From the IMG/VR virus record IMGVR_UViG_3300025073_000001: a stretch of DNA of 64,000 nt. The stretch is one strand, 5' to 3'. The translations under genes were made by a program, and so were the position numbers. Of the stretch, positions 1 through 64,000 are shown one piece after another. Origin of the DNA: a virus. Lineage: Duplodnaviria > Heunggongvirae > Uroviricota > Caudoviricetes. Within the stretch, counting starts at the first letter, position 1; each line of letters starts with the position of its first letter. A model generated the notes under the pieces. The model searched no databases. It was not told the DNA's origin and saw only the letters and a list, made by a program, of their open reading frames with translations.

Positions 1-2
1 GA

Positions 3-1148
3 AATAACCGTAGACCCAAATGTAGCCACGCCAGCACTGGTCACGGTCAAAGATGTTGTAAGCGTTCCTGCCCTGATTAGTTTCAGTGTGTAATCTACAT
101 CTTCTGAACCAGTGATTGGGTCAGTAAACGTGAATTCTTGAGTGCCTGCGATGACATTTGATCCAGAAGCGTTTTCTAATTCAAATTGTTGACCAACTCC
201 AAAAGAAGCCGATACAATTCCAGTTGAAGTGTGGGAAATTTTCTGTGGGAATGAAACCGTTGCAGTAGCAGAATCTTCAATTGTTAATAATTGAGAACTT
301 CCTGAAATTGAACCAGTGACAATTAAATTTTCACTGATATAGACTCTGCCAGAACCTTTGATTCGCATTGTTTCACCAGTGAAATTGTTGTTGTAGAAGA
401 TGTGGTCGCGTGACGCACTAAATGTAGAAAAAGTATAATTTCCTGTCGAACCAATCCCTTGCCCAACCGTACCCCCAGTGCCAGCCATCAAATACCCGTA
501 AGTTGAATGCGCCGTTGTTAGCAGGAGGTATCCGGCGGAATTTTCAATCTTAACATCTCCACCTGCACTGCCAGCCGGGTTGTAATGATTATTCTTTAAA
601 GTGATTCTTCCACGGCCAGTTGCCGCCACACTATCAATAGTAACTAAAGGTAAAGTAGGATTAAAATTGCTTCCCGGAAGATACCATTTAAAAATTCCAT
701 CTTCGTTAAATTCTACTAATTTAGTTCCATTACCTGCCGTCCCTACAAAGATAGGGTTAACATCATCTCCTTTCACTTCTATTGTTCCATCAGGTGACTC
801 TGTTCCAATTCCTAATCTTGAACCTGACCAAACCAGATTGCCGCTTCCAGTTATGAAGTTAGAACCGCTGAAAATACCGATTTGAGTATTAGTTCCTGAG
901 CCAGTTAAACTTGAACTTGGTATCCCTTGGATCGAACTGTAAATTACTTGTTGGCTGGATGAAAATAATGTTTTCGAATCATACGTTCCTATTCTGCTTG
1001 AAAACGAAGCAGAAACTGAAGTAAATGATCCAGAAATATCTGATGCGATTTGAATCGAACCTGAAATAACGCCAGAAGGAAGGATTGAATTTCCATCAAC
1101 TCCTCTGGCTCCCTGACTTCCAGGTTCAAAAATTCTAACGACTTCCAT
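3..1148 (-). CDS. Tail fibre-like structural protein, 3' end truncated by window edge
   Basis: Not in the ORF track. Manual translation from ATG at 1148 (MEVVRIFEPGSQGARGVDG...) stays open to the window edge for 382 codons. Ser/Gly/Thr-rich, with RLGIGTESPDG-type fibre motifs. Confidence 0.7.
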   Translation of the reverse strand, partial: MEVVRIFEPGSQGARGVDGNSILPSGVISGSIQIASDISGSFTSVSASFSSRIGTYDSKTLFSSSQQVIYSSIQGIPSSSLTGSGTNTQIGIFSGSNFITGSGNLVWSGSRLGIGTESPDGTIEVKGDDVNPIFVGTAGNGTKLVEFNEDGIFKWYLPGSNFNPTLPLVTIDSVAATGRGRITLKNNHYNPAGSAGGDVKIENSAGYLLLTTAHSTYGYLMAGTGGTVGQGIGSTGNYTFSTFSASRDHIFYNNNFTGETMRIKGSGRVYISENLIVTGSISGSSQLLTIEDSATATVSFPQKISHTSTGIVSASFGVGQQFELENASGSNVIAGTQEFTFTDPITGSEDVDYTLKLIRAGTLTTSLTVTSAGVATFGSTVI

Positions 1149-1544
1149 TTATCGAGTTACCTCTTTCATGAGTTTCACCTTACCAGAAACTAATTCCTGA
1201 ACATATTGAGTTGCTCCGGATCCTGAATAGAATTCAATGTCAATGTAGGCAGTATCAAAGTTGAATAGTGAAGATGAATATGCACTTATCGTCATCCCAA
1301 TACTTCCACTTGAACGCGGTAAGACAACTGATGCAGAAGTTGGAGTCATATTGAAACCAGACCCATCTGCGGAAATAGAAGAACTGAAAGTTGCATAAAC
1401 TGTCGACGATTCATAACTTGGTCTTATTTGACTGCGAACTTCATATCCCGTAAAATCGAACGGAGTTGGTGGATTTCCAGTCAAATATTCAAACCTTCGA
1501 TTAAAGGTTTTTCCCTGCTTTATGATAAACGTGTACGATGACAA
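1149..1544 (-). CDS. Putative tail fibre/baseplate adaptor (beta-sandwich)
   Basis: IKQGKTF...FDFTGYEVRSQIR pattern typical of small phage tail-associated proteins; directly precedes the fibre gene. Confidence 0.5.
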   Translation of the reverse strand: MSSYTFIIKQGKTFNRRFEYLTGNPPTPFDFTGYEVRSQIRPSYESSTVYATFSSSISADGSGFNMTPTSASVVLPRSSGSIGMTISAYSSSLFNFDTAYIDIEFYSGSGATQYVQELVSGKVKLMKEVTR

Positions 1545-1880
1545 TTAGCAATCCTCAGATTCAGTATAAATCAATTTTAATGCTTTGTATGCTTGTTCGT
1601 AAATATTTGAATGTTCACTTAAATCGTATGCAAATTCAATTGGAAACCAGTGAACTGCCGCAACACCGTTATTCCTAGCAATTTCGTCTGCAAAGACAAA
1701 AATGTTCGCTTTGGTTTCTATTTTTTTAATCCAAGTCGTTTCAAGTTCAAACCCTTCTTTATCACTAGGCTGCAAATGTTCATAATCAACGATTGCAGTC
1801 GTGACGTTTTGAACTCTTAAATATGCTTCTTCCAGAATTGTTGAATCTGGCAATTCATAGTTTTTTATCTTTATTGCCAT
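1545..1880 (-). CDS. Hypothetical phage protein
   Basis: 111-aa ORF abutting its neighbours in the same operon. Confidence 0.6.
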   Translation of the reverse strand: MAIKIKNYELPDSTILEEAYLRVQNVTTAIVDYEHLQPSDKEGFELETTWIKKIETKANIFVFADEIARNNGVAAVHWFPIEFAYDLSEHSNIYEQAYKALKLIYTESEDC

Positions 1881-2162
1881 TTACTCTTTAGTTTTGTTCT
1901 TTTTCGTGATTGGTTTGAGTTCAATCTTTTCTTCAGATGTTTCCTCAACTTCTGGCTGAACGATTTCTTCTGGAATTGCAATTTCATCTACAACCTCCAC
2001 AGGAGCCACGACATTTACTTCTACTGGCGTTTCTACAAGTTCAACGATACTTGGTTTAGGTTCTTCTTTAAGTGGCTTAGAAACGATTTTTGTCGCTTCT
2101 TTCGCAGCATTAATCTTTGCTCTTTGTTGCTGCCAAGTTTCTAATTTTCCCGGTGCTGACAT
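1881..2162 (-). CDS. Hypothetical low-complexity (E/V/P/K-rich) protein
   Basis: 93 aa; SD-like AAGGA upstream of the ATG. Confidence 0.55.
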   Translation of the reverse strand: MSAPGKLETWQQQRAKINAAKEATKIVSKPLKEEPKPSIVELVETPVEVNVVAPVEVVDEIAIPEEIVQPEVEETSEEKIELKPITKKNKTKE

Positions 2163-2174
2163 AATTTTCCTTTT

Positions 2175-2582
2175 TTAATTGTAAATTCTAATTTCAATTG
2201 GCGTGTTTGCCAATATATTCGTATCCACTGTGGTCGAAACAGTATCTGATCCTGAATACGTCACTATCTTGATTTGACTTTCTGAAAATCTAGTTATAAA
2301 ACCCCATTTTCCGTTTTGGACGTGGATTGGCCATGAGACAAAGGTCTTTTCAGAAATAAAAGCATTTTCCAAAGTTCCCAACGTAATTCCAGTTCCTCCA
2401 TCAGACCAGACAATATTGCCAATAGTGTTTTCTAAAACTATCACGGTCGGAGTTTGACCAACTCCAGTCTTTGAAATTAATGCAGTATAAACTTTATATT
2501 TACCAGTTGCAATGAAATTTTCATTTCTACTTTCAAATTGATGGTCGGTTTCTAACTTACTTCTTCCTAATGTTGTTGGCAT
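2175..2582 (-). CDS. Hypothetical protein, possibly virion-associated
   Basis: KVYTALISKTG...PTVIVLENTIG module; TAGGAA upstream. Confidence 0.5.
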   Translation of the reverse strand: MPTTLGRSKLETDHQFESRNENFIATGKYKVYTALISKTGVGQTPTVIVLENTIGNIVWSDGGTGITLGTLENAFISEKTFVSWPIHVQNGKWGFITRFSESQIKIVTYSGSDTVSTTVDTNILANTPIEIRIYN

Positions 2583-2588
2583 ATATTC

Positions 2589-3242
2589 CTATTTTAATAA
2601 ATTCAATACCGATTTCACGGCTTCATGTCTGTGATTTTCAGTCAATTCAATGATTGATACATATTTTGAACCTTGTAACAGTTCAATGTCCCAAATTGCT
2701 GAATCTGCCTTAACTTTTAAATCAATTTGATCCCTGTCTCCGCAGAAAATCATGATTGAACCTTTACCTAATCTTCCAATTGCCATTCTTAATTGTGACT
2801 TGGTCAGGTTTTGAGCCTCATCCAAGATGCATACTGCTTTGTCAAAGGTTCTGCCTCTAAAAAATGTCAACGCAACTAATTCAATGTGATTCTCCTGTTC
2901 CATTGCTTTCAACTTGTCAGGTTTGTTATAAACCTTTCTCATGTTATCACGTATTGGAACTAACCAAGGATCCATTTTTTCCTGAAAAGTTCCAGGTAAA
3001 AACCCGTTGTCTTCAGTACCGACAGTTGGCCTGGTTATAATTATCCGTTCAACTTCTTTTTTAAAGAAAAGATCCATTGCGATTTGAGTTGCAAGTAATG
3101 TCTTACCACTTGCAGCACTGCCATTTAAGAATGAATACGGAGTTTTTAATATTTGTTCTTTTGCCCTCTTTTGTTCTTCCGTTAACTGAATGTCAAATTT
3201 TACTTCTCTCTTGCCGTGATTACTTTCAGTGTTTCTGTTCAA
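2589..3242 (-). CDS. phoH: PhoH-family ATPase
   Basis: Walker A variant GSAASGKT, IIITRP, RGRTFD, ILDEAQN, CGDRDQIDL, LTENHRH; TTG start. Confidence 0.92.
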   Translation of the reverse strand: MNRNTESNHGKREVKFDIQLTEEQKRAKEQILKTPYSFLNGSAASGKTLLATQIAMDLFFKKEVERIIITRPTVGTEDNGFLPGTFQEKMDPWLVPIRDNMRKVYNKPDKLKAMEQENHIELVALTFFRGRTFDKAVCILDEAQNLTKSQLRMAIGRLGKGSIMIFCGDRDQIDLKVKADSAIWDIELLQGSKYVSIIELTENHRHEAVKSVLNLLK

Positions 3243-3460
3243 ATTTTCTCAGGTTTAGTTAATAAATTTGTGATAAACGTAAGTTCTTCAATAGAATCTA
3301 AACGTCCTTTAAAGTACATATTGGAATAATTGTTTAAAGCAGTTATCGTGGTTTCTTCCCTGTCAATTGGAAGCCAAAGTAACATTTTATTGTTTTGATA
3401 AACAAATTTGTTCCAAGAAACTTGAATCCAGTTTAATTCCTGCAAATCAGATTCTGTCAT
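3239..3460 (-). CDS. Hypothetical protein
   Basis: 73 aa, overlaps the phoH start; GGAGG upstream. Confidence 0.55.
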   Translation of the reverse strand: MTESDLQELNWIQVSWNKFVYQNNKMLLWLPIDREETTITALNNYSNMYFKGRLDSIEELTFITNLLTKPEKI

Positions 3461-3480
3461 TGACTTTTCCTCCGTGTTTA

Positions 3481-3489
3481 ATAAATATC
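3481..3489 (-). promoter_or_regulatory. Putative phage late promoter element GATANTTAT
   Basis: GATATTTAT in the intergenic gap just after a terminator; the same motif recurs in other gaps. Confidence 0.45.
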
Positions 3490-3499
3490 AGTTTAAATG

Positions 3500-3535
3500 A
3501 AAAAACCCTGACCCACTAATTAAAGCAAGTCAAGG
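3500..3535 (-). terminator. Intrinsic terminator
   Basis: Minus-sense CCTTGACTTGC-loop-GTGGGTCAGGG stem (with GU pairs) followed by TTTTTT. Confidence 0.7.
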
Positions 3536-3564
3536 AAAACATTAAACAACAAACATGACAATTA

Positions 3565-3732
3565 TTACACCAACAAATCTTGATAATTGCTGAACCTTGA
3601 TTCTATTGTGTAAATTCCGTCAGAATCAATCCTTGGAATCGTTGCACTGACTTGAGTGTCAGGATAGACGTCAATTGTAAAATCACAAGTTGAATGTAAT
3701 TTGTTAACTAAATTTATTTCGTAATTTTTCAT
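3565..3732 (-). pseudogene. Possible N-terminal remnant of a Prs/RPPK-like gene (55 aa)
   Basis: Below the track length cutoff. MKNYEINLVNKLHSTCDFTIDVYPDTQVSATI...IESRFSNYQDLLV* resembles the FPDG...I-x-SR-x-x-x-x-x-DL start of phage Prs, then hits tandem TAA TAA. Confidence 0.4.
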
Positions 3733-4361
3733 ACTCTTTCGATTTTACTAGATTCTTTTTTATTTGATTGAACCTTTTGAACAATGACAAAAGTCAAAAC
3801 GCATAAAATAGCAATCACTAACTTAACCTTCATATTTGCTAATCTTGGCATCTTTATTTTCCTGCCAAAAATCTTCATCGACCAATATTTGCCGGAAGCA
3901 ACGTCAGTTCCGACGTAATACCAAGGCAATCCAGAAAGTCTATTTATGAATATCTTTTGAATGAATGCTGCCGGTGAAACTGCTAATAAAAGCCACCAAA
4001 CATTCTTCCAAGGTTTCTTGCCTGAAATGAATAATGTTCCAGAAATAGCAGTTTGATTTGCCCAAGTCCATCCGTGAATTTCGCTGAACCACTTCGTTGG
4101 AAATTTAAAACTAAATCCAACCATCAAAACACTCAACAATGAAACAAATATTCCTCCAGTTGCCAACCACTTGTTCAATTGAGTCATTTCTCCCCAATGA
4201 AAACAAAGGTTTTGAATGAGTTGAAATCCAGTAAAAATAAATAGAATTCCAACCACAATCCAACCCCAATTGATCAGACCTGCATAAAATAGTCCGTTCA
4301 AGATTCCTGATAAGCCTCGGTTAGTAATGAAACCGAAGAAGTTTTTAAATCGGTGTTTCAT
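3729..4361 (-). CDS. Multi-pass membrane protein of unknown function
   Basis: Several hydrophobic Trp/Gly-rich segments in 210 aa. Confidence 0.65.
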   Translation of the reverse strand: MKHRFKNFFGFITNRGLSGILNGLFYAGLINWGWIVVGILFIFTGFQLIQNLCFHWGEMTQLNKWLATGGIFVSLLSVLMVGFSFKFPTKWFSEIHGWTWANQTAISGTLFISGKKPWKNVWWLLLAVSPAAFIQKIFINRLSGLPWYYVGTDVASGKYWSMKIFGRKIKMPRLANMKVKLVIAILCVLTFVIVQKVQSNKKESSKIERV

Positions 4362-4564
4362 TCTTCAAAATGTCTAAGTTGAATCCAAGAAATTTCTTCT
4401 CTAATTTCCTTGGTTTCGTTGTTTTCAATTACATAAGACCAAGTATGATCGTCATAAGGCAAATCTACCTTATAAACTTCAATGACTGTCCAAGGTTCAA
4501 GCTCCCACTTGATTCCTTCCCAGTCCCATTGTCTGAATTGAACTTGATCTCCTATTTCAAACAT
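4358..4564 (-). CDS. Small hypothetical protein (SH3-like pattern)
   Basis: MFEIGDQVQF start; overlapping, coupled arrangement. Confidence 0.5.
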   Translation of the reverse strand: MFEIGDQVQFRQWDWEGIKWELEPWTVIEVYKVDLPYDDHTWSYVIENNETKEIREEISWIQLRHFEE

Positions 4565-4886
4565 TTTGAATGAATTTAATCACAGTTTGCCAAACTGCAT
4601 CTATTCTCGTCCTTGCCAAATCGCTTTCACAAATCAACCATTCAGTTTCATCATGAATTGAAATTGAGCAGTAATTTCCTTCAATTCTAACTAAATAAAC
4701 TCCTCTTCCTGCTTCTAAGTTTTCAATCTTTTCAACGACTGTCATTAAGCAATCCCAAGAAGTGTGAAATTTCAATCCATCAACTCTGATTGGAGCAACA
4801 CCTAACTTTTCCTTGATCATATTTCCTGGAAATTCAGTCCAGCCCATAAATTCTGCGATTAATTTGTTTCCTTCTTGATGTGTCAT
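4557..4886 (-). CDS. Hypothetical phage protein
   Basis: NKLIAEFMG...FHTSWDCLMTVVEKIE pattern, common in small phage proteins. Confidence 0.6.
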   Translation of the reverse strand: MTHQEGNKLIAEFMGWTEFPGNMIKEKLGVAPIRVDGLKFHTSWDCLMTVVEKIENLEAGRGVYLVRIEGNYCSISIHDETEWLICESDLARTRIDAVWQTVIKFIQNV

Positions 4887-4888
4887 AA

Positions 4889-5092
4889 TTACATTTTTGG
4901 ACTTGGTGAATCTTGAATTTTAATTCGTTGTCCGGAATTAAGTGTTTGAACTTCATCGGCACAAATTTCCCGCTGTTCCGCACATTTCAAAAGTGCGAAT
5001 TCTTTCATCAATGTTAGAGTGATCTCTTTTTCACCATACCAATCAATTTCAGGCCTGGAAAAATTTTCGTTATAATATTGTTCAGCAGTCAT
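4889..5092 (-). CDS. Hypothetical protein
   Basis: 67 aa, downstream of a host-type promoter. Confidence 0.55.
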   Translation of the reverse strand: MTAEQYYNENFSRPEIDWYGEKEITLTLMKEFALLKCAEQREICADEVQTLNSGQRIKIQDSPSPKM

Positions 5093-5131
5093 AAAAAATG
5101 TGGTTTAAAAGTTTAACTCTGTTTTACGTTA

Positions 5132-5164
5132 CAAAGATAATAACTTCTAAACCACATTTCCAAA
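5132..5164 (-). promoter_or_regulatory. Bacteroidota-type sigma-A promoter (-33/-7)
   Basis: TTTG (5161-5164), 21-nt spacer, TATCTTTG (5132-5139). Confidence 0.75.
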
Positions 5165-5380
5165 TTATTTCTTAACTTTTTTCACATTACATTTTGGACA
5201 AATACAAGTTCGTTCCTTCAAGTTAATTTTCCAACCCATTTTCCTTGCTTGTCTAAAAGCATCTGTCTTTGGATTTCCTTCATCAGAAAAGAATTGGTCA
5301 CATTCACTTCTGAATGGATTTTCGGTTTGATGATTGGGATGGTCGCAATATAGGTCGAGAGTATAGCCGGAGGAGATCAT
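5165..5380 (-). CDS. Small zinc-binding hypothetical protein
   Basis: YCDH...C...CICPKC Cys/His pattern. Confidence 0.55.
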   Translation of the reverse strand: MISSGYTLDLYCDHPNHQTENPFRSECDQFFSDEGNPKTDAFRQARKMGWKINLKERTCICPKCNVKKVKK

Positions 5381-5398
5381 AATTTTACAAAAAATAAA

Positions 5399-7342
5399 TT
5401 ATTTTCTAAAATCCAAGAGATATTCATATTTTTTGTTCGAGGTTTTGTTAAAATGTGATGTATTTGATGAGATAAAATATTCATTACATTCTTCGTTGAA
5501 ACATTTTCTCAAGGCAGTCGGAATATTGACAAGTAGATTTGGTAACGTTTTTATTTTCTGAATGAATGATTCCTTCCAAAATTCAAAGTTTAAATAATCA
5601 ATGGGATTTGAATATGTTTCTAAATCATAATATGGAATGCTAGTAAATGATAAATCAATGTTATCTGGCAGCAAAGATAAGTCAAAATCTTCAATTTTAC
5701 AATTAAATAATTCAACATTTGAAAAATTCTTTGATAATTCAACCAATTCATTGAACGTTTCAATGTTAGGTTCACATCCAATATAAGTTCCATTTGGATA
5801 CAAACTTTTAAACCCCAACATTCTTCCACCAAATCCGCAACAAGGATCAAACACAATCGGAGTTTCTTTTTCTCCAATGCAATGTTTGTAAATTGCAGCA
5901 GCCAGAACTGGCTTGAAGAATGAAACAGTATATCTACCTGCCGCAAGACCTTGAATCATCTGATGAATAGAAAAGTCAAAAATTTCACCAGAATTGTTTA
6001 TTCCAATTCTATATTTTATCACCTTTTCCATAATTTTATCATCTTTCCATGCTTCAACTGGAGATTTGGAATCTTTGAAAGAACTTTTCCAAAATGAATT
6101 GAAGGTTGACTTTAAATATGAAACACCAATTAATGAAGAATTATTATTGAAGGTTTTATCTTTTACTATTTTATCAAAATTGTATTTATTGATGGAATTT
6201 GTTATATTTGAAATATTTTCGTGGGTTTGAATAATTGGAAACTCTGGTTGAAATTCTTTTAAAAATCTAAAAATAACTCTCCAATATTTTTTCAAATTAT
6301 CCTTGCCTTTCTTATCAAGGTATTTTTTCAAATATTCTTTAGTTAGAAATTTAGTATTATTAGTAAATGAGTAGTCTTGTTCATAAACATTTTCCCAAAT
6401 ATCCTCAAATGTCACCTTTCTATCAAATTTTTTGAAGATTTCAGGTCTAACTCTAATTAATTCAAATTCTCCATTTTTACATAAATTTGTCTTCCTAAAA
6501 TCATTAATTGCACTTCCCATCATTGTTAATGTCAAGTTGTTCATTGTAGATAAATGAAATACACTCCCATCAATTTCTATTAAAAATTTTTGAAATTTAA
6601 TGTCATAATTGTGGCCTTTAAAATGAAATGGTTTTGAATCTAAATCATTTGCAATTGTAACTTGAATTTTTGTATCGTTTAAATTATACTTGTTTCGGAA
6701 AGGTTGATGTGTAAATTCACAATCGTAGCCAAATTTTTCAAGTTTTGTCTGTCTAATTTTTTCAATATTTACATAATTTTCATCGCCATATTTCTCTAAT
6801 TTTGTCTTCTTGACTTGTAATTTACCTGCTTCAGTTGATGTAAATGTCCTTGCACCATAGCGATCAATATTTGTTGCAATTAGTTTTTGTTTTATTGCAT
6901 CTTTTTCATCATCAGTTCTTTTAGAAATGGTTTCCTTTAATTTTTCTGGGTTATTAAAGGTTGGATTTTCATATCGTTCTTCTTTTGTCTCCGCAATTTT
7001 ATCTATGAATTTTTGCAACTTCATCGGATTATCAACTCCGTATTTATCTATCAATGCTTTTTTTGAATTGGTTTTAATCAATTCTTTTGTTTCTTCGGTG
7101 TGCGGTTTTCTCGGAAAATGGTTTCTAGTAAATTCATTGAAGAAATTGGGATTGTGTGATTCAAACTGCATCTTTGTTCCACATTCACATTTACAGGTCG
7201 GATGGATTCCATTAAAATAAAATTTCACAACATATTCTTTGTAAGAATTAAATTCAGAATGATTCTTTTTTAAATGACGAATTAGTTGAGTTTGGTTTTG
7301 GTGTTCTGCTTGGCAGATTTTGCATTTTAAGTCTTTTTCCAT
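5399..7342 (-). CDS. Zn-finger / PD-(D/E)xK endonuclease / amino-DNA methyltransferase fusion
   Basis: C2H2 (CKIC...HLKKNH), CKCECG, KYGxxN repeats, YDIKFQKFLIEIDG nuclease motif, SAM motif FDPCCGFGG and motif IV-like TSIPY. Start re-called to MEKDL (7342) because the putative promoter overlaps the track start. Confidence 0.7.
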   Translation of the reverse strand: MEKDLKCKICQAEHQNQTQLIRHLKKNHSEFNSYKEYVVKFYFNGIHPTCKCECGTKMQFESHNPNFFNEFTRNHFPRKPHTEETKELIKTNSKKALIDKYGVDNPMKLQKFIDKIAETKEERYENPTFNNPEKLKETISKRTDDEKDAIKQKLIATNIDRYGARTFTSTEAGKLQVKKTKLEKYGDENYVNIEKIRQTKLEKFGYDCEFTHQPFRNKYNLNDTKIQVTIANDLDSKPFHFKGHNYDIKFQKFLIEIDGSVFHLSTMNNLTLTMMGSAINDFRKTNLCKNGEFELIRVRPEIFKKFDRKVTFEDIWENVYEQDYSFTNNTKFLTKEYLKKYLDKKGKDNLKKYWRVIFRFLKEFQPEFPIIQTHENISNITNSINKYNFDKIVKDKTFNNNSSLIGVSYLKSTFNSFWKSSFKDSKSPVEAWKDDKIMEKVIKYRIGINNSGEIFDFSIHQMIQGLAAGRYTVSFFKPVLAAAIYKHCIGEKETPIVFDPCCGFGGRMLGFKSLYPNGTYIGCEPNIETFNELVELSKNFSNVELFNCKIEDFDLSLLPDNIDLSFTSIPYYDLETYSNPIDYLNFEFWKESFIQKIKTLPNLLVNIPTALRKCFNEECNEYFISSNTSHFNKTSNKKYEYLLDFRK

Positions 7343-7368
7343 AACGATTTTTATTTTTATCCTTTTCA

Positions 7369-7377
7369 ATAAATATC
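7369..7377 (-). promoter_or_regulatory. Putative late promoter element GATANTTAT
   Basis: GATATTTAT between the capsid terminator and the endonuclease-MTase gene. Confidence 0.45.
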
Positions 7378-7429
7378 AGAACTATAATAGAAAACACCTG
7401 TTTCAAACGACTATTAACATATCATTAAC

Positions 7430-7466
7430 AAAATAGCCCCAATCTTTGCAGAATGAGGCTATTTTT
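7430..7466 (-). terminator. Intrinsic terminator of the major capsid transcript
   Basis: AATAGCC/GGCTATT stem with a GCAA tetraloop and a T tail, 20 nt after the MCP stop. Confidence 0.75.
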
Positions 7467-7485
7467 TAATAAATTTGGCTATAAA

Positions 7486-9159
7486 TTAAAGGGTATTTAG
7501 ACCTTCAACATAGATCTTTCCGTAATACTCGGGCCGTAGGGTTCCTTTCGCATAACGTGTCATTACGCCCTTACGAGGAACAAAGTTATCTGGGTCAAGA
7601 ATAGTAGGTGTCATAATTAACGGAATATATGGAGAATAGAAAGCCCCAGTTTCAAGCCATTGACTACCTCTATATCCCATCAAAATACAGTTCTCTTTCA
7701 TATAAGGATTCTTATATACTTGGAATCTGTTATTCAATGCACCAATCTTCTGAACACCCATTGAGAACTTAGCCTGATTTCCGTCAGTATCTGCGGCATA
7801 ACCAGGAATAGATTCAAGAATTGTCGCAACCAAAGGAGAACAAACTAAGAAGTTAGCACCACCACGAACAGTTGCTTGGTGGATTCTATTGGACATTTTT
7901 TGAATCTTTGTACCAATAGTTTGGAACCAAGTTCCTTGAGTGTAAGCGGTCAAGTTCGCAGCAATTGCGCCAAACGTGCTGTTTCCAGAATTATATTCAT
8001 AACCAATCCTCGTTGACCAGTAATCAGTTACTGCGGCATTCTGGATTAACATATCCAAGATTTCAAGGTCAATTTCTTGAGAAATATATTCACCAAGGAT
8101 ACCTGTCAATTCTGCCTCCGCATCAATATTTTGATACGCATTCAAGTCTTGAGCAAATTCAGGAGTCCAAATTGCTTTCAACTTACGGGTTTTAGCAACG
8201 ATTGGATCTGAACGCAATTCAAGGCTCAATTGTGGAATATCGAGATTATCATCAATATTTGAACCTGCTTGAGTTTTACCTGCTTCAAAATCACCACGTG
8301 TTACATCAGTTGGCTGCTTGTGATAATTGACAATTACTGTTGAATTCTGACCAGTAAACAATGCTCCTGAAACGATAAATGAAACAATTGCAGTAGATTT
8401 ATTATACTTCGTGAATTCTTGGTAAACATCATTGATCAACGTTCCTGTTCCATTACTCAATGTGAATGCTCTAACACCATTTGGATCAAAGTTTGCAATT
8501 GATGCAGTTGCAATGTTAATCTTGTAAACAGTTGTTGGATTTGGTGCAACAATTGAAGAACTAAATTCTGAACTGAAGTTATAATCAACTGCTGAAACTG
8601 AACCTGTGGTATAGGTCGTTGAGTCTGCAGTTGAACCTGAAGTCAGTGCAGAAGAGGAATAATCGTTGATTGTGTAACCAAAACGACCTGGACCATAAAG
8701 TCCCTCAGTTGGAGTTCCCCATCCGTAACTTGCAGCAGTTCCTTTGTTTGCGTCAGAAACACCAAATACCGAGTCATTCTGTGAATCTTTACCTGAGTTG
8801 GTATTGAAACCTGGCTGACCAGTTCCGTATTTAATATCCAACCAGAAAACAAGTCCAGAAGGCATATTCATTGGTTGAACCGAAACGAAATCCTTTGCTG
8901 ATACTTCCGCGAAAATCCTACGAATCAACGGAAGTGCAATTCCTGCCCATTCTTCCGAACCTGCAACGGTTCCAGTTTGGTTTGCTTCAGTTACTAATTG
9001 ACGTGCTTGGTTTTCAAGCAATTGCGCCATATTTCCTTTTTCGGGACCTTTCAGTCCTTCAAGTAGGCCGGTTTTCTCCCACTTTCTAGTTAACATTTGT
9101 GCTTGCTTCCTTTGATTCATGTATGTATCTTTAGGAAGCAAATCGCTCAATTGACTCAT
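7486..9159 (-). CDS. Major capsid protein (T4 gp23-like)
   Basis: KWEKTGLLEGL, LLENQ, VQPMNMPSGLVF, AKTRKLKAIWTPEFAQDL, IDAEAEL, FYSPYIPL, PRKGVMTRYA; likely maturation site LVTE/A. Confidence 0.97.
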   Translation of the reverse strand: MSQLSDLLPKDTYMNQRKQAQMLTRKWEKTGLLEGLKGPEKGNMAQLLENQARQLVTEANQTGTVAGSEEWAGIALPLIRRIFAEVSAKDFVSVQPMNMPSGLVFWLDIKYGTGQPGFNTNSGKDSQNDSVFGVSDANKGTAASYGWGTPTEGLYGPGRFGYTINDYSSSALTSGSTADSTTYTTGSVSAVDYNFSSEFSSSIVAPNPTTVYKINIATASIANFDPNGVRAFTLSNGTGTLINDVYQEFTKYNKSTAIVSFIVSGALFTGQNSTVIVNYHKQPTDVTRGDFEAGKTQAGSNIDDNLDIPQLSLELRSDPIVAKTRKLKAIWTPEFAQDLNAYQNIDAEAELTGILGEYISQEIDLEILDMLIQNAAVTDYWSTRIGYEYNSGNSTFGAIAANLTAYTQGTWFQTIGTKIQKMSNRIHQATVRGGANFLVCSPLVATILESIPGYAADTDGNQAKFSMGVQKIGALNNRFQVYKNPYMKENCILMGYRGSQWLETGAFYSPYIPLIMTPTILDPDNFVPRKGVMTRYAKGTLRPEYYGKIYVEGLNTL

Positions 9160-9216
9160 TTATTCATTTTCCTTATTTTTATTTTTGTTAGTAATTTGAT
9201 CTTTGAATGGTCGTTT

Positions 9217-18187: not shown

Positions 18188-18490
18188 TTATTTAAAAAAT
18201 ACTTTATCTGATTTATCTAAATACCATGAATCAGTCGATCCGTCAGATAATTTAACTTTGATGGTATAATTGGACGCACCAGTTCCATATTCATCTGGAG
18301 CATCTCTTTTAACTGATAAAATAGTTACTGATTCTGGAACACTATTTGGATCATCTAATTCAATTGCCTGATAAGTTTCTCCACTTCTCACCTGACCGGG
18401 AGAGATAAATTTTCTCGATTCTTCATTCAAGGTCTTTCTAACCATTTTTCTAATGTAGTTTTCAACCAATTTAACTTGTCTTTGAGTCAT
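18188..18490 (-). CDS. Small protein with class-A leader and SH3-like cargo
   Basis: MTQRQVKLVENYIRKMVRKTLNE. Confidence 0.6.
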   Translation of the reverse strand: MTQRQVKLVENYIRKMVRKTLNEESRKFISPGQVRSGETYQAIELDDPNSVPESVTILSVKRDAPDEYGTGASNYTIKVKLSDGSTDSWYLDKSDKVFFK

Positions 18491-18503
18491 ATATTATTCC
18501 TTT

Positions 18504-20099
18504 TTAAAGTAACCATTTTAAATTTTCTTTGTTTCCCTGTCTTCCAACGTTCATTTCCCAATTTGCTGCACCAAGAGGTTGAGGCTTGAAGACTGTTTTA
18601 TGCGTCGTTTTCAACGTTCTCTTAACCAAGTCAATCCCTAACATTCTAAGTTTCAACGAAGTATCCCTGATCATCAATCCCATGCAAAATGCCATAACTA
18701 AGTCATCATTTTTTCCCTTAGCGGCTTGTGGTTTTCCATCTATCCACATAAACGCATGAAGTTCGTTCAAAAATCTAGTTGAATGGATAATTGGTGCTTT
18801 GTCTCTGAAATAAATATCTAATTTTGAAATTAAAACAGGACGGGTTTTAACAGTTATTGAATAACCAGGAACCATGTCCTCTTTTTGCTTCAAATCGTGT
18901 GCTTTGCGGAGATGGATATTCTCATCTAAGTACGGATCATTTTTAAAACTGTAATATAAATTTTTATATCCGGAATCAATGACTACTTGAATTGTTGACC
19001 ATCCAATATTTCTGTTATCAATAATTAAAACAGCATTATTATATTCCGTTGCAACTGAAACGAGCAAATTGCCCATCATTTGAGTGTCAATTTTGCTCTT
19101 AAATTCTGCAACTTGTTCAACTGTTTCAACGTCAATGACGTGAAATGCTGAATAATCTTCTCCGTCACCTCTTGAAATGTCAGCACAGACCAAATATGTT
19201 CTTGTATAATCTGGATATTTCCAAATCCAATAATCGCCTCCGATCCCTCTTCTTTCAATCGGTTCTTTGATATGTTCCTTTTCGTACCATTGCAATGTTT
19301 CATGTTCAATTACAGTGTGGCCTGAAGTTAAGAAATCTACGTCAAATTCTTGAGCAGCCATTCTTTTGCCCAACAAAACATCTTGTTGATTTCTCCAATT
19401 TTGATCCCTTTCAGGATGAAGATACCAAGGAAGTTTAATTGGAACGAACTTGATGCCAAATTCTTCGGTTCCTTCTTCTGCTTTTTCCCAAATATCATGA
19501 AACATACCAACCCGGCCATTCGGAGTTGATAGAAGAATTGCAGAACCGCCTGTTGAAAGAGTTGCCTGAGCACTTGTCCAGATTTCGTCGGAAGATTCGC
19601 AAAACGCCATTTCGTCAAAAATCAACAATGAAAGAGCGTGTGAACGTGCTGAGTCAGGACTACTTGAAACCGCGTTGATTTCTGATCCGTTGCTAAATAC
19701 CAGACTTAATTTATTATTATTTACAATGGAGAGACCTTGTTTGAGGAACGAAGGTAGAAACTCCCACATTATTTGAACCTTTTGAACGAGGTTCTTTGCA
19801 ACTTCCTGTTTTGTTGCAATTACAAGAATTTTAAAATCAGATTGAAAAATCATTGAGTGAAGGGCAATTCCAGCAGTTAGCGTAGAAATGCCCATTTGTC
19901 TAGATTTACCAATTATGACAAATCTATTATCCCTAATGACCCTGATTGCGTCTTCCTGAAACGGATAGAGATTAAACAGAATCTTCCCCTTCATCGGATG
20001 TTGAATCTTTGCATACTTCTTGAAGAAGTGAACAGGATCAACTGCCGACTTGAGGAATTCTTCCTGAATTACCGATCTTAAATTGGTGGGTTCTGACAA
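18504..20099 (-). CDS. terL: Terminase large subunit (gp17-like)
   Basis: LYPFQ, KSRQMGIST (Walker A), LLIFDEMAF (Walker B), STPNG, CADISRGDGEDYSA, NDDLVMA nuclease motifs; TTG start. Confidence 0.96.
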   Translation of the reverse strand: MSEPTNLRSVIQEEFLKSAVDPVHFFKKYAKIQHPMKGKILFNLYPFQEDAIRVIRDNRFVIIGKSRQMGISTLTAGIALHSMIFQSDFKILVIATKQEVAKNLVQKVQIMWEFLPSFLKQGLSIVNNNKLSLVFSNGSEINAVSSSPDSARSHALSLLIFDEMAFCESSDEIWTSAQATLSTGGSAILLSTPNGRVGMFHDIWEKAEEGTEEFGIKFVPIKLPWYLHPERDQNWRNQQDVLLGKRMAAQEFDVDFLTSGHTVIEHETLQWYEKEHIKEPIERRGIGGDYWIWKYPDYTRTYLVCADISRGDGEDYSAFHVIDVETVEQVAEFKSKIDTQMMGNLLVSVATEYNNAVLIIDNRNIGWSTIQVVIDSGYKNLYYSFKNDPYLDENIHLRKAHDLKQKEDMVPGYSITVKTRPVLISKLDIYFRDKAPIIHSTRFLNELHAFMWIDGKPQAAKGKNDDLVMAFCMGLMIRDTSLKLRMLGIDLVKRTLKTTHKTVFKPQPLGAANWEMNVGRQGNKENLKWLL

Positions 20100-20102
20100 A
20101 GA

Positions 20103-20321
20103 TTACTTCTCCATCCTATTATATTTATTTTTAAATACAGGAATGATTTTGGGATTTCCTGAATATGTTATAAATTCTAAATTTGAAAAATCAACATTGT
20201 TAAAATCATCCCTGTCAATGTGTTCTAATACTTGTTCATTTACCGAGTTTTGAATGATATATGGTATTGAAAAATTATCAAATGGAAAATAATCAAAATA
20301 TTTTTTAAAATAATCTTTCAT
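20103..20321 (-). CDS. Tandem paralogue 3 of the MxxYFK family
   Basis: MKDYFK...DFSNLEF...IPVFK. Confidence 0.55.
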   Translation of the reverse strand: MKDYFKKYFDYFPFDNFSIPYIIQNSVNEQVLEHIDRDDFNNVDFSNLEFITYSGNPKIIPVFKNKYNRMEK

Positions 20322-20533
20322 TTATCTATCAATCTAAATACTGGTATTTTATTTTGAATTCTAGCAAAAATTAAATTTGAAAAATCAGATTCATCAAAGT
20401 TTGATAAAGTAAATTCTTTATGAATAGTTTGACTAATTTCATACAATCCATTTTCTAAAAGTTCAAATTTTAGAATTACATATTTTAGAAATGTCCGCTG
20501 ATCTTCTATTTGTTCTTTAAAATATTCTTTCAT
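20318..20533 (-). CDS. Tandem paralogue 2 of the MxxYFK family
   Basis: MKEYFKEQ...DFSNLIF...KIPVFR. Confidence 0.55.
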   Translation of the reverse strand: MKEYFKEQIEDQRTFLKYVILKFELLENGLYEISQTIHKEFTLSNFDESDFSNLIFARIQNKIPVFRLIDK

Positions 20534-20727
20534 TTTACTTTAAATGTTGGATACTTTAATTGATGTTGAGCATATTCTAATTTACCAAAGTTAATTTCAG
20601 AAAACTTGCATTTTTTCAAGTCAGTGAATAACTCTAATGGATTTCCGTTTATATATTCAATTGTAATATATTTAACTTCAGAATCAAGTGAATTATCAAT
20701 AAGTTGTTCTTTAAAATATTCTATCAT
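20530..20727 (-). CDS. Tandem paralogue 1 of the MxxYFK family
   Basis: Start re-called to MIEYFKEQ (20727); NFGKLEY...KYPTFK. Confidence 0.5.
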   Translation of the reverse strand: MIEYFKEQLIDNSLDSEVKYITIEYINGNPLELFTDLKKCKFSEINFGKLEYAQHQLKYPTFKVK

Positions 20728-20728
20728 T

Positions 20729-21016
20729 TTACTTCGTGAAATAATTAATAAAATTATCATCCATAAATTCTTTAATATAATCCAGAAATATTCTTTGAAT
20801 CTTATCTAAATCTTTTTCACCAATCTGGAATTTACTGTCACGTTCCAATTTAAGTTTGACCGATTCAATCGAGTTCACGAGTGCATTTCTAAGTTCATCA
20901 AATTCATCATGAACAATTTGTTCGAGTTTACCTTCATTTAATCTGTTCTTGCCCATGGTGTTTTTTTTTGCTAATTCTTCCATGATGATTTTATTAACTA
21001 ATTGTTTGATTTGCAT
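20729..21016 (-). CDS. Class-B leader protein
   Basis: MQIKQLVNKIIMEE...RLNE. Confidence 0.55.
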   Translation of the reverse strand: MQIKQLVNKIIMEELAKKNTMGKNRLNEGKLEQIVHDEFDELRNALVNSIESVKLKLERDSKFQIGEKDLDKIQRIFLDYIKEFMDDNFINYFTK

Positions 21017-21641
21017 TGAATTTCTCCATTGTTTTTTCTTTGAACTTTTTATAATCTGTATCTACTTTTTCAATCAATTTTTCTGAATCCAAACCTTCCC
21101 ATTTTTCAACGTCTCCGTGTTCAGAATTTACAAACGCAACTTCTTTAAAAGATTCTTTAATCACTTCAACTTCCTTGTCTGCCTGTTTAAAGAATGCTTC
21201 AGCGTTGGCTTTCATTTTATCTAATGCGTATTCATTGAATTTGCCTTGTATTTTTAACTTTGTTTCAAATCCAACCAAGCAATCATGACACATTCCAACG
21301 ATTCTCCTGAACTTTTGATCCAGACTCGTTGGTGATTTGCAAGTGCAAGTTTCTTTCTGACAATTTGGAAACTTATATTGTTCTTCCCTTATATCGGAAT
21401 AGAACTTGGACATTTCTGGACTAACATTTGACTTGGTTCTGAATCCTTGATTTTGAGTCCAATAAACGATGTTTCCAGATAAATCTTTTTCTTCCCAAGT
21501 TTCACCAACTTCACGCTTTTTGTTTTTTTCTGAGGCTGAATGCACATCCGAAAATCCAATTGTCTTCTTCGTTTGAAGTCGGTGATTTCCCTCCAACATT
21601 TGATTGAGGGCTTTAATGTTTTGTAATTTACTTTCTGCCAT
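20994..21641 (-). CDS. Hypothetical protein with Cys cluster
   Basis: REVGETWEE, CQKETCTC...MCHDC. Confidence 0.7.
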   Translation of the reverse strand: MAESKLQNIKALNQMLEGNHRLQTKKTIGFSDVHSASEKNKKREVGETWEEKDLSGNIVYWTQNQGFRTKSNVSPEMSKFYSDIREEQYKFPNCQKETCTCKSPTSLDQKFRRIVGMCHDCLVGFETKLKIQGKFNEYALDKMKANAEAFFKQADKEVEVIKESFKEVAFVNSEHGDVEKWEGLDSEKLIEKVDTDYKKFKEKTMEKFNANQTIS

Positions 21642-22091
21642 TCAGTGTTTGTGTTTAAAAGATATTTCGTTTAATTCTGTCTGCATACTAATAATATCGA
21701 ATTCTTTAATATCAAAAACTTCATCATCAAAGCATCTCGTGATTTTATATCTCATTTCATTTGGTATTTTCTTAATATTTTCTTCAAAGATAAAGTTTCC
21801 TGCTACATCAGTTCCGTTTTCATAGCGATGCTTTTTCCACGATGTTAATTTTGGTAAATCAATATCGAGAAAATCGACCGTTTCTTCAAATGGTTTGCTC
21901 AATATCAAAGTATTAAGTTCTTGATCAAGTTCTAGATTATCAACTAATTTTGGACAATTCTTTAAAATGGATTCATTTAAATCAAGTAATTCCAACGTAT
22001 GATTTTCTGGATTTGTAACAACCGGAACGAATGATAATAACATTCCCTTACATTTTTTATCCAAATGATTGGTGAGTTCTTCTAATTTCAT
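21642..22091 (-). CDS. Hypothetical protein
   Basis: 149-aa ORF in the operon. Confidence 0.55.
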   Translation of the reverse strand: MKLEELTNHLDKKCKGMLLSFVPVVTNPENHTLELLDLNESILKNCPKLVDNLELDQELNTLILSKPFEETVDFLDIDLPKLTSWKKHRYENGTDVAGNFIFEENIKKIPNEMRYKITRCFDDEVFDIKEFDIISMQTELNEISFKHKH

Positions 22092-22107
22092 ACTTTTTGT
22101 TTAAAAT

Positions 22108-22344
22108 TTATCTTTTTTGATTTGATCTAATGACAAGTTTTCCGCCTGAATTAGAAATTGAATAAATCAATCCATTATCCATTTTTAATGATAAAGTAGA
22201 TTCAGAACCATCACTTTTTACACCAACAATCGTTCTTCCTTTGAGGATTGCTGAATCTGTTCCTAAATCAGTATCTTCTTTCAACATTCCTTTCACTTGT
22301 TTTCTAACATAGTTTTCAATCAATTTTTCTTGTTTTGGTGTCAT
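22108..22344 (-). CDS. Small protein with class-A leader
   Basis: Start re-called to MTPKQEKLIENYVRKQVKGMLKE (22344), 1 nt after the upstream TGA. Confidence 0.6.
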   Translation of the reverse strand: MTPKQEKLIENYVRKQVKGMLKEDTDLGTDSAILKGRTIVGVKSDGSESTLSLKMDNGLIYSISNSGGKLVIRSNQKR

Positions 22345-22345
22345 T

Positions 22346-22615
22346 TCATATTCCTTGTTTTGTGATATTTTCTTGTTGCTGACAGAAATCAATGAATCTC
22401 TGTTCTGGTATTCCGAGTAAATCGGCAAACTTTTGAATTGCGCGATATTTGTCCGTTGGTAACTGAATTGCTTGAAGCATCTGCATGAATTGGGAATTAG
22501 TCCGCAATTTATCCATCAACAGAACTGCATTGGCCGAAGCGTTGGCTTTTGGATCAATTTCTTCCGTTAAAGTCTTCAAATTTACGGTCAATGGCCCAAG
22601 TTTGAATTTGTTCAT
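22346..22615 (-). CDS. Hypothetical protein
   Basis: AAGGAG SD; contains an LTE site. Confidence 0.6.
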   Translation of the reverse strand: MNKFKLGPLTVNLKTLTEEIDPKANASANAVLLMDKLRTNSQFMQMLQAIQLPTDKYRAIQKFADLLGIPEQRFIDFCQQQENITKQGI

Positions 22616-22631
22616 TTGTTTTCTCCTTCAT

Positions 22632-22640
22632 ATAATTATC
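22632..22640 (-). promoter_or_regulatory. Putative late promoter element GATANTTAT
   Basis: GATAATTAT in a 37-nt gap ahead of the operon leading to terL. Confidence 0.45.
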
Positions 22641-22652
22641 TATTTTTTACAA

Positions 22653-24581
22653 TTAAACTTTCTTATACCTATCTTGATTGTAAATCCTGTAAATTGGAAC
22701 ACATAACAAAAAAGAACCTGTTAATTTATACTGTCTTCCTCGCCATTCAACGACCAATCCTTCAATTGGATTCAATGAATCAATTCCTCCTAATCGTTGT
22801 AAGTTTTCATACGCAGATTTAAAATCCGATTTATCCTTTTCAGTTTTACAAAGAGTTCTTGACTTGGTTATAATCTTAACCTGAGTCGTTTTATTCAACG
22901 GATTCTGATTAGTTTCCTTGCAAAACTGTTTGATGACAAAGTTCCCAAGTTCAGCGATGAATAATTTTTTATTTTCTGGATTGAACTTTGATTTAAAATA
23001 TTGAAATTGTTCTAGATTGGGTTTCAATTTAAACGTTGGTGTAATTTTGATTTCAAATCCATTTCTTGGAGATGATTCAAACGTCCAAGGAATGTTTTTT
23101 GTCCTTGAAACTTCATTCCCCTTTTCATCATAAGTAATCAATGAATGTAATGAAAGAAACGGCTTATCTCCATATTCAAAGACATTTCTTGCTCTTGGAT
23201 GGCAAATTTCAAAGTTTAAAAAAGTCTGGCCGTTCTTAAAAACCTTAGTCAAATCTTCATGACTCAATGTTAACAAATGTTCTTCAATTGCTTTGTGGGC
23301 AGTTGTGAACGTAAATTGAACGTCAGGTTTTCCTTCATATTTTAAAAACACTTCATCAACTGTCATTGGATTGACAATCGTTCCCTTATTTCTGCTGGCT
23401 AAAACTTGTCCGTCTTTGTAAGTGACTTGAAAGTTATGACCATCTAATTTAAGCGAACATGAACAAGTTTCAGGTTTATTCAAAACATCACTGACGAATT
23501 CGAGTAATTCTTCATTAGTTAAATCAGGATCTTCAAATGGATGAATAATATGTTTTGAATATTTTCCTGCATTTGAATTAATTGCCTGAAAAACTTCCCT
23601 TGATTGCTCCATTGTTAAAATAGGTGAAGTTGAACTAAAATTCTTCTTTCTCATGATGGTTTTTGGAACCAAATCAAGTTCTTCGTTTTCACGGTCAATT
23701 TTAATGATAAATGGCAAATTAATGTCAGTTTCCATATCCTTTAAAACTGCTTCTAAACCTGAACTTGACTTGGAAAGTTTGTGACCATAACGGAGTGAAG
23801 CCTTTTTAAATAATTGTCTCAATTCATCTCCGGTTATCGGTTCTTGATTTCTCGGATCATTTAACCTTTGATAGAAATGAGTGTTGGTTGAAAGCGTTTG
23901 AAAGTTAACGTCAATTCCAAATTCTTTAAAAAGTCTGTCTGCATACTGTTCAATCCTTTCAAGTTGAGTTCTTGTTATTCTGTCTGAACTTTCAGTTAAA
24001 ATTGATTCAACCAATTCTGTTATTTCAGGATGGAACCTTTGTTTAAAAAGAAAGTGAATCGCTTCGTCATAATACCCCATAATTCGCTGAAATTCGTCCC
24101 GTGTCGCCATTGGAAGGACTTGACGTAAGTAAGTACCGTTGATTTCATTTGAGTCGCTTAGAAGTGAAATATGGGGCAATTCAAGAACGTAACCACATTG
24201 ACTCAGAGGTTTCAAGTTTTTCTGCCCGTAATATTCTTGAAAATAACTCGGAGAACCGTCTTTTTTCGTGAATTGAATCCTACCAAAGTCCTTTTCTCCG
24301 TAGGCAAAAATTACAGCAGTTTCGTTTGGATTGAATTGTGAAGTGATTTCTTCTGCTTTATACGGATTCTTGACTTGAACGATGCTGGATTGTCTAACGT
24401 GATAGGGAAAAATACATTTTAATTTTTCTTCAAAAGTCAAAGGACTATTCAAGTCAGTGTGATTCGAAGTTGCAATAAAAACATTGTTTACTCCAAATGA
24501 TTTAGCCAGCCATTGATAACTTTTAAAATGATGTGGACCAAATGGTTGAAATCTTCCTGGATAAATTACTATTAATTTCAT
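22653..24581 (-). CDS. Three-domain protein: HIGH-type nucleotidyltransferase, unknown middle domain, ligase-like nucleotidyltransferase
   Basis: YPGRFQPFGPHH; HFYQRLNDPRN middle domain; KLDG...EGLVV...YKLTG C-terminal motifs. Confidence 0.6.
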   Translation of the reverse strand: MKLIVIYPGRFQPFGPHHFKSYQWLAKSFGVNNVFIATSNHTDLNSPLTFEEKLKCIFPYHVRQSSIVQVKNPYKAEEITSQFNPNETAVIFAYGEKDFGRIQFTKKDGSPSYFQEYYGQKNLKPLSQCGYVLELPHISLLSDSNEINGTYLRQVLPMATRDEFQRIMGYYDEAIHFLFKQRFHPEITELVESILTESSDRITRTQLERIEQYADRLFKEFGIDVNFQTLSTNTHFYQRLNDPRNQEPITGDELRQLFKKASLRYGHKLSKSSSGLEAVLKDMETDINLPFIIKIDRENEELDLVPKTIMRKKNFSSTSPILTMEQSREVFQAINSNAGKYSKHIIHPFEDPDLTNEELLEFVSDVLNKPETCSCSLKLDGHNFQVTYKDGQVLASRNKGTIVNPMTVDEVFLKYEGKPDVQFTFTTAHKAIEEHLLTLSHEDLTKVFKNGQTFLNFEICHPRARNVFEYGDKPFLSLHSLITYDEKGNEVSRTKNIPWTFESSPRNGFEIKITPTFKLKPNLEQFQYFKSKFNPENKKLFIAELGNFVIKQFCKETNQNPLNKTTQVKIITKSRTLCKTEKDKSDFKSAYENLQRLGGIDSLNPIEGLVVEWRGRQYKLTGSFLLCVPIYRIYNQDRYKKV

Positions 24582-24615
24582 ATTGTTAAATTTTGGAAAT
24601 TATCAATTTCCTTTT

Positions 24616-27453
24616 TTATCTAAACATTACAATTGGTGGACTGAACCTCGGATCTCTTATTCCATCTCCGCCGTAACCAATTAACCTGATGTAGCAATCT
24701 GCCATTGATGATGTCGGAATTCGTTGCCAATTTGAATCTTTGTAGCCTGGAGCGTTTCCAACGACCAATGTAACCATCGGAAACCAGTCAATTCCGGCAT
24801 TAACACTATATTGAACTTCCAAACTACAAGTAACACCGCCAGCGATTGTTGATAAATAAGTGAACAATCTTCCTTGGGTTATCTCGGTAAAATCTCCAGC
24901 ATAATCTGCATCTTGCGTGAACGTTCCGCCCAATCCAGTTGACAACCAAGTCGCCTGATTATTTTCCATATTCGTCCATTCAATTCCTGGAGTCGTTCCA
25001 ACTACCTTTGGACCATCCCAGATAAATTGCATTCTCGTTGAAGTTGAACCAGTTTGAAATAAATTTCCGTTTAAATTGGTCGATCCCGTAACTGTAAACT
25101 TACTTTGACTTGCATCGAAAGTCAAATTTTGATGTGAATATGAACTTGAAGTTGATCCACTTGAAATTAAAATTCTGTGAAGTCCTGAACCACTAAAATT
25201 TATCTTGTTTTGAATTGCATTGTAATCAACTTGGCTTGAACCTGAAAATAAAGTTTTACCTTCAAAAACACCAATTCTTCCTGAAAGAGAATTTGACGCT
25301 GAAATAAATGAACCAGATATTTCAGTCTTTAATGCGTATGATCCGGTTGCGGTTTTTAAATTGTTAACTTCGGATTGAATTGAACCCGTGAAAAGATTCA
25401 AACTTCCGGTAGTCAATTCAATCCTACTTAATCTTGCATTGGTTGAACCAGAAAATGTGTTTAAAGGTTCAATTTTACTCGTCACAGATCCGCTTATATC
25501 ACTTGAGATTTGATTTGAGCTTGAAACTATTCCAGTTCCCTTTCTTTCATATCTCGTATCATAACTTCCAGTCAATTGATCCGAACCTGAAACTGTTCCA
25601 TCAGGAATTGCCGTTGAACTTCCTGCTCTAATCGTCGAACCTTGGAAGAAAACTCCTTCAATTAACGTTGAAAATGTTTGAGTTCTCCTTCCAACTGGGT
25701 TTAAGTAATCTATTTTAAAGTTAACTTCCGAACCTGTTGGAAGGTTCATTGGAGCATAAATTCTGGCTTGATTGGGATTGAACCCTTTTTCATCAACAGG
25801 TTTTATTTCAATGTTTCCAACGTGCCATTTTCCTGCTCTTGAAACTAACTTCGGAACAATATTTCCAGATGTCTTAGAAACAAAGGTAAGTGAATTTTTC
25901 CTTAATTTTCCATTTTTTTCTGAAATACTTCCAATAAATGTTCCAAGTGATCCAGATTGGATTGGGTTTAATGCGATGGATTCTTGAATTGGTTCCGAGA
26001 TTATTTCTGAACCTGAAATATAAACGTCAAGTTGAGGAAAGATATCTGCCAAGTCTGATTCTGAATATGAATCAAATGACAAATTTATCTGTGTATTTTC
26101 TCCGCCAATATTTATTTTATATTGTGGTTTAGGTTCAATTACAACAAATGATCCTGTATTTGACCTCGTTCCATAATCAATTTTTATCCCGTCAACAATT
26201 CTTGAACTGACAGATGCAGTTGCAATGTTTGAACCAAGTGAAGCAGTTTGCCAATATTGATTGAAAGAACTCAATCCATTCCTAAACGTCCCAATCGGAG
26301 TTTCAACTATTCCTTCTGGATTTTTAAAGTAAACACTCGCAGAATCAATTAATAAATTTTCACCTTTAATTTCAAACGTTCCAACTGGCTGATAATTTGA
26401 ACCAATCAAGTTCAAAGACTTGTAAGAAATTTCAACTGCATCAATGTCACCTGCATTCGGCGAGATGTTTGCTAAATCAAAAACGGCGTATGATTGTGAA
26501 TAACCTGAACCTTGGATTGTTAAAAGTTCTTTATATGAAGCAGTAAAGTTTGAATGATTAAAGAACCTGTCAAAAGTTGTTGAAACTAAACCAGTTGAAG
26601 TTTGATATTCAATTGTTTTTCTGAACGGAGGAAAAACTTCAATGCTTCCAGTTCCAATTACTTTTAAGATTGAAGCACTGAATGATTGGTTTAGAAATGG
26701 AGTTGAACTTAATGCAGAACTCGGAACTTCAAGCGAAATTCCGTTGACAAAAATAGTTCCACCTTCCATTGAAGATGAAAATGGAAAATTCCTTGACGTG
26801 ATGATTGATGGAGTGAAAAAGGTTGGAATTTCAAACGAAGAACCTGAACCGACATTATTTGAAAGTGAGGTTGATTGTTTTGAAGTCGTTACTTCTTTCT
26901 TTTCAATCGTTTGAACGTCTCGCTCCGTTTGCTTTGGAGGAATTGAAGAAAGGATTGAAATATCGCCAGTTCCGTTCTTTTCAGTCTGTCTTGTTTGTGT
27001 TGAAAAAACTTGAGTCTGAACCTGCTTTTCAGTATATTTAACCTTTGGTTCTTCGCTGAACTTTATTTCTTGAGTGGTTTCAACAGTTGTTAAAACATCA
27101 TGAGTTAACTGACATTGATAGGTTTTATTATTGGATAGAATTGCATTGATGAAAATTCTACATTTTCCCGGAACAGTATCTTCATAGATGAAAACGATTA
27201 AACTTCTTGATTCATCTTCGTTAGCAATTTTAGAAATTTCATAGTAGATTGATCCTCCATTTGCATCAAATATATCAATTAAAACTTCTGAACCTTTTAA
27301 GAGTTTTTCCGGTAAAAGTTTTAACTTGACTTCATTCTTCCCTAATTTGAAATCAAGAGGCATTCTTATTTCAAAGACTCCCGATTCCTCAAACTCATTG
27401 ATTTGAGCGAAGCGTTTGTCTAATCCGTATGAAGTTCTCTTGTTCTTAATCAT
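24616..27453 (-). CDS. Large virion structural (tail/baseplate-like) protein
   Basis: 945 aa, Ser/Gly/Thr-rich; shares an ISGSF...KTLFS..QV.Y..IQ module with the fibre gene at 3-1148. Confidence 0.6.
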   Translation of the reverse strand: MIKNKRTSYGLDKRFAQINEFEESGVFEIRMPLDFKLGKNEVKLKLLPEKLLKGSEVLIDIFDANGGSIYYEISKIANEDESRSLIVFIYEDTVPGKCRIFINAILSNNKTYQCQLTHDVLTTVETTQEIKFSEEPKVKYTEKQVQTQVFSTQTRQTEKNGTGDISILSSIPPKQTERDVQTIEKKEVTTSKQSTSLSNNVGSGSSFEIPTFFTPSIITSRNFPFSSSMEGGTIFVNGISLEVPSSALSSTPFLNQSFSASILKVIGTGSIEVFPPFRKTIEYQTSTGLVSTTFDRFFNHSNFTASYKELLTIQGSGYSQSYAVFDLANISPNAGDIDAVEISYKSLNLIGSNYQPVGTFEIKGENLLIDSASVYFKNPEGIVETPIGTFRNGLSSFNQYWQTASLGSNIATASVSSRIVDGIKIDYGTRSNTGSFVVIEPKPQYKINIGGENTQINLSFDSYSESDLADIFPQLDVYISGSEIISEPIQESIALNPIQSGSLGTFIGSISEKNGKLRKNSLTFVSKTSGNIVPKLVSRAGKWHVGNIEIKPVDEKGFNPNQARIYAPMNLPTGSEVNFKIDYLNPVGRRTQTFSTLIEGVFFQGSTIRAGSSTAIPDGTVSGSDQLTGSYDTRYERKGTGIVSSSNQISSDISGSVTSKIEPLNTFSGSTNARLSRIELTTGSLNLFTGSIQSEVNNLKTATGSYALKTEISGSFISASNSLSGRIGVFEGKTLFSGSSQVDYNAIQNKINFSGSGLHRILISSGSTSSSYSHQNLTFDASQSKFTVTGSTNLNGNLFQTGSTSTRMQFIWDGPKVVGTTPGIEWTNMENNQATWLSTGLGGTFTQDADYAGDFTEITQGRLFTYLSTIAGGVTCSLEVQYSVNAGIDWFPMVTLVVGNAPGYKDSNWQRIPTSSMADCYIRLIGYGGDGIRDPRFSPPIVMFR

Positions 27454-28137
27454 TTATTTTCCAATATACAATTGATTTTCATTTAAGTTCAATGCTTTAA
27501 ATCCTAATTTCTCCAAAATAAACTTGACGTTGGATGCAGTTTCCTCATGCCATAAAAATTTATGGAGATTATCTGGCAACCAAGTTTCAAGTTCATTTCC
27601 ATAAGTTCTTCCTGCTCCAATCCAATCTGCGATCATTTCAACGATGTAAATCATCGGCATCGGTAACGGATTTAAAGTTCCGTCTTTACTTGGATTTAAC
27701 CAATATTCAGGATGGTGTTCATTGTGATTTTTGTGATGAACCCATGCTCGATCAAATCCCGGAGAAGTTTTACTTGACGTAAAATCGTGAAATGCATAAG
27801 CGAAACTTTCGTTGGCTGAAAATTTGGATAAATCGTGAAGCCAAAGATTTTCTAAGTATTGATCTTTATCAATCCGGACGTCTTTAAACCAATCCATTCT
27901 ACTTAATTCTAATCCTGCTTGATAAACTGCAATTTTATGTGGAATTAACTTGGTTTCAAAGTAACCTAAAACATTCCAATAATTTACATCGTCGCAGAAT
28001 GAAAAATCTTCAACTGTAAATCTACCGTATAAAATATCTGCAAATTCATTTGGATCTCCTCCACAGGCATCTGTAAATTTCTTAAAAGCATTATTGGTAA
28101 ATGTAATTTTATTGTCAGTTCTCTTCAGATAAGTCAT
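27454..28137 (-). CDS. HD-superfamily metal-dependent protein (DUF5662-like)
   Basis: HDLSKF, AWVHHKNHNEHHPEYW, EMIADW. Confidence 0.7.
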   Translation of the reverse strand: MTYLKRTDNKITFTNNAFKKFTDACGGDPNEFADILYGRFTVEDFSFCDDVNYWNVLGYFETKLIPHKIAVYQAGLELSRMDWFKDVRIDKDQYLENLWLHDLSKFSANESFAYAFHDFTSSKTSPGFDRAWVHHKNHNEHHPEYWLNPSKDGTLNPLPMPMIYIVEMIADWIGAGRTYGNELETWLPDNLHKFLWHEETASNVKFILEKLGFKALNLNENQLYIGK

Positions 28138-28146
28138 TTTTTAATT

Positions 28147-30453
28147 TTAATTTTCCTGAACATTTATTGTGGAGTATCCACCGATTTTCTCAACATTTAT
28201 CTTCTTCTCGACCAAATCCTTCATTGAATCAATGTGGGAAATGACCAGTAAATAATTATACCGAGTCTTTAGAAATTCAAATAATTTACCCATTGACAAT
28301 AGATTATCACTATCGAGAACTCCAAATCCTTCGTCAATTGCTAAGAATGGAGGACGTGGAAGTGAAGTGATTTCAGTCAATGAAGTTCTGAATGCCAAGG
28401 ATAAAATGAATCTTTCCATCCCTGAAGTTAATTCTACTGGCCAAGTCTGGTTGTTTCCATAATCGATATAAGCGTGAATATATTTTTCTTCAGTTGATTC
28501 TAACTTGACGGTGAAGTTAACGACCTGAGATAAAACTTCATTGACTTCGCTTTCAATCAATGGCATCACTTTTTCCAGGATTAAATACGGAACTCCATCT
28601 CTTCCAAGGGCTTGAGTATAGAGTTCGTAGACTCGATTGTTCTTGACCAATTCATTGTATTTCTGCATCTTAACCTGCATTGCATCATAATCTTTCTTAA
28701 ATGAAGTTAGATTGGAAAATACAGTTCTGAATTCTTTCTGGGATTTTTCTTCTTCAAGTTCAGTCAATCTCAATTCTTCTTTGAATTGTAAAATGGTTTC
28801 TTCTATTTCTTCGTTCTTAACCAGAATCTCTTCTATTTCAAAATATCTCGCTTCATCAGCAGTTAACTTTTTAATCTTTTCCTTGATCGTTGTCCCTTGA
28901 TATTTCAAAGAATTGAACCTTTCTTCCAAGGTTGAAAGTTTAGATGAAATTGAAGCGAATTGATTTATCCTTTCAAGAATTTCCTTTCTCTCATTGATTT
29001 TAATTTGTAAATGAAATTGTTGACTTTCAAGAATAGAAGAAATTTCAGACAAAACAAATAATTCATCTTGCAATTTTGGTAAAATTTCCCTTGATTTTCT
29101 CGCATCTATTACAAATTCATTTTTACAGCAAAATTCACAGTTTGGATCATACTCGTGTTTATCAAGATGTTTAATCTTTTTGCTGTGATTTTCAATTGAA
29201 ATTTCTAAACTATGAATTTCACGTTGTTGTTCAGTTAACTTAGAAGTTGCATTCTTGAACGATTCTAACAAAGAATTATCATTTGAAAATCCATCAATAT
29301 CAATTCCAGTTAAACCACATTCAAGTTTTTTCCTTTGTTTTTTCAGTTCATCTATTTCACTTTTAACAGAACCTAAACTTTCAACAATGGTTTGAATTGA
29401 ACTTTGATTAAGTTTTAATTGAGTTTTGATTTCATCAATATTCAGTTTGTTGTCAACCGATTGAAGTTTCTTGTTCAGGTCAAAAATCTTCTCATTCAAT
29501 TCCTTTATATCAACTTTGAACTTGTTTGTCAATTCCGTCAACTCATTCATCCTGTTCTCATTCCAAGTTATCCGCTGATAAATATTGGATGATTTGTCGT
29601 AAAGGTTTTCCTTCTCAAATTCCTTAATCAAATATTGCTGTTCTTTGGTCGTTTCTTTTGAAATTCTGAATAATTCATCATAAATAGAAATATCTAAGAA
29701 TTTATATAAGAGTTCCTTCCGTTCTCTCTGAGTTTTTTCAACAAAGTTTTGATTATCATATTGCGTTGAAAGGGCAGTCATGACAAAATCATCGTAGGTT
29801 CCTAGATATTTCCTGATGGCTTTATTTGTCTGATCTCTATCTTCTCCGTTTAAACTTTTCTCCGATCCATCTTCATCATGAGTCCAAAACTTGACATCAA
29901 CTCTAACTGCTCCATCTCTTTCCCTCTTCTGTCCAAATCTTTCAATAAAGAATTCTTGGCCGTTGTAATCAAAGGAAAATTTGGACTTGAACCAATCCTT
30001 ATTATTGTTCAGAATGTGAATTGCCTTGGAAGCCCTTGTAGATTTGTCATAAATTGCAAAACACAAAATATCTAAAAAGGCCGAATTATGCGAAACAATT
30101 CCATTTGAATAATATTGATGAACTTTATCAACTTCAATATCAAATAAATCTTTTCTTATAGGTAAAATTTCAATAGTTTGAATTTCTTCTAATCCATCAA
30201 CTGTATGAACCTTTTCACCAAACTTTAAATTTGAAACTTTCGTGAATTTAGTTTTTCCAGTTTTGACCTTATGATCCGGACTGCACAACAATTCCTTTGA
30301 ATTTGTTTTAATCCTAAAAACCTTAGAATCTTTTGCAGTGATATCACAATGTTTAATTTTATGAAATCCAAAAGGTGTCTTGACGTTAAGATTCAAATCT
30401 CCATATTCTTTGAAAATTTGATAAACTTCGCCAATTGTCAAGGTTTTATTCAT
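28147..30453 (-). CDS. sbcC: C-terminal half of fractured sbcDC: IntC followed by SbcC/Rad50 (gp46-like) C-extein
   Basis: After HN comes SAFLDIL; coiled coil, CEFC zinc hook, TSGMER signature, AIDEGFG Walker B. Likely start MNKTL (30453) overlaps the upstream stop; ATG at 30462 is the alternative. Confidence 0.88.
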   Translation of the reverse strand: MNKTLTIGEVYQIFKEYGDLNLNVKTPFGFHKIKHCDITAKDSKVFRIKTNSKELLCSPDHKVKTGKTKFTKVSNLKFGEKVHTVDGLEEIQTIEILPIRKDLFDIEVDKVHQYYSNGIVSHNSAFLDILCFAIYDKSTRASKAIHILNNNKDWFKSKFSFDYNGQEFFIERFGQKRERDGAVRVDVKFWTHDEDGSEKSLNGEDRDQTNKAIRKYLGTYDDFVMTALSTQYDNQNFVEKTQRERKELLYKFLDISIYDELFRISKETTKEQQYLIKEFEKENLYDKSSNIYQRITWNENRMNELTELTNKFKVDIKELNEKIFDLNKKLQSVDNKLNIDEIKTQLKLNQSSIQTIVESLGSVKSEIDELKKQRKKLECGLTGIDIDGFSNDNSLLESFKNATSKLTEQQREIHSLEISIENHSKKIKHLDKHEYDPNCEFCCKNEFVIDARKSREILPKLQDELFVLSEISSILESQQFHLQIKINERKEILERINQFASISSKLSTLEERFNSLKYQGTTIKEKIKKLTADEARYFEIEEILVKNEEIEETILQFKEELRLTELEEEKSQKEFRTVFSNLTSFKKDYDAMQVKMQKYNELVKNNRVYELYTQALGRDGVPYLILEKVMPLIESEVNEVLSQVVNFTVKLESTEEKYIHAYIDYGNNQTWPVELTSGMERFILSLAFRTSLTEITSLPRPPFLAIDEGFGVLDSDNLLSMGKLFEFLKTRYNYLLVISHIDSMKDLVEKKINVEKIGGYSTINVQEN
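30085..30453 (-). mobile_element. Split intein C-fragment (about 123 aa)
   Basis: Block B CSPDH, block F LFDIEVDKVHQYYSNG, block G SHN, Ser+1 at 30082-30084. Confidence 0.88.
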
Positions 30454-31759
30454 TAATTTCATCTATCTTTTGCAAAATTGAATTTTTAATTTCTAAAATA
30501 TTATTTGAGGCCAAAACATTCAACCCAAATTCATGACATTTTTTAATTTTATGTTCAAGTCTCTTATCATAAAATTCAGTATTTTTCATTCCAGCATATT
30601 CAACATATAAATCAATTTCTTTGATATAAAAATCATAACAATGACGATGACGAGAATATGCAAATGGATATAATTTCCCGTATTCATATTCTATTGAGTT
30701 GTCAACTAAAAATTTTGCAATTTGAAGTTCAATATCACTCAAAAATATATGACCATCAAAAAATGTTCTATTTCCATATAATCCACATTCCCTATTTTTA
30801 AAATCCATCACTTCGTAAACTCTGTTTAAAACTTCCTCAACATTCTTGATTTTAAAAATATCAACAATTATTTTATTTGAAATGGTTCTTTTGACATTTC
30901 TAATGTTAGAAAAACTTTCTGAAACATATTTTATCAAATCATCTAAGGTCGTAATATTATCAACGATATATCGAATAGGTTCATAAATTGCATCTTTTCC
31001 GTTTCTATATGGGAACAACATCTTTTGAATATATCGTTCAATATAATCTTCAGGATAATTTAATTTTAAATGTTCTAGACTTGAACTATCCTTTCTAAGA
31101 TTGAATTCTCTTTTTTCTTCATCAGACTTTGCATTTAATGTGGCTTGCCACTTTCTATTTATTTCTTGTGTTTTTCGAGTTCCTTCTTCCTCTCCATATA
31201 ATTCAATATTTTTTGCTAATGATCTAGTTGTTTGGACTTTTGAAACTTCAATTTTTGCTTCTTCTTCAGTAAATCCCTTAGCAATCCAGTAATCAACTCG
31301 ACGATGTGAATTCTTTCTACCCCTTTCTCGAATTTTATCATGAAGTTTAATTCCTTCAGTTTCTCCATGAATTTCAATTAAACACTTTAAGTTTGATCGA
31401 TTTTTAACAATCTTAGAATATTCTTCTCGACCTTCTTCTTCAGTATATCCACGTGAAGTCCAATATTCTGGTTTGGCTATTTGTCGACACGCAACTTGGT
31501 ACTTCGCTTCTTCTTCAGTAAATCCCTTTTCTAACCAATGTTCAATGCAATATGCAGATTTCTTTTTATCATAAGGTTTTAATTTTTGTTTTTCTTTTTT
31601 ACTTTGAAGTTGCTCCGGCGTATAAACTAAAACTCTTTCAACATTAAATTTTAATTTGTATTCCGCAATTGTCATTTTATGCTTCTTAGGAATATGTCCG
31701 CATAAATTGGTGCTTCTAAAGCCACAAATTTGACAAGTAATCTTAAAATCATCTTCCAT
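30446..31759 (-). CDS. Free-standing endonuclease between the split-intein halves (Zn finger, helical repeats, PD-(D/E)xK/Vsr-like)
   Basis: CQIC...HIPKKH, (H/Y)WxxxG(F/Y)TEEE repeats, YDFYIKEIDLYVEYAG. Confidence 0.75.
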   Translation of the reverse strand: MEDDFKITCQICGFRSTNLCGHIPKKHKMTIAEYKLKFNVERVLVYTPEQLQSKKEKQKLKPYDKKKSAYCIEHWLEKGFTEEEAKYQVACRQIAKPEYWTSRGYTEEEGREEYSKIVKNRSNLKCLIEIHGETEGIKLHDKIRERGRKNSHRRVDYWIAKGFTEEEAKIEVSKVQTTRSLAKNIELYGEEEGTRKTQEINRKWQATLNAKSDEEKREFNLRKDSSSLEHLKLNYPEDYIERYIQKMLFPYRNGKDAIYEPIRYIVDNITTLDDLIKYVSESFSNIRNVKRTISNKIIVDIFKIKNVEEVLNRVYEVMDFKNRECGLYGNRTFFDGHIFLSDIELQIAKFLVDNSIEYEYGKLYPFAYSRHRHCYDFYIKEIDLYVEYAGMKNTEFYDKRLEHKIKKCHEFGLNVLASNNILEIKNSILQKIDEINE

Positions 31760-31788
31760 GGTTTCTCCTTTTTAATTGTGTTATTTAC

Positions 31789-31797
31789 ATAACTATC
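31789..31797 (-). promoter_or_regulatory. Putative late promoter element GATANTTAT
   Basis: GATAGTTAT upstream of the endonuclease; AAGGAG SD follows. Confidence 0.45.
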
Positions 31798-31832
31798 AAT
31801 TTTTTTGGAAAAACCACTTTTACACTAAATAT

Positions 31833-31922
31833 TTATTTTAATTCGTCCGGAATAAACCCTAATTTATTTAAAATATAGTCTTTGTCAAATTCTATTTCAA
31901 TTTTAGTTGATGAATCGACACA
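31833..31922 (-). mobile_element. Split intein N-fragment (29 aa plus stop)
   Basis: CVDSSTKIEIEF... begins straight after Walker A GNYQGK. Confidence 0.85.
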
Positions 31923-33140
31923 CTTACCTTGATAGTTTCCGGCTTGAAGGCCATAAATCCCTTCAAAATCAGAAAAGTCAACGATGTTATTTTCACCATA
32001 CGAAAACATATTACTGAATTCAAGTTTCTTTGGAATCCAAGTTATGTTTCTATTGATTAATTGATTTTGATTCAGGGTTCGATTGCATTCAACGTTGATT
32101 TCCTTAACCAATTCAATTGAATCTTTGTCAATATCTTGGAGTAATAAATATTCTTCAATGATTTCATTCTGATAATTGACATCTCTGCTGTTACCTAGAT
32201 TTGAAGTAGAATTCAATGAAGTTAATTGGCTGTTGACTTTTTGCCGGATCGTTTCAACAATGTTGAATTTCTTAGCAAATAATTCAATGGCTTCATTTAC
32301 AGTTTCAATTGAACTGTTTTCATATTTGACTCTCAATCTGACTTTCTTAGTCAGTTTCTTTGGAATTTCATATTCGTTGTTGAAAACGTTCAAAGTGTAA
32401 TAACAGTAATCGTTTTCAATTTCAACGAATTCTGAGGTTCTTTTGTCAACGTCAAAAATCAAAAATCCATGACCAATTGCTGGCTCCCCAAATGACTGTC
32501 CGCACAATGAACCTGGATATTTTATTTCTGGTTTTCCTTCGCTTTTTTCCTGAACCATTAAAGAATTCTGATGAAGATCGCCCAAAAGCACGATGTCAAA
32601 TCCATCAAACTTTTCAGTTCCAATCGTCCGCATTCCAGATTCAATATGTGGATTTGGATTATTTTTTCCAATGACTGGCCCGTGGAAGATTGCGATTTTA
32701 TTCTTGGCTTTTATCTTATCTGCCAGAACCCAATCATCCTGAGATCCAATTAAACTGAATACAGAAAAATGACATCCGTTCAATCTGTAAACGCCAGAAT
32801 CCCTCCAAAAGTGAATGTTTGGATGGTTTAAGGATTCAATAATTGGAGTCAAAGCGTCCAATCTGTTCACGTTTGACATCAGAAAGTCATGATTGCCTAA
32901 CACGACAATTGTTGGTAATAAATCAGCACATGATTTCAGGAACTTTGAAGTAATTTGAATTAATTCAGGTGAAATATCAATCTTGTTGTGAACAATGTCT
33001 CCGCCGAGACAAATGACTGAATTTTCATCCTTGGTTTCCGAAATGTGTTTTAACAGACGCTTGAAGACAACTTCGTATTCTTTATGTCTTTTATATGGAC
33101 GAATATGAAGATCGCTAACTAAGAATATTTTTGAGATCAA
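31833..33140 (-). CDS. sbcD: N-terminal half of fractured sbcDC: SbcD/Mre11 nuclease, SbcC start and IntN
   Basis: SDLH, GGDIVH, GNHD, FHG, GDLH, YPGS motifs; then WIPKKLEFSNMFSYGE...AGNYQGK. Confidence 0.9.
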   Translation of the reverse strand: MISKIFLVSDLHIRPYKRHKEYEVVFKRLLKHISETKDENSVICLGGDIVHNKIDISPELIQITSKFLKSCADLLPTIVVLGNHDFLMSNVNRLDALTPIIESLNHPNIHFWRDSGVYRLNGCHFSVFSLIGSQDDWVLADKIKAKNKIAIFHGPVIGKNNPNPHIESGMRTIGTEKFDGFDIVLLGDLHQNSLMVQEKSEGKPEIKYPGSLCGQSFGEPAIGHGFLIFDVDKRTSEFVEIENDYCYYTLNVFNNEYEIPKKLTKKVRLRVKYENSSIETVNEAIELFAKKFNIVETIRQKVNSQLTSLNSTSNLGNSRDVNYQNEIIEEYLLLQDIDKDSIELVKEINVECNRTLNQNQLINRNITWIPKKLEFSNMFSYGENNIVDFSDFEGIYGLQAGNYQGKCVDSSTKIEIEFDKDYILNKLGFIPDELK

Positions 33141-33151
33141 ATTCTTTCTTT

Positions 33152-33481
33152 TTATTTTACAAGTGTTAAAAGAATTGCAGTTCCTTGTTTCTTAAATGTA
33201 AATTTTCCAACAATTGATAATGATTTTCCAAGAAACGCTGAAACTTTTTCAGAACCATTTAAAACTTCATCGAGTAGAATCATTGAACTTCTAAACTCTT
33301 TCCCTAATTCATTCTCCCAAATAACAAATATTCCGCTTCTACTTCCTTCCCAAGATTTATATTTTAAATTGGTTTCAAATTCATAGTTATCAACTTCTTT
33401 TCCAACAATCCAAGGATAATTTGTCGTGGTTGTTAGATGATTTCCATTTTTATCAAACGGAACTTTAAATTGTTTTTTCAT
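33152..33481 (-). CDS. Hypothetical protein
   Basis: 109 aa; OB-like beta pattern. Confidence 0.55.
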   Translation of the reverse strand: MKKQFKVPFDKNGNHLTTTTNYPWIVGKEVDNYEFETNLKYKSWEGSRSGIFVIWENELGKEFRSSMILLDEVLNGSEKVSAFLGKSLSIVGKFTFKKQGTAILLTLVK

Positions 33482-33747
33482 ATATAATAAGAGCGGTTTG
33501 AATTAAATGAAAATATCGTAATATGTCTTGGATAATTTTGAGTATCTATTAAGATAATTTCATATCTTCTAAATTGAATTTGAACAAATTCTTCATTTGG
33601 TTTAGATATGGTTATCAAATATAAATCATCATTTTCATGAGTTACTCGATAACCTTCAAAATCAAAACTCCAAGGAACTCCATCAACTAAATTCGCTCCG
33701 TGTTCAATTCCATATTGAACGAATTGGTCAAATGACAATGTCATCAT
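33478..33747 (-). CDS. Hypothetical protein
   Basis: PWSFDFEGY.VTHENDDLYLI motif. Confidence 0.55.
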   Translation of the reverse strand: MMTLSFDQFVQYGIEHGANLVDGVPWSFDFEGYRVTHENDDLYLITISKPNEEFVQIQFRRYEIILIDTQNYPRHITIFSFNSNRSYYI

Positions 33748-33750
33748 ATC

Positions 33751-34182
33751 TCAATAATTGATTTTAAACTTTTTGAAACTATTTTGTAGATGGAAATCAA
33801 TGCACATATGAATTAACCAAGGAATATTTGAAATCAGTTGATCTCTCATTGAATTTAAATCAGATATTTTGACTGTAACAATTTCTTCATCCGTCTTGGT
33901 TTCAACTGAATCGATCGTGAATGAATGGTGAGTAAAAACTCTAACAATCCATTCTTCACCTTCCATTATTCCAATTTCTTTCCAATCATATAGAATGACT
34001 CCAGTTTCTTCGAAGAATTCACGACACATCGAATCGTGATATGTTTCCCCAGATTCAACCTTTCCACCGATTCCATTTAAGAATCCTTTCTGCCATTCTG
34101 GTCTATTCTTTCTAATTAAACAAACTTCATCAAATTTCTCATTAAATAAGAAACCAAGAACATATTTCTTTTTCATTTTCAA
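33751..34182 (-). CDS. Nudix hydrolase
   Basis: Nudix box GGKVESGETYHDSMCREFFEETGV. Confidence 0.9.
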   Translation of the reverse strand: MKMKKKYVLGFLFNEKFDEVCLIRKNRPEWQKGFLNGIGGKVESGETYHDSMCREFFEETGVILYDWKEIGIMEGEEWIVRVFTHHSFTIDSVETKTDEEIVTVKISDLNSMRDQLISNIPWLIHMCIDFHLQNSFKKFKINY

Positions 34183-34595
34183 TAATTTACTACTTTCGTG
34201 ATTAAATTATATTTTTCTGGACTGGCTAACTTGATCATGCCTCCAGTTCCAGTCGATTTGCCATCGTGAAATGCTATCAAGTGCGTTGCTATCTTTGCCA
34301 TTTCTTCATTTCTAATTGGTCCTGCTAAGGCATTATATTTCGTTCCATCTCTCCTAGTTCTAATTAAACGAATTGGATTATCTAAATCATCCCATTTTGC
34401 TGGCATTTCGATGATTGGAAAGTGATATTTGTTAGCAAAAACTTCTCCAAGAGTATCTGCACCATCTGCTTTACCTGAAATGATTGTAACTTGATTTGGT
34501 TTAAATTGCTGTTCAACTAGGAACCGTTGTGTTTCAAATTGGAGAAGATTATAATCTTTGAAATCACTTCCTCCTGCTATTATAAGTTTAATCAT
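34179..34595 (-). CDS. SLOG-family protein (YspA/DUF2493-like)
   Basis: LIIAGGS, ISGKADGADTLG, AGPIRNEEM, DGKSTGT. Confidence 0.8.
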   Translation of the reverse strand: MIKLIIAGGSDFKDYNLLQFETQRFLVEQQFKPNQVTIISGKADGADTLGEVFANKYHFPIIEMPAKWDDLDNPIRLIRTRRDGTKYNALAGPIRNEEMAKIATHLIAFHDGKSTGTGGMIKLASPEKYNLITKVVNY

Positions 34596-35518
34596 CTCAA
34601 CATATTTAAAATTTTAAATTCAAAGTTATCAGTTTCAGTTATTTTCACTGCATTGTTTATAAATCCCCAAACCTTTTCATATCCTAAACTTGAAGGATCT
34701 TCATCAATTGGTAATTCAACTTTGAAGCATTCTATTCCAGATTCTATGAAATATTTGGATTGCTCCATCGCATCTTTCAACGCATCGCCATCTAAGCAAA
34801 AAATTAACTTTGGAACGTTTTCATCAATTATCTTTTCTCTTAATTTTTTATTGATTTTTTTACCGTAAAGTGGAACAGCGTTTCTCCGAACGACAATTGC
34901 ATCAAGTTTGGATTCAACAAGTATAACAGATTCCGACCAATTTATCAAATTTTCATCGTAAACTTGATCCTTCTCTATTTCAGCGGGAATTGCAAAATAT
35001 TTGTTATTTGGAAGGTAACTTCTGCCTGAGTAAAAGTTCAAAGTTCCGTTTTCATCATAACTTGGAAAAATAACCATGTCTGAATATCTTCCAGATTCAC
35101 AATATCCAAGTCTATGTTTTAAAATATCTTGTTCAGTTACACCTCTTGAAAACAAATAACCTTTGGCCTTTAAATGAAAGAAACTTCCCGATTCTGTCCA
35201 TAAAGGTTTAAATTCATCTGGAAGTTTAAATGATTCAACTTGATTCTTTTTCTGGTAAATTTGTTTTTCTTTCCAAAGTTCCCTTGCAAATTGAATTTTA
35301 TCTGAACCTTGACGTAACTTCTTAAAGAGTTGTTGAATGCTTCCACCTTTAGCAGGACAAACCCAACATTTCCAACCTCCAGTTCCGAGTGAAACGCCTA
35401 ACTTTGGACCATGTCTTCCTTCATGGAACGGACAAATGAACTGGTAATAGTCGCGATTTGTCTTTTGACCTTTACCAAGAACTGATTCAAGAAGTTGAAG
35501 TTTTTCCACTAAATGCAA
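34592..35518 (-). CDS. DNA primase (DnaG-type, CHC2 plus TOPRIM)
   Basis: CPFH...CWVC zinc domain, LVESKLDA, CLDGDA, DEDP. Confidence 0.88.
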   Translation of the reverse strand: MHLVEKLQLLESVLGKGQKTNRDYYQFICPFHEGRHGPKLGVSLGTGGWKCWVCPAKGGSIQQLFKKLRQGSDKIQFARELWKEKQIYQKKNQVESFKLPDEFKPLWTESGSFFHLKAKGYLFSRGVTEQDILKHRLGYCESGRYSDMVIFPSYDENGTLNFYSGRSYLPNNKYFAIPAEIEKDQVYDENLINWSESVILVESKLDAIVVRRNAVPLYGKKINKKLREKIIDENVPKLIFCLDGDALKDAMEQSKYFIESGIECFKVELPIDEDPSSLGYEKVWGFINNAVKITETDNFEFKILNMLR

Positions 35519-35730
35519 TCTTTAATTAGAGAATTTCCAGATGTTCTGCAATCTGGACAAATCCAACTGATATTATCAATATTCCAATTGACCATTGCAG
35601 AATTTAATGATTTTTTAGGAGTAATTGAAATTTTGTTTGGCAGTCTTCTATAAAATTTACTTGGTTGTTCTGTTAAAATTTCAATTATCATGTTTGGTTC
35701 AGAACCGCAGTTTGGACATTTAAAAATCAT
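35509..35730 (-). CDS. Zinc-ribbon protein
   Basis: CPNC...CPDC. Confidence 0.55.
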   Translation of the reverse strand: MIFKCPNCGSEPNMIIEILTEQPSKFYRRLPNKISITPKKSLNSAMVNWNIDNISWICPDCRTSGNSLIKDCI

Positions 35731-35748
35731 ACTAAATTTTATTTATCA

Positions 35749-35780
35749 CAAGTATAATGGAAATTTCTGAGAAAACCAAA
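35749..35780 (-). promoter_or_regulatory. Bacteroidota-type promoter for the replication operon
   Basis: TTTG-N20-TATACTTG (one mismatch in the -7 box). Confidence 0.6.
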
Positions 35781-35781
35781 T

Positions 35782-36171
35782 TTATTTGAAAAAATATTGG
35801 CCATCAAGTTCATGAACCATTCCCTTTGAAATTAATCCTTGAATTAATTGCTTTCCATCAGAAGATAAATCATTTGACAATTTTAAAGGTTTCTTTGTCT
35901 TCTTTTTACTTTCATTGTTCATGAATTGAAAAAATTTTGTTGAGATTCCTTTGCGTTGAAGATTTTCTGGAATCCATGCGCCTCTAATTTCATAACCATT
36001 TGCAGATTCGTCCACAGTAAACATAGGATTTCTGTTACCTAAATTTGACATTTTCTTTTCAACATCATAAGCAACAAGTGTTCCATGAGTTCCAACTTCA
36101 TAAAAAACCAAATCACCTGTTTTGATGTTTCTTTCCAATATTAGAGATTCATATATTTGACGGAGTTTCAA
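35782..36171 (-). CDS. GNAT-family acetyltransferase with class-B leader
   Basis: MKLRQIYESLILE leader; IPENLQRKGISTKF acetyl-CoA motif A; LSSDGKQL. Confidence 0.65.
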   Translation of the reverse strand: MKLRQIYESLILERNIKTGDLVFYEVGTHGTLVAYDVEKKMSNLGNRNPMFTVDESANGYEIRGAWIPENLQRKGISTKFFQFMNNESKKKTKKPLKLSNDLSSDGKQLIQGLISKGMVHELDGQYFFK

Positions 36172-36704
36172 AGTGTATTCCTATATTTTATTTCTTTTAA
36201 TAAATTTTTAAAATTATCGTCAAGTTTAACTCCTCTGAAAAGTCCTGATCCAATTGCTTCATTAAAATAAGAATTGTCAATCATAACATTGAATTGAATT
36301 TGGATAATTGCCTCTGCCATATTACATTGACCTTTTGTCTGAAAAAATTCCAGTATCTCAAAACGAAAGTTTTCCTTCCCCAATTTTTCAATCTGATCGT
36401 TCAACGGAAGACAAGAGCCCGTGTACGTTTGCCAATCACTCTCTACGCGACTTTTTTTCTTCTTCGTTACCTTTGCCCCACTTTTGAGAGATACGCGCCT
36501 AGACGTTGTTTTCGCCGCAGACAAATATTTTCGGCCCAAATATTTGGTCTTAGTAATTCCCAATCTATCAAGTTCATCTTGTGGAAGAACACATTCAATT
36601 TTATACACAAAGCCAAATGCTCCCAATGGAACTTCAAATTGATCTGAACCTTTATATGTCCAGTGGCCGGAATTGTTTTCTTTCAAGTTTTCAAAGTTTA
36701 TCAT
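36168..36704 (-). CDS. GIY-YIG/Seg-like putative nuclease
   Basis: GFVYKIE...KYLGRK, DWQTYTGS, FRFEILE, E...Q, YFN. Confidence 0.65.
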   Translation of the reverse strand: MINFENLKENNSGHWTYKGSDQFEVPLGAFGFVYKIECVLPQDELDRLGITKTKYLGRKYLSAAKTTSRRVSLKSGAKVTKKKKSRVESDWQTYTGSCLPLNDQIEKLGKENFRFEILEFFQTKGQCNMAEAIIQIQFNVMIDNSYFNEAIGSGLFRGVKLDDNFKNLLKEIKYRNTL

Positions 36705-37834
36705 ACGTTTTCAATCAGTAATAAGTCAAAGTTGCCGGTAATATGACCATTTACATTCACGATTGAAATGCACCTGAATTTTATATCAGTTTTTTCCGGC
36801 AATTTTATTCCTCCATAAATCGATTCTTTCAATTGTGATGCATTGTTTATAGAAGAATATCGCATTAATCTTTCGGCCATTTCAAATTCACGAACCCACA
36901 ATGCAATTACTGCATTATTCGACGTGTTATCAAGCATTGAAAAATGAAATTCCCGCAAATAACCAGTATGACCAGCGGGAATCGTATATGTCAATTGGGC
37001 ATCTTGTCCAGTTCCAGCAATGACATTTGAAAAAACGTTTGTCGTCGTTGTATTATGTCTAACTGTCAAAATACCAACGTTGGTATTAGATGAACCTGCT
37101 GTCAAACATTGTCCTTGATAAACTCTAGTGAATAGTTGTGAAGACGTGACTGGAATTGTTCCATTTAAAGTTAAAACCTCTTCAATTCTGTCATATTCAC
37201 TATCAAGTCCAAAAACCTTGTAAGTTCTTGCGCCTGAACCAGTAGCATTGTCTAATTGATCAGATGAAAATATTTGTATTTTCTCCGCAGAACCTGTTGG
37301 AAAACCACTATAAACTCCGCCTAATTCCCAAATATCGGCAGCAGCATCAACATCCGGGTTTCTGCCAACAACATTGATTATAGAATATCCTTCATACTTT
37401 CCCGCAGCGATGTCAATTTCTGATTCTAAACTTCTTACGAATGTCGCATCAGTATCATGTTGGATGTTTTTATTAGCGGGATTTGAAAGTGCGGTTTGAC
37501 TTCCGAGTAAAGTTTGAAACCTTAGATAAGATTGACTTGACGTTGCAGCATTAAAAATTCGTGCCCGATAATATTTATGAGTTACTGATAATCTATGAAG
37601 TTCATCGATTGATGACGTAAAGTTAAACACTGAAGTTCTGTCAAGATTTACAGCATCCGTACTGAAGTCAATCAACAATGATCCTGACGTATCAAATATC
37701 AATGAAAATACCACTGATGGAAATGCACTGACATCTTCAAACGAACCAGTCCATGAACTCGTTGGTGAAAGTGCAATTGCAGTTGAGTTATCTGTTGAAA
37801 CTATCCCTGCTAAATGGTTAATATTTGTCGGCAT
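36701..37834 (-). CDS. Hypothetical, probably structural, protein
   Basis: 377 aa beta-rich; GRNPDVD...DIW...GSGART..VFGLD motif. Confidence 0.55.
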   Translation of the reverse strand: MPTNINHLAGIVSTDNSTAIALSPTSSWTGSFEDVSAFPSVVFSLIFDTSGSLLIDFSTDAVNLDRTSVFNFTSSIDELHRLSVTHKYYRARIFNAATSSQSYLRFQTLLGSQTALSNPANKNIQHDTDATFVRSLESEIDIAAGKYEGYSIINVVGRNPDVDAAADIWELGGVYSGFPTGSAEKIQIFSSDQLDNATGSGARTYKVFGLDSEYDRIEEVLTLNGTIPVTSSQLFTRVYQGQCLTAGSSNTNVGILTVRHNTTTTNVFSNVIAGTGQDAQLTYTIPAGHTGYLREFHFSMLDNTSNNAVIALWVREFEMAERLMRYSSINNASQLKESIYGGIKLPEKTDIKFRCISIVNVNGHITGNFDLLLIENV

Positions 37835-37840
37835 TTATTC

Positions 37841-38326
37841 CTATTTTATTTCTAAAGGTGGTTTAAATTGGGCAATGATTCCGCCAGTGGTTGAAAAATT
37901 CACTGATGATCCGTATTTCTTGGCATGCTTTTCAATCAGTATTCGGTATAATTTATCACGTTGGTTTGGTGAATATTCTCCAGGTTTCATTTCTGATTGT
38001 TCTGATCGCGGGTCATATTTAATATAAATCAATTCTTTACCTCTATGAAATTTATCCAACCACTCAAATATACCACCAATAATATAACTCATTAATTTCA
38101 ATGGTTGATTTTGCCCTGTTAAATCAAATGCTTTGAATTCCGTTGTAAAATCAACTGAAATAGCCAATTTATTATCATAATCAACTAATTTATTTATATT
38201 CACAATAAATGTCAATTCTCCAAAATCAAATTTGATTATATGATCGGTAAATTTTGCTCCTGGTGGAACTTGAGCGGAATCTCCAATCTCATTTAAAATC
38301 GATTCGTATATTTTTCTAAGTTTCAT
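37841..38326 (-). CDS. Class-B leader protein, member of the four-paralogue family
   Basis: Start re-called to MKLRKIYESILNE/IGD (38326). Confidence 0.55.
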   Translation of the reverse strand: MKLRKIYESILNEIGDSAQVPPGAKFTDHIIKFDFGELTFIVNINKLVDYDNKLAISVDFTTEFKAFDLTGQNQPLKLMSYIIGGIFEWLDKFHRGKELIYIKYDPRSEQSEMKPGEYSPNQRDKLYRILIEKHAKKYGSSVNFSTTGGIIAQFKPPLEIK

Positions 38327-38368
38327 CGTAATTACCTTGTTAACCGTGCATTTGTGCAAGTATGTTGA

Positions 38369-39274
38369 TTAAGCATCTGCAAACAATCCTTTTTTCATTC
38401 TATATTTAAATTGCATTCCTGTCAATCCAAAATATTCCATTGCAGATTTTCTACTTTCAAAAATTAACCCTGTATCAATATGAATAGTAAGTTTTAAACT
38501 TGGATGTTTTCCATTTGTATATCTTTCTTTCTGACCTTGCGACATTGCTAATTTTGTCTCTTCAGAATGTGTTTTTCCTTTCATTGGATGAATCATTCCG
38601 TTATCATATCGAGCCTTTATCGATTTTGATAATTTTTGACAATGTTCTTCAGTTCTCGGTTCAGACATATATTCAAAAGTTATTAATCCTTGAGCAATTC
38701 TTTCAAGTTTAGTCTTACTCATTTTTTCTTTAGATTCCTCCGAATGAGGACCTTTCCTGGTCGCTCCCTTTTCCTTTCTCATGTCACTAATTCGCTGTTT
38801 AACTTCTGAAGTATGGGTTTTTCCGAACATATAATTATTTTCTCCCGCTGTCAATCCTTTTCTATTTTCTCTCATTTTTTGAAGCGATTCTTCAGAATGT
38901 TTTTTACCAAACATTCCATTTTTTTCACCAACAAAACGACCCTTACACGATTCAGATAGATAGTTTCTAATATCTTCAATTTCGTTTAATTCAAAGTAAT
39001 CAATATAACTCTTTAGTTTATTTGCTGATACTATATTTCCATAAAATTCTCTCGATGTTATTTCAAAGCATTTGGCTAACTCGACATGAGCATTTAAATG
39101 ATCCAATGGATTTAATTTAATTAAATTGGTTTCCTCATCAAGTCCTCCCATGAACTTAGGAATAATATGATGTTCATGTATCATTTCCGTTGAATCATAA
39201 TTTCTATTTCTACACTCATCTAGAAATTTAAAATACGGTTGCAATCTTACATCTTTTAGATAATCATTTATCAT
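38369..39274 (-). CDS. HNH homing endonuclease with NUMOD3-like repeats
   Basis: HEHHIIPKFMGG...NLIKL...HLNAH; HSEES/HTSEV/HSEET repeats. Confidence 0.85.
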   Translation of the reverse strand: MINDYLKDVRLQPYFKFLDECRNRNYDSTEMIHEHHIIPKFMGGLDEETNLIKLNPLDHLNAHVELAKCFEITSREFYGNIVSANKLKSYIDYFELNEIEDIRNYLSESCKGRFVGEKNGMFGKKHSEESLQKMRENRKGLTAGENNYMFGKTHTSEVKQRISDMRKEKGATRKGPHSEESKEKMSKTKLERIAQGLITFEYMSEPRTEEHCQKLSKSIKARYDNGMIHPMKGKTHSEETKLAMSQGQKERYTNGKHPSLKLTIHIDTGLIFESRKSAMEYFGLTGMQFKYRMKKGLFADA

Positions 39275-39297
39275 AAAATTTCTCCTTTTATTTACAT

Positions 39298-39306
39298 ATA
39301 AGTATC
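39298..39306 (-). promoter_or_regulatory. Putative late promoter element GATANTTAT
   Basis: GATACTTAT upstream of the HNH gene. Confidence 0.45.
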
Positions 39307-39351
39307 TAAAAAGAAATATTTTTCACATGACATTCAGTTAAAAAATTGAAA

Positions 39352-41028
39352 TCAACCATGAAATGAAACCAAAATTGAAATATCAACATCGTCCCTCATC
39401 TGCAAACTTTGATTCAATTTAGCCACAGCCATTAATTCTCTTTTGTCATTGAAAAGACCAATTGTATGAAAATATGGACTTAATGATGAATCGCTGAATG
39501 AACCAGTGAAATCATCAATTAATAAATCCGAATATGGAGATTTTAAAGCAGTTGGGTTTAAAGTTAAATTGAAATCACCTTTTTTAATTCGAACCAAACA
39601 TTCATAATTATAAATTGTATGCGTTCCGCGATACTTTACTGTAAAAGTTGGATCTTGAAAAACTGCATTATATTTTGGATTCAACGATGAAACGACAACA
39701 TTTCCCGAACGGTAGAAGCAATTGCCCACGATTGAAGTCTGATACATTCCCATTGAACTGCTATCTGCCAAAGTTTGAATTGTGGCAGTTGATAATCCTT
39801 TATTGTAAATTCTTATTTCATCAAACGATCCATAAAATGTATTAACAGTTCCGTCAAGGCTATCTGCGCCGAATACCAATGAATGATTGTTATGTGGATT
39901 ATAATTAACATCGCTACCACTTTGAACAATTGTTCCATCTTGATATAAATATAGATTTGAACCTGATTTTACCGTTGCATAGTGATGCCAACCTGCTCCG
40001 TCCATGTCAATTGAACCGGATAAATGAACCGTTTTAGTACCATCGCTTCTTTTGAACCAAACCAATCCTGTTAATTCTTCTACCTCAAATCTGTATGGAT
40101 AAATATCAACTGGTTCATATTCAGTTGATGAAGAAACATGATATGTTTTTTGAACCAAATCGTTTTGATTATAATGATCTAAGTTTCCATAAACTTGCTT
40201 AGTTATTACAGTATTTTTAGAAATTATTGTATCAGTTAACGAAGTTCCGTGAGGTTCACATTCTAACCAAAATGAAATTGTGAAGTCATCATCCTTGGTG
40301 AAATTAAATTCTTTACGATTTGGAGTTAAAATCGAAGATTCGTGAATGTGAGCACAACAACCTGATGCAGTTCCGCTGAGTAATACTCCGGGAATTATGT
40401 GAATATTTCTTGCAACTGAACCTTCTTCTGGATCAAAAATTCCAGATTCGTATTCTAATTTTGTCTTCGTAAAAGTTGTTTCATGACCAATGTTCTTTGT
40501 TTTTCTAAAATCGTTGTTGAATCCCCAATATGCAACTAAATCTCTCCTATCTGAATAACTTCCTGTTGACAGTGAAACGTCATATAGATTACCATTCTTA
40601 TCATCAGTCAAAGTGAAGCCAGATGCAGTTATTTCAACCGAACCTGGTTTAATTGATTCCCCAAAATCCATGTAAGGAACGGCGAAGATTGAAGCAGTAG
40701 GATCTAAATGTTTGTAAGTGAACCTTTTATTAGAATGTTCTAATGTGGCTTGGGGATCGTTCGGAAATCTGTAGAATTGAGTGTCAATTGATTTCCAAAC
40801 AATATGTTTATAGGTTCCGTCAAAACTGTTAGTTGGATAAATTGAACTGCTGATCTTTAACTTTTCACCAGTATATAATCCTTCCCAAATTCTATAACCA
40901 GATCCTGTTTGTGGAAGTGAACCTGAATATAGATCTGACCTCTGAATCACAAAACGTTTGTGAACAGTGACAGGACGCATCGTGAAGTCCTGCGGTTGAA
41001 TTTTGTGAAAAACTTTCGGAATAGCCAT
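39352..41028 (-). CDS. Virion protein with LamG/concanavalin A-like domain
   Basis: DFTISFW, WHHYATV, YLYQDG, GSFDEIRIYNKGL; C-terminal IGLFN...ELMAVAKL. Confidence 0.75.
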   Translation of the reverse strand: MAIPKVFHKIQPQDFTMRPVTVHKRFVIQRSDLYSGSLPQTGSGYRIWEGLYTGEKLKISSSIYPTNSFDGTYKHIVWKSIDTQFYRFPNDPQATLEHSNKRFTYKHLDPTASIFAVPYMDFGESIKPGSVEITASGFTLTDDKNGNLYDVSLSTGSYSDRRDLVAYWGFNNDFRKTKNIGHETTFTKTKLEYESGIFDPEEGSVARNIHIIPGVLLSGTASGCCAHIHESSILTPNRKEFNFTKDDDFTISFWLECEPHGTSLTDTIISKNTVITKQVYGNLDHYNQNDLVQKTYHVSSSTEYEPVDIYPYRFEVEELTGLVWFKRSDGTKTVHLSGSIDMDGAGWHHYATVKSGSNLYLYQDGTIVQSGSDVNYNPHNNHSLVFGADSLDGTVNTFYGSFDEIRIYNKGLSTATIQTLADSSSMGMYQTSIVGNCFYRSGNVVVSSLNPKYNAVFQDPTFTVKYRGTHTIYNYECLVRIKKGDFNLTLNPTALKSPYSDLLIDDFTGSFSDSSLSPYFHTIGLFNDKRELMAVAKLNQSLQMRDDVDISILVSFHG

Positions 41029-41042
41029 TCATATTATCTTAA

Positions 41043-42374
41043 TTAAACACCAGTCAATTTATGCAATTCAGCAATACCTCGATCGGCTTCTTTGCCATAT
41101 TGAATTACTTTGTTGTATAAATTTGAGAAGAAAGATTTGATTTTATTCCAACCTTGACTTAACATATTATCTTCATTCATTGCATTTTCTTGTTTTTTAT
41201 ATTGAACTCCAATTGAAGTTGGAACTACTTTGAATTTACGGGTTGCTGCCCAAAATTCATCTTCTTGTTTTTTCAATGCACCATTTACTCTTGAATATAA
41301 TCTTTCAAATCTTTCTTTATAAGCAGCAACTTCTGCATTTGGATTTCCTTTTCTCTTAATTGTAATCAAGATATCTTTTGTTTCCAATGCTCTTTCACCT
41401 GCGGCAGATGCTTCGTCCATCCATTTAGTAATTTCTTCGTCTAATGGATCTAATTGTTTCTTAATCTTTTCCATTTCGGCCTTACATCGGTCAAAACTAT
41501 CACTTAACCTCGCCATTTCTTCTATTTTCTTAACTTTATCAGGATCAGTAACTTCAAGTTCATTCAGCTTAACTTTTTTTTTAAGTTCTTCCTTAATCAC
41601 TCTCTTAGCAATCCTCAATATTTCTAATTTGATTTCTTTTTCTTTGTCAAGTTTCATCGTTTCAACTTTATCAACGCCTTTTGTCTTTTCTATCTTGCTG
41701 GTTAGAATTTCAGATTCAACTTCATTAAATTCTTCCGATTTTGGAAATGAATATCCCTTGGTCAATGCTGAATGTTCTGCTGCTTCTTTTGAATCAAAAC
41801 CAACTGCATTTAAACAATCATCAGTTTCTTCTTGACAAATCCACCAAAGTTTATCTTTTTGCTTGATTTTAACCTGAGTATCATTTGAATGAAGTGCTTC
41901 TGCGATCATTCGGTCTAACTTGGCTTTATTTGGTTTGTTCATATTATTTTCATAGGTTTTTGATTTTTTCTTAAAAATGATATAAGCATCATTCACATCA
42001 TCGTACTCTAATTCCAGACCACTTTTCATTAAAGAATTTTCAAACCTGTCAAAGGATATACTATCTTCTAATTTTTCTAAATCCGAATATTCAGAACTAC
42101 CTTTTTTGAATACCTGCTTTTTTCCCGGATTGGTCAAAAAATCATCTATTAACGATTCATAGTCAATTGATTCATTTATTTTTTTCATATTATTATTTTC
42201 CTGTTTTGTCTCTTTTGGAGGCATCAATTTTTCAATTCTAATTTTCATAATTCCTTTGCCGTTAACTTGAGGCAATCCATATTCGTCCCAAGTTATATTT
42301 TTGACGGTGATTCGTTTATTTTTGAATTTTCCGACTCTGATTATGTCGCCTATCTCGATTGGTATTTGGATCAT
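41043..42374 (-). CDS. Mosaic multi-module protein, candidate protease-processed polyprotein
   Basis: Internal INE, IAE, IKEE...LNE and MNE sites between dissimilar segments. Confidence 0.5.
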   Translation of the reverse strand: MIQIPIEIGDIIRVGKFKNKRITVKNITWDEYGLPQVNGKGIMKIRIEKLMPPKETKQENNNMKKINESIDYESLIDDFLTNPGKKQVFKKGSSEYSDLEKLEDSISFDRFENSLMKSGLELEYDDVNDAYIIFKKKSKTYENNMNKPNKAKLDRMIAEALHSNDTQVKIKQKDKLWWICQEETDDCLNAVGFDSKEAAEHSALTKGYSFPKSEEFNEVESEILTSKIEKTKGVDKVETMKLDKEKEIKLEILRIAKRVIKEELKKKVKLNELEVTDPDKVKKIEEMARLSDSFDRCKAEMEKIKKQLDPLDEEITKWMDEASAAGERALETKDILITIKRKGNPNAEVAAYKERFERLYSRVNGALKKQEDEFWAATRKFKVVPTSIGVQYKKQENAMNEDNMLSQGWNKIKSFFSNLYNKVIQYGKEADRGIAELHKLTGV

Positions 42375-42949
42375 TAGTGTTGCCTATATAACATTATTCC
42401 GCGTTTTCCATCATTGGTATCAGTAGTATTTTCTATCTCATATCCTGCTGGTTTATTTCTGTCCAATGCTTTGAAATAAATATCATCTTTTTGAGTATCA
42501 GCGACTATTCCACCATGTTTTGATTCTGAAAAGAATGTAATGATTTCTGGTTTTTTTCTTCTAATGAATTGATTCAATGCGTCTCCAACAGTTGCAAGAA
42601 TTTTAATGTAATCTTTGAAGGTTGTCTTTGCATATTGATTTGAGTTTCTACCTTCACTGATTTCAAATCCAAAATTAAAAACCTCTCCGCTGTAATCAAG
42701 TTCTTCTTGGTGTTTTGGTGACAATTTAAATCTATCAAATCTCGTTTTCTCGACGTAGATATAAACAATGACCAATTCTCCATTTATCTTTGCATTAAAT
42801 TCCCAACCTTCTGAATTAGATCTGATGGGATATTTCTTCACTTGATCAAAATCAAATATTTCTGATATGACATCTTGATAGATTTCAAACAGTGAAAATC
42901 TTCTTCTACCTACTCCAACATGAGTTTTATAATGGCCTTGATTTATCAT
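42374..42949 (-). CDS. Member of the four-paralogue family
   Basis: FEIYQDVISE/IFD; KILATVGDALNQFIRRKKPEIITF. Confidence 0.55.
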   Translation of the reverse strand: MINQGHYKTHVGVGRRRFSLFEIYQDVISEIFDFDQVKKYPIRSNSEGWEFNAKINGELVIVYIYVEKTRFDRFKLSPKHQEELDYSGEVFNFGFEISEGRNSNQYAKTTFKDYIKILATVGDALNQFIRRKKPEIITFFSESKHGGIVADTQKDDIYFKALDRNKPAGYEIENTTDTNDGKRGIMLYRQH

Positions 42950-42952
42950 AAT

Positions 42953-44569
42953 TTATTGATAAGATAAAATTACTTCAAACAATGCCTCTTCAGTGAAACT
43001 TTTGAAGATTGGACTTGAAGGTTTAGCAACTGCTAATAATTCATTGTTCTGATTATAGAGACCAATTGCACTGATGTAAATTTCAGGTTTTCCAACGAAG
43101 TCATCAATTATCACTCCTTCAGATCCAGTTTGATAAGTCAAGTTATTGGTGAAATTATATTCTTTATTCTTAACCCGAACGAAGAACTGTTCAACGTATT
43201 CATATTTTAATTTTCTACCTTGCAATCCTAAATAATCACCACTGTCATCTGTTCTCAATGCTGCTCCGCTAATTGCAGTGAATAATTTCATCGCATTATC
43301 TCCTGCTACATCACTTCCTGTTACTGTCAAGAATGATGCGGAGACATCGAGTAATTCTGCATCTAAAATAACTATCCCTTGTTGCGGATAAAGTAATCCG
43401 TAGACATGAGGCGCATTGCTTGAAGTTGCAGAACCCGAATAGATACCTGTTTCAAGCGTTCCTGATACGATGTAATGGACTTTTCCTGCACCAGTGGATA
43501 AAGTACACATGGATGAAGAGATATCGCGGTAGAACGTAGATTTGGCGTTCGCAGATAGTGTTCTGTAATCAAGTTTGCTGTCATCAATTAACCTTAGAAC
43601 AGTTTGTGAACCTAACGTTACATTTGATCCAGTATGAGCGTTTCTATTTCCGTTTCCGGTTAAGAATTGACTGCCTGATAAATGGTGGAGATTGAGTTCA
43701 AAGTTACCTTCATCTAATTTATCGCCCATTCTATCTCGGTTCACGTTCAACACATAGAAATGAAATATTTCCCTGTCTCCTAACCTGAATCTTCTTTGAG
43801 GATGATCTAATAACAATGAGCGATATTGACCATAAACTGCATTTGAAGGAGTTAACCAATCATATCCACCTAAATCTCTGCTGCCACTTCCACCATCATG
43901 CCCGTAAGCAATGTCAAATTGCGGAGTTGATGAACAGGTGAAACATTGAGCGGAATAGACTGATTTCTTATAAGAACCAGTATCTGACGAACAAGTGTAA
44001 AAAGTTAATAGATTTCCACAAGCAGAACCAGTGTAATCGAGCCACATTCCATAGAATGATTGATTGACTTGTTTAGGTAATTTATCGTCAATTTCAAACT
44101 TGGTAAAAACTCTTCCCATTGCCAATTCAACTGGTGGATCAACTCTTGGAGGAATTGGAACCGGAGTTGGTAAAGGAACAATTGGTGGTGGTAAATTCGG
44201 AGCAGGAGGTTCTGGAGGACTTGGTGGAATAACAGGTGCAGGTTGACTGACTTGTAAAATTAAATCATCCCAAGTCCAATCTTGAATTAAATCTTCCGTT
44301 TCAATGTTGAAGACATAATTTCCATTGACTGTTTGAGTCGTAGTCTTTCGCATTGAACTATCAATCCAATTATAAGGTGGATCATAAGTTTCAGATGCTT
44401 GAACTTGGATTTGCCAACTGTTTCCAATAACTTGAACAGGAAGTATTAGGTCTTCAGAATAGGTTCCATTACCAGAACTTGCGCCAGTGATCGTGAATCT
44501 CTGAGGCAACGCTCCTTGCTGCTTGGATAATATTTTTACTGACCAGTTTCCTGTGACTGTTATTGACAT
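42953..44569 (-). CDS. Virion structural (tail) protein, paralogue of 50498-52000
   Basis: Pro-rich linker, GNLLTFYT, FVRVKNKEYNFTNN, IGLYNQNNELLAVAK. Confidence 0.7.
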   Translation of the reverse strand: MSITVTGNWSVKILSKQQGALPQRFTITGASSGNGTYSEDLILPVQVIGNSWQIQVQASETYDPPYNWIDSSMRKTTTQTVNGNYVFNIETEDLIQDWTWDDLILQVSQPAPVIPPSPPEPPAPNLPPPIVPLPTPVPIPPRVDPPVELAMGRVFTKFEIDDKLPKQVNQSFYGMWLDYTGSACGNLLTFYTCSSDTGSYKKSVYSAQCFTCSSTPQFDIAYGHDGGSGSRDLGGYDWLTPSNAVYGQYRSLLLDHPQRRFRLGDREIFHFYVLNVNRDRMGDKLDEGNFELNLHHLSGSQFLTGNGNRNAHTGSNVTLGSQTVLRLIDDSKLDYRTLSANAKSTFYRDISSSMCTLSTGAGKVHYIVSGTLETGIYSGSATSSNAPHVYGLLYPQQGIVILDAELLDVSASFLTVTGSDVAGDNAMKLFTAISGAALRTDDSGDYLGLQGRKLKYEYVEQFFVRVKNKEYNFTNNLTYQTGSEGVIIDDFVGKPEIYISAIGLYNQNNELLAVAKPSSPIFKSFTEEALFEVILSYQ

Positions 44570-44587
44570 TCGTGTTCTTTATCTCAT

Positions 44588-44646
44588 TTAATATAATTCA
44601 GATATTTCTACTCGAAGATTATGTAATAAATCTTGATATTTTTTTA
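44588..44646 (-). pseudogene. 3' fragment of the 61-aa gene interrupted by the transposon
   Basis: Reads YQDLLHNLRVEISELY* in frame with the 5' fragment once the element and one TSD copy are removed. Confidence 0.75.
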
Positions 44647-44671
44647 GGCAACTATACCCATTTACACCCAA
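44647..44671 (+). repeat. Left terminal inverted repeat
   Basis: GGCAACTATACCCATTTACACCCAA. Confidence 0.95.
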
Positions 44672-44697
44672 CTCCATAACTAATTGATTATCAATGG

Positions 44698-44728
44698 TTT
44701 GAAATTTTAGAATTTTGTTTTATCTTTG
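44698..44728 (+). promoter_or_regulatory. Bacteroidota-type promoter inside the transposon left end
   Basis: TTTG-N19-TATCTTTG. Confidence 0.75.
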
Positions 44729-44758
44729 CCAGCGATTCACAAATAAAAATTTCATAAT

Positions 44759-44947
44759 ATGGAACAGAGCATCGCCAAAGAAATCTTAAACCATTTGGAG
44801 GCCAATCGAATTTCAACAGTCCTAATTTTATCGCTACTCACTGAAATCAAGGCAAAACTTGAAGACAAAAGTCCAGAAATGGTTACAGACGAAATCAAAG
44901 AAAAAATTTCTCAATTATTGGCGGCTCTTCAAACACAAATCAAGTAA
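44759..44947 (+). CDS. Transposon passenger hypothetical protein
   Basis: 62 aa helical; downstream of a consensus promoter. Confidence 0.55.
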   Translation: MEQSIAKEILNHLEANRISTVLILSLLTEIKAKLEDKSPEMVTDEIKEKISQLLAALQTQIK

Positions 44948-45021
44948 CTGCATCAATTCATTCAGTAGTTGCTCAACGCTCTTAGTTTTAGTCATTTTTC
45001 ATATTCTCCTTTCCCCTATAA

Positions 45022-45180
45022 TTATCCATCTTTTTCCTTTTTCTTCTTTTTGGGTTTTTCATCGGCTTCTTTCATGGCAGCCTTCATTATGTCAAGGAAT
45101 GAACCTTTGACCTGTAATTTTTCATCATACTCGCCTCGCTGCTTTTCAGGCTGGGGTTTTTTATCGGTTGTTTTTTTCAT
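45022..45180 (-). CDS. Small Lys-rich passenger ORF (52 aa)
   Basis: Not in the track; MKKTTDKKPQPEKQRGEYDEKLQVKGSFLDIMKAAMK..., starts 6 nt after the R-M stop. Confidence 0.45.
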   Translation of the reverse strand: MKKTTDKKPQPEKQRGEYDEKLQVKGSFLDIMKAAMKEADEKPKKKKKEKDG

Positions 45181-45186
45181 AGGGTT

Positions 45187-48129
45187 TTAACTTTGGCTTT
45201 CAATGATTTGAATTTCTTCGGGTGTTAGTTCATACAACTCATACACTATTTCATTTATTCGCTGCTCAGCATAGTCAATACGGTTTTGTAGGTGGTCAAG
45301 GTTGCCTTGTAGATTCACTTCCCACTTCTCTGTATTTAATTGTAGAAGTTTATCGACTAATGAAATTGTCTCATTATATAGTTTCAAACTGTCTCCTTTG
45401 AATTTGATGTAGTCTATTACACTCGTATTTTCTAAATATTTTATTTTTAAGTTTATATCAAGAAACTGCTCCCTGTAATAATAGTTATAAAGTTTTGAAT
45501 TTAGGATAGCGAGAAGAAATTTCAGTTCGCCTTTATCATTTTTTAGAGAATTTATATAAATAACACCATCACCGACAAATAGACCACTTTCATCATAAGT
45601 GCCTACTAACCGTTGTTTTAGCTTTTGATTTCTGATTTTTTGGAAAAGTATTTTGGGGATTTCAAACGTTGCTTGTTCTCTTGGCCATTGAAGTGAATAC
45701 CAAGGAATAAGATTACGCTGCACTTCTCGACGCTTTTCAAGTTGAATTTTGCACGGACTTATTACTCTTTCTGCATCTGGAAATAACTTCAAGTCAATTT
45801 TCTTTGTTACATAGATGATGTGATGTTCTGGATTTCTAAGGCTAAACCTATCAAAGTCTGAACCAAAGATAAAATCTTTTAATAGCTCCTTTTCAATTTT
45901 TGGAGTGTCTTTTTTGTTATAGATGTAAGCACAGTTAAGCCCTGTAACTATTCCTTGAATCACCTTAAATCTGTTTGCAATTTTTAAAGATTGCTTCTCA
46001 ATTCTATTAAAAAGATCTTTTGTTTCTTCGGAAGATAGATTAATAATATTTTCTCTGTTTAGCAAAAAGGTTTTTTGTGAAATTGACGTTTCTTTGACTG
46101 TAAAGAGGTTCGTTTTCGTTGTATTGCTTTCAATAAGTTTCGTATTTATACGAATTTTATTGCTTTTAGAAATAACTATTATAATAGTATCATTATTGGC
46201 ATCTTCGAAAACCTTATTGCCCACAGAATTTATTTCCTCAAAGTGGAATGCTTCTAAAATATTTTTTCTCAAATCTTCAAATGCAGAATTTCGCAAAAAC
46301 TGCATGGGAATAATAAAACTTAGTTTGCCTTGGCTATTTAAAACCTTCAAGCCTTTGTCGACAAAGAGGCCAAACAAGTCGAGTCTTTTTTTGAGGAGAG
46401 GATATTTAATATTATAATAAGTTCGTTCTATATGGCTAATGCCATCTATTGCAACGTATGGGGGATTACCGATGATACAATCGAAGCCGCCCTGTTTAAA
46501 TACTTCCGGAAATTTTGATTTCCAATTAAACGGCTTAATCTTCTTGTCCTCGCCAAAATCTAACTGTCCTTCGTAAAAGTCAAAATCTATAAGTGAATTA
46601 CCGCTTTTGATATTATTTTCAAGTGTTGGCAATACTCGCTCAAAAGTCATTGTTGTTTGCATGGATGCAGTTGTTTCGCCTTCCATGCACTTCATCAAGA
46701 GGCTCAATTTTGTTACCTCAACGGCTTGCGTATCAATATCAACCCCAAAAATATTGTTGAGCAGGATTTGTTTTTTGACGTGTGTGGTCAACCTTCCATC
46801 AGGTGTTAATGGGCTGTCTTTCAGGTTACGGCTCTTTTTATAGTTTTTAATGTACCAGTCTGTGTGATAAACTAAAAGGTACTGGTACGCACCCAAAAGA
46901 AAAGAGCCACTACCACAAGCCGGATCGCAAATTTTTATTTTCTTGATTTCATCGGGCGGTTTGCCTTCGACAAGTTTCCCTACCGTATTTTTTACGATGT
47001 ATTCAACAATATATTGCGGGGTGTAAAAAACGCCACCTGCCTTTCTGACTTCTGGTTTTTCTTCAACAATGGCTTGATGGTCTGGTGTCAGGCGAATAAC
47101 TTTCCCCAAAAACCTTTCATAAGCCGTACCTAAAATTTCTACTCCGATAACCGAAAATTCATAGGGCGATTTTGGAAAGTACAATTCATCAACAATATTT
47201 TTAATCACCTCATTATCAATGATTACAGATTTTGAAAGCGTGTCCTTTGTAAAATCGAATAGCCCTGAATTGTATTTTCTATCTGCATCCTCAAATACCT
47301 GATACATATTGCGGAAATAGCCGCCTTCATCGTTGGAATTGACCAAACAGCCTTTTAGTTTTCCGTAAGGTTCTGCTCCCCTGTCCTCACAGTTGCGAAT
47401 GAATACAATTCGGTTTATGTTCATTTGAACAAGGTAGTTTATTTCTTCCTCGTTCAAATGCTTGTTTCTCAAAGCAATAGAGGTCGCCAAATAATTACGC
47501 CATTCATCTAATGACTGCAAAAATGCAGAATCAACGCTTAGAGTGCCTTTTTTGACAGTTTTTGCAAATCGGTCAAGACTGCCTTTTAATACCTGTTCCT
47601 TTGAAAATAAATCCCATAGGGCATCAAATTTTTCAAGGTATTGGTCGTAGGTAATGTACTCTATTCTTGCAAGTTTAGCAGGGTCAGTCTGCTTTGGTTG
47701 TATTGTGCAGTCGTAAATAGCAAACTCTTCAAAATCAGTTAGAATTGAGATGTGTACTTCTGGGTCATTCCAGCCATAACGCCGCAATTGATATGATGGA
47801 ACAATATCAGTTTCTATTTGAATAGATGGTTTTTTGGCTTCTAAGAAGAACTTTCTCTTGCCATCAACACGGAAACTATAATCAGGCGCTTTGCTCTTGC
47901 CTTCAATCGTTACTCTATCCTCATGCACAACATCCCTATCAGAATCTATTGCCCGTCTTTTCGTATTATTAGTGTCCCAACCCAAAGCATCAAAAAACGG
48001 ATTGATGAATTGATTTCGTGTTTCAGTTTCATTTTGAGTCTTTTTGAAGACTTCAATTTGGCTTGCAAATTGCTCTACTAATTCGGCAATTTTATCGTAT
48101 GCTTCTTGTTTTGACGGGCTATTTTTCAT
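45187..48129 (-). CDS. Single-chain type IIG restriction-modification enzyme (Eco57I/TaqI_C-like architecture)
   Basis: N-terminal PD...EAKK nuclease, DPACGSGSF (motif I), IIGNPPY (motif IV), C-terminal TRD; 980 aa uninterrupted. Confidence 0.9.
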   Translation of the reverse strand: MKNSPSKQEAYDKIAELVEQFASQIEVFKKTQNETETRNQFINPFFDALGWDTNNTKRRAIDSDRDVVHEDRVTIEGKSKAPDYSFRVDGKRKFFLEAKKPSIQIETDIVPSYQLRRYGWNDPEVHISILTDFEEFAIYDCTIQPKQTDPAKLARIEYITYDQYLEKFDALWDLFSKEQVLKGSLDRFAKTVKKGTLSVDSAFLQSLDEWRNYLATSIALRNKHLNEEEINYLVQMNINRIVFIRNCEDRGAEPYGKLKGCLVNSNDEGGYFRNMYQVFEDADRKYNSGLFDFTKDTLSKSVIIDNEVIKNIVDELYFPKSPYEFSVIGVEILGTAYERFLGKVIRLTPDHQAIVEEKPEVRKAGGVFYTPQYIVEYIVKNTVGKLVEGKPPDEIKKIKICDPACGSGSFLLGAYQYLLVYHTDWYIKNYKKSRNLKDSPLTPDGRLTTHVKKQILLNNIFGVDIDTQAVEVTKLSLLMKCMEGETTASMQTTMTFERVLPTLENNIKSGNSLIDFDFYEGQLDFGEDKKIKPFNWKSKFPEVFKQGGFDCIIGNPPYVAIDGISHIERTYYNIKYPLLKKRLDLFGLFVDKGLKVLNSQGKLSFIIPMQFLRNSAFEDLRKNILEAFHFEEINSVGNKVFEDANNDTIIIVISKSNKIRINTKLIESNTTKTNLFTVKETSISQKTFLLNRENIINLSSEETKDLFNRIEKQSLKIANRFKVIQGIVTGLNCAYIYNKKDTPKIEKELLKDFIFGSDFDRFSLRNPEHHIIYVTKKIDLKLFPDAERVISPCKIQLEKRREVQRNLIPWYSLQWPREQATFEIPKILFQKIRNQKLKQRLVGTYDESGLFVGDGVIYINSLKNDKGELKFLLAILNSKLYNYYYREQFLDINLKIKYLENTSVIDYIKFKGDSLKLYNETISLVDKLLQLNTEKWEVNLQGNLDHLQNRIDYAEQRINEIVYELYELTPEEIQIIESQS

Positions 48130-48205
48130 ATAAAACTATCCTTGTTAATCAAAGAGTTGAATTTTGCAAAGGAAGCAAAAAACTTGATTTTTTCTTCTCA
48201 AAAAA

Positions 48206-48237
48206 TTTGGCATTGTGTGTAACATCGCCTAATTTTG
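48206..48237 (+). promoter_or_regulatory. Bacteroidota-type promoter of the transposase
   Basis: TTTG-N20-TAATTTTG. Confidence 0.7.
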
Positions 48238-48258
48238 TACCATACAAAACGCAATTAG

Positions 48259-49221
48259 ATGGATTTCAACTTCAAAACGATTCACGACTTTAACGACTAC
48301 TTCAAAGACGAAGAAACTTGTTATCGCTTCCTTGAAAATCAACGCTGGAACGATGTTCCTGTTTGCCCCCACTGTGCATCTGCAAAAGCACCTTACTTCG
48401 TTAAAGCAAGAGGCAAGTTTCAACACATTCCTTCCTACCGTTGCAGTGAACGCGGTTGCAAACTTCCGTTCACTGTTCGCACTGGCAGCATCTTTGAAGG
48501 TTCAAAAGTAGAACTTCGTAAGTGGTTTCAAGCAGCCTACGAAATTTCTACCTCAAAGAAAGGGATTAGTTCCGTTGAGCTCGCTACACGCATCGGTGTT
48601 TCTCAAAAAACTGCTTGGTTCGTTAACCATCGCATTCGTACCATGCTTACAAACGTTGCTCCTGAAATGTTGGAAGGCACAGTTGAAGCAGATGAAACTT
48701 TCGTAGGTGGCAAGAACAAAAACCGTCATTCTTCCAAAAAAGTAGCCAACTCGCAAGGTCGGGCACACGTTGACAAAACGGCTGTCGTTGGGTTGCTGCA
48801 ACGCAGTGGCAAGGTAAAAACTTTCGTTGTCCCCAATACCAGTGCTGACACTTTGCAAAGCCTCATGGTTGAAAATGTTGCTCCACAAGCCGTTGTTATT
48901 ACCGATGCTTACGCATCCTACAAAGGGCTTGAAAAACATTTCAACAAGCACATTTCTGTTAAACATACAGCAGGTTGCTACAAAACCGTAGGCGACAATC
49001 ACACCAACAACATTGAAGGCTTTTGGAGCCAGTTTAAACGTGGCGTAATTGGAATTTACCACTATGTTTCCCCGCAACATTTGCACCGCTACTGTGCCGA
49101 ATTTGAAACCCGTTACAACGGACGAAACGAAGGGAACGTTGCACAGTTTTTTGAAGTTGTAAAGAACAGCGACAAAAGACGGATAAGATATAAAGAACTA
49201 ACTTCAACTTGTCAACCTTAA
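48259..49221 (+). CDS. IS1595-family (ISXO2-like) DDE transposase
   Basis: CPHC...C zinc ribbon, HTH, VEADETFVG, ITDAYASY, TNNIEGFWSQFKR. Confidence 0.95.
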   Translation: MDFNFKTIHDFNDYFKDEETCYRFLENQRWNDVPVCPHCASAKAPYFVKARGKFQHIPSYRCSERGCKLPFTVRTGSIFEGSKVELRKWFQAAYEISTSKKGISSVELATRIGVSQKTAWFVNHRIRTMLTNVAPEMLEGTVEADETFVGGKNKNRHSSKKVANSQGRAHVDKTAVVGLLQRSGKVKTFVVPNTSADTLQSLMVENVAPQAVVITDAYASYKGLEKHFNKHISVKHTAGCYKTVGDNHTNNIEGFWSQFKRGVIGIYHYVSPQHLHRYCAEFETRYNGRNEGNVAQFFEVVKNSDKRRIRYKELTSTCQP

Positions 49222-49298
49222 TAAATGAGCCGCACAAAAATTGCGGCTTTTTTATTTTTTTGGATGTATTTTTGCTTTCCACTTCAAATCTTAAACCC

Positions 49299-49733
49299 AT
49301 GTCGGACACCCTAATTTCGTTTCTGGAAGGCTTTGAGCCTACCAATGAGGTGCAGACCGTGTTGCATACCATTTTTACCATACAGGCAATGTTTGAAAAG
49401 AATAATGAGGACGATTTATTCTTTCAAACATCAAAGGAAATGCAGTTTAAACTACTTGAAATGGCAAAGAAAAAATATTCTTTGCTGACTGAGGTTGTAA
49501 ATAATGGCAGTTTAGAGCAATTCAATTCACATATCCAAAGGATTAAAGATGAAATAGAACAGTTCACCAGCGAACACGAAATGAACTCAATAACAGGGCA
49601 AAAGGTGAACGACTTAAACTCCCAATTAAAAAGTGTTCGGGCATTCATAGAAGCAAAGGAAAAGTACAACACCTTGAAAACTTTGGATGAATTGATGAAA
49701 GACGAAAGGGTTTTGATGGAGATTTTTTCTTGA
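49299..49733 (+). CDS. Transposon passenger helical protein
   Basis: Start re-called to ATG 49299 (MSDTLISF). Confidence 0.55.
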   Translation: MSDTLISFLEGFEPTNEVQTVLHTIFTIQAMFEKNNEDDLFFQTSKEMQFKLLEMAKKKYSLLTEVVNNGSLEQFNSHIQRIKDEIEQFTSEHEMNSITGQKVNDLNSQLKSVRAFIEAKEKYNTLKTLDELMKDERVLMEIFS

Positions 49734-49776
49734 TCTTTAAACATTGAGGTTCACCCTAATTTTGTGACGAAAAATA

Positions 49777-50043
49777 TTGATTATGAATGAAATTCAACTT
49801 AATGAACTCAAAAGCCGTGCAGAAAAATTGAAAAATGAGCCTGTTTACTATGAAATTAATATCCAAGGTAAAATGATATTAGTTGATGGTGTTTTTTCTA
49901 AAATTGGAGAAATGCAAGGTATAGGTGAAGTTGGCGAGCATCTTAGTTACAAAATTGAAGGGATTATTCTAACTCCCACAGGGAAATCAATCCGTAGACC
50001 ATTATTAGAAATTGTCCAGTTTATAGAGTCTAAGAAGCACTGA
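49777..50043 (+). CDS. Transposon passenger hypothetical protein
   Basis: 88 aa; TAATTTTG -7 box at 49757-49764. Confidence 0.5.
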   Translation: MIMNEIQLNELKSRAEKLKNEPVYYEINIQGKMILVDGVFSKIGEMQGIGEVGEHLSYKIEGIILTPTGKSIRRPLLEIVQFIESKKH

Positions 50044-50260
50044 TTTTTGAAATACGGACGTTTTCAGGGGGTACGATTCCTGCGTTAACTCCGCTTATCA
50101 TGAAATTAAGAACTGCTATTTTTGCATTAAAGCATAACGAGTTATCATTAATTATCTCAATTAAATGATTAAGGTACTCGTTTTCTTCTTCTTTACTGTG
50201 AAACTCACAGTGAAGATATTTATCAAGTAAATCGTTGTATGGCTTTCCGAAAATGAACAT
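50030..50260 (-). CDS. Transposon passenger hypothetical protein
   Basis: 76 aa; AAGGAG upstream; converges on 49777-50043. Confidence 0.45.
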   Translation of the reverse strand: MFIFGKPYNDLLDKYLHCEFHSKEEENEYLNHLIEIINDNSLCFNAKIAVLNFMISGVNAGIVPPENVRISKISAS

Positions 50261-50336
50261 TTTAAATTTCTCCTTTTGATATAATTATCTGAAATTTCTA
50301 AATTTTTACATTGCAAATTTAACTAATGTGTTTGAT

Positions 50337-50361
50337 TTGGGTGTAAATGGGTATAGTTGCC
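50337..50361 (-). repeat. Right terminal inverted repeat
   Basis: Exact reverse complement of 44647-44671. Confidence 0.95.
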
Positions 50362-50496
50362 TTTTTTTATTTTAGCATCTTTATTTACGGATGCATCTAT
50401 TTTTTTCAATTCAATTTGAATTAATTTATCAACTTTATCTGTTGAACTTCTCATATCAAATATTTTATTACCTTCTATCAAAGATTTCAATTTCAT
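50362..50496 (-). pseudogene. 5' fragment of the interrupted class-B leader gene
   Basis: MKLKSLIEGNKIFDMRSSTDKVDKLIQIELKKIDASVNKDAKIKK, 45 codons ending in the TSD. Confidence 0.75.
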
Positions 50497-50497
50497 A

Positions 50498-52000
50498 TTA
50501 CATTACTCCAAGCATTCCAAATACAAATCCAATCCAAACAAAGTCGAGCTTGAGCTTGATTAATGCTTCCGAACTAAAAGTTTTCTTCAGTGGTTTATTT
50601 AATTTACCAACTGCTAATAATTCCTTCGCATCATTATAAAGACCACAAGTTGTTATATAGGTCGTTGGATTTCCAATCATTGTTGGTTCAGCCAAATCAC
50701 CTTCAGAACCTGTTGTAAAGGTTGGGTTATTGGTGAAATTATATTCTGAATTCTTAACTCGAATGAAGAAGTGCGATGATTTAACCTTTTCAGCCGATCT
50801 TCCAGCGAATCCTAAGTAATCGCCTGACGTATCAGTGTAAAGTGCGGCTCCAGAAATTGCAGTGAATAGTTTATAAGCGTTGTCACCTGGAATTTCAGAT
50901 CCAGTTACGGTTAAGAAGGATGATGATTGATCAAGTTTATCACCGTTCAATACCACAATTCCCAATCTTCTATAAAGTTTTCCGTAATAATGAGGAGCAG
51001 ATGAATTATAAATTCCATCTTCAATTGTTCCTGAAACGATGTTGTAAGTTTCTCCAGCAGTCGTAATTGTAGCAGCAGTCGTTCTTGAATCATCAATTAA
51101 TCTAAGGACGGCTTGAGTTGGGAAAACCGTGACGTTTGAGCCAGTCCAAGCATTTTGTGCTCCACCTCCTGCTAACCATTGTGAACCAGATAATCTTTGA
51201 AGGTTTATTTCAATATTCCCTTCATCAATGTATTCACGCATCCTAGCACGATTGATATTAATTGCATAAATAGAGTCAGTCGTCACACCTCCAATGGTAA
51301 ATCTTTCTTCACCTGGATCTAAACATAATTGCTTGTATTGTCCGTAAATTGCTCTTGATGGCGTGTCATTAACTTGACCTCCTTCGTCGGCTGAACCTGA
51401 ACCTTGTTTATGGCCCCATGCTACTGCAAATTGACTCTCAGAACCACATTCTCCAGAACCGCTGTTAAAAATATCATAGTAATATCTCTTCGAGGTTGCG
51501 TTTTGGGCTGATGAGGTATAAAAGGTTAACAAGTTACCTACATTTCCGCTCCACAATGCCCGAGTGACCGTTTCTTGTTGATTCGGAACAATATCTCCAT
51601 CTTCAAATCGAGTCCAAATTCTACCTGAACCTAAATTCAGAGGAGGTGGTCCGGAAGGGCCAGTTGGAAGATTTGGTCCCGATGGTGGATTTCTACTTGG
51701 AGGTTGTCCAGGGAATATTGGTCCACCAGTTTCAGGCAAGACATCAGTCGTCGGAGTGACGTTGTGAACAGTATTGTTCCCATCTAAGACGAAGAAGTTT
51801 CCTGCTTGGTCTTGATTACCTTGAACCACGATTCCCGGTGCAACTTGCTTGACAACAGGTTGAGTTCCAACCAGAACTTCCGGATTGGTTGAAACCGCTT
51901 TGACATCAAGTCCAAGTTCCTGCATTTTAGCAATTTGACTCGCATCAACTGTCGGTTGAGGTTGAACTTGTTGAACGCTTCCTTTTTTAATAAATCCCAT
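50498..52000 (-). CDS. Virion structural (tail) protein, paralogue of 42953-44569
   Basis: GNLLTFYTSS, FIRVKNSEYNFTNNPTF, GLYNDAKELLAVGKL. Confidence 0.72.
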   Translation of the reverse strand: MGFIKKGSVQQVQPQPTVDASQIAKMQELGLDVKAVSTNPEVLVGTQPVVKQVAPGIVVQGNQDQAGNFFVLDGNNTVHNVTPTTDVLPETGGPIFPGQPPSRNPPSGPNLPTGPSGPPPLNLGSGRIWTRFEDGDIVPNQQETVTRALWSGNVGNLLTFYTSSAQNATSKRYYYDIFNSGSGECGSESQFAVAWGHKQGSGSADEGGQVNDTPSRAIYGQYKQLCLDPGEERFTIGGVTTDSIYAININRARMREYIDEGNIEINLQRLSGSQWLAGGGAQNAWTGSNVTVFPTQAVLRLIDDSRTTAATITTAGETYNIVSGTIEDGIYNSSAPHYYGKLYRRLGIVVLNGDKLDQSSSFLTVTGSEIPGDNAYKLFTAISGAALYTDTSGDYLGFAGRSAEKVKSSHFFIRVKNSEYNFTNNPTFTTGSEGDLAEPTMIGNPTTYITTCGLYNDAKELLAVGKLNKPLKKTFSSEALIKLKLDFVWIGFVFGMLGVM

Positions 52001-52015
52001 CTATTTTCCTAAATT

Positions 52016-52540
52016 TTATTTCTTGTAAACAATGAACCCTGTTTGTCTCTGTTCAGCATCGTATCCATTAATTTTATCCAATTGCTTCCAAATAAACGCT
52101 TTATATAAATCGAATTTTTGGAGGTTTGATCCTCCAGACTTTTTTGGAGTTGGTTCGACATAAAGCAAATCAGGGTTCATTTCATCTATAAATTCATTTG
52201 CAATTGCAGTAACGGTTGACATAGTTCTTAATAAGATTTCCGAATTGGATGGTTTAAATTGTAAATCGGCTCCACCAATATTATACGCTAAATTGAAAAC
52301 GTTTGTCGATTTTTTAAATTCATTTGGAATAACTGAATTTTTCAACGCTTTTGGAAATTCTTGAAGTGATTGAAAATCAACTTGTGCTAAATGTTTATCA
52401 TTAGGTCCAAATCTGACCATAAAATCATATTTTACTGAACTTCGTCTTTTATGCGGAAACGGTTTAGAAGTAGAATCTCCAATTTCTTGAATAATTATTT
52501 CTTCAATTAAACTTCTAAGTTGATATACTTTTGATGCCAT
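52016..52540 (-). CDS. Class-B leader protein, member of the four-paralogue family
   Basis: LRSLIEEIIIQE/IGD; LRTMSTVTAIANEFIDEMNPDLLY. Confidence 0.55.
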   Translation of the reverse strand: MASKVYQLRSLIEEIIIQEIGDSTSKPFPHKRRSSVKYDFMVRFGPNDKHLAQVDFQSLQEFPKALKNSVIPNEFKKSTNVFNLAYNIGGADLQFKPSNSEILLRTMSTVTAIANEFIDEMNPDLLYVEPTPKKSGGSNLQKFDLYKAFIWKQLDKINGYDAEQRQTGFIVYKK

Positions 52541-52545
52541 TTCTA

Positions 52546-53250
52546 TTAAGTGATTTTAACTGGTGGATTTCCCGTCAATGGAATATTTGGAGTCGTGTTA
52601 TTAGTGACTTTCTGAACTGTAATATTTGCAACTACCCTTCCGCCAGTTTCATTTCCAATAATTGTCAATGTGGTTGAACGTGCTGCCAATGATAACATAT
52701 TCGCAGTCAATACGATTGATTTACCAACCAAAGTGATTGCTTGACCAATTTCACTTTCTGATTGTGAACCCGGAGTAAAGTTTCCTTGACCTTGATATTG
52801 TTGACCTGGTGCGATTTGATCAATGTAAGCACTACAAACGTCCGAATCTGCTAAGACGAAAGTATATCCGAAAGTTGAATTACCATCGGTATAGTTTGTG
52901 GTTTGTGGCGTTAATGTGACGCTCTGACCAGCAGTTAAAGTGTAACTGGTCTGGGACAAAGCCACTACTGGAATACGCGAAGTGCGACGAGGCAAAGTCA
53001 CAAGTTTCGATTTCATGTTTTGCGTTTCATCTGGAACGGCTTCAGTGATGGGCATATTTTCAATTACAATTCCATAGTAATTCGTTCCGAGTGGATGATC
53101 AGCATTCCATAAGGAATAGTCAATTTCATCATCCGCCAAACAAAATTGTGTTATATTAAAATTTCCATTACCTTTCGCAAGTAACTCACGTCCTTTGCGT
53201 GTTAAAATTGCGTCAACAAGAATGCCGCCCGAATTATTCAGATAAGCCAT
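52546..53250 (-). CDS. Virion structural protein (tail/baseplate region)
   Basis: MAYLNN...VDAILTRKGRELLA...FCLADDEIDY. Confidence 0.65.
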   Translation of the reverse strand: MAYLNNSGGILVDAILTRKGRELLAKGNGNFNITQFCLADDEIDYSLWNADHPLGTNYYGIVIENMPITEAVPDETQNMKSKLVTLPRRTSRIPVVALSQTSYTLTAGQSVTLTPQTTNYTDGNSTFGYTFVLADSDVCSAYIDQIAPGQQYQGQGNFTPGSQSESEIGQAITLVGKSIVLTANMLSLAARSTTLTIIGNETGGRVVANITVQKVTNNTTPNIPLTGNPPVKIT

Positions 53251-53273
53251 TTTATTTATTTTCTCCGATTGTT

Positions 53274-54446
53274 TTAAAGATTGTGATGTTTAATATTAAA
53301 ATAAATTCTGTGAATTGTAACATTTGGAATACATTTTCTAATTCTTTCTTCTCGAAACTGACATTCTTCCTTCAAAACTCCCTTTCTAAAATGATGTCGT
53401 TCGTCAAATTCAATCCACAAATTAAGTTCCTTTGAATACGCATCTGCACAATATAAAGTTTTGAGTTCTTTATCATAAATTTTAAATTCTCCTTTTTCAC
53501 TTTCCCCATGTCTAAATTCAGTATTGTATCTGACATTTAAAATATCAACGATAAATGGAATAGTATCTTTATTGTAAAAAGTTTTAATTGTTGGATTTTC
53601 ACTTGCAGATTGTTTCTCGTGCCATTTTCTACGCGTTTCTGATATTTTTTCCAACATTGCCTTTTTGTCTTCTTCTGGCATATTCATTCTTGCATCAGAC
53701 ATAATGTATGAAAACGCAATCCGTTCTTCCACAGTCATATTTTCCCATCTCTTCTTATGTGCTTCAGATAAATTTTTACTATATTGTTCTAATTCTTCTG
53801 GAGTTTTATTTGCCCAAGTTTCTTTTAATTTTATATTACGTTCAATCTTTTGCTCTTCAGTTAACTTTCTTCCTTTTTGACAGCATGATCCACATTTAAC
53901 TGGAATATTTTCTTTTTGTCGTTTTAACGCAGAAACATATCCGGCCTTTGTTTTAAAAATTAAAGTCGTTCCACAATTTCCTTCACATTCCCATTTCCAA
54001 TCATCAGGATTTCTAGTATAAATTTGAGCAGGACCACAGACTTTTCTGAATTTAGGTCTACAATCTAGACAATATTGGTTATATCCTTTTTTAATCCGTT
54101 TTAATGCTCCGCTATAAGCATCTCTATTATCGTAATTTATAATATTAGAACAATCATCATTACTACATTCAATTTTCCAATTCTCTGAATTATTCATGAA
54201 ATTGGATTTTTCAGTGTGATTGTGAAATCTAATAATTTCATTGTATTTAAATGGTTTAACATTGACTTCGCCTCCACAACCACATTTACACTTTGGAATT
54301 TCATTGTTCAATAAATAAACATGAGTATATTCAAGTGAATTAATTTTATGAGTCTGAAGTAAATGCTGAGAAAGTGAACCTAGATTGACACATTCCCTGT
54401 CACAAATTTTGCAAATAATTGGTTCTTCTGTAATTAATTTAATCAT
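53274..54446 (-). CDS. Free-standing endonuclease (Zn fingers, NUMOD3-like region, Vsr/EDxHD-like domain)
   Basis: CKIC...HLLQTH, CKCGCG, several CxxC, ADAY...WIEFDERHH. Confidence 0.75.
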   Translation of the reverse strand: MIKLITEEPIICKICDRECVNLGSLSQHLLQTHKINSLEYTHVYLLNNEIPKCKCGCGGEVNVKPFKYNEIIRFHNHTEKSNFMNNSENWKIECSNDDCSNIINYDNRDAYSGALKRIKKGYNQYCLDCRPKFRKVCGPAQIYTRNPDDWKWECEGNCGTTLIFKTKAGYVSALKRQKENIPVKCGSCCQKGRKLTEEQKIERNIKLKETWANKTPEELEQYSKNLSEAHKKRWENMTVEERIAFSYIMSDARMNMPEEDKKAMLEKISETRRKWHEKQSASENPTIKTFYNKDTIPFIVDILNVRYNTEFRHGESEKGEFKIYDKELKTLYCADAYSKELNLWIEFDERHHFRKGVLKEECQFREERIRKCIPNVTIHRIYFNIKHHNL

Positions 54447-54467
54447 TTTCTCTTGTTTAACTAATAG

Positions 54468-54476
54468 ATAAATATT
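54468..54476 (-). promoter_or_regulatory. Putative late promoter element (variant AATATTTAT)
   Basis: One mismatch to GATANTTAT; 21 nt upstream of the endonuclease ATG. Confidence 0.35.
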
Positions 54477-54560
54477 TTACTGTTAATATAACATTTATCT
54501 TTGAGAATACCAAGTAAAAGTCAACAATTATTTTCTTTTGTTTTTATCTGAACCTTTGGA

Positions 54561-55058
54561 TTATTTTCTAAAAATCAACCAACCATCTTCAAGTTCTTTG
54601 TAATCATAACCATCAACCTTATGTATTTGCATTTTTAAAATATGTCCGTGAATTCTGTGCTTTGCCTTGTCCTGAACTTGACCTTCTTTCCTTGGATTTG
54701 ACTTTAAGAAAATTGATACTGGTTCATGTTCATTTATAAAATCTTGAATTGCAATCGTTATCGTTACTAAAATTCTGACATAAATTGAATAGGGAACAAC
54801 TTTTGATTGAAATTCAGATTCATTGACTTTATACACAAAACCATATTCTTCACTTTTCTCATTCAATTCTAAAAACCTTCCAAATACTTGCAAATCATCA
54901 TCACCTTCAAATGAAAATTCTCTAAATCTAAAAATTGGACAAGTTGGAATTGAATCCCAATCAATTTTATCTATTAACTCTTTCAACTCTTCATCTGTCA
55001 TATCTTCAATAAATTTATCTTCCAACTCATCAAACTTTATTTTATCTTGTGCATTCAT
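54561..55058 (-). CDS. Member of the four-paralogue family
   Basis: RILVTITIAIQDFINEHEPVSIFL...GYDY...WLIFRK. Confidence 0.55.
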   Translation of the reverse strand: MNAQDKIKFDELEDKFIEDMTDEELKELIDKIDWDSIPTCPIFRFREFSFEGDDDLQVFGRFLELNEKSEEYGFVYKVNESEFQSKVVPYSIYVRILVTITIAIQDFINEHEPVSIFLKSNPRKEGQVQDKAKHRIHGHILKMQIHKVDGYDYKELEDGWLIFRK

Positions 55059-55088
55059 TTCCTATAATTATCAATTTCTTAGAAAAAA

Positions 55089-55382
55089 TCAATACAGATC
55101 TAACATTTCAAAATCAACAACTGAGTTTATTGGTTCAGATTCTATTTCAACTGAAAAATTCAAATCATGATTCCATTGAATTGAACATTTAAAATTTAGA
55201 TATTGATCTAAACTTGATTGAACTTTTTCAATAACTTCGTCTTTATTAATCTTTCCAGAATAGAAATGTTTTTTGAATAAATCATTCCATAACAGTTTAA
55301 CCAAACCTGCTTTTAGATCGTAATAGTGAAGCTCTTCAACGAGTTGTTCAACTCTTCCGTACTTGTCTGTTTTAATTTCCAT
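55089..55382 (-). CDS. Hypothetical protein
   Basis: 97-aa ORF in the operon. Confidence 0.55.
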   Translation of the reverse strand: MEIKTDKYGRVEQLVEELHYYDLKAGLVKLLWNDLFKKHFYSGKINKDEVIEKVQSSLDQYLNFKCSIQWNHDLNFSVEIESEPINSVVDFEMLDLY

Positions 55383-55401
55383 ATTTTATTTTTATTTTAT
55401 T

Positions 55402-58400
55402 TTACCTTACAATTAATCTTCCACCCAAGGGAGAATCTTCCACATTTAGCGAATTTGGACTTATTTCCCATACAGTTATGACTGGCCCACCATCTATTGT
55501 ATTAGGAGAATTTATATTTATTCCTGGTCCTTCCAATCTACTTCCGCCGAACCTTGATCTATTTTCTACTGCACACGATTCTTGATATTGATACGAAGTG
55601 CATTCTAATGATCTTGAATAATACCATCCATAACTCATTGAAACTGCCGTGTACCACTGTTTTTCATACTTGGATTGATATTGACCTGAAGATGAATAGT
55701 GATATATAACTTTTGAATAACAGCAATTTAATTTTCTTCCATCAATATAACTGCAAGTTGGAGCCTGACTTCCGCTGTATCTGTTTGGAACGCAATCAAA
55801 AGTTCCGTTTGGATATCCTTTTGAACTGGTATGGAATAAACTTGAACCTGTTACAATCAATGGATCTTTAATAGAACCTGTTATGTATTTATATCTTGAT
55901 TCAACAATTGGTTTTAATGAGGCTGAACCTTCATAAGTCGGATATTCACCTGAATAACTTGGACTTAAACCAGGAATCGTTTTTTCATATTGCGGATTAG
56001 AAATTTCAGGTCTCTTGGTAATGATGACTTTGTTTGCGTGAAGTGCATCATTTTCAATTAAAATACCTAAGATTGCATCTGCTCTTCCAGGAATTAATTG
56101 TTTGACCTGTTCAAAGAAAGTATAATCATATAATGCCAATAACCTGATTAAAGCATTGATATCGTACCTTGACTGATACTTCTTATAATAATCATTACTG
56201 AACCGATTAAGTTCTGAATAACCTTCTTGGAATTCATATTCTGGATCACCAATCCAATTATCTAATTCAAAATAACCTGAGTGATTATAAATATCATTGT
56301 TGACTTGATCCCCTGGTGCAAAAACAATCGCAAGTCTATTTGAATCAAAACCTGCTCTGTCAAATGCTCCTTTTTCACTTCTTGCAACTGGACTTAAATC
56401 TCTAGCCAAAGTCACATCTTCAAGTCTTATTTTTTCTGAACGTAGTGAATTTCCACCTAAACTTGGAGTCGTAACGTAAAAAGTTTCATTCCAAGAAGTG
56501 TATTGGTTGACTTGTGAACCTGAAAAGTTCTTGAAACTTGCAGTCGTGTCAAACGATGCAATTCTGTTTGGATGTGATGATGAAACATTTGTGTAATTTC
56601 CAGAAGCGTGATTCCATCTTTGTTGATCCAATCCAAGTGGGAAATAACGGAAAAGATTATTAAATGATGATGTCTCGTTGTTTCCGTGATATGCACCTGG
56701 ATTGAGAACGTGCTGGTTAAAAATCGTTCCTTCCAAATGTTCAAAATATTCCTTGTAGCCGTCAATGTTTCCAATGAATCTAGTTGATCTTGAACCAGTC
56801 GTTCCACCAAGAACGATGAAGGATGATGTGTTCGCGGATCCACTGAGACTTCCCCATGCTGCTGCTACGTTAAATGAACCTGACCACTGTGCTGAACCTG
56901 AGTGAGCGATTCTTCCAAACAATGAATCGTTGGCTCTCTTAACTTCTAAATGGATTGAACCTGACTTTTTCGTGTCAGTTATTGATTCAGTCGTGTAAAG
57001 TCTGACTGACCAAGAATCATCGTCAAACAACGGTAAATAACCAGTCTGAACTGATGAAGAAATAAAAGTTGAACCAGATTGTTGAGCCTGAGTCAATCTC
57101 AAGTAACCATAAGCAGTTGAACCTGAATAACTTGAAGTTCCTGCAACTGCTCTAAAATGGACTAATTCAAGATTGGATAAAACTCTGTTCCTATCCGCTC
57201 CATCTTCAAGTGCCCACAACGACTGCGAAACACTTGAAGAATATTCTGTATTAAACCTGAATATAATATCTGAAGGAACTCGTGCACTTCCTCCCCATGA
57301 ACCTGATTCTGGAGGAATTATTCTCCGGTTCATTTCCACATATTGGCTGCCAGATAATTTTAACCTGTAAGTAAATCTATCTTCAATTAAAGTTGGTCGG
57401 CCAAGAACCGGACTTGGACCTCCGTATTCCTTAATTGAAATTAAAGTTTGAGGGATGCCGTAAATTGACAACAATGCTTTTACACTTCTTGAAGTTCCCT
57501 TTGTCTTCAGAAGATACGGCAAATTGTTGACGATCCGTCTCCAGATTTGATGGGTTTGATTTGCTCCAGTTAAACTAAAAAGTGAGCCAGTTTCATCAAA
57601 CGAACCTGACTGATTAAATCCTAACTGATATTTCCAAAGATCTGCAAGTTGTTTCGTGTTTTGAAGATTCCAACCAAATCCCTTAGCAACGTGCCACAAA
57701 AGTTCGTTTGGCGTTCCTCTTTGTGGATGTTCATCTCTTTCATGGATTTGTGTTAAAGCATTGACGTAGGAATAAATTTCATCAAAATGATGACCGACCA
57801 TGTCCACGAACAGGACAAAGTCAGAGTTTCCAGGTTCCATTATGACGTGTTCTGGAATGCTCCACCACAGCCTGTTCATATTTTGCTTGTCATACGCACT
57901 TGAACTTACGACTAAATCTGCGTACCAATTCTGAACTAAACTTGAACTGACGGTGTGATTCTTCCAACTGCCTGAAATTATTCTTTTTGGATGTGGACGA
58001 ATTGATCCAGTTATATCGTGACTGAAAATTGAACTCGTTGGTTCATAATAAAGCCATTTCTCCCACTGGTCAAAGCCGGAAGTTAGAGCGTCAATTCTCT
58101 TTTGATTAACGTCAATTGAACTTGAAATGAAAGTCGTATTGGAAGCAGTTGAATTTAAAAGAATCGCGATTGAAGATGAATATTCCTCAATCTTGCTCAC
58201 TTTGTAGTGATAATTTCGGATTCTTTCTTCAGCAGAAGAATAAAAAATAAAGTTTTCAAAGTCCGTGTAATCAATGTTTAATTGAATGCCTGAACCTGAA
58301 AGTGTCTGTTCAATTATCCTCTGTTGGGTTGGTAAGTTTGTATCAAGTAAATCGTTCCAATTCTTAAAAATTGTGCTTTGACCTGAATATCCACTTGTAT

Positions 58401-59106
58401 CTATGTCAAAGTTCGGACCTTTCATGTAGGTCAAATTACCTTGACTCAATTCCTGAGTTAGAAGAATCGTATCAATATACGGATCAATGACTTCAAATGC
58501 GAACCATGCTCTATCTTTTACATTAACTTCATCAAATATTGGTTGGTAAAACTTGACGTAAATGTCGTTTCCATCGAACCTGATATTGACGATTTTCTGG
58601 ATTTGATTAAATCCAAAGTTAACGACCAGATTATTCAGTTCACCTGAGTCGATGAACGTCTGAACCTTACCCTTAAAGGCTTCTAATTCGCCCGTAAATC
58701 GCTTATCTATCTGGAAGTGTATCTCAGTCCTATTAGGAGATATTTCTTTGACTAAGACCGGTTCTACGCCTTGATTGCCCCAAACTTCTTGGAACAAATT
58801 AAGGGCGATGATATAACTTCCCTTAGTGATTCTGGCTTCTCTGAAAACTGAACCAATGTCAATTAACAGTGAATTGCTTGAATCATCTCTGAAGGTATAT
58901 CCAGCATTATGATTGCCAGAAATGTAATCGCCGTAGAAGGAATAAATATGGACTTCTGAAACTTGATTATTAACGATATTTCCATCAACCGGAACCAGAA
59001 CCTGATTGTCCAAAATCAGCAAATCCTCATTGGAAAACAGTTGTCCCAATGAGGCTTGATTCAGTGCAAGTAATTGCGCTTGGTTGAAATATCGTTGAAG
59101 GCTAAT
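55402..59106 (-). CDS. Large virion structural (baseplate wedge-like) protein
   Basis: At least 1,215 aa, S/G/T-rich; LPYLLKTKGT..SVKALLSIYGIP motif. Start extended 19 codons to an ATT 8 nt after AGGAG (track start is TTG 59049). Confidence 0.7.
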   Translation of the reverse strand: MSLQRYFNQAQLLALNQASLGQLFSNEDLLILDNQVLVPVDGNIVNNQVSEVHIYSFYGDYISGNHNAGYTFRDDSSNSLLIDIGSVFREARITKGSYIIALNLFQEVWGNQGVEPVLVKEISPNRTEIHFQIDKRFTGELEAFKGKVQTFIDSGELNNLVVNFGFNQIQKIVNIRFDGNDIYVKFYQPIFDEVNVKDRAWFAFEVIDPYIDTILLTQELSQGNLTYMKGPNFDIDTSGYSGQSTIFKNWNDLLDTNLPTQQRIIEQTLSGSGIQLNIDYTDFENFIFYSSAEERIRNYHYKVSKIEEYSSSIAILLNSTASNTTFISSSIDVNQKRIDALTSGFDQWEKWLYYEPTSSIFSHDITGSIRPHPKRIISGSWKNHTVSSSLVQNWYADLVVSSSAYDKQNMNRLWWSIPEHVIMEPGNSDFVLFVDMVGHHFDEIYSYVNALTQIHERDEHPQRGTPNELLWHVAKGFGWNLQNTKQLADLWKYQLGFNQSGSFDETGSLFSLTGANQTHQIWRRIVNNLPYLLKTKGTSRSVKALLSIYGIPQTLISIKEYGGPSPVLGRPTLIEDRFTYRLKLSGSQYVEMNRRIIPPESGSWGGSARVPSDIIFRFNTEYSSSVSQSLWALEDGADRNRVLSNLELVHFRAVAGTSSYSGSTAYGYLRLTQAQQSGSTFISSSVQTGYLPLFDDDSWSVRLYTTESITDTKKSGSIHLEVKRANDSLFGRIAHSGSAQWSGSFNVAAAWGSLSGSANTSSFIVLGGTTGSRSTRFIGNIDGYKEYFEHLEGTIFNQHVLNPGAYHGNNETSSFNNLFRYFPLGLDQQRWNHASGNYTNVSSSHPNRIASFDTTASFKNFSGSQVNQYTSWNETFYVTTPSLGGNSLRSEKIRLEDVTLARDLSPVARSEKGAFDRAGFDSNRLAIVFAPGDQVNNDIYNHSGYFELDNWIGDPEYEFQEGYSELNRFSNDYYKKYQSRYDINALIRLLALYDYTFFEQVKQLIPGRADAILGILIENDALHANKVIITKRPEISNPQYEKTIPGLSPSYSGEYPTYEGSASLKPIVESRYKYITGSIKDPLIVTGSSLFHTSSKGYPNGTFDCVPNRYSGSQAPTCSYIDGRKLNCCYSKVIYHYSSSGQYQSKYEKQWYTAVSMSYGWYYSRSLECTSYQYQESCAVENRSRFGGSRLEGPGININSPNTIDGGPVITVWEISPNSLNVEDSPLGGRLIVR

Positions 59107-59117
59107 GGATCAAACTC

Positions 59118-59456
59118 CTAAATATATTTTTTATAAATTTTTTCTATTTGTTGCATTACTGGATGACTATCTGGAGCAGGTCTACCAGGGTTTTGAGTCA
59201 TTAATTTAGCCCATTGCTCTTCAAGTTCTACTATTTTTATTTGATCTTCAGGTGTGGCTTTCTTTAAAACTGCAACCGCATCTTTGAACATTTGCTTTTT
59301 TTCATCATCAAACATTCCACCATAACTTGCTGCTTCAGTTTTTGTCAATGCAGCAACTAATCTGGTCTTTAAAGAATTGAAATTTTCTGGACCTTCTTTT
59401 AAATTTCTCATTTCTTGAATGATAATTTTGTTAACAATTTGTCTTAACTTAGACAT
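59118..59456 (-). CDS. Class-B leader protein
   Basis: MSKLRQIVNKIIIQEMRNLKE. Confidence 0.6.
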   Translation of the reverse strand: MSKLRQIVNKIIIQEMRNLKEGPENFNSLKTRLVAALTKTEAASYGGMFDDEKKQMFKDAVAVLKKATPEDQIKIVELEEQWAKLMTQNPGRPAPDSHPVMQQIEKIYKKYI

Positions 59457-59471
59457 TCTTTATTTCTCCTA

Positions 59472-59503
59472 CAAAGTTAAAGGAAGTTTGAATAACTTCC
59501 AAA
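59472..59503 (-). promoter_or_regulatory. Bacteroidota-type promoter
   Basis: TTTG-N20-TAACTTTG. Confidence 0.7.
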
Positions 59504-59508
59504 TGTTT

Positions 59509-60324
59509 TTATGATTGACCTGCATTTAATATTGCTAATTCTGCCGCTGCTTGTGCTGCGTTTGCTTCTGCAATGGCTGCCTGTGCGGCCAACGCACTTG
59601 CTTCCGCCTCTGCCTTAGCGGCTTCTGCTTCCGCTTTACTGGCTTCGGCTTGTGCTTTGACTACTGCAATTTGAGCACCTGCTTCTGCTTTCGCTCCTTC
59701 TGCTAATGCTGCTCCTGATTTAACTGATGCTTCAAGTCCTTTCAGTGCTTCAAAGTTTGTTTGATCTTCCATGTCATCAGTCCAAGCACCTGATTTATCT
59801 GGAAATGGACTTCCTTCTTCAATATCTGAACATTCATTTTCTTGTATAATTCGGACTGATAACAAACTTGAATTCTTTTCAAATAAAATTACTTCTAATG
59901 TCAGGTAATTTGGAATCAACCTTTTCATACCATCTTCAATGATGAAATACGAATATTGATCTTTTGGAAGTGGGGTTGAATCTTCCGAAACACATCTAAA
60001 CAATTGACCTTCTGGCAAACTGAACGGATCAGGAGGAATGATCACTGCTTCAACGAAATATTCAAAATCAGTTGAAAGATAATCTTTTATCGTCGTATCT
60101 GAAACGTGAACTTTTCTCGGAACAAAATTCAAATATGTCTTTGGTGCTTCTGTTTTGACTAAATAGGCTCCGCTTCCATTTCTAACTGACAATTGATAGG
60201 ACATCGCATTCAATTGTCCTTGAGGGATATAAACAGGAAATTGTGCATCAATTGGTACTGCAACCAACGTTGCATTTGATGACTGAAAATCCTTATATTT
60301 TATATTTGAAATGGTAAGGTTCAT
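59509..60324 (-). CDS. Hypothetical protein with Ala/Glu-rich coiled-coil tail
   Basis: C-terminal AKAEAEA-type low-complexity helix. Confidence 0.65.
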   Translation of the reverse strand: MNLTISNIKYKDFQSSNATLVAVPIDAQFPVYIPQGQLNAMSYQLSVRNGSGAYLVKTEAPKTYLNFVPRKVHVSDTTIKDYLSTDFEYFVEAVIIPPDPFSLPEGQLFRCVSEDSTPLPKDQYSYFIIEDGMKRLIPNYLTLEVILFEKNSSLLSVRIIQENECSDIEEGSPFPDKSGAWTDDMEDQTNFEALKGLEASVKSGAALAEGAKAEAGAQIAVVKAQAEASKAEAEAAKAEAEASALAAQAAIAEANAAQAAAELAILNAGQS

Positions 60325-60527
60325 CTAACCAAATCCATGTTTTCATGCAGGAATTTTAATAAACCATCAACATCTAACATCGTATTTCCACCTGAATCTT
60401 CAATGAGAAATTCATGGCCATTTTCTTCCAATCCAATCTTTAATTTATTCCAATCAATTACATCAAAAATGGTTTCTTCCTTTAAAGACTTTTTATTTTC
60501 TATAAGACTTCTCATTTTAATCGACAT
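60321..60527 (-). CDS. Small class-B leader protein
   Basis: KMRSLIENKKSLKE. Confidence 0.5.
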   Translation of the reverse strand: MSIKMRSLIENKKSLKEETIFDVIDWNKLKIGLEENGHEFLIEDSGGNTMLDVDGLLKFLHENMDLVR

Positions 60528-60886
60528 TCTATTTCCTTGAATTTAATTATGGCTTCTTTTTGAGGTAATCCGATTCTAATGCACTTAATTGGTTCATTTA
60601 GAATCTTAAATGCGATCCATCTGTGATGACCGTCAATAATTGCGTTGTCACTTGATATAAATATCGAAGGGATTGATTTTCCACTTCTGATATCATTTAT
60701 AATTGCCTTAACTTTGTCCTTGTTAACTTTCGATTGACTATGACGGATTTGATCAGGGAATAATTTCAGAAGTTCGCATTCAATTCCTTCTTCTTTTAAG
60801 GATCGAATTACACCACTTTGTTCATGAGTGGGGATTTGAGGCATGAACTTTCGTTCAAGTTCAGATAAGGTTTGTTTTAATGTCAT
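60512..60886 (-). CDS. ParB/Srx-like domain protein
   Basis: SQSKVNKDKV, ISSDNAIIDGHHRW. Confidence 0.75.
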   Translation of the reverse strand: MTLKQTLSELERKFMPQIPTHEQSGVIRSLKEEGIECELLKLFPDQIRHSQSKVNKDKVKAIINDIRSGKSIPSIFISSDNAIIDGHHRWIAFKILNEPIKCIRIGLPQKEAIIKFKEIECRLK

Positions 60887-61110
60887 TGTTCAAACCATCC
60901 AAAAGTTCCAATAGCATGATCTAAATTATCATTAATAATTTTTAAATCATTATTGGTTAATGAATGAAACCGAATTTCAGAAATATTTGCCGAATCATAT
61001 TCTTCAATGAGTTTCTTCATCTTAGATTGAATTTCATTTAGCAATTTTTGGTTAATTTTTTTAATGTATTGAAGGTTGTCGTTTTCTTTTATTAAATCTT
61101 TCATTTTCAT
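60883..61110 (-). CDS. Small class-B leader protein
   Basis: MKMKDLIKE. Confidence 0.5.
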   Translation of the reverse strand: MKMKDLIKENDNLQYIKKINQKLLNEIQSKMKKLIEEYDSANISEIRFHSLTNNDLKIINDNLDHAIGTFGWFEQ

Positions 61111-61115
61111 TAATT

Positions 61116-62243
61116 TTAATTCCTTCTTATTTTGAAATTGAAGTTATCGTCTATCACTCGAACCGTATCTCCACCATCGTGTTCCGTCTTGAAAACGAAT
61201 TTGTAATAGCGCTCAGGTAAAAGGCTCATCATGTCTGCTTTGAAATAATTCCCTTCAGTATCGCAACTAATCTTCGTCCCACTTGGATGAAAAGGGATGA
61301 TCACATCATCAGTCACCACATCTTGAATTTGGAAATATGATCCAGTTGGCAATCGTTTTGAAGTTAAATAATTAGAACTGGTGGAATAAGTTGCAACTGG
61401 AAATCTTTCCCGTACTCCAATCCTTAATTTTGGTTTTTCTTCTTCTGCGTATGATTCTCTGATATTTTTCAAATATAAGACGAAATCATCGGATCCGATT
61501 TCAGTGAATGAACCAGTTCCAGATAAATTTGAATCATCCCAATAAAGTTCTAATCGTGGAACGAAAATCGTATGGCTTGAAGGAGAAAAGAATTGGATCA
61601 ATCCTAATGAAGATGAATCAAATTCAACCGCATCACTGTGCTTGATTATTAATCCATTATTTGGAAATGAACCTGAAAGCCAACTTCTGACTATTCTAGA
61701 AACGTCCATTCTCATATCTGGATTTTCATTCACAAATGATTGACTGGCGGCTGAACTGGTGAACCAATTTCCACCTCCTGCAATCGTTGAATACGAACCA
61801 GTTGAAGTTGAATTATATGATGAAGTTGACCATTGAGTTCCAAGGAGTTTTGAATCACGATATTTCCAAGAAACTCCATCATTTTTTTCAGGATTTGAAT
61901 TTAAAAAACCAGAACCTCCTGACCAAGAACCAGAAAGTGGATATGAAAAAATTGTATAATCGTGAGAAAGGCCAACCATATTCGTTGCTTTTAAAGTCAA
62001 ATACGAATAAAAATTTGATGAAATCTTTCCTTGAACAATCGATGAACTTATTTCAGAAATATCAAATTGTAATAAAATTCTCGAATTATAAGTATCACTA
62101 AAATATGAAGTTTCCTCGCCTTCAATCGTTGGCTCACCACTGGCGATTTTTAATAAATCTAAGATTTGATCCCTTGATGTATTTTTTTCGGGAAATTGTG
62201 AATAAAGAACCGCTGATTTATTTGGATAGATAGTTTTAAACAT
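61116..62243 (-). CDS. Virion structural protein (DNRLRE/CBM96-like beta-sandwich)
   Basis: SRILLQFD, MDVSRIVRSWL...NNGLIIK. Start re-called to MFKTIYP (62243), overlapping the HNH stop. Confidence 0.6.
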   Translation of the reverse strand: MFKTIYPNKSAVLYSQFPEKNTSRDQILDLLKIASGEPTIEGEETSYFSDTYNSRILLQFDISEISSSIVQGKISSNFYSYLTLKATNMVGLSHDYTIFSYPLSGSWSGGSGFLNSNPEKNDGVSWKYRDSKLLGTQWSTSSYNSTSTGSYSTIAGGGNWFTSSAASQSFVNENPDMRMDVSRIVRSWLSGSFPNNGLIIKHSDAVEFDSSSLGLIQFFSPSSHTIFVPRLELYWDDSNLSGTGSFTEIGSDDFVLYLKNIRESYAEEEKPKLRIGVRERFPVATYSTSSNYLTSKRLPTGSYFQIQDVVTDDVIIPFHPSGTKISCDTEGNYFKADMMSLLPERYYKFVFKTEHDGGDTVRVIDDNFNFKIRRN

Positions 62244-63195
62244 CTGAATTTTCCCTTCTTGAATTAAGAACTTTTTCACCAAACTTCCAATCATTCCATT
62301 TTTCTAAAGGACTTGAACATCTCATTCGAACATGATGTTCAGATAAATTAAAAAATTTCATCGCATCAATAACACTATTAAATAAAGTTCCTTCAATCAA
62401 ACATTGTCGAGTAGTGAATCTACCATTTCGCTTAGAAATTTCAGAAATTTTTAATTTTGTTTCATCAGAGTGAGTAAATCCTTTTCTTTTTTCTCGAAGT
62501 TTTTCTTTAGTTTCTTCTGAACATACTCTTCCAAGATTTGGGTGTGGATTATCTTTTAAATAAGATGCTTTAGCATCCTTCATTTTTTGTTTAGTTTCTG
62601 GCGAATGTTTCCTACCAAAACTTGGACTATTTTCTCCAACATATTTACCTTCCTTTGCAGCACTCATTAGTTGTTTAGTTTCTTCAGTGTGAGATCTACC
62701 AAAGAATGGGTTTCCTTCTCCAGAATTCCGTTCACTCGAACGCTGTTTAAAAATCTCACCTTCAGGAGAATTGATAAATGCCTTTCTACTTTCTCGACGC
62801 TTTATTTTTTCTGTCTCTGTCGGTTTTCGCCCAATATTTGCTTGACGAGCTGCCTCAATTGCTTGTGGTGAAAAGCCTCGAACTTTACCTGCAATTGACA
62901 ATAATTCACTTAAATCTAAATAAATATCTAAACCTTTTTTCAAATGATTAGCAGAAAATATATTTCCGGCAAAATAATTTGTAGTTTCCGGAAAACATTC
63001 TGCTAATTTTAAATGGGCGCAAAAATGATCTAAGATTGATAATTTTATCAAATTATTTTCATCTATCCCACCCATAAATCTTGGTAAAATATGATGGTTA
63101 TGAGTTTTTTCGTCAGAATACTCTTTTTGACTACATTCAATTAAAAATTCATTGTATTTGGTTAAATCATAACCTTCAAATTCTGTTAAAAACAA
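62236..63195 (-). CDS. HNH homing endonuclease with NUMOD3-like repeats, paralogue of 38369-39274
   Basis: HNHHILPRFMGG...NLIKL...HFCAH; HTEET/HSPET/HSDET repeats; AGGAG SD and TTG start. Confidence 0.85.
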   Translation of the reverse strand: MFLTEFEGYDLTKYNEFLIECSQKEYSDEKTHNHHILPRFMGGIDENNLIKLSILDHFCAHLKLAECFPETTNYFAGNIFSANHLKKGLDIYLDLSELLSIAGKVRGFSPQAIEAARQANIGRKPTETEKIKRRESRKAFINSPEGEIFKQRSSERNSGEGNPFFGRSHTEETKQLMSAAKEGKYVGENSPSFGRKHSPETKQKMKDAKASYLKDNPHPNLGRVCSEETKEKLREKRKGFTHSDETKLKISEISKRNGRFTTRQCLIEGTLFNSVIDAMKFFNLSEHHVRMRCSSPLEKWNDWKFGEKVLNSRRENSDV

Positions 63196-63199
63196 GTGA

Positions 63200-63406
63200 T
63201 TATTCTCCTAACATTTTAGTGTTCTTTTTAAATCTCTTCATACCTGCTTTCCATGCTGCATAGACAATTGATTCTTTACTTCCATAAATACAATTCTTTC
63301 CAGACAACCCTTGAAGAAATGCAACGTTATCAGAAGAAGTTCGTCTAACAGTTTCTGGATCAATTGTTAAGAAGAAATCATAAACCTTTTTCTGTCTAGT
63401 TGTCAT
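63200..63406 (-). CDS. Hypothetical protein
   Basis: 68 aa in the operon. Confidence 0.5.
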   Translation of the reverse strand: MTTRQKKVYDFFLTIDPETVRRTSSDNVAFLQGLSGKNCIYGSKESIVYAAWKAGMKRFKKNTKMLGE

Positions 63407-63779
63407 TTTCTTGACGTTTTTTTACATATTCTTTCAATTCCCAAAAGTTCTTCATTTCGCTATTGACGACGCATCTGGGATATTTTTCTTCAACATCATA
63501 CATTTCAAGTTCTCTCCAATCAATGAATTCACCTGTTTCTGGATCAAAGAATTTTTCAAAATAACCTTCAGTGTCCATGAACCAATGATCTCTGGTTGAA
63601 CTCCATGAAATCATATCAATGTTTTCTTCGTAGAACCATTTTCCGTATTCAAACCAAACCACCAATGGATCAGAATGTTCAAACACTTTGAATTCTTCCC
63701 TGTCTTTTGAGAGGATTATTTTCAATGGACTATTTGGATTAAATTCTTCATAGTCACAAGTTCCGAATAAATGTTCCAT
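63396..63779 (-). CDS. Hypothetical protein
   Basis: 127 aa, aromatic/acidic. Confidence 0.55.
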   Translation of the reverse strand: MEHLFGTCDYEEFNPNSPLKIILSKDREEFKVFEHSDPLVVWFEYGKWFYEENIDMISWSSTRDHWFMDTEGYFEKFFDPETGEFIDWRELEMYDVEEKYPRCVVNSEMKNFWELKEYVKKRQENDN

Positions 63780-63786
63780 CTTTAAA

Positions 63787-63987
63787 TTATTTTTTCAATG
63801 AATATTTAAATTCGTCATAAATATTTTGAATCACTGAATTGGCAGCCTCTAATCTAGATTCTGCAAAATTCCCGTTTGATGTATGGTCTAAACGGTTTGA
63901 TTCTTGCAGCAATCTTTGAAATTCATCATTGATGATTTCCAAGGCTTTTGTAATCTTCTCTAATTTTTTAAAATGTGACTGTTTCAT
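63787..63987 (-). CDS. Small helical hypothetical protein
   Basis: 66 aa; contains an LQE site. Confidence 0.5.
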   Translation of the reverse strand: MKQSHFKKLEKITKALEIINDEFQRLLQESNRLDHTSNGNFAESRLEAANSVIQNIYDEFKYSLKK

Positions 63988-64000
63988 TTTTGTCCAATTT

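What the first reader, a model, noticed from the sequence alone, without database searches (positions are those of the whole stretch)
44639..50369. Intact IS1595 cargo transposon delivering a type IIG R-M system into the phage
Seen: perfect 25-bp TIRs, an 8-bp TSD (TTTTTTTA), an intact DDE transposase, a 980-aa nuclease-MTase-TRD ORF with catalytic motifs intact, five small passengers and host-type promoters. The DNA looks more GC-rich than the flanks. Established: IS1595 elements make 8-bp TSDs and can carry passenger genes. Inference: a recent jump from a Bacteroidota genome that gives a lytic-type phage a defence enzyme. It could methylate progeny DNA, exclude competitors or attack unmodified host DNA. 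It also shows a phage route for spreading R-M genes.
Basis: partly seen in the sequence, partly recalled or inferred. Interest (0 to 1): 0.75.

Follow-up and report, generated by a model that had tools for sequence, protein, structure and literature searches.

The report
Defence-carrying jumping gene in a phage
A complete 5.7-kb jumping gene of the IS1595 family, carrying an intact one-protein restriction-modification enzyme, sits in the tail-gene region of a 229-kb T4-like phage; related copies carry other defence genes in other such phages and in Bacteroidota chromosomes, so it is a clear example of a known kind of element in an unusual home.

Summary
Perfect 25-bp inverted ends (44647-44671, 50337-50361) and an 8-bp duplication (TTTTTTTA) bracket 5,715 bp. 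Inside are an intact IS1595 transposase and a 980-aa type IIG restriction-modification enzyme with all its motifs. The host is a T4-like phage. The exact transposase lies on five contigs with the same neighbours, so an assembly chimera is unlikely.

The element belongs to a Bacteroidota-wide subgroup of passenger-carrying IS1595 elements ("transporter IS"). Four of five other complete copies have their own perfect 8-bp AT-only duplication. One cargo slot holds different defence genes: three type IIG alleles (one swapped only in its specificity half), a type II methylase set, ABC-3C/PDC-M68, PDC-S22 and SocA/Panacea.

A model predicts that it binds the transposase N-terminus (0.62; best control 0.02).

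"Recent jump from a Bacteroidota genome" is only partly supported. The closest full copies are in other phage-like contigs at dS 0.5-0.9, and no donor or empty site was found. An identical enzyme occurs in a second context.

This scan has noted IS1595 cargo elements with restriction-modification genes on other DNA before, some in phages. Verdict: new member of a known kind.

The parts
44639..44646 (.). Left copy of the 8-bp target-site duplication, TTTTTTTA
   Evidence: Read directly; identical to 50362-50369.
44647..44671 (+). Left terminal inverted repeat, 25 bp
   Evidence: 25/25 with the right end; none expected by chance. Exact copies in other elements.
44683..44695 (.). Subterminal palindrome ATTGATTATCAAT, at the left end only
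   Evidence: Conserved in the left ends of the window, G001, L128, G005, G003 and L146. Function unknown; a possible protein-binding site.
44698..44728 (+). Bacteroidota-type promoter motif (TTTG-N-TAnnTTTG) before the 62-aa ORF
   Evidence: Motif scan. A consensus match only.
44759..44947 (+). 62-aa ORF; the gene caller of the source record calls it, but no family matches and other copies lack it
45022..45180 (-). 52-aa lysine-rich protein, the second core gene of this IS subgroup
   Evidence: Open and conserved in all 10 related elements whatever the cargo. Predicted to bind transposase residues 3-130. No family in Pfam, NCBIfam or PADLOC.
45187..48129 (-). Type IIG restriction-modification enzyme, 980 aa: PD-(D/E)XK nuclease, gamma-class N6-adenine methyltransferase, TaqI_C-type specificity domain
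   Evidence: Pfam HSDR_N, N6_Mtase, Eco57I, MmeI_Mtase, TaqI_C. PADLOC REase_MTase_IIG full length. Motifs read. dN/dS 0.063 over residues 1-558 against the G001 copy.
48206..48237 (+). Bacteroidota-type promoter motif before tnp
   Evidence: This block (about 48200-48258) is conserved together with tnp in L128.
48259..49221 (+). IS1595-family DDE transposase, 320 aa
   Evidence: C36/C39/C62/C67, D145 and E281 are invariant and D216 nearly so. dN/dS 0.04-0.10.
49227..49249 (+). Terminator-like hairpin with a T-run just after tnp
49299..49733 (+). 144-aa ORF of unknown function, a conserved passenger of the right arm
   Evidence: Open and 66-67% identical in L135 and L129. Substitutions peak at codon position 3. 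The minus-strand frame over the same stretch carries stop codons in L135 and L129.
49777..50043 (+). 88-aa ORF, unsupported
   Evidence: no homologue in other copies.
50030..50260 (-). 76-aa ORF, unsupported
50337..50361 (-). Right terminal inverted repeat, 25 bp
50362..50369 (.). Right copy of the target-site duplication, TTTTTTTA
50323..50496 (-). Small phage ORF cut by the insertion: 57 aa now, with its last 12 aa read from the inverted repeat; 61 aa in the rebuilt empty site
   Evidence: No homologue in related phages, so it may not be a real gene.

Best explanation
Shown. 44647-50361 is an intact member of a Bacteroidota-wide subgroup of passenger-carrying IS1595 insertion sequences ("transporter IS"). 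It inserted, with an 8-bp AT-only duplication, into the variable gap between two tandem paralogous genes (42953-44569 and 50498-52000) in the tail region of a 229-kb T4-like phage. The subgroup has a fixed frame: left end, small variable ORFs, the 52-aa gene and a cargo slot on one strand, tnp on the other, variable ORFs, right end. Here the slot holds a type IIG R-M enzyme whose nuclease and methylase motifs are intact and whose nuclease-methylase half is under purifying selection.

Inferred.
- The transposase, helped or regulated by the 52-aa protein that is predicted to bind its N-terminal Zn-ribbon/DNA-binding part, moves the unit into AT-rich sites.
- In the infected cell the enzyme is transcribed in the same direction as the phage genes. 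It m6A-methylates phage DNA at its site and cuts unmethylated DNA: the host chromosome, co-infecting phages, or both. The phage thus gains self-marking plus exclusion, and the cargo helps the element persist.
- The same frame moves alternative defence cassettes between Bacteroidota chromosomes and their T4-like phages.
For: Anatomy.

Phage identity: Gp23 capsid, T4 portal and T4-type terminase.

Real insertion, not an assembly chimera:
- The duplication is intact on both sides, and removing the element restores one 61-aa frame.
- The exact transposase is on 5 contigs (229 kb plus four of 50-200 kb), all with the same neighbours.

Mobility of the family: four of five other complete copies have their own perfect 8-bp AT-only duplication. 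These are L128 AAAATTAA, L144 TAAAATTT and L146 ATTTTTAA, with G001 at 6/8.

Contexts:
- T4-like or phage-like for the window, G001 (gp44 clamp loader, DUF7487), G005 (tail sheath, T4 baseplate), G004 and the flank of L002.
- Bacterial for L144 (RHS/DUF6443), L146 (PheRS, T9SS), L147 (Nemorincola caseinilytica) and L148 (3.56-Mb chromosome).

Cargo variety.

Specificity swap: the window and G001 enzymes are about 93% identical over residues 1-558. They are unrelated from just after NPPY to residue ~945, and alike again in the last 35 aa.

Selection: dN/dS 0.04-0.10 for tnp and 0.063 for enzyme residues 1-558.

Foreign composition.

52-aa protein: present in every copy. Complex model score 0.62 against a best control of 0.02. 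That mark was reached by 58 of 80 solved complexes and 2 of 110 mismatched pairs. Runs share at least 65% of contacts and the partner's pLDDT is at least 54.

Precedent: IS1595-family elements MTnSag1 and tISCpe8 have 25-bp ends, 8-bp duplications and AT-rich targets (PMC5704250). A Neisseria unit has 26/26 inverted repeats, an 8-bp duplication and a type IIG gene (PMC2853133).
Against: - No activity, expression or methylation data exist.
- The enzyme's recognition site is unknown, so site avoidance or self-protection could not be examined.
- No full-consensus Bacteroidota promoter lies before the R-M gene.
- Cargo has the same direction as the flanking phage genes in 5 of 6 phage-like contexts. 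That is not significant (one-sided binomial about 0.11).
- The closest copies differ by dS 0.5-0.9, so this lineage is old. Nothing dates the insertion apart from its undamaged ends.
- The complex model is a prediction made on my own small alignments.
- The phage's lifestyle and host are inferred from T4-like genes, promoter motifs and the element's relatives.
Confidence: 0.8

Rival explanations
1. The enzyme serves the phage mainly as a methyltransferase. It marks progeny DNA so that hosts carrying the same or a like-specific R-M enzyme (the family is common in Bacteroidota) cannot restrict it. The nuclease is silent, weak or irrelevant during infection.
For: More than 8,000 relatives of the enzyme exist, named from Saprospiraceae, Sphingobacteriaceae, Cytophagales and Bacteroidales. 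Related elements with R-M cargo sit in bacterial chromosomes. From general knowledge, phages often carry solitary methylases as anti-restriction.
Against: The PD...EAK nuclease motif is intact. Residues 1-558, which include the nuclease domain, show dN/dS 0.063 between two phage-borne copies. That is not expected if the nuclease were dispensable.
Confidence: 0.25
2. The cargo serves the transposon, not the phage. R-M and the other defence or toxin cassettes act as addiction or stabilising modules that keep the element in any replicon it enters. In the phage it is a tolerated, near-neutral hitch-hiker in a dispensable gap.
For: The slot also holds SocA/Panacea toxin-antitoxin-like and other cassettes. 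The insertion lies in a gap that varies from 17 to 1,445 bp among related phages, and none of 80 related loci has the element there. R-M systems behaving as selfish mobile units is an established idea (PMC2853133).
Against: The insertion is kept in five separately assembled contigs. At least five other phage-like contigs carry members of the same sublineage. That suggests more than passive tolerance. The two readings are not exclusive.
Confidence: 0.2
3. The element is frozen: a once-mobile copy that can no longer move in this phage, for example because the transposase is not made during lytic growth. Only the R-M gene matters now.
For: A second context has the identical enzyme and 52-aa gene, but only an 87-aa Zn-ribbon stub of the transposase or none. 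This shows that the sublineage does decay into fixed R-M genes. In the window tnp is antisense to phage transcription.
Against: Here both ends are perfect, tnp is full length with D145, D216 and E281, and it has its own promoter motif and terminator.
Confidence: 0.15
4. Assembly artefact: a bacterial IS contig was joined into the phage scaffold.
For: IS copies break several related assemblies at their ends: G004, G005 and G006 all stop at or inside the element.
Against: Phage sequence lies on both sides in one scaffold. The 8-bp duplication is perfect and a reading frame is restored on removal. Five contigs show the same context.
Confidence: 0.02

Closest known systems
Transporter IS (tIS) of the IS1595 family, e.g. 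MTnSag1/tISSag10 and tISCpe8 (PMC5704250; Siguier, Gagnevin and Chandler 2009, as cited there and in PMC2853133)
   Same: IS1595-type DDE transposase with an N-terminal Zn ribbon; 25-bp terminal inverted repeats; 8-bp duplication; AT-rich targets; passenger genes inside the ends.
   Different: Those two are 1.7-2.0 kb with one lincosamide-resistance gene in Firmicutes. This one is 5.7 kb, from Bacteroidota and their phages. It carries a defence enzyme, several small ORFs and a conserved 52-aa second gene, and its relatives exchange cargo in a fixed slot.
Transposon-like type IIG R-M unit of Neisseria gonorrhoeae NCCP11945 (Furuta, Abe and Kobayashi 2010, PMC2853133)
   Same: Type IIG R-M gene between perfect inverted repeats (26/26) with an 8-bp duplication and a transposase-like gene.
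   Different: There the R-M gene is truncated, it has an S-subunit partner, the transposase looks inactivated and the host is a bacterial chromosome. Here every part is intact and the host replicon is a T4-like phage.
Type IIG enzymes of the Eco57I/MmeI kind, and TRD allelic diversity in type IIG genes (PMC2853133)
   Same: One polypeptide with an N-terminal PD-(D/E)XK nuclease, an NPPY N6A methylase and a C-terminal TaqI_C-type specificity domain. The specificity half is swapped between close alleles (window against G001).
   Different: The sequence matches MmeI_N only below Pfam's cut-off (26 against 27 bits). The best solved relative is the solitary methylase CamA (7LNI), and only for the methylase-TRD part. 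Recognition and cleavage sites are unknown.
Defence-system cargo on other transposons (Tn7-like elements; recalled from memory, not checked here)
   Same: A transposon frame carrying interchangeable anti-phage systems.
   Different: A different transposase family and a much smaller element, here resident in virulent-type phage genomes.

Membership tests
IS1595 family (passenger-carrying 'transporter IS') | DDE transposase with the DDE_Tnp_IS1595 domain and an N-terminal Zn ribbon | tested here: met
   PF12762 over 1-153/153 (139 bits) and PF12760 (43.6 bits). NF033547 at 198.9 bits against a cut-off of 75.
IS1595 family (passenger-carrying 'transporter IS') | Catalytic acidic residues and zinc-binding cysteines kept | tested here: met
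   In an 11-sequence alignment reaching down to 25% identity, C36, C39, C62, C67, D145 and E281 are invariant and D216 nearly so. Assigning these to the catalytic triad is inference.
IS1595 family (passenger-carrying 'transporter IS') | Short terminal inverted repeats (25 bp in MTnSag1/tISCpe8) | tested here: met
   25/25; comparison from PMC5704250.
IS1595 family (passenger-carrying 'transporter IS') | 8-bp target duplication in AT-rich DNA | tested here: met
   TTTTTTTA here. AAAATTAA, TAAAATTT and ATTTTTAA in L128, L144 and L146.
IS1595 family (passenger-carrying 'transporter IS') | Passenger genes inside the ends | tested here: met
   The R-M gene and the 144-aa ORF lie between the ends.
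IS1595 family (passenger-carrying 'transporter IS') | Transposition shown | not testable with these tools
   Only indirect: several copies at different sites, each with its own duplication.
Type IIG restriction-modification enzyme | Nuclease and methyltransferase in one polypeptide, matched along its whole length | tested here: met
   PADLOC PDLC03604, residues 9-975 against profile positions 5-1003 of 1011, E 1.6e-187.
Type IIG restriction-modification enzyme | PD-(D/E)XK nuclease motif in the N-terminal domain | tested here: met
   HSDR_N at 42.1 bits against a cut-off of 25.1. D83...E97-A-K99 read and kept in the G001 copy.
Type IIG restriction-modification enzyme | N6-adenine methylase motifs I (xGxGxF) and IV (NPPY) | tested here: met
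   DPACGSGSF and GNPPYV; Eco57I at 136 bits and N6_Mtase at 66 bits.
Type IIG restriction-modification enzyme | C-terminal target-recognition domain | tested here: met
   TaqI_C at 39.9 bits against a cut-off of 26.5; aligns to the CamA TRD.
Type IIG restriction-modification enzyme | Cleavage and methylation activity; recognition site | not testable with these tools
   Needs cloning, or a methylome of virion DNA.
BREX PglX methyltransferase | Score above the family cut-off, with BREX neighbour genes | tested here: not met
   NF033452 at 130.9 bits against a cut-off of 500. There are no BREX genes inside or beside the element.
T4-like phage (host replicon) | Gp23-type capsid protein, Gp20-type portal, T4-type large terminase | tested here: met
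   PF07068 at 261 bits, PF07230 at 223 bits, PF03237 at 47 bits.

The most novel reading that the evidence does not exclude
The sublineage whose transposases are at least 92% identical is a phage-adapted cargo transposon. It has a two-gene core, the transposase plus a 52-aa protein that binds the transposase N-terminus. It circulates among T4-like phages of Bacteroidota and swaps whole defence cassettes, or only their specificity halves, in one slot. Virulent phages would then be a regular reservoir and vehicle for defence systems. IS1595 elements would also have an accessory protein that I did not find described in the papers I read.
Probability: 0.4. Interest if true: 0.7.

Novelty: new member of a known kind. 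Interest (0 to 1): 0.5.

Why it matters
Insertion sequences are reported to be rare in phage genomes, and phages are considered poor vehicles for them (Leclercq, Gilbert and Cordaux 2012, PMC3429520). Here one IS subgroup occupies at least six different sites in T4-like or phage-like contigs and carries complete defence enzymes. That gives a concrete route by which restriction-modification and other defence genes pass between bacteria and their virulent phages. It also gives a natural set of near-identical type IIG enzymes with swapped specificity halves. Finally, it points to a small conserved protein that may control IS1595 transposition and can be tested at the bench.

Tried and rejected
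- No whole genome is held for the window, so second copies in the same phage could not be sought.
- Megablast of 44000-51000 against 50,697 GenBank phage records gave no match.
- The empty-site junction 25-mer gave no hit in IMG/VR or JGI metagenome contigs, so no empty allele is known.
- The transposase was searched in 151 Saprospiraceae genomes. Only 5 matched, at 46% identity or less, so no close bacterial donor was found.
- The two flanking phage proteins and the neighbours I scanned have no PHROG or Pfam family, except for a Laminin_G_3/baseplate-like neighbour.
- The 62-, 76-, 88- and 144-aa ORFs and the 52-aa protein have no credible hit in Pfam, NCBIfam or PADLOC. The only hits are weak GidB/RsmG matches for the longer TTG-started reading (49209-49733) of the 144-aa frame and one SDR match for the 88-aa ORF, all far below the cut-offs.
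- The ESM Atlas gives only 'hypothetical protein' clusters for the 52-aa protein.
- BREX PglX was considered and rejected.
- The sigma-70 promoter scan is not informative for a Bacteroidota-type host, so I used a TTTG-N17-23-TAnnTTTG scan instead.
- A bias for cargo to point the same way as the phage genes (5 of 6) is too weak to claim.
- DNA of the three Logan contigs with the identical enzyme could not be fetched.
- In the Saprospiraceae chromosome G002, only a solo right end was found beside a distant IS1595 transposase.
Full report
**1. The observation**

- The 25-mer GGCAACTATACCCATTTACACCCAA lies at 44647-44671 on the plus strand and at 50337-50361 on the minus strand. These are the only two matches in the window even with three mismatches allowed, and none occurred in 100 shuffles.
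- Directly outside both ends is TTTTTTTA, at 44639-44646 and 50362-50369. The element proper is 5,715 bp.
- Its G+C is 36.2% against 33.5% for the rest of the window, which places it in the top 1% of equal-sized windows. The excess is mostly in the transposase gene (43.7%). GC3 is 0.33-0.41 for the element's genes against 0.24-0.29 for phage genes.

**2. The genes inside**

Transposase, 48259-49221 (+), 320 aa.
- It has the IS1595 Zn ribbon and the complete DDE_Tnp_IS1595 domain. It scores 198.9 bits on NCBIfam's IS1595 model, whose cut-off is 75.
- In an alignment reaching down to 25% identity, the four zinc cysteines, D145 and E281 are invariant and D216 nearly so.
- A Bacteroidota-type promoter motif lies 22 bp before its start. 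A hairpin with a T-run follows its stop.

R-M enzyme, 45187-48129 (-), 980 aa.
- It matches PADLOC's type IIG model from end to end (E 1.6e-187).
- Pfam gives HSDR_N, N6_Mtase, Eco57I, MmeI_Mtase and TaqI_C.
- The translation shows PD...EAK (D83, E97, K99), DPACGSGSF and GNPPYV.
- It is not a BREX PglX: 130.9 bits against a cut-off of 500, and there are no BREX neighbours.

Small ORFs. Two of the five are supported by conservation.
- The 52-aa lysine-rich ORF at 45022-45180 (-) starts 7 bp after the enzyme's stop codon.
- The 144-aa ORF at 49299-49733 (+) is also conserved.
- The other three (62, 88 and 76 aa) have no homologue and no family.

**3. The host replicon and the insertion site**

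The window encodes a Gp23-type capsid protein, a T4-type portal and a T4-type terminase. Its source is a 229,053-bp metagenome scaffold. Nearly all large ORFs in the window are on the minus strand.

The element lies between two tandem paralogues, 50498-52000 and 42953-44569, which are 46-48% identical to each other. About twenty related T4-like contigs keep these two genes adjacent, with a gap of 17 to 1,445 bp. The site is therefore a variable spot. None of 80 related loci carries this transposase.

Removing the element and one copy of the duplication joins a 61-aa frame. With the element in place the frame ends after 12 residues read from the inverted repeat. That small ORF has no homologue, so the damage may be nil.

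A chimeric assembly is very unlikely. The duplication is intact on both sides. The exact transposase is on five contigs (one of 229 kb and four of 50-200 kb), all with the same neighbours.

**4. The family**

Exact copies of the 25-mer occur in IMG/VR contigs, JGI metagenome contigs and two Saprospiraceae MAGs.

Complete relatives found:

| Copy | Length | Duplication | Transposase identity |
|---|---|---|---|
| G001/L016 | 8,726 bp | 6 of 8 | 94% |
| L128 | 6,474 bp | AAAATTAA | 92% |
| L144 | 5,388 bp | TAAAATTT | 81% |
| L146 | 4,365 bp | ATTTTTAA | 83% |

More distant copies are L147 (Nemorincola caseinilytica), L148 (a 3.56-Mb chromosome) and L149.

All copies share one frame. A left end and a few variable ORFs come first. 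The 52-aa gene and a cargo slot follow on one strand. The transposase lies on the other strand. Variable ORFs and the right end close the element.

The slot holds:
- this type IIG enzyme;
- in G001, an allele about 93% identical through residue 558 and then unrelated until the last 35 residues, which is a swap of the specificity half;
- in G005 and G003, a third type IIG enzyme only 29% identical;
- in L146, two type II methylases plus an unknown 413-aa protein;
- in L128, an ABC-3C/PDC-M68 pair;
- in L149, PDC-S22;
- in L144, a SocA/Panacea protein.

**5. Where the copies live**

- L144, L146, L147 and L148 have plainly bacterial neighbours: RHS/DUF6443, PheRS, T9SS-sorted proteins and Lon.
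- The sublineage with 92-94% identical transposases was found, wherever the flanks could be read, in phage-like DNA. These are the window, G001 (gp44 clamp loader, DUF7487, glycosyltransferases), G005 (tail sheath, T4 baseplate protein) and the flank of the MAG contig L002 (PHROG hit E 7e-36). L128 is too short to judge.
- G004 and G006 show only an element end with the exact 25-mer. G004 has two proteins 61-71% identical to window proteins, and G006 has a flank gene with a PHROG hit.
- A sample of 151 Saprospiraceae genomes gave no transposase above 46% identity.
- One Saprospiraceae chromosome carries a solo right end.

**6. Age and selection**

Between copies, dN/dS is 0.04-0.10 for the transposase and 0.063 for the first 558 residues of the enzyme. 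dS is 0.5-0.9. The genes are therefore kept functional, and the known copies are not recent offshoots of one another.

Two things speak for recent movement.
- The ends and the duplication are undamaged.
- The identical 980-aa enzyme with the identical 52-aa gene occurs on three further contigs with quite different neighbours. There only an 87-aa Zn-ribbon stub of the transposase remains, or none. Their DNA could not be fetched.

**7. The 52-aa protein**

It is present in all ten related elements whatever the cargo. Its conserved core is Y-x3-L-x-V-K-G-x-F-x-D, between lysine-rich tails. It is therefore a core gene, not a passenger.

A complex model of transposase plus this protein scored 0.62, and the best of three controls scored 0.02. 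That mark was reached by 58 of 80 solved complexes and 2 of 110 mismatched pairs. The runs share at least 65% of contacts and the partner's pLDDT is at least 54. Contacts run from residues 19-42 of the small protein to residues 3-130 of the transposase, its Zn-ribbon and DNA-binding part. The model supports binding but does not show it, and my own small alignments were used.

A palindrome, ATTGATTATCAAT, 12 bp inside the left end's 25-bp repeat (44683-44695) is conserved in six copies and absent from the right end.

**8. How it probably works**

- Shown: the anatomy, family membership, mobility of the family, intact motifs, purifying selection, and the phage host replicon.
- Inferred: the transposase, with the small protein as helper or regulator, inserts the unit into AT-only octamers.
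- Inferred: the enzyme is transcribed in the same direction as the phage genes. It methylates phage DNA and cuts unmarked DNA, whether host or rival phage.
- Rivals: it is mainly a protective methylase; it is a selfish stabilising cargo; or it is a frozen copy.
- The orientation trend (cargo in the direction of the flanking phage genes in 5 of 6 phage-like contexts) is not significant.

**9. Comparison with what is known**

- IS1595-family elements with passenger genes are an established class. MTnSag1 and tISCpe8 have 25-bp ends, 8-bp duplications and AT-rich targets (PMC5704250).
- Furuta and colleagues described a Neisseria unit with 26/26 inverted repeats, an 8-bp duplication, a truncated type IIG gene and a transposase-like gene. 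They also described allelic diversity of type IIG specificity domains (PMC2853133).
- Phages have been reported to tolerate few IS (PMC3429520).
- This scan's own notebook holds 28 notes of IS1595 elements with R-M cargo in at least 26 genomes, several of them in phages. Those are unchecked leads, but they mean the theme is not new to the scan.

**10. Verdict**

A real, intact and well-documented new member of a known kind. What goes beyond the known is the repeated residence of one sublineage in T4-like phages, the fixed slot with exchangeable defence cargo, and a conserved small protein predicted to bind the transposase. Interest 0.5.

Noticed in passing
window 10505-11710 (-): A TnpB/IS605 OrfB-type gene (Cas12f1-like_TNB, OrfB_IS605, HTH_OrfB_IS605) sits about 1.3 kb from the major capsid gene, on the far side of the 344-aa ORF at 9217-10251. 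It is a second kind of mobile element in the same phage.
   Followed up: no
L016 (IMGVR_UViG_3300033066_001455) 4464-5656: The left arm of the G001 element holds three tandem modules, 535-605 bp apart. Each starts with the inner part of the inverted repeat (CCCATTTACACCCAAT). In two of them it is preceded by TATAGTT(G/A)C, the outer part of the inverted repeat in inverted orientation, and by a Shine-Dalgarno-like GGAGAA plus ATG on the other strand. This looks like repeated end-junction remnants or a small cassette array. Unexplained.
   Followed up: partly
L016 11698-12530 (+): Two overlapping ORFs (151 and 126 aa) inside the G001 element look like a split transposase of another family with an HTH N-terminus (my recollection: IS5/IS4-like). 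If so, a second IS is nested in the cargo transposon. Not checked against any family library for the second ORF.
   Followed up: no
L133 (IMGVR_UViG_3300020577_006502) 12217-14430, and L136 (Saprospiraceae MAG JAXLUR010000005.1) 8470-12277: A second, distant IS1595 transposase type (24-28% identical to the window's) lies a few kb from an exact copy of the window-type 25-bp end in both a phage contig and a bacterial chromosome. In the phage contig it sits next to a D12-class adenine methylase. Whether this transposase type uses the same ends is open.
   Followed up: partly
window 42953-44569 and 50498-52000 (-): The two genes flanking the insertion are tandem paralogues, 46-48% identical over about 360 C-terminal residues. 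They are conserved as a pair, or in larger arrays of up to five copies, in many T4-like IMG/VR contigs. The N-termini and the spacing vary. No Pfam or PHROG family matches. They are probably tail or receptor-binding proteins, judging by position next to a Laminin_G_3/baseplate-like gene.
   Followed up: partly
window 44990-45021 (-): Just after the stop of the 52-aa gene all copies keep a block with a strong Shine-Dalgarno-like AAAGGAG(A/G) plus ATG. In the window it opens only a 4-codon frame, but in other copies it leads into longer ORFs. Shine-Dalgarno sites are unusual for Bacteroidota genes.
   Followed up: no
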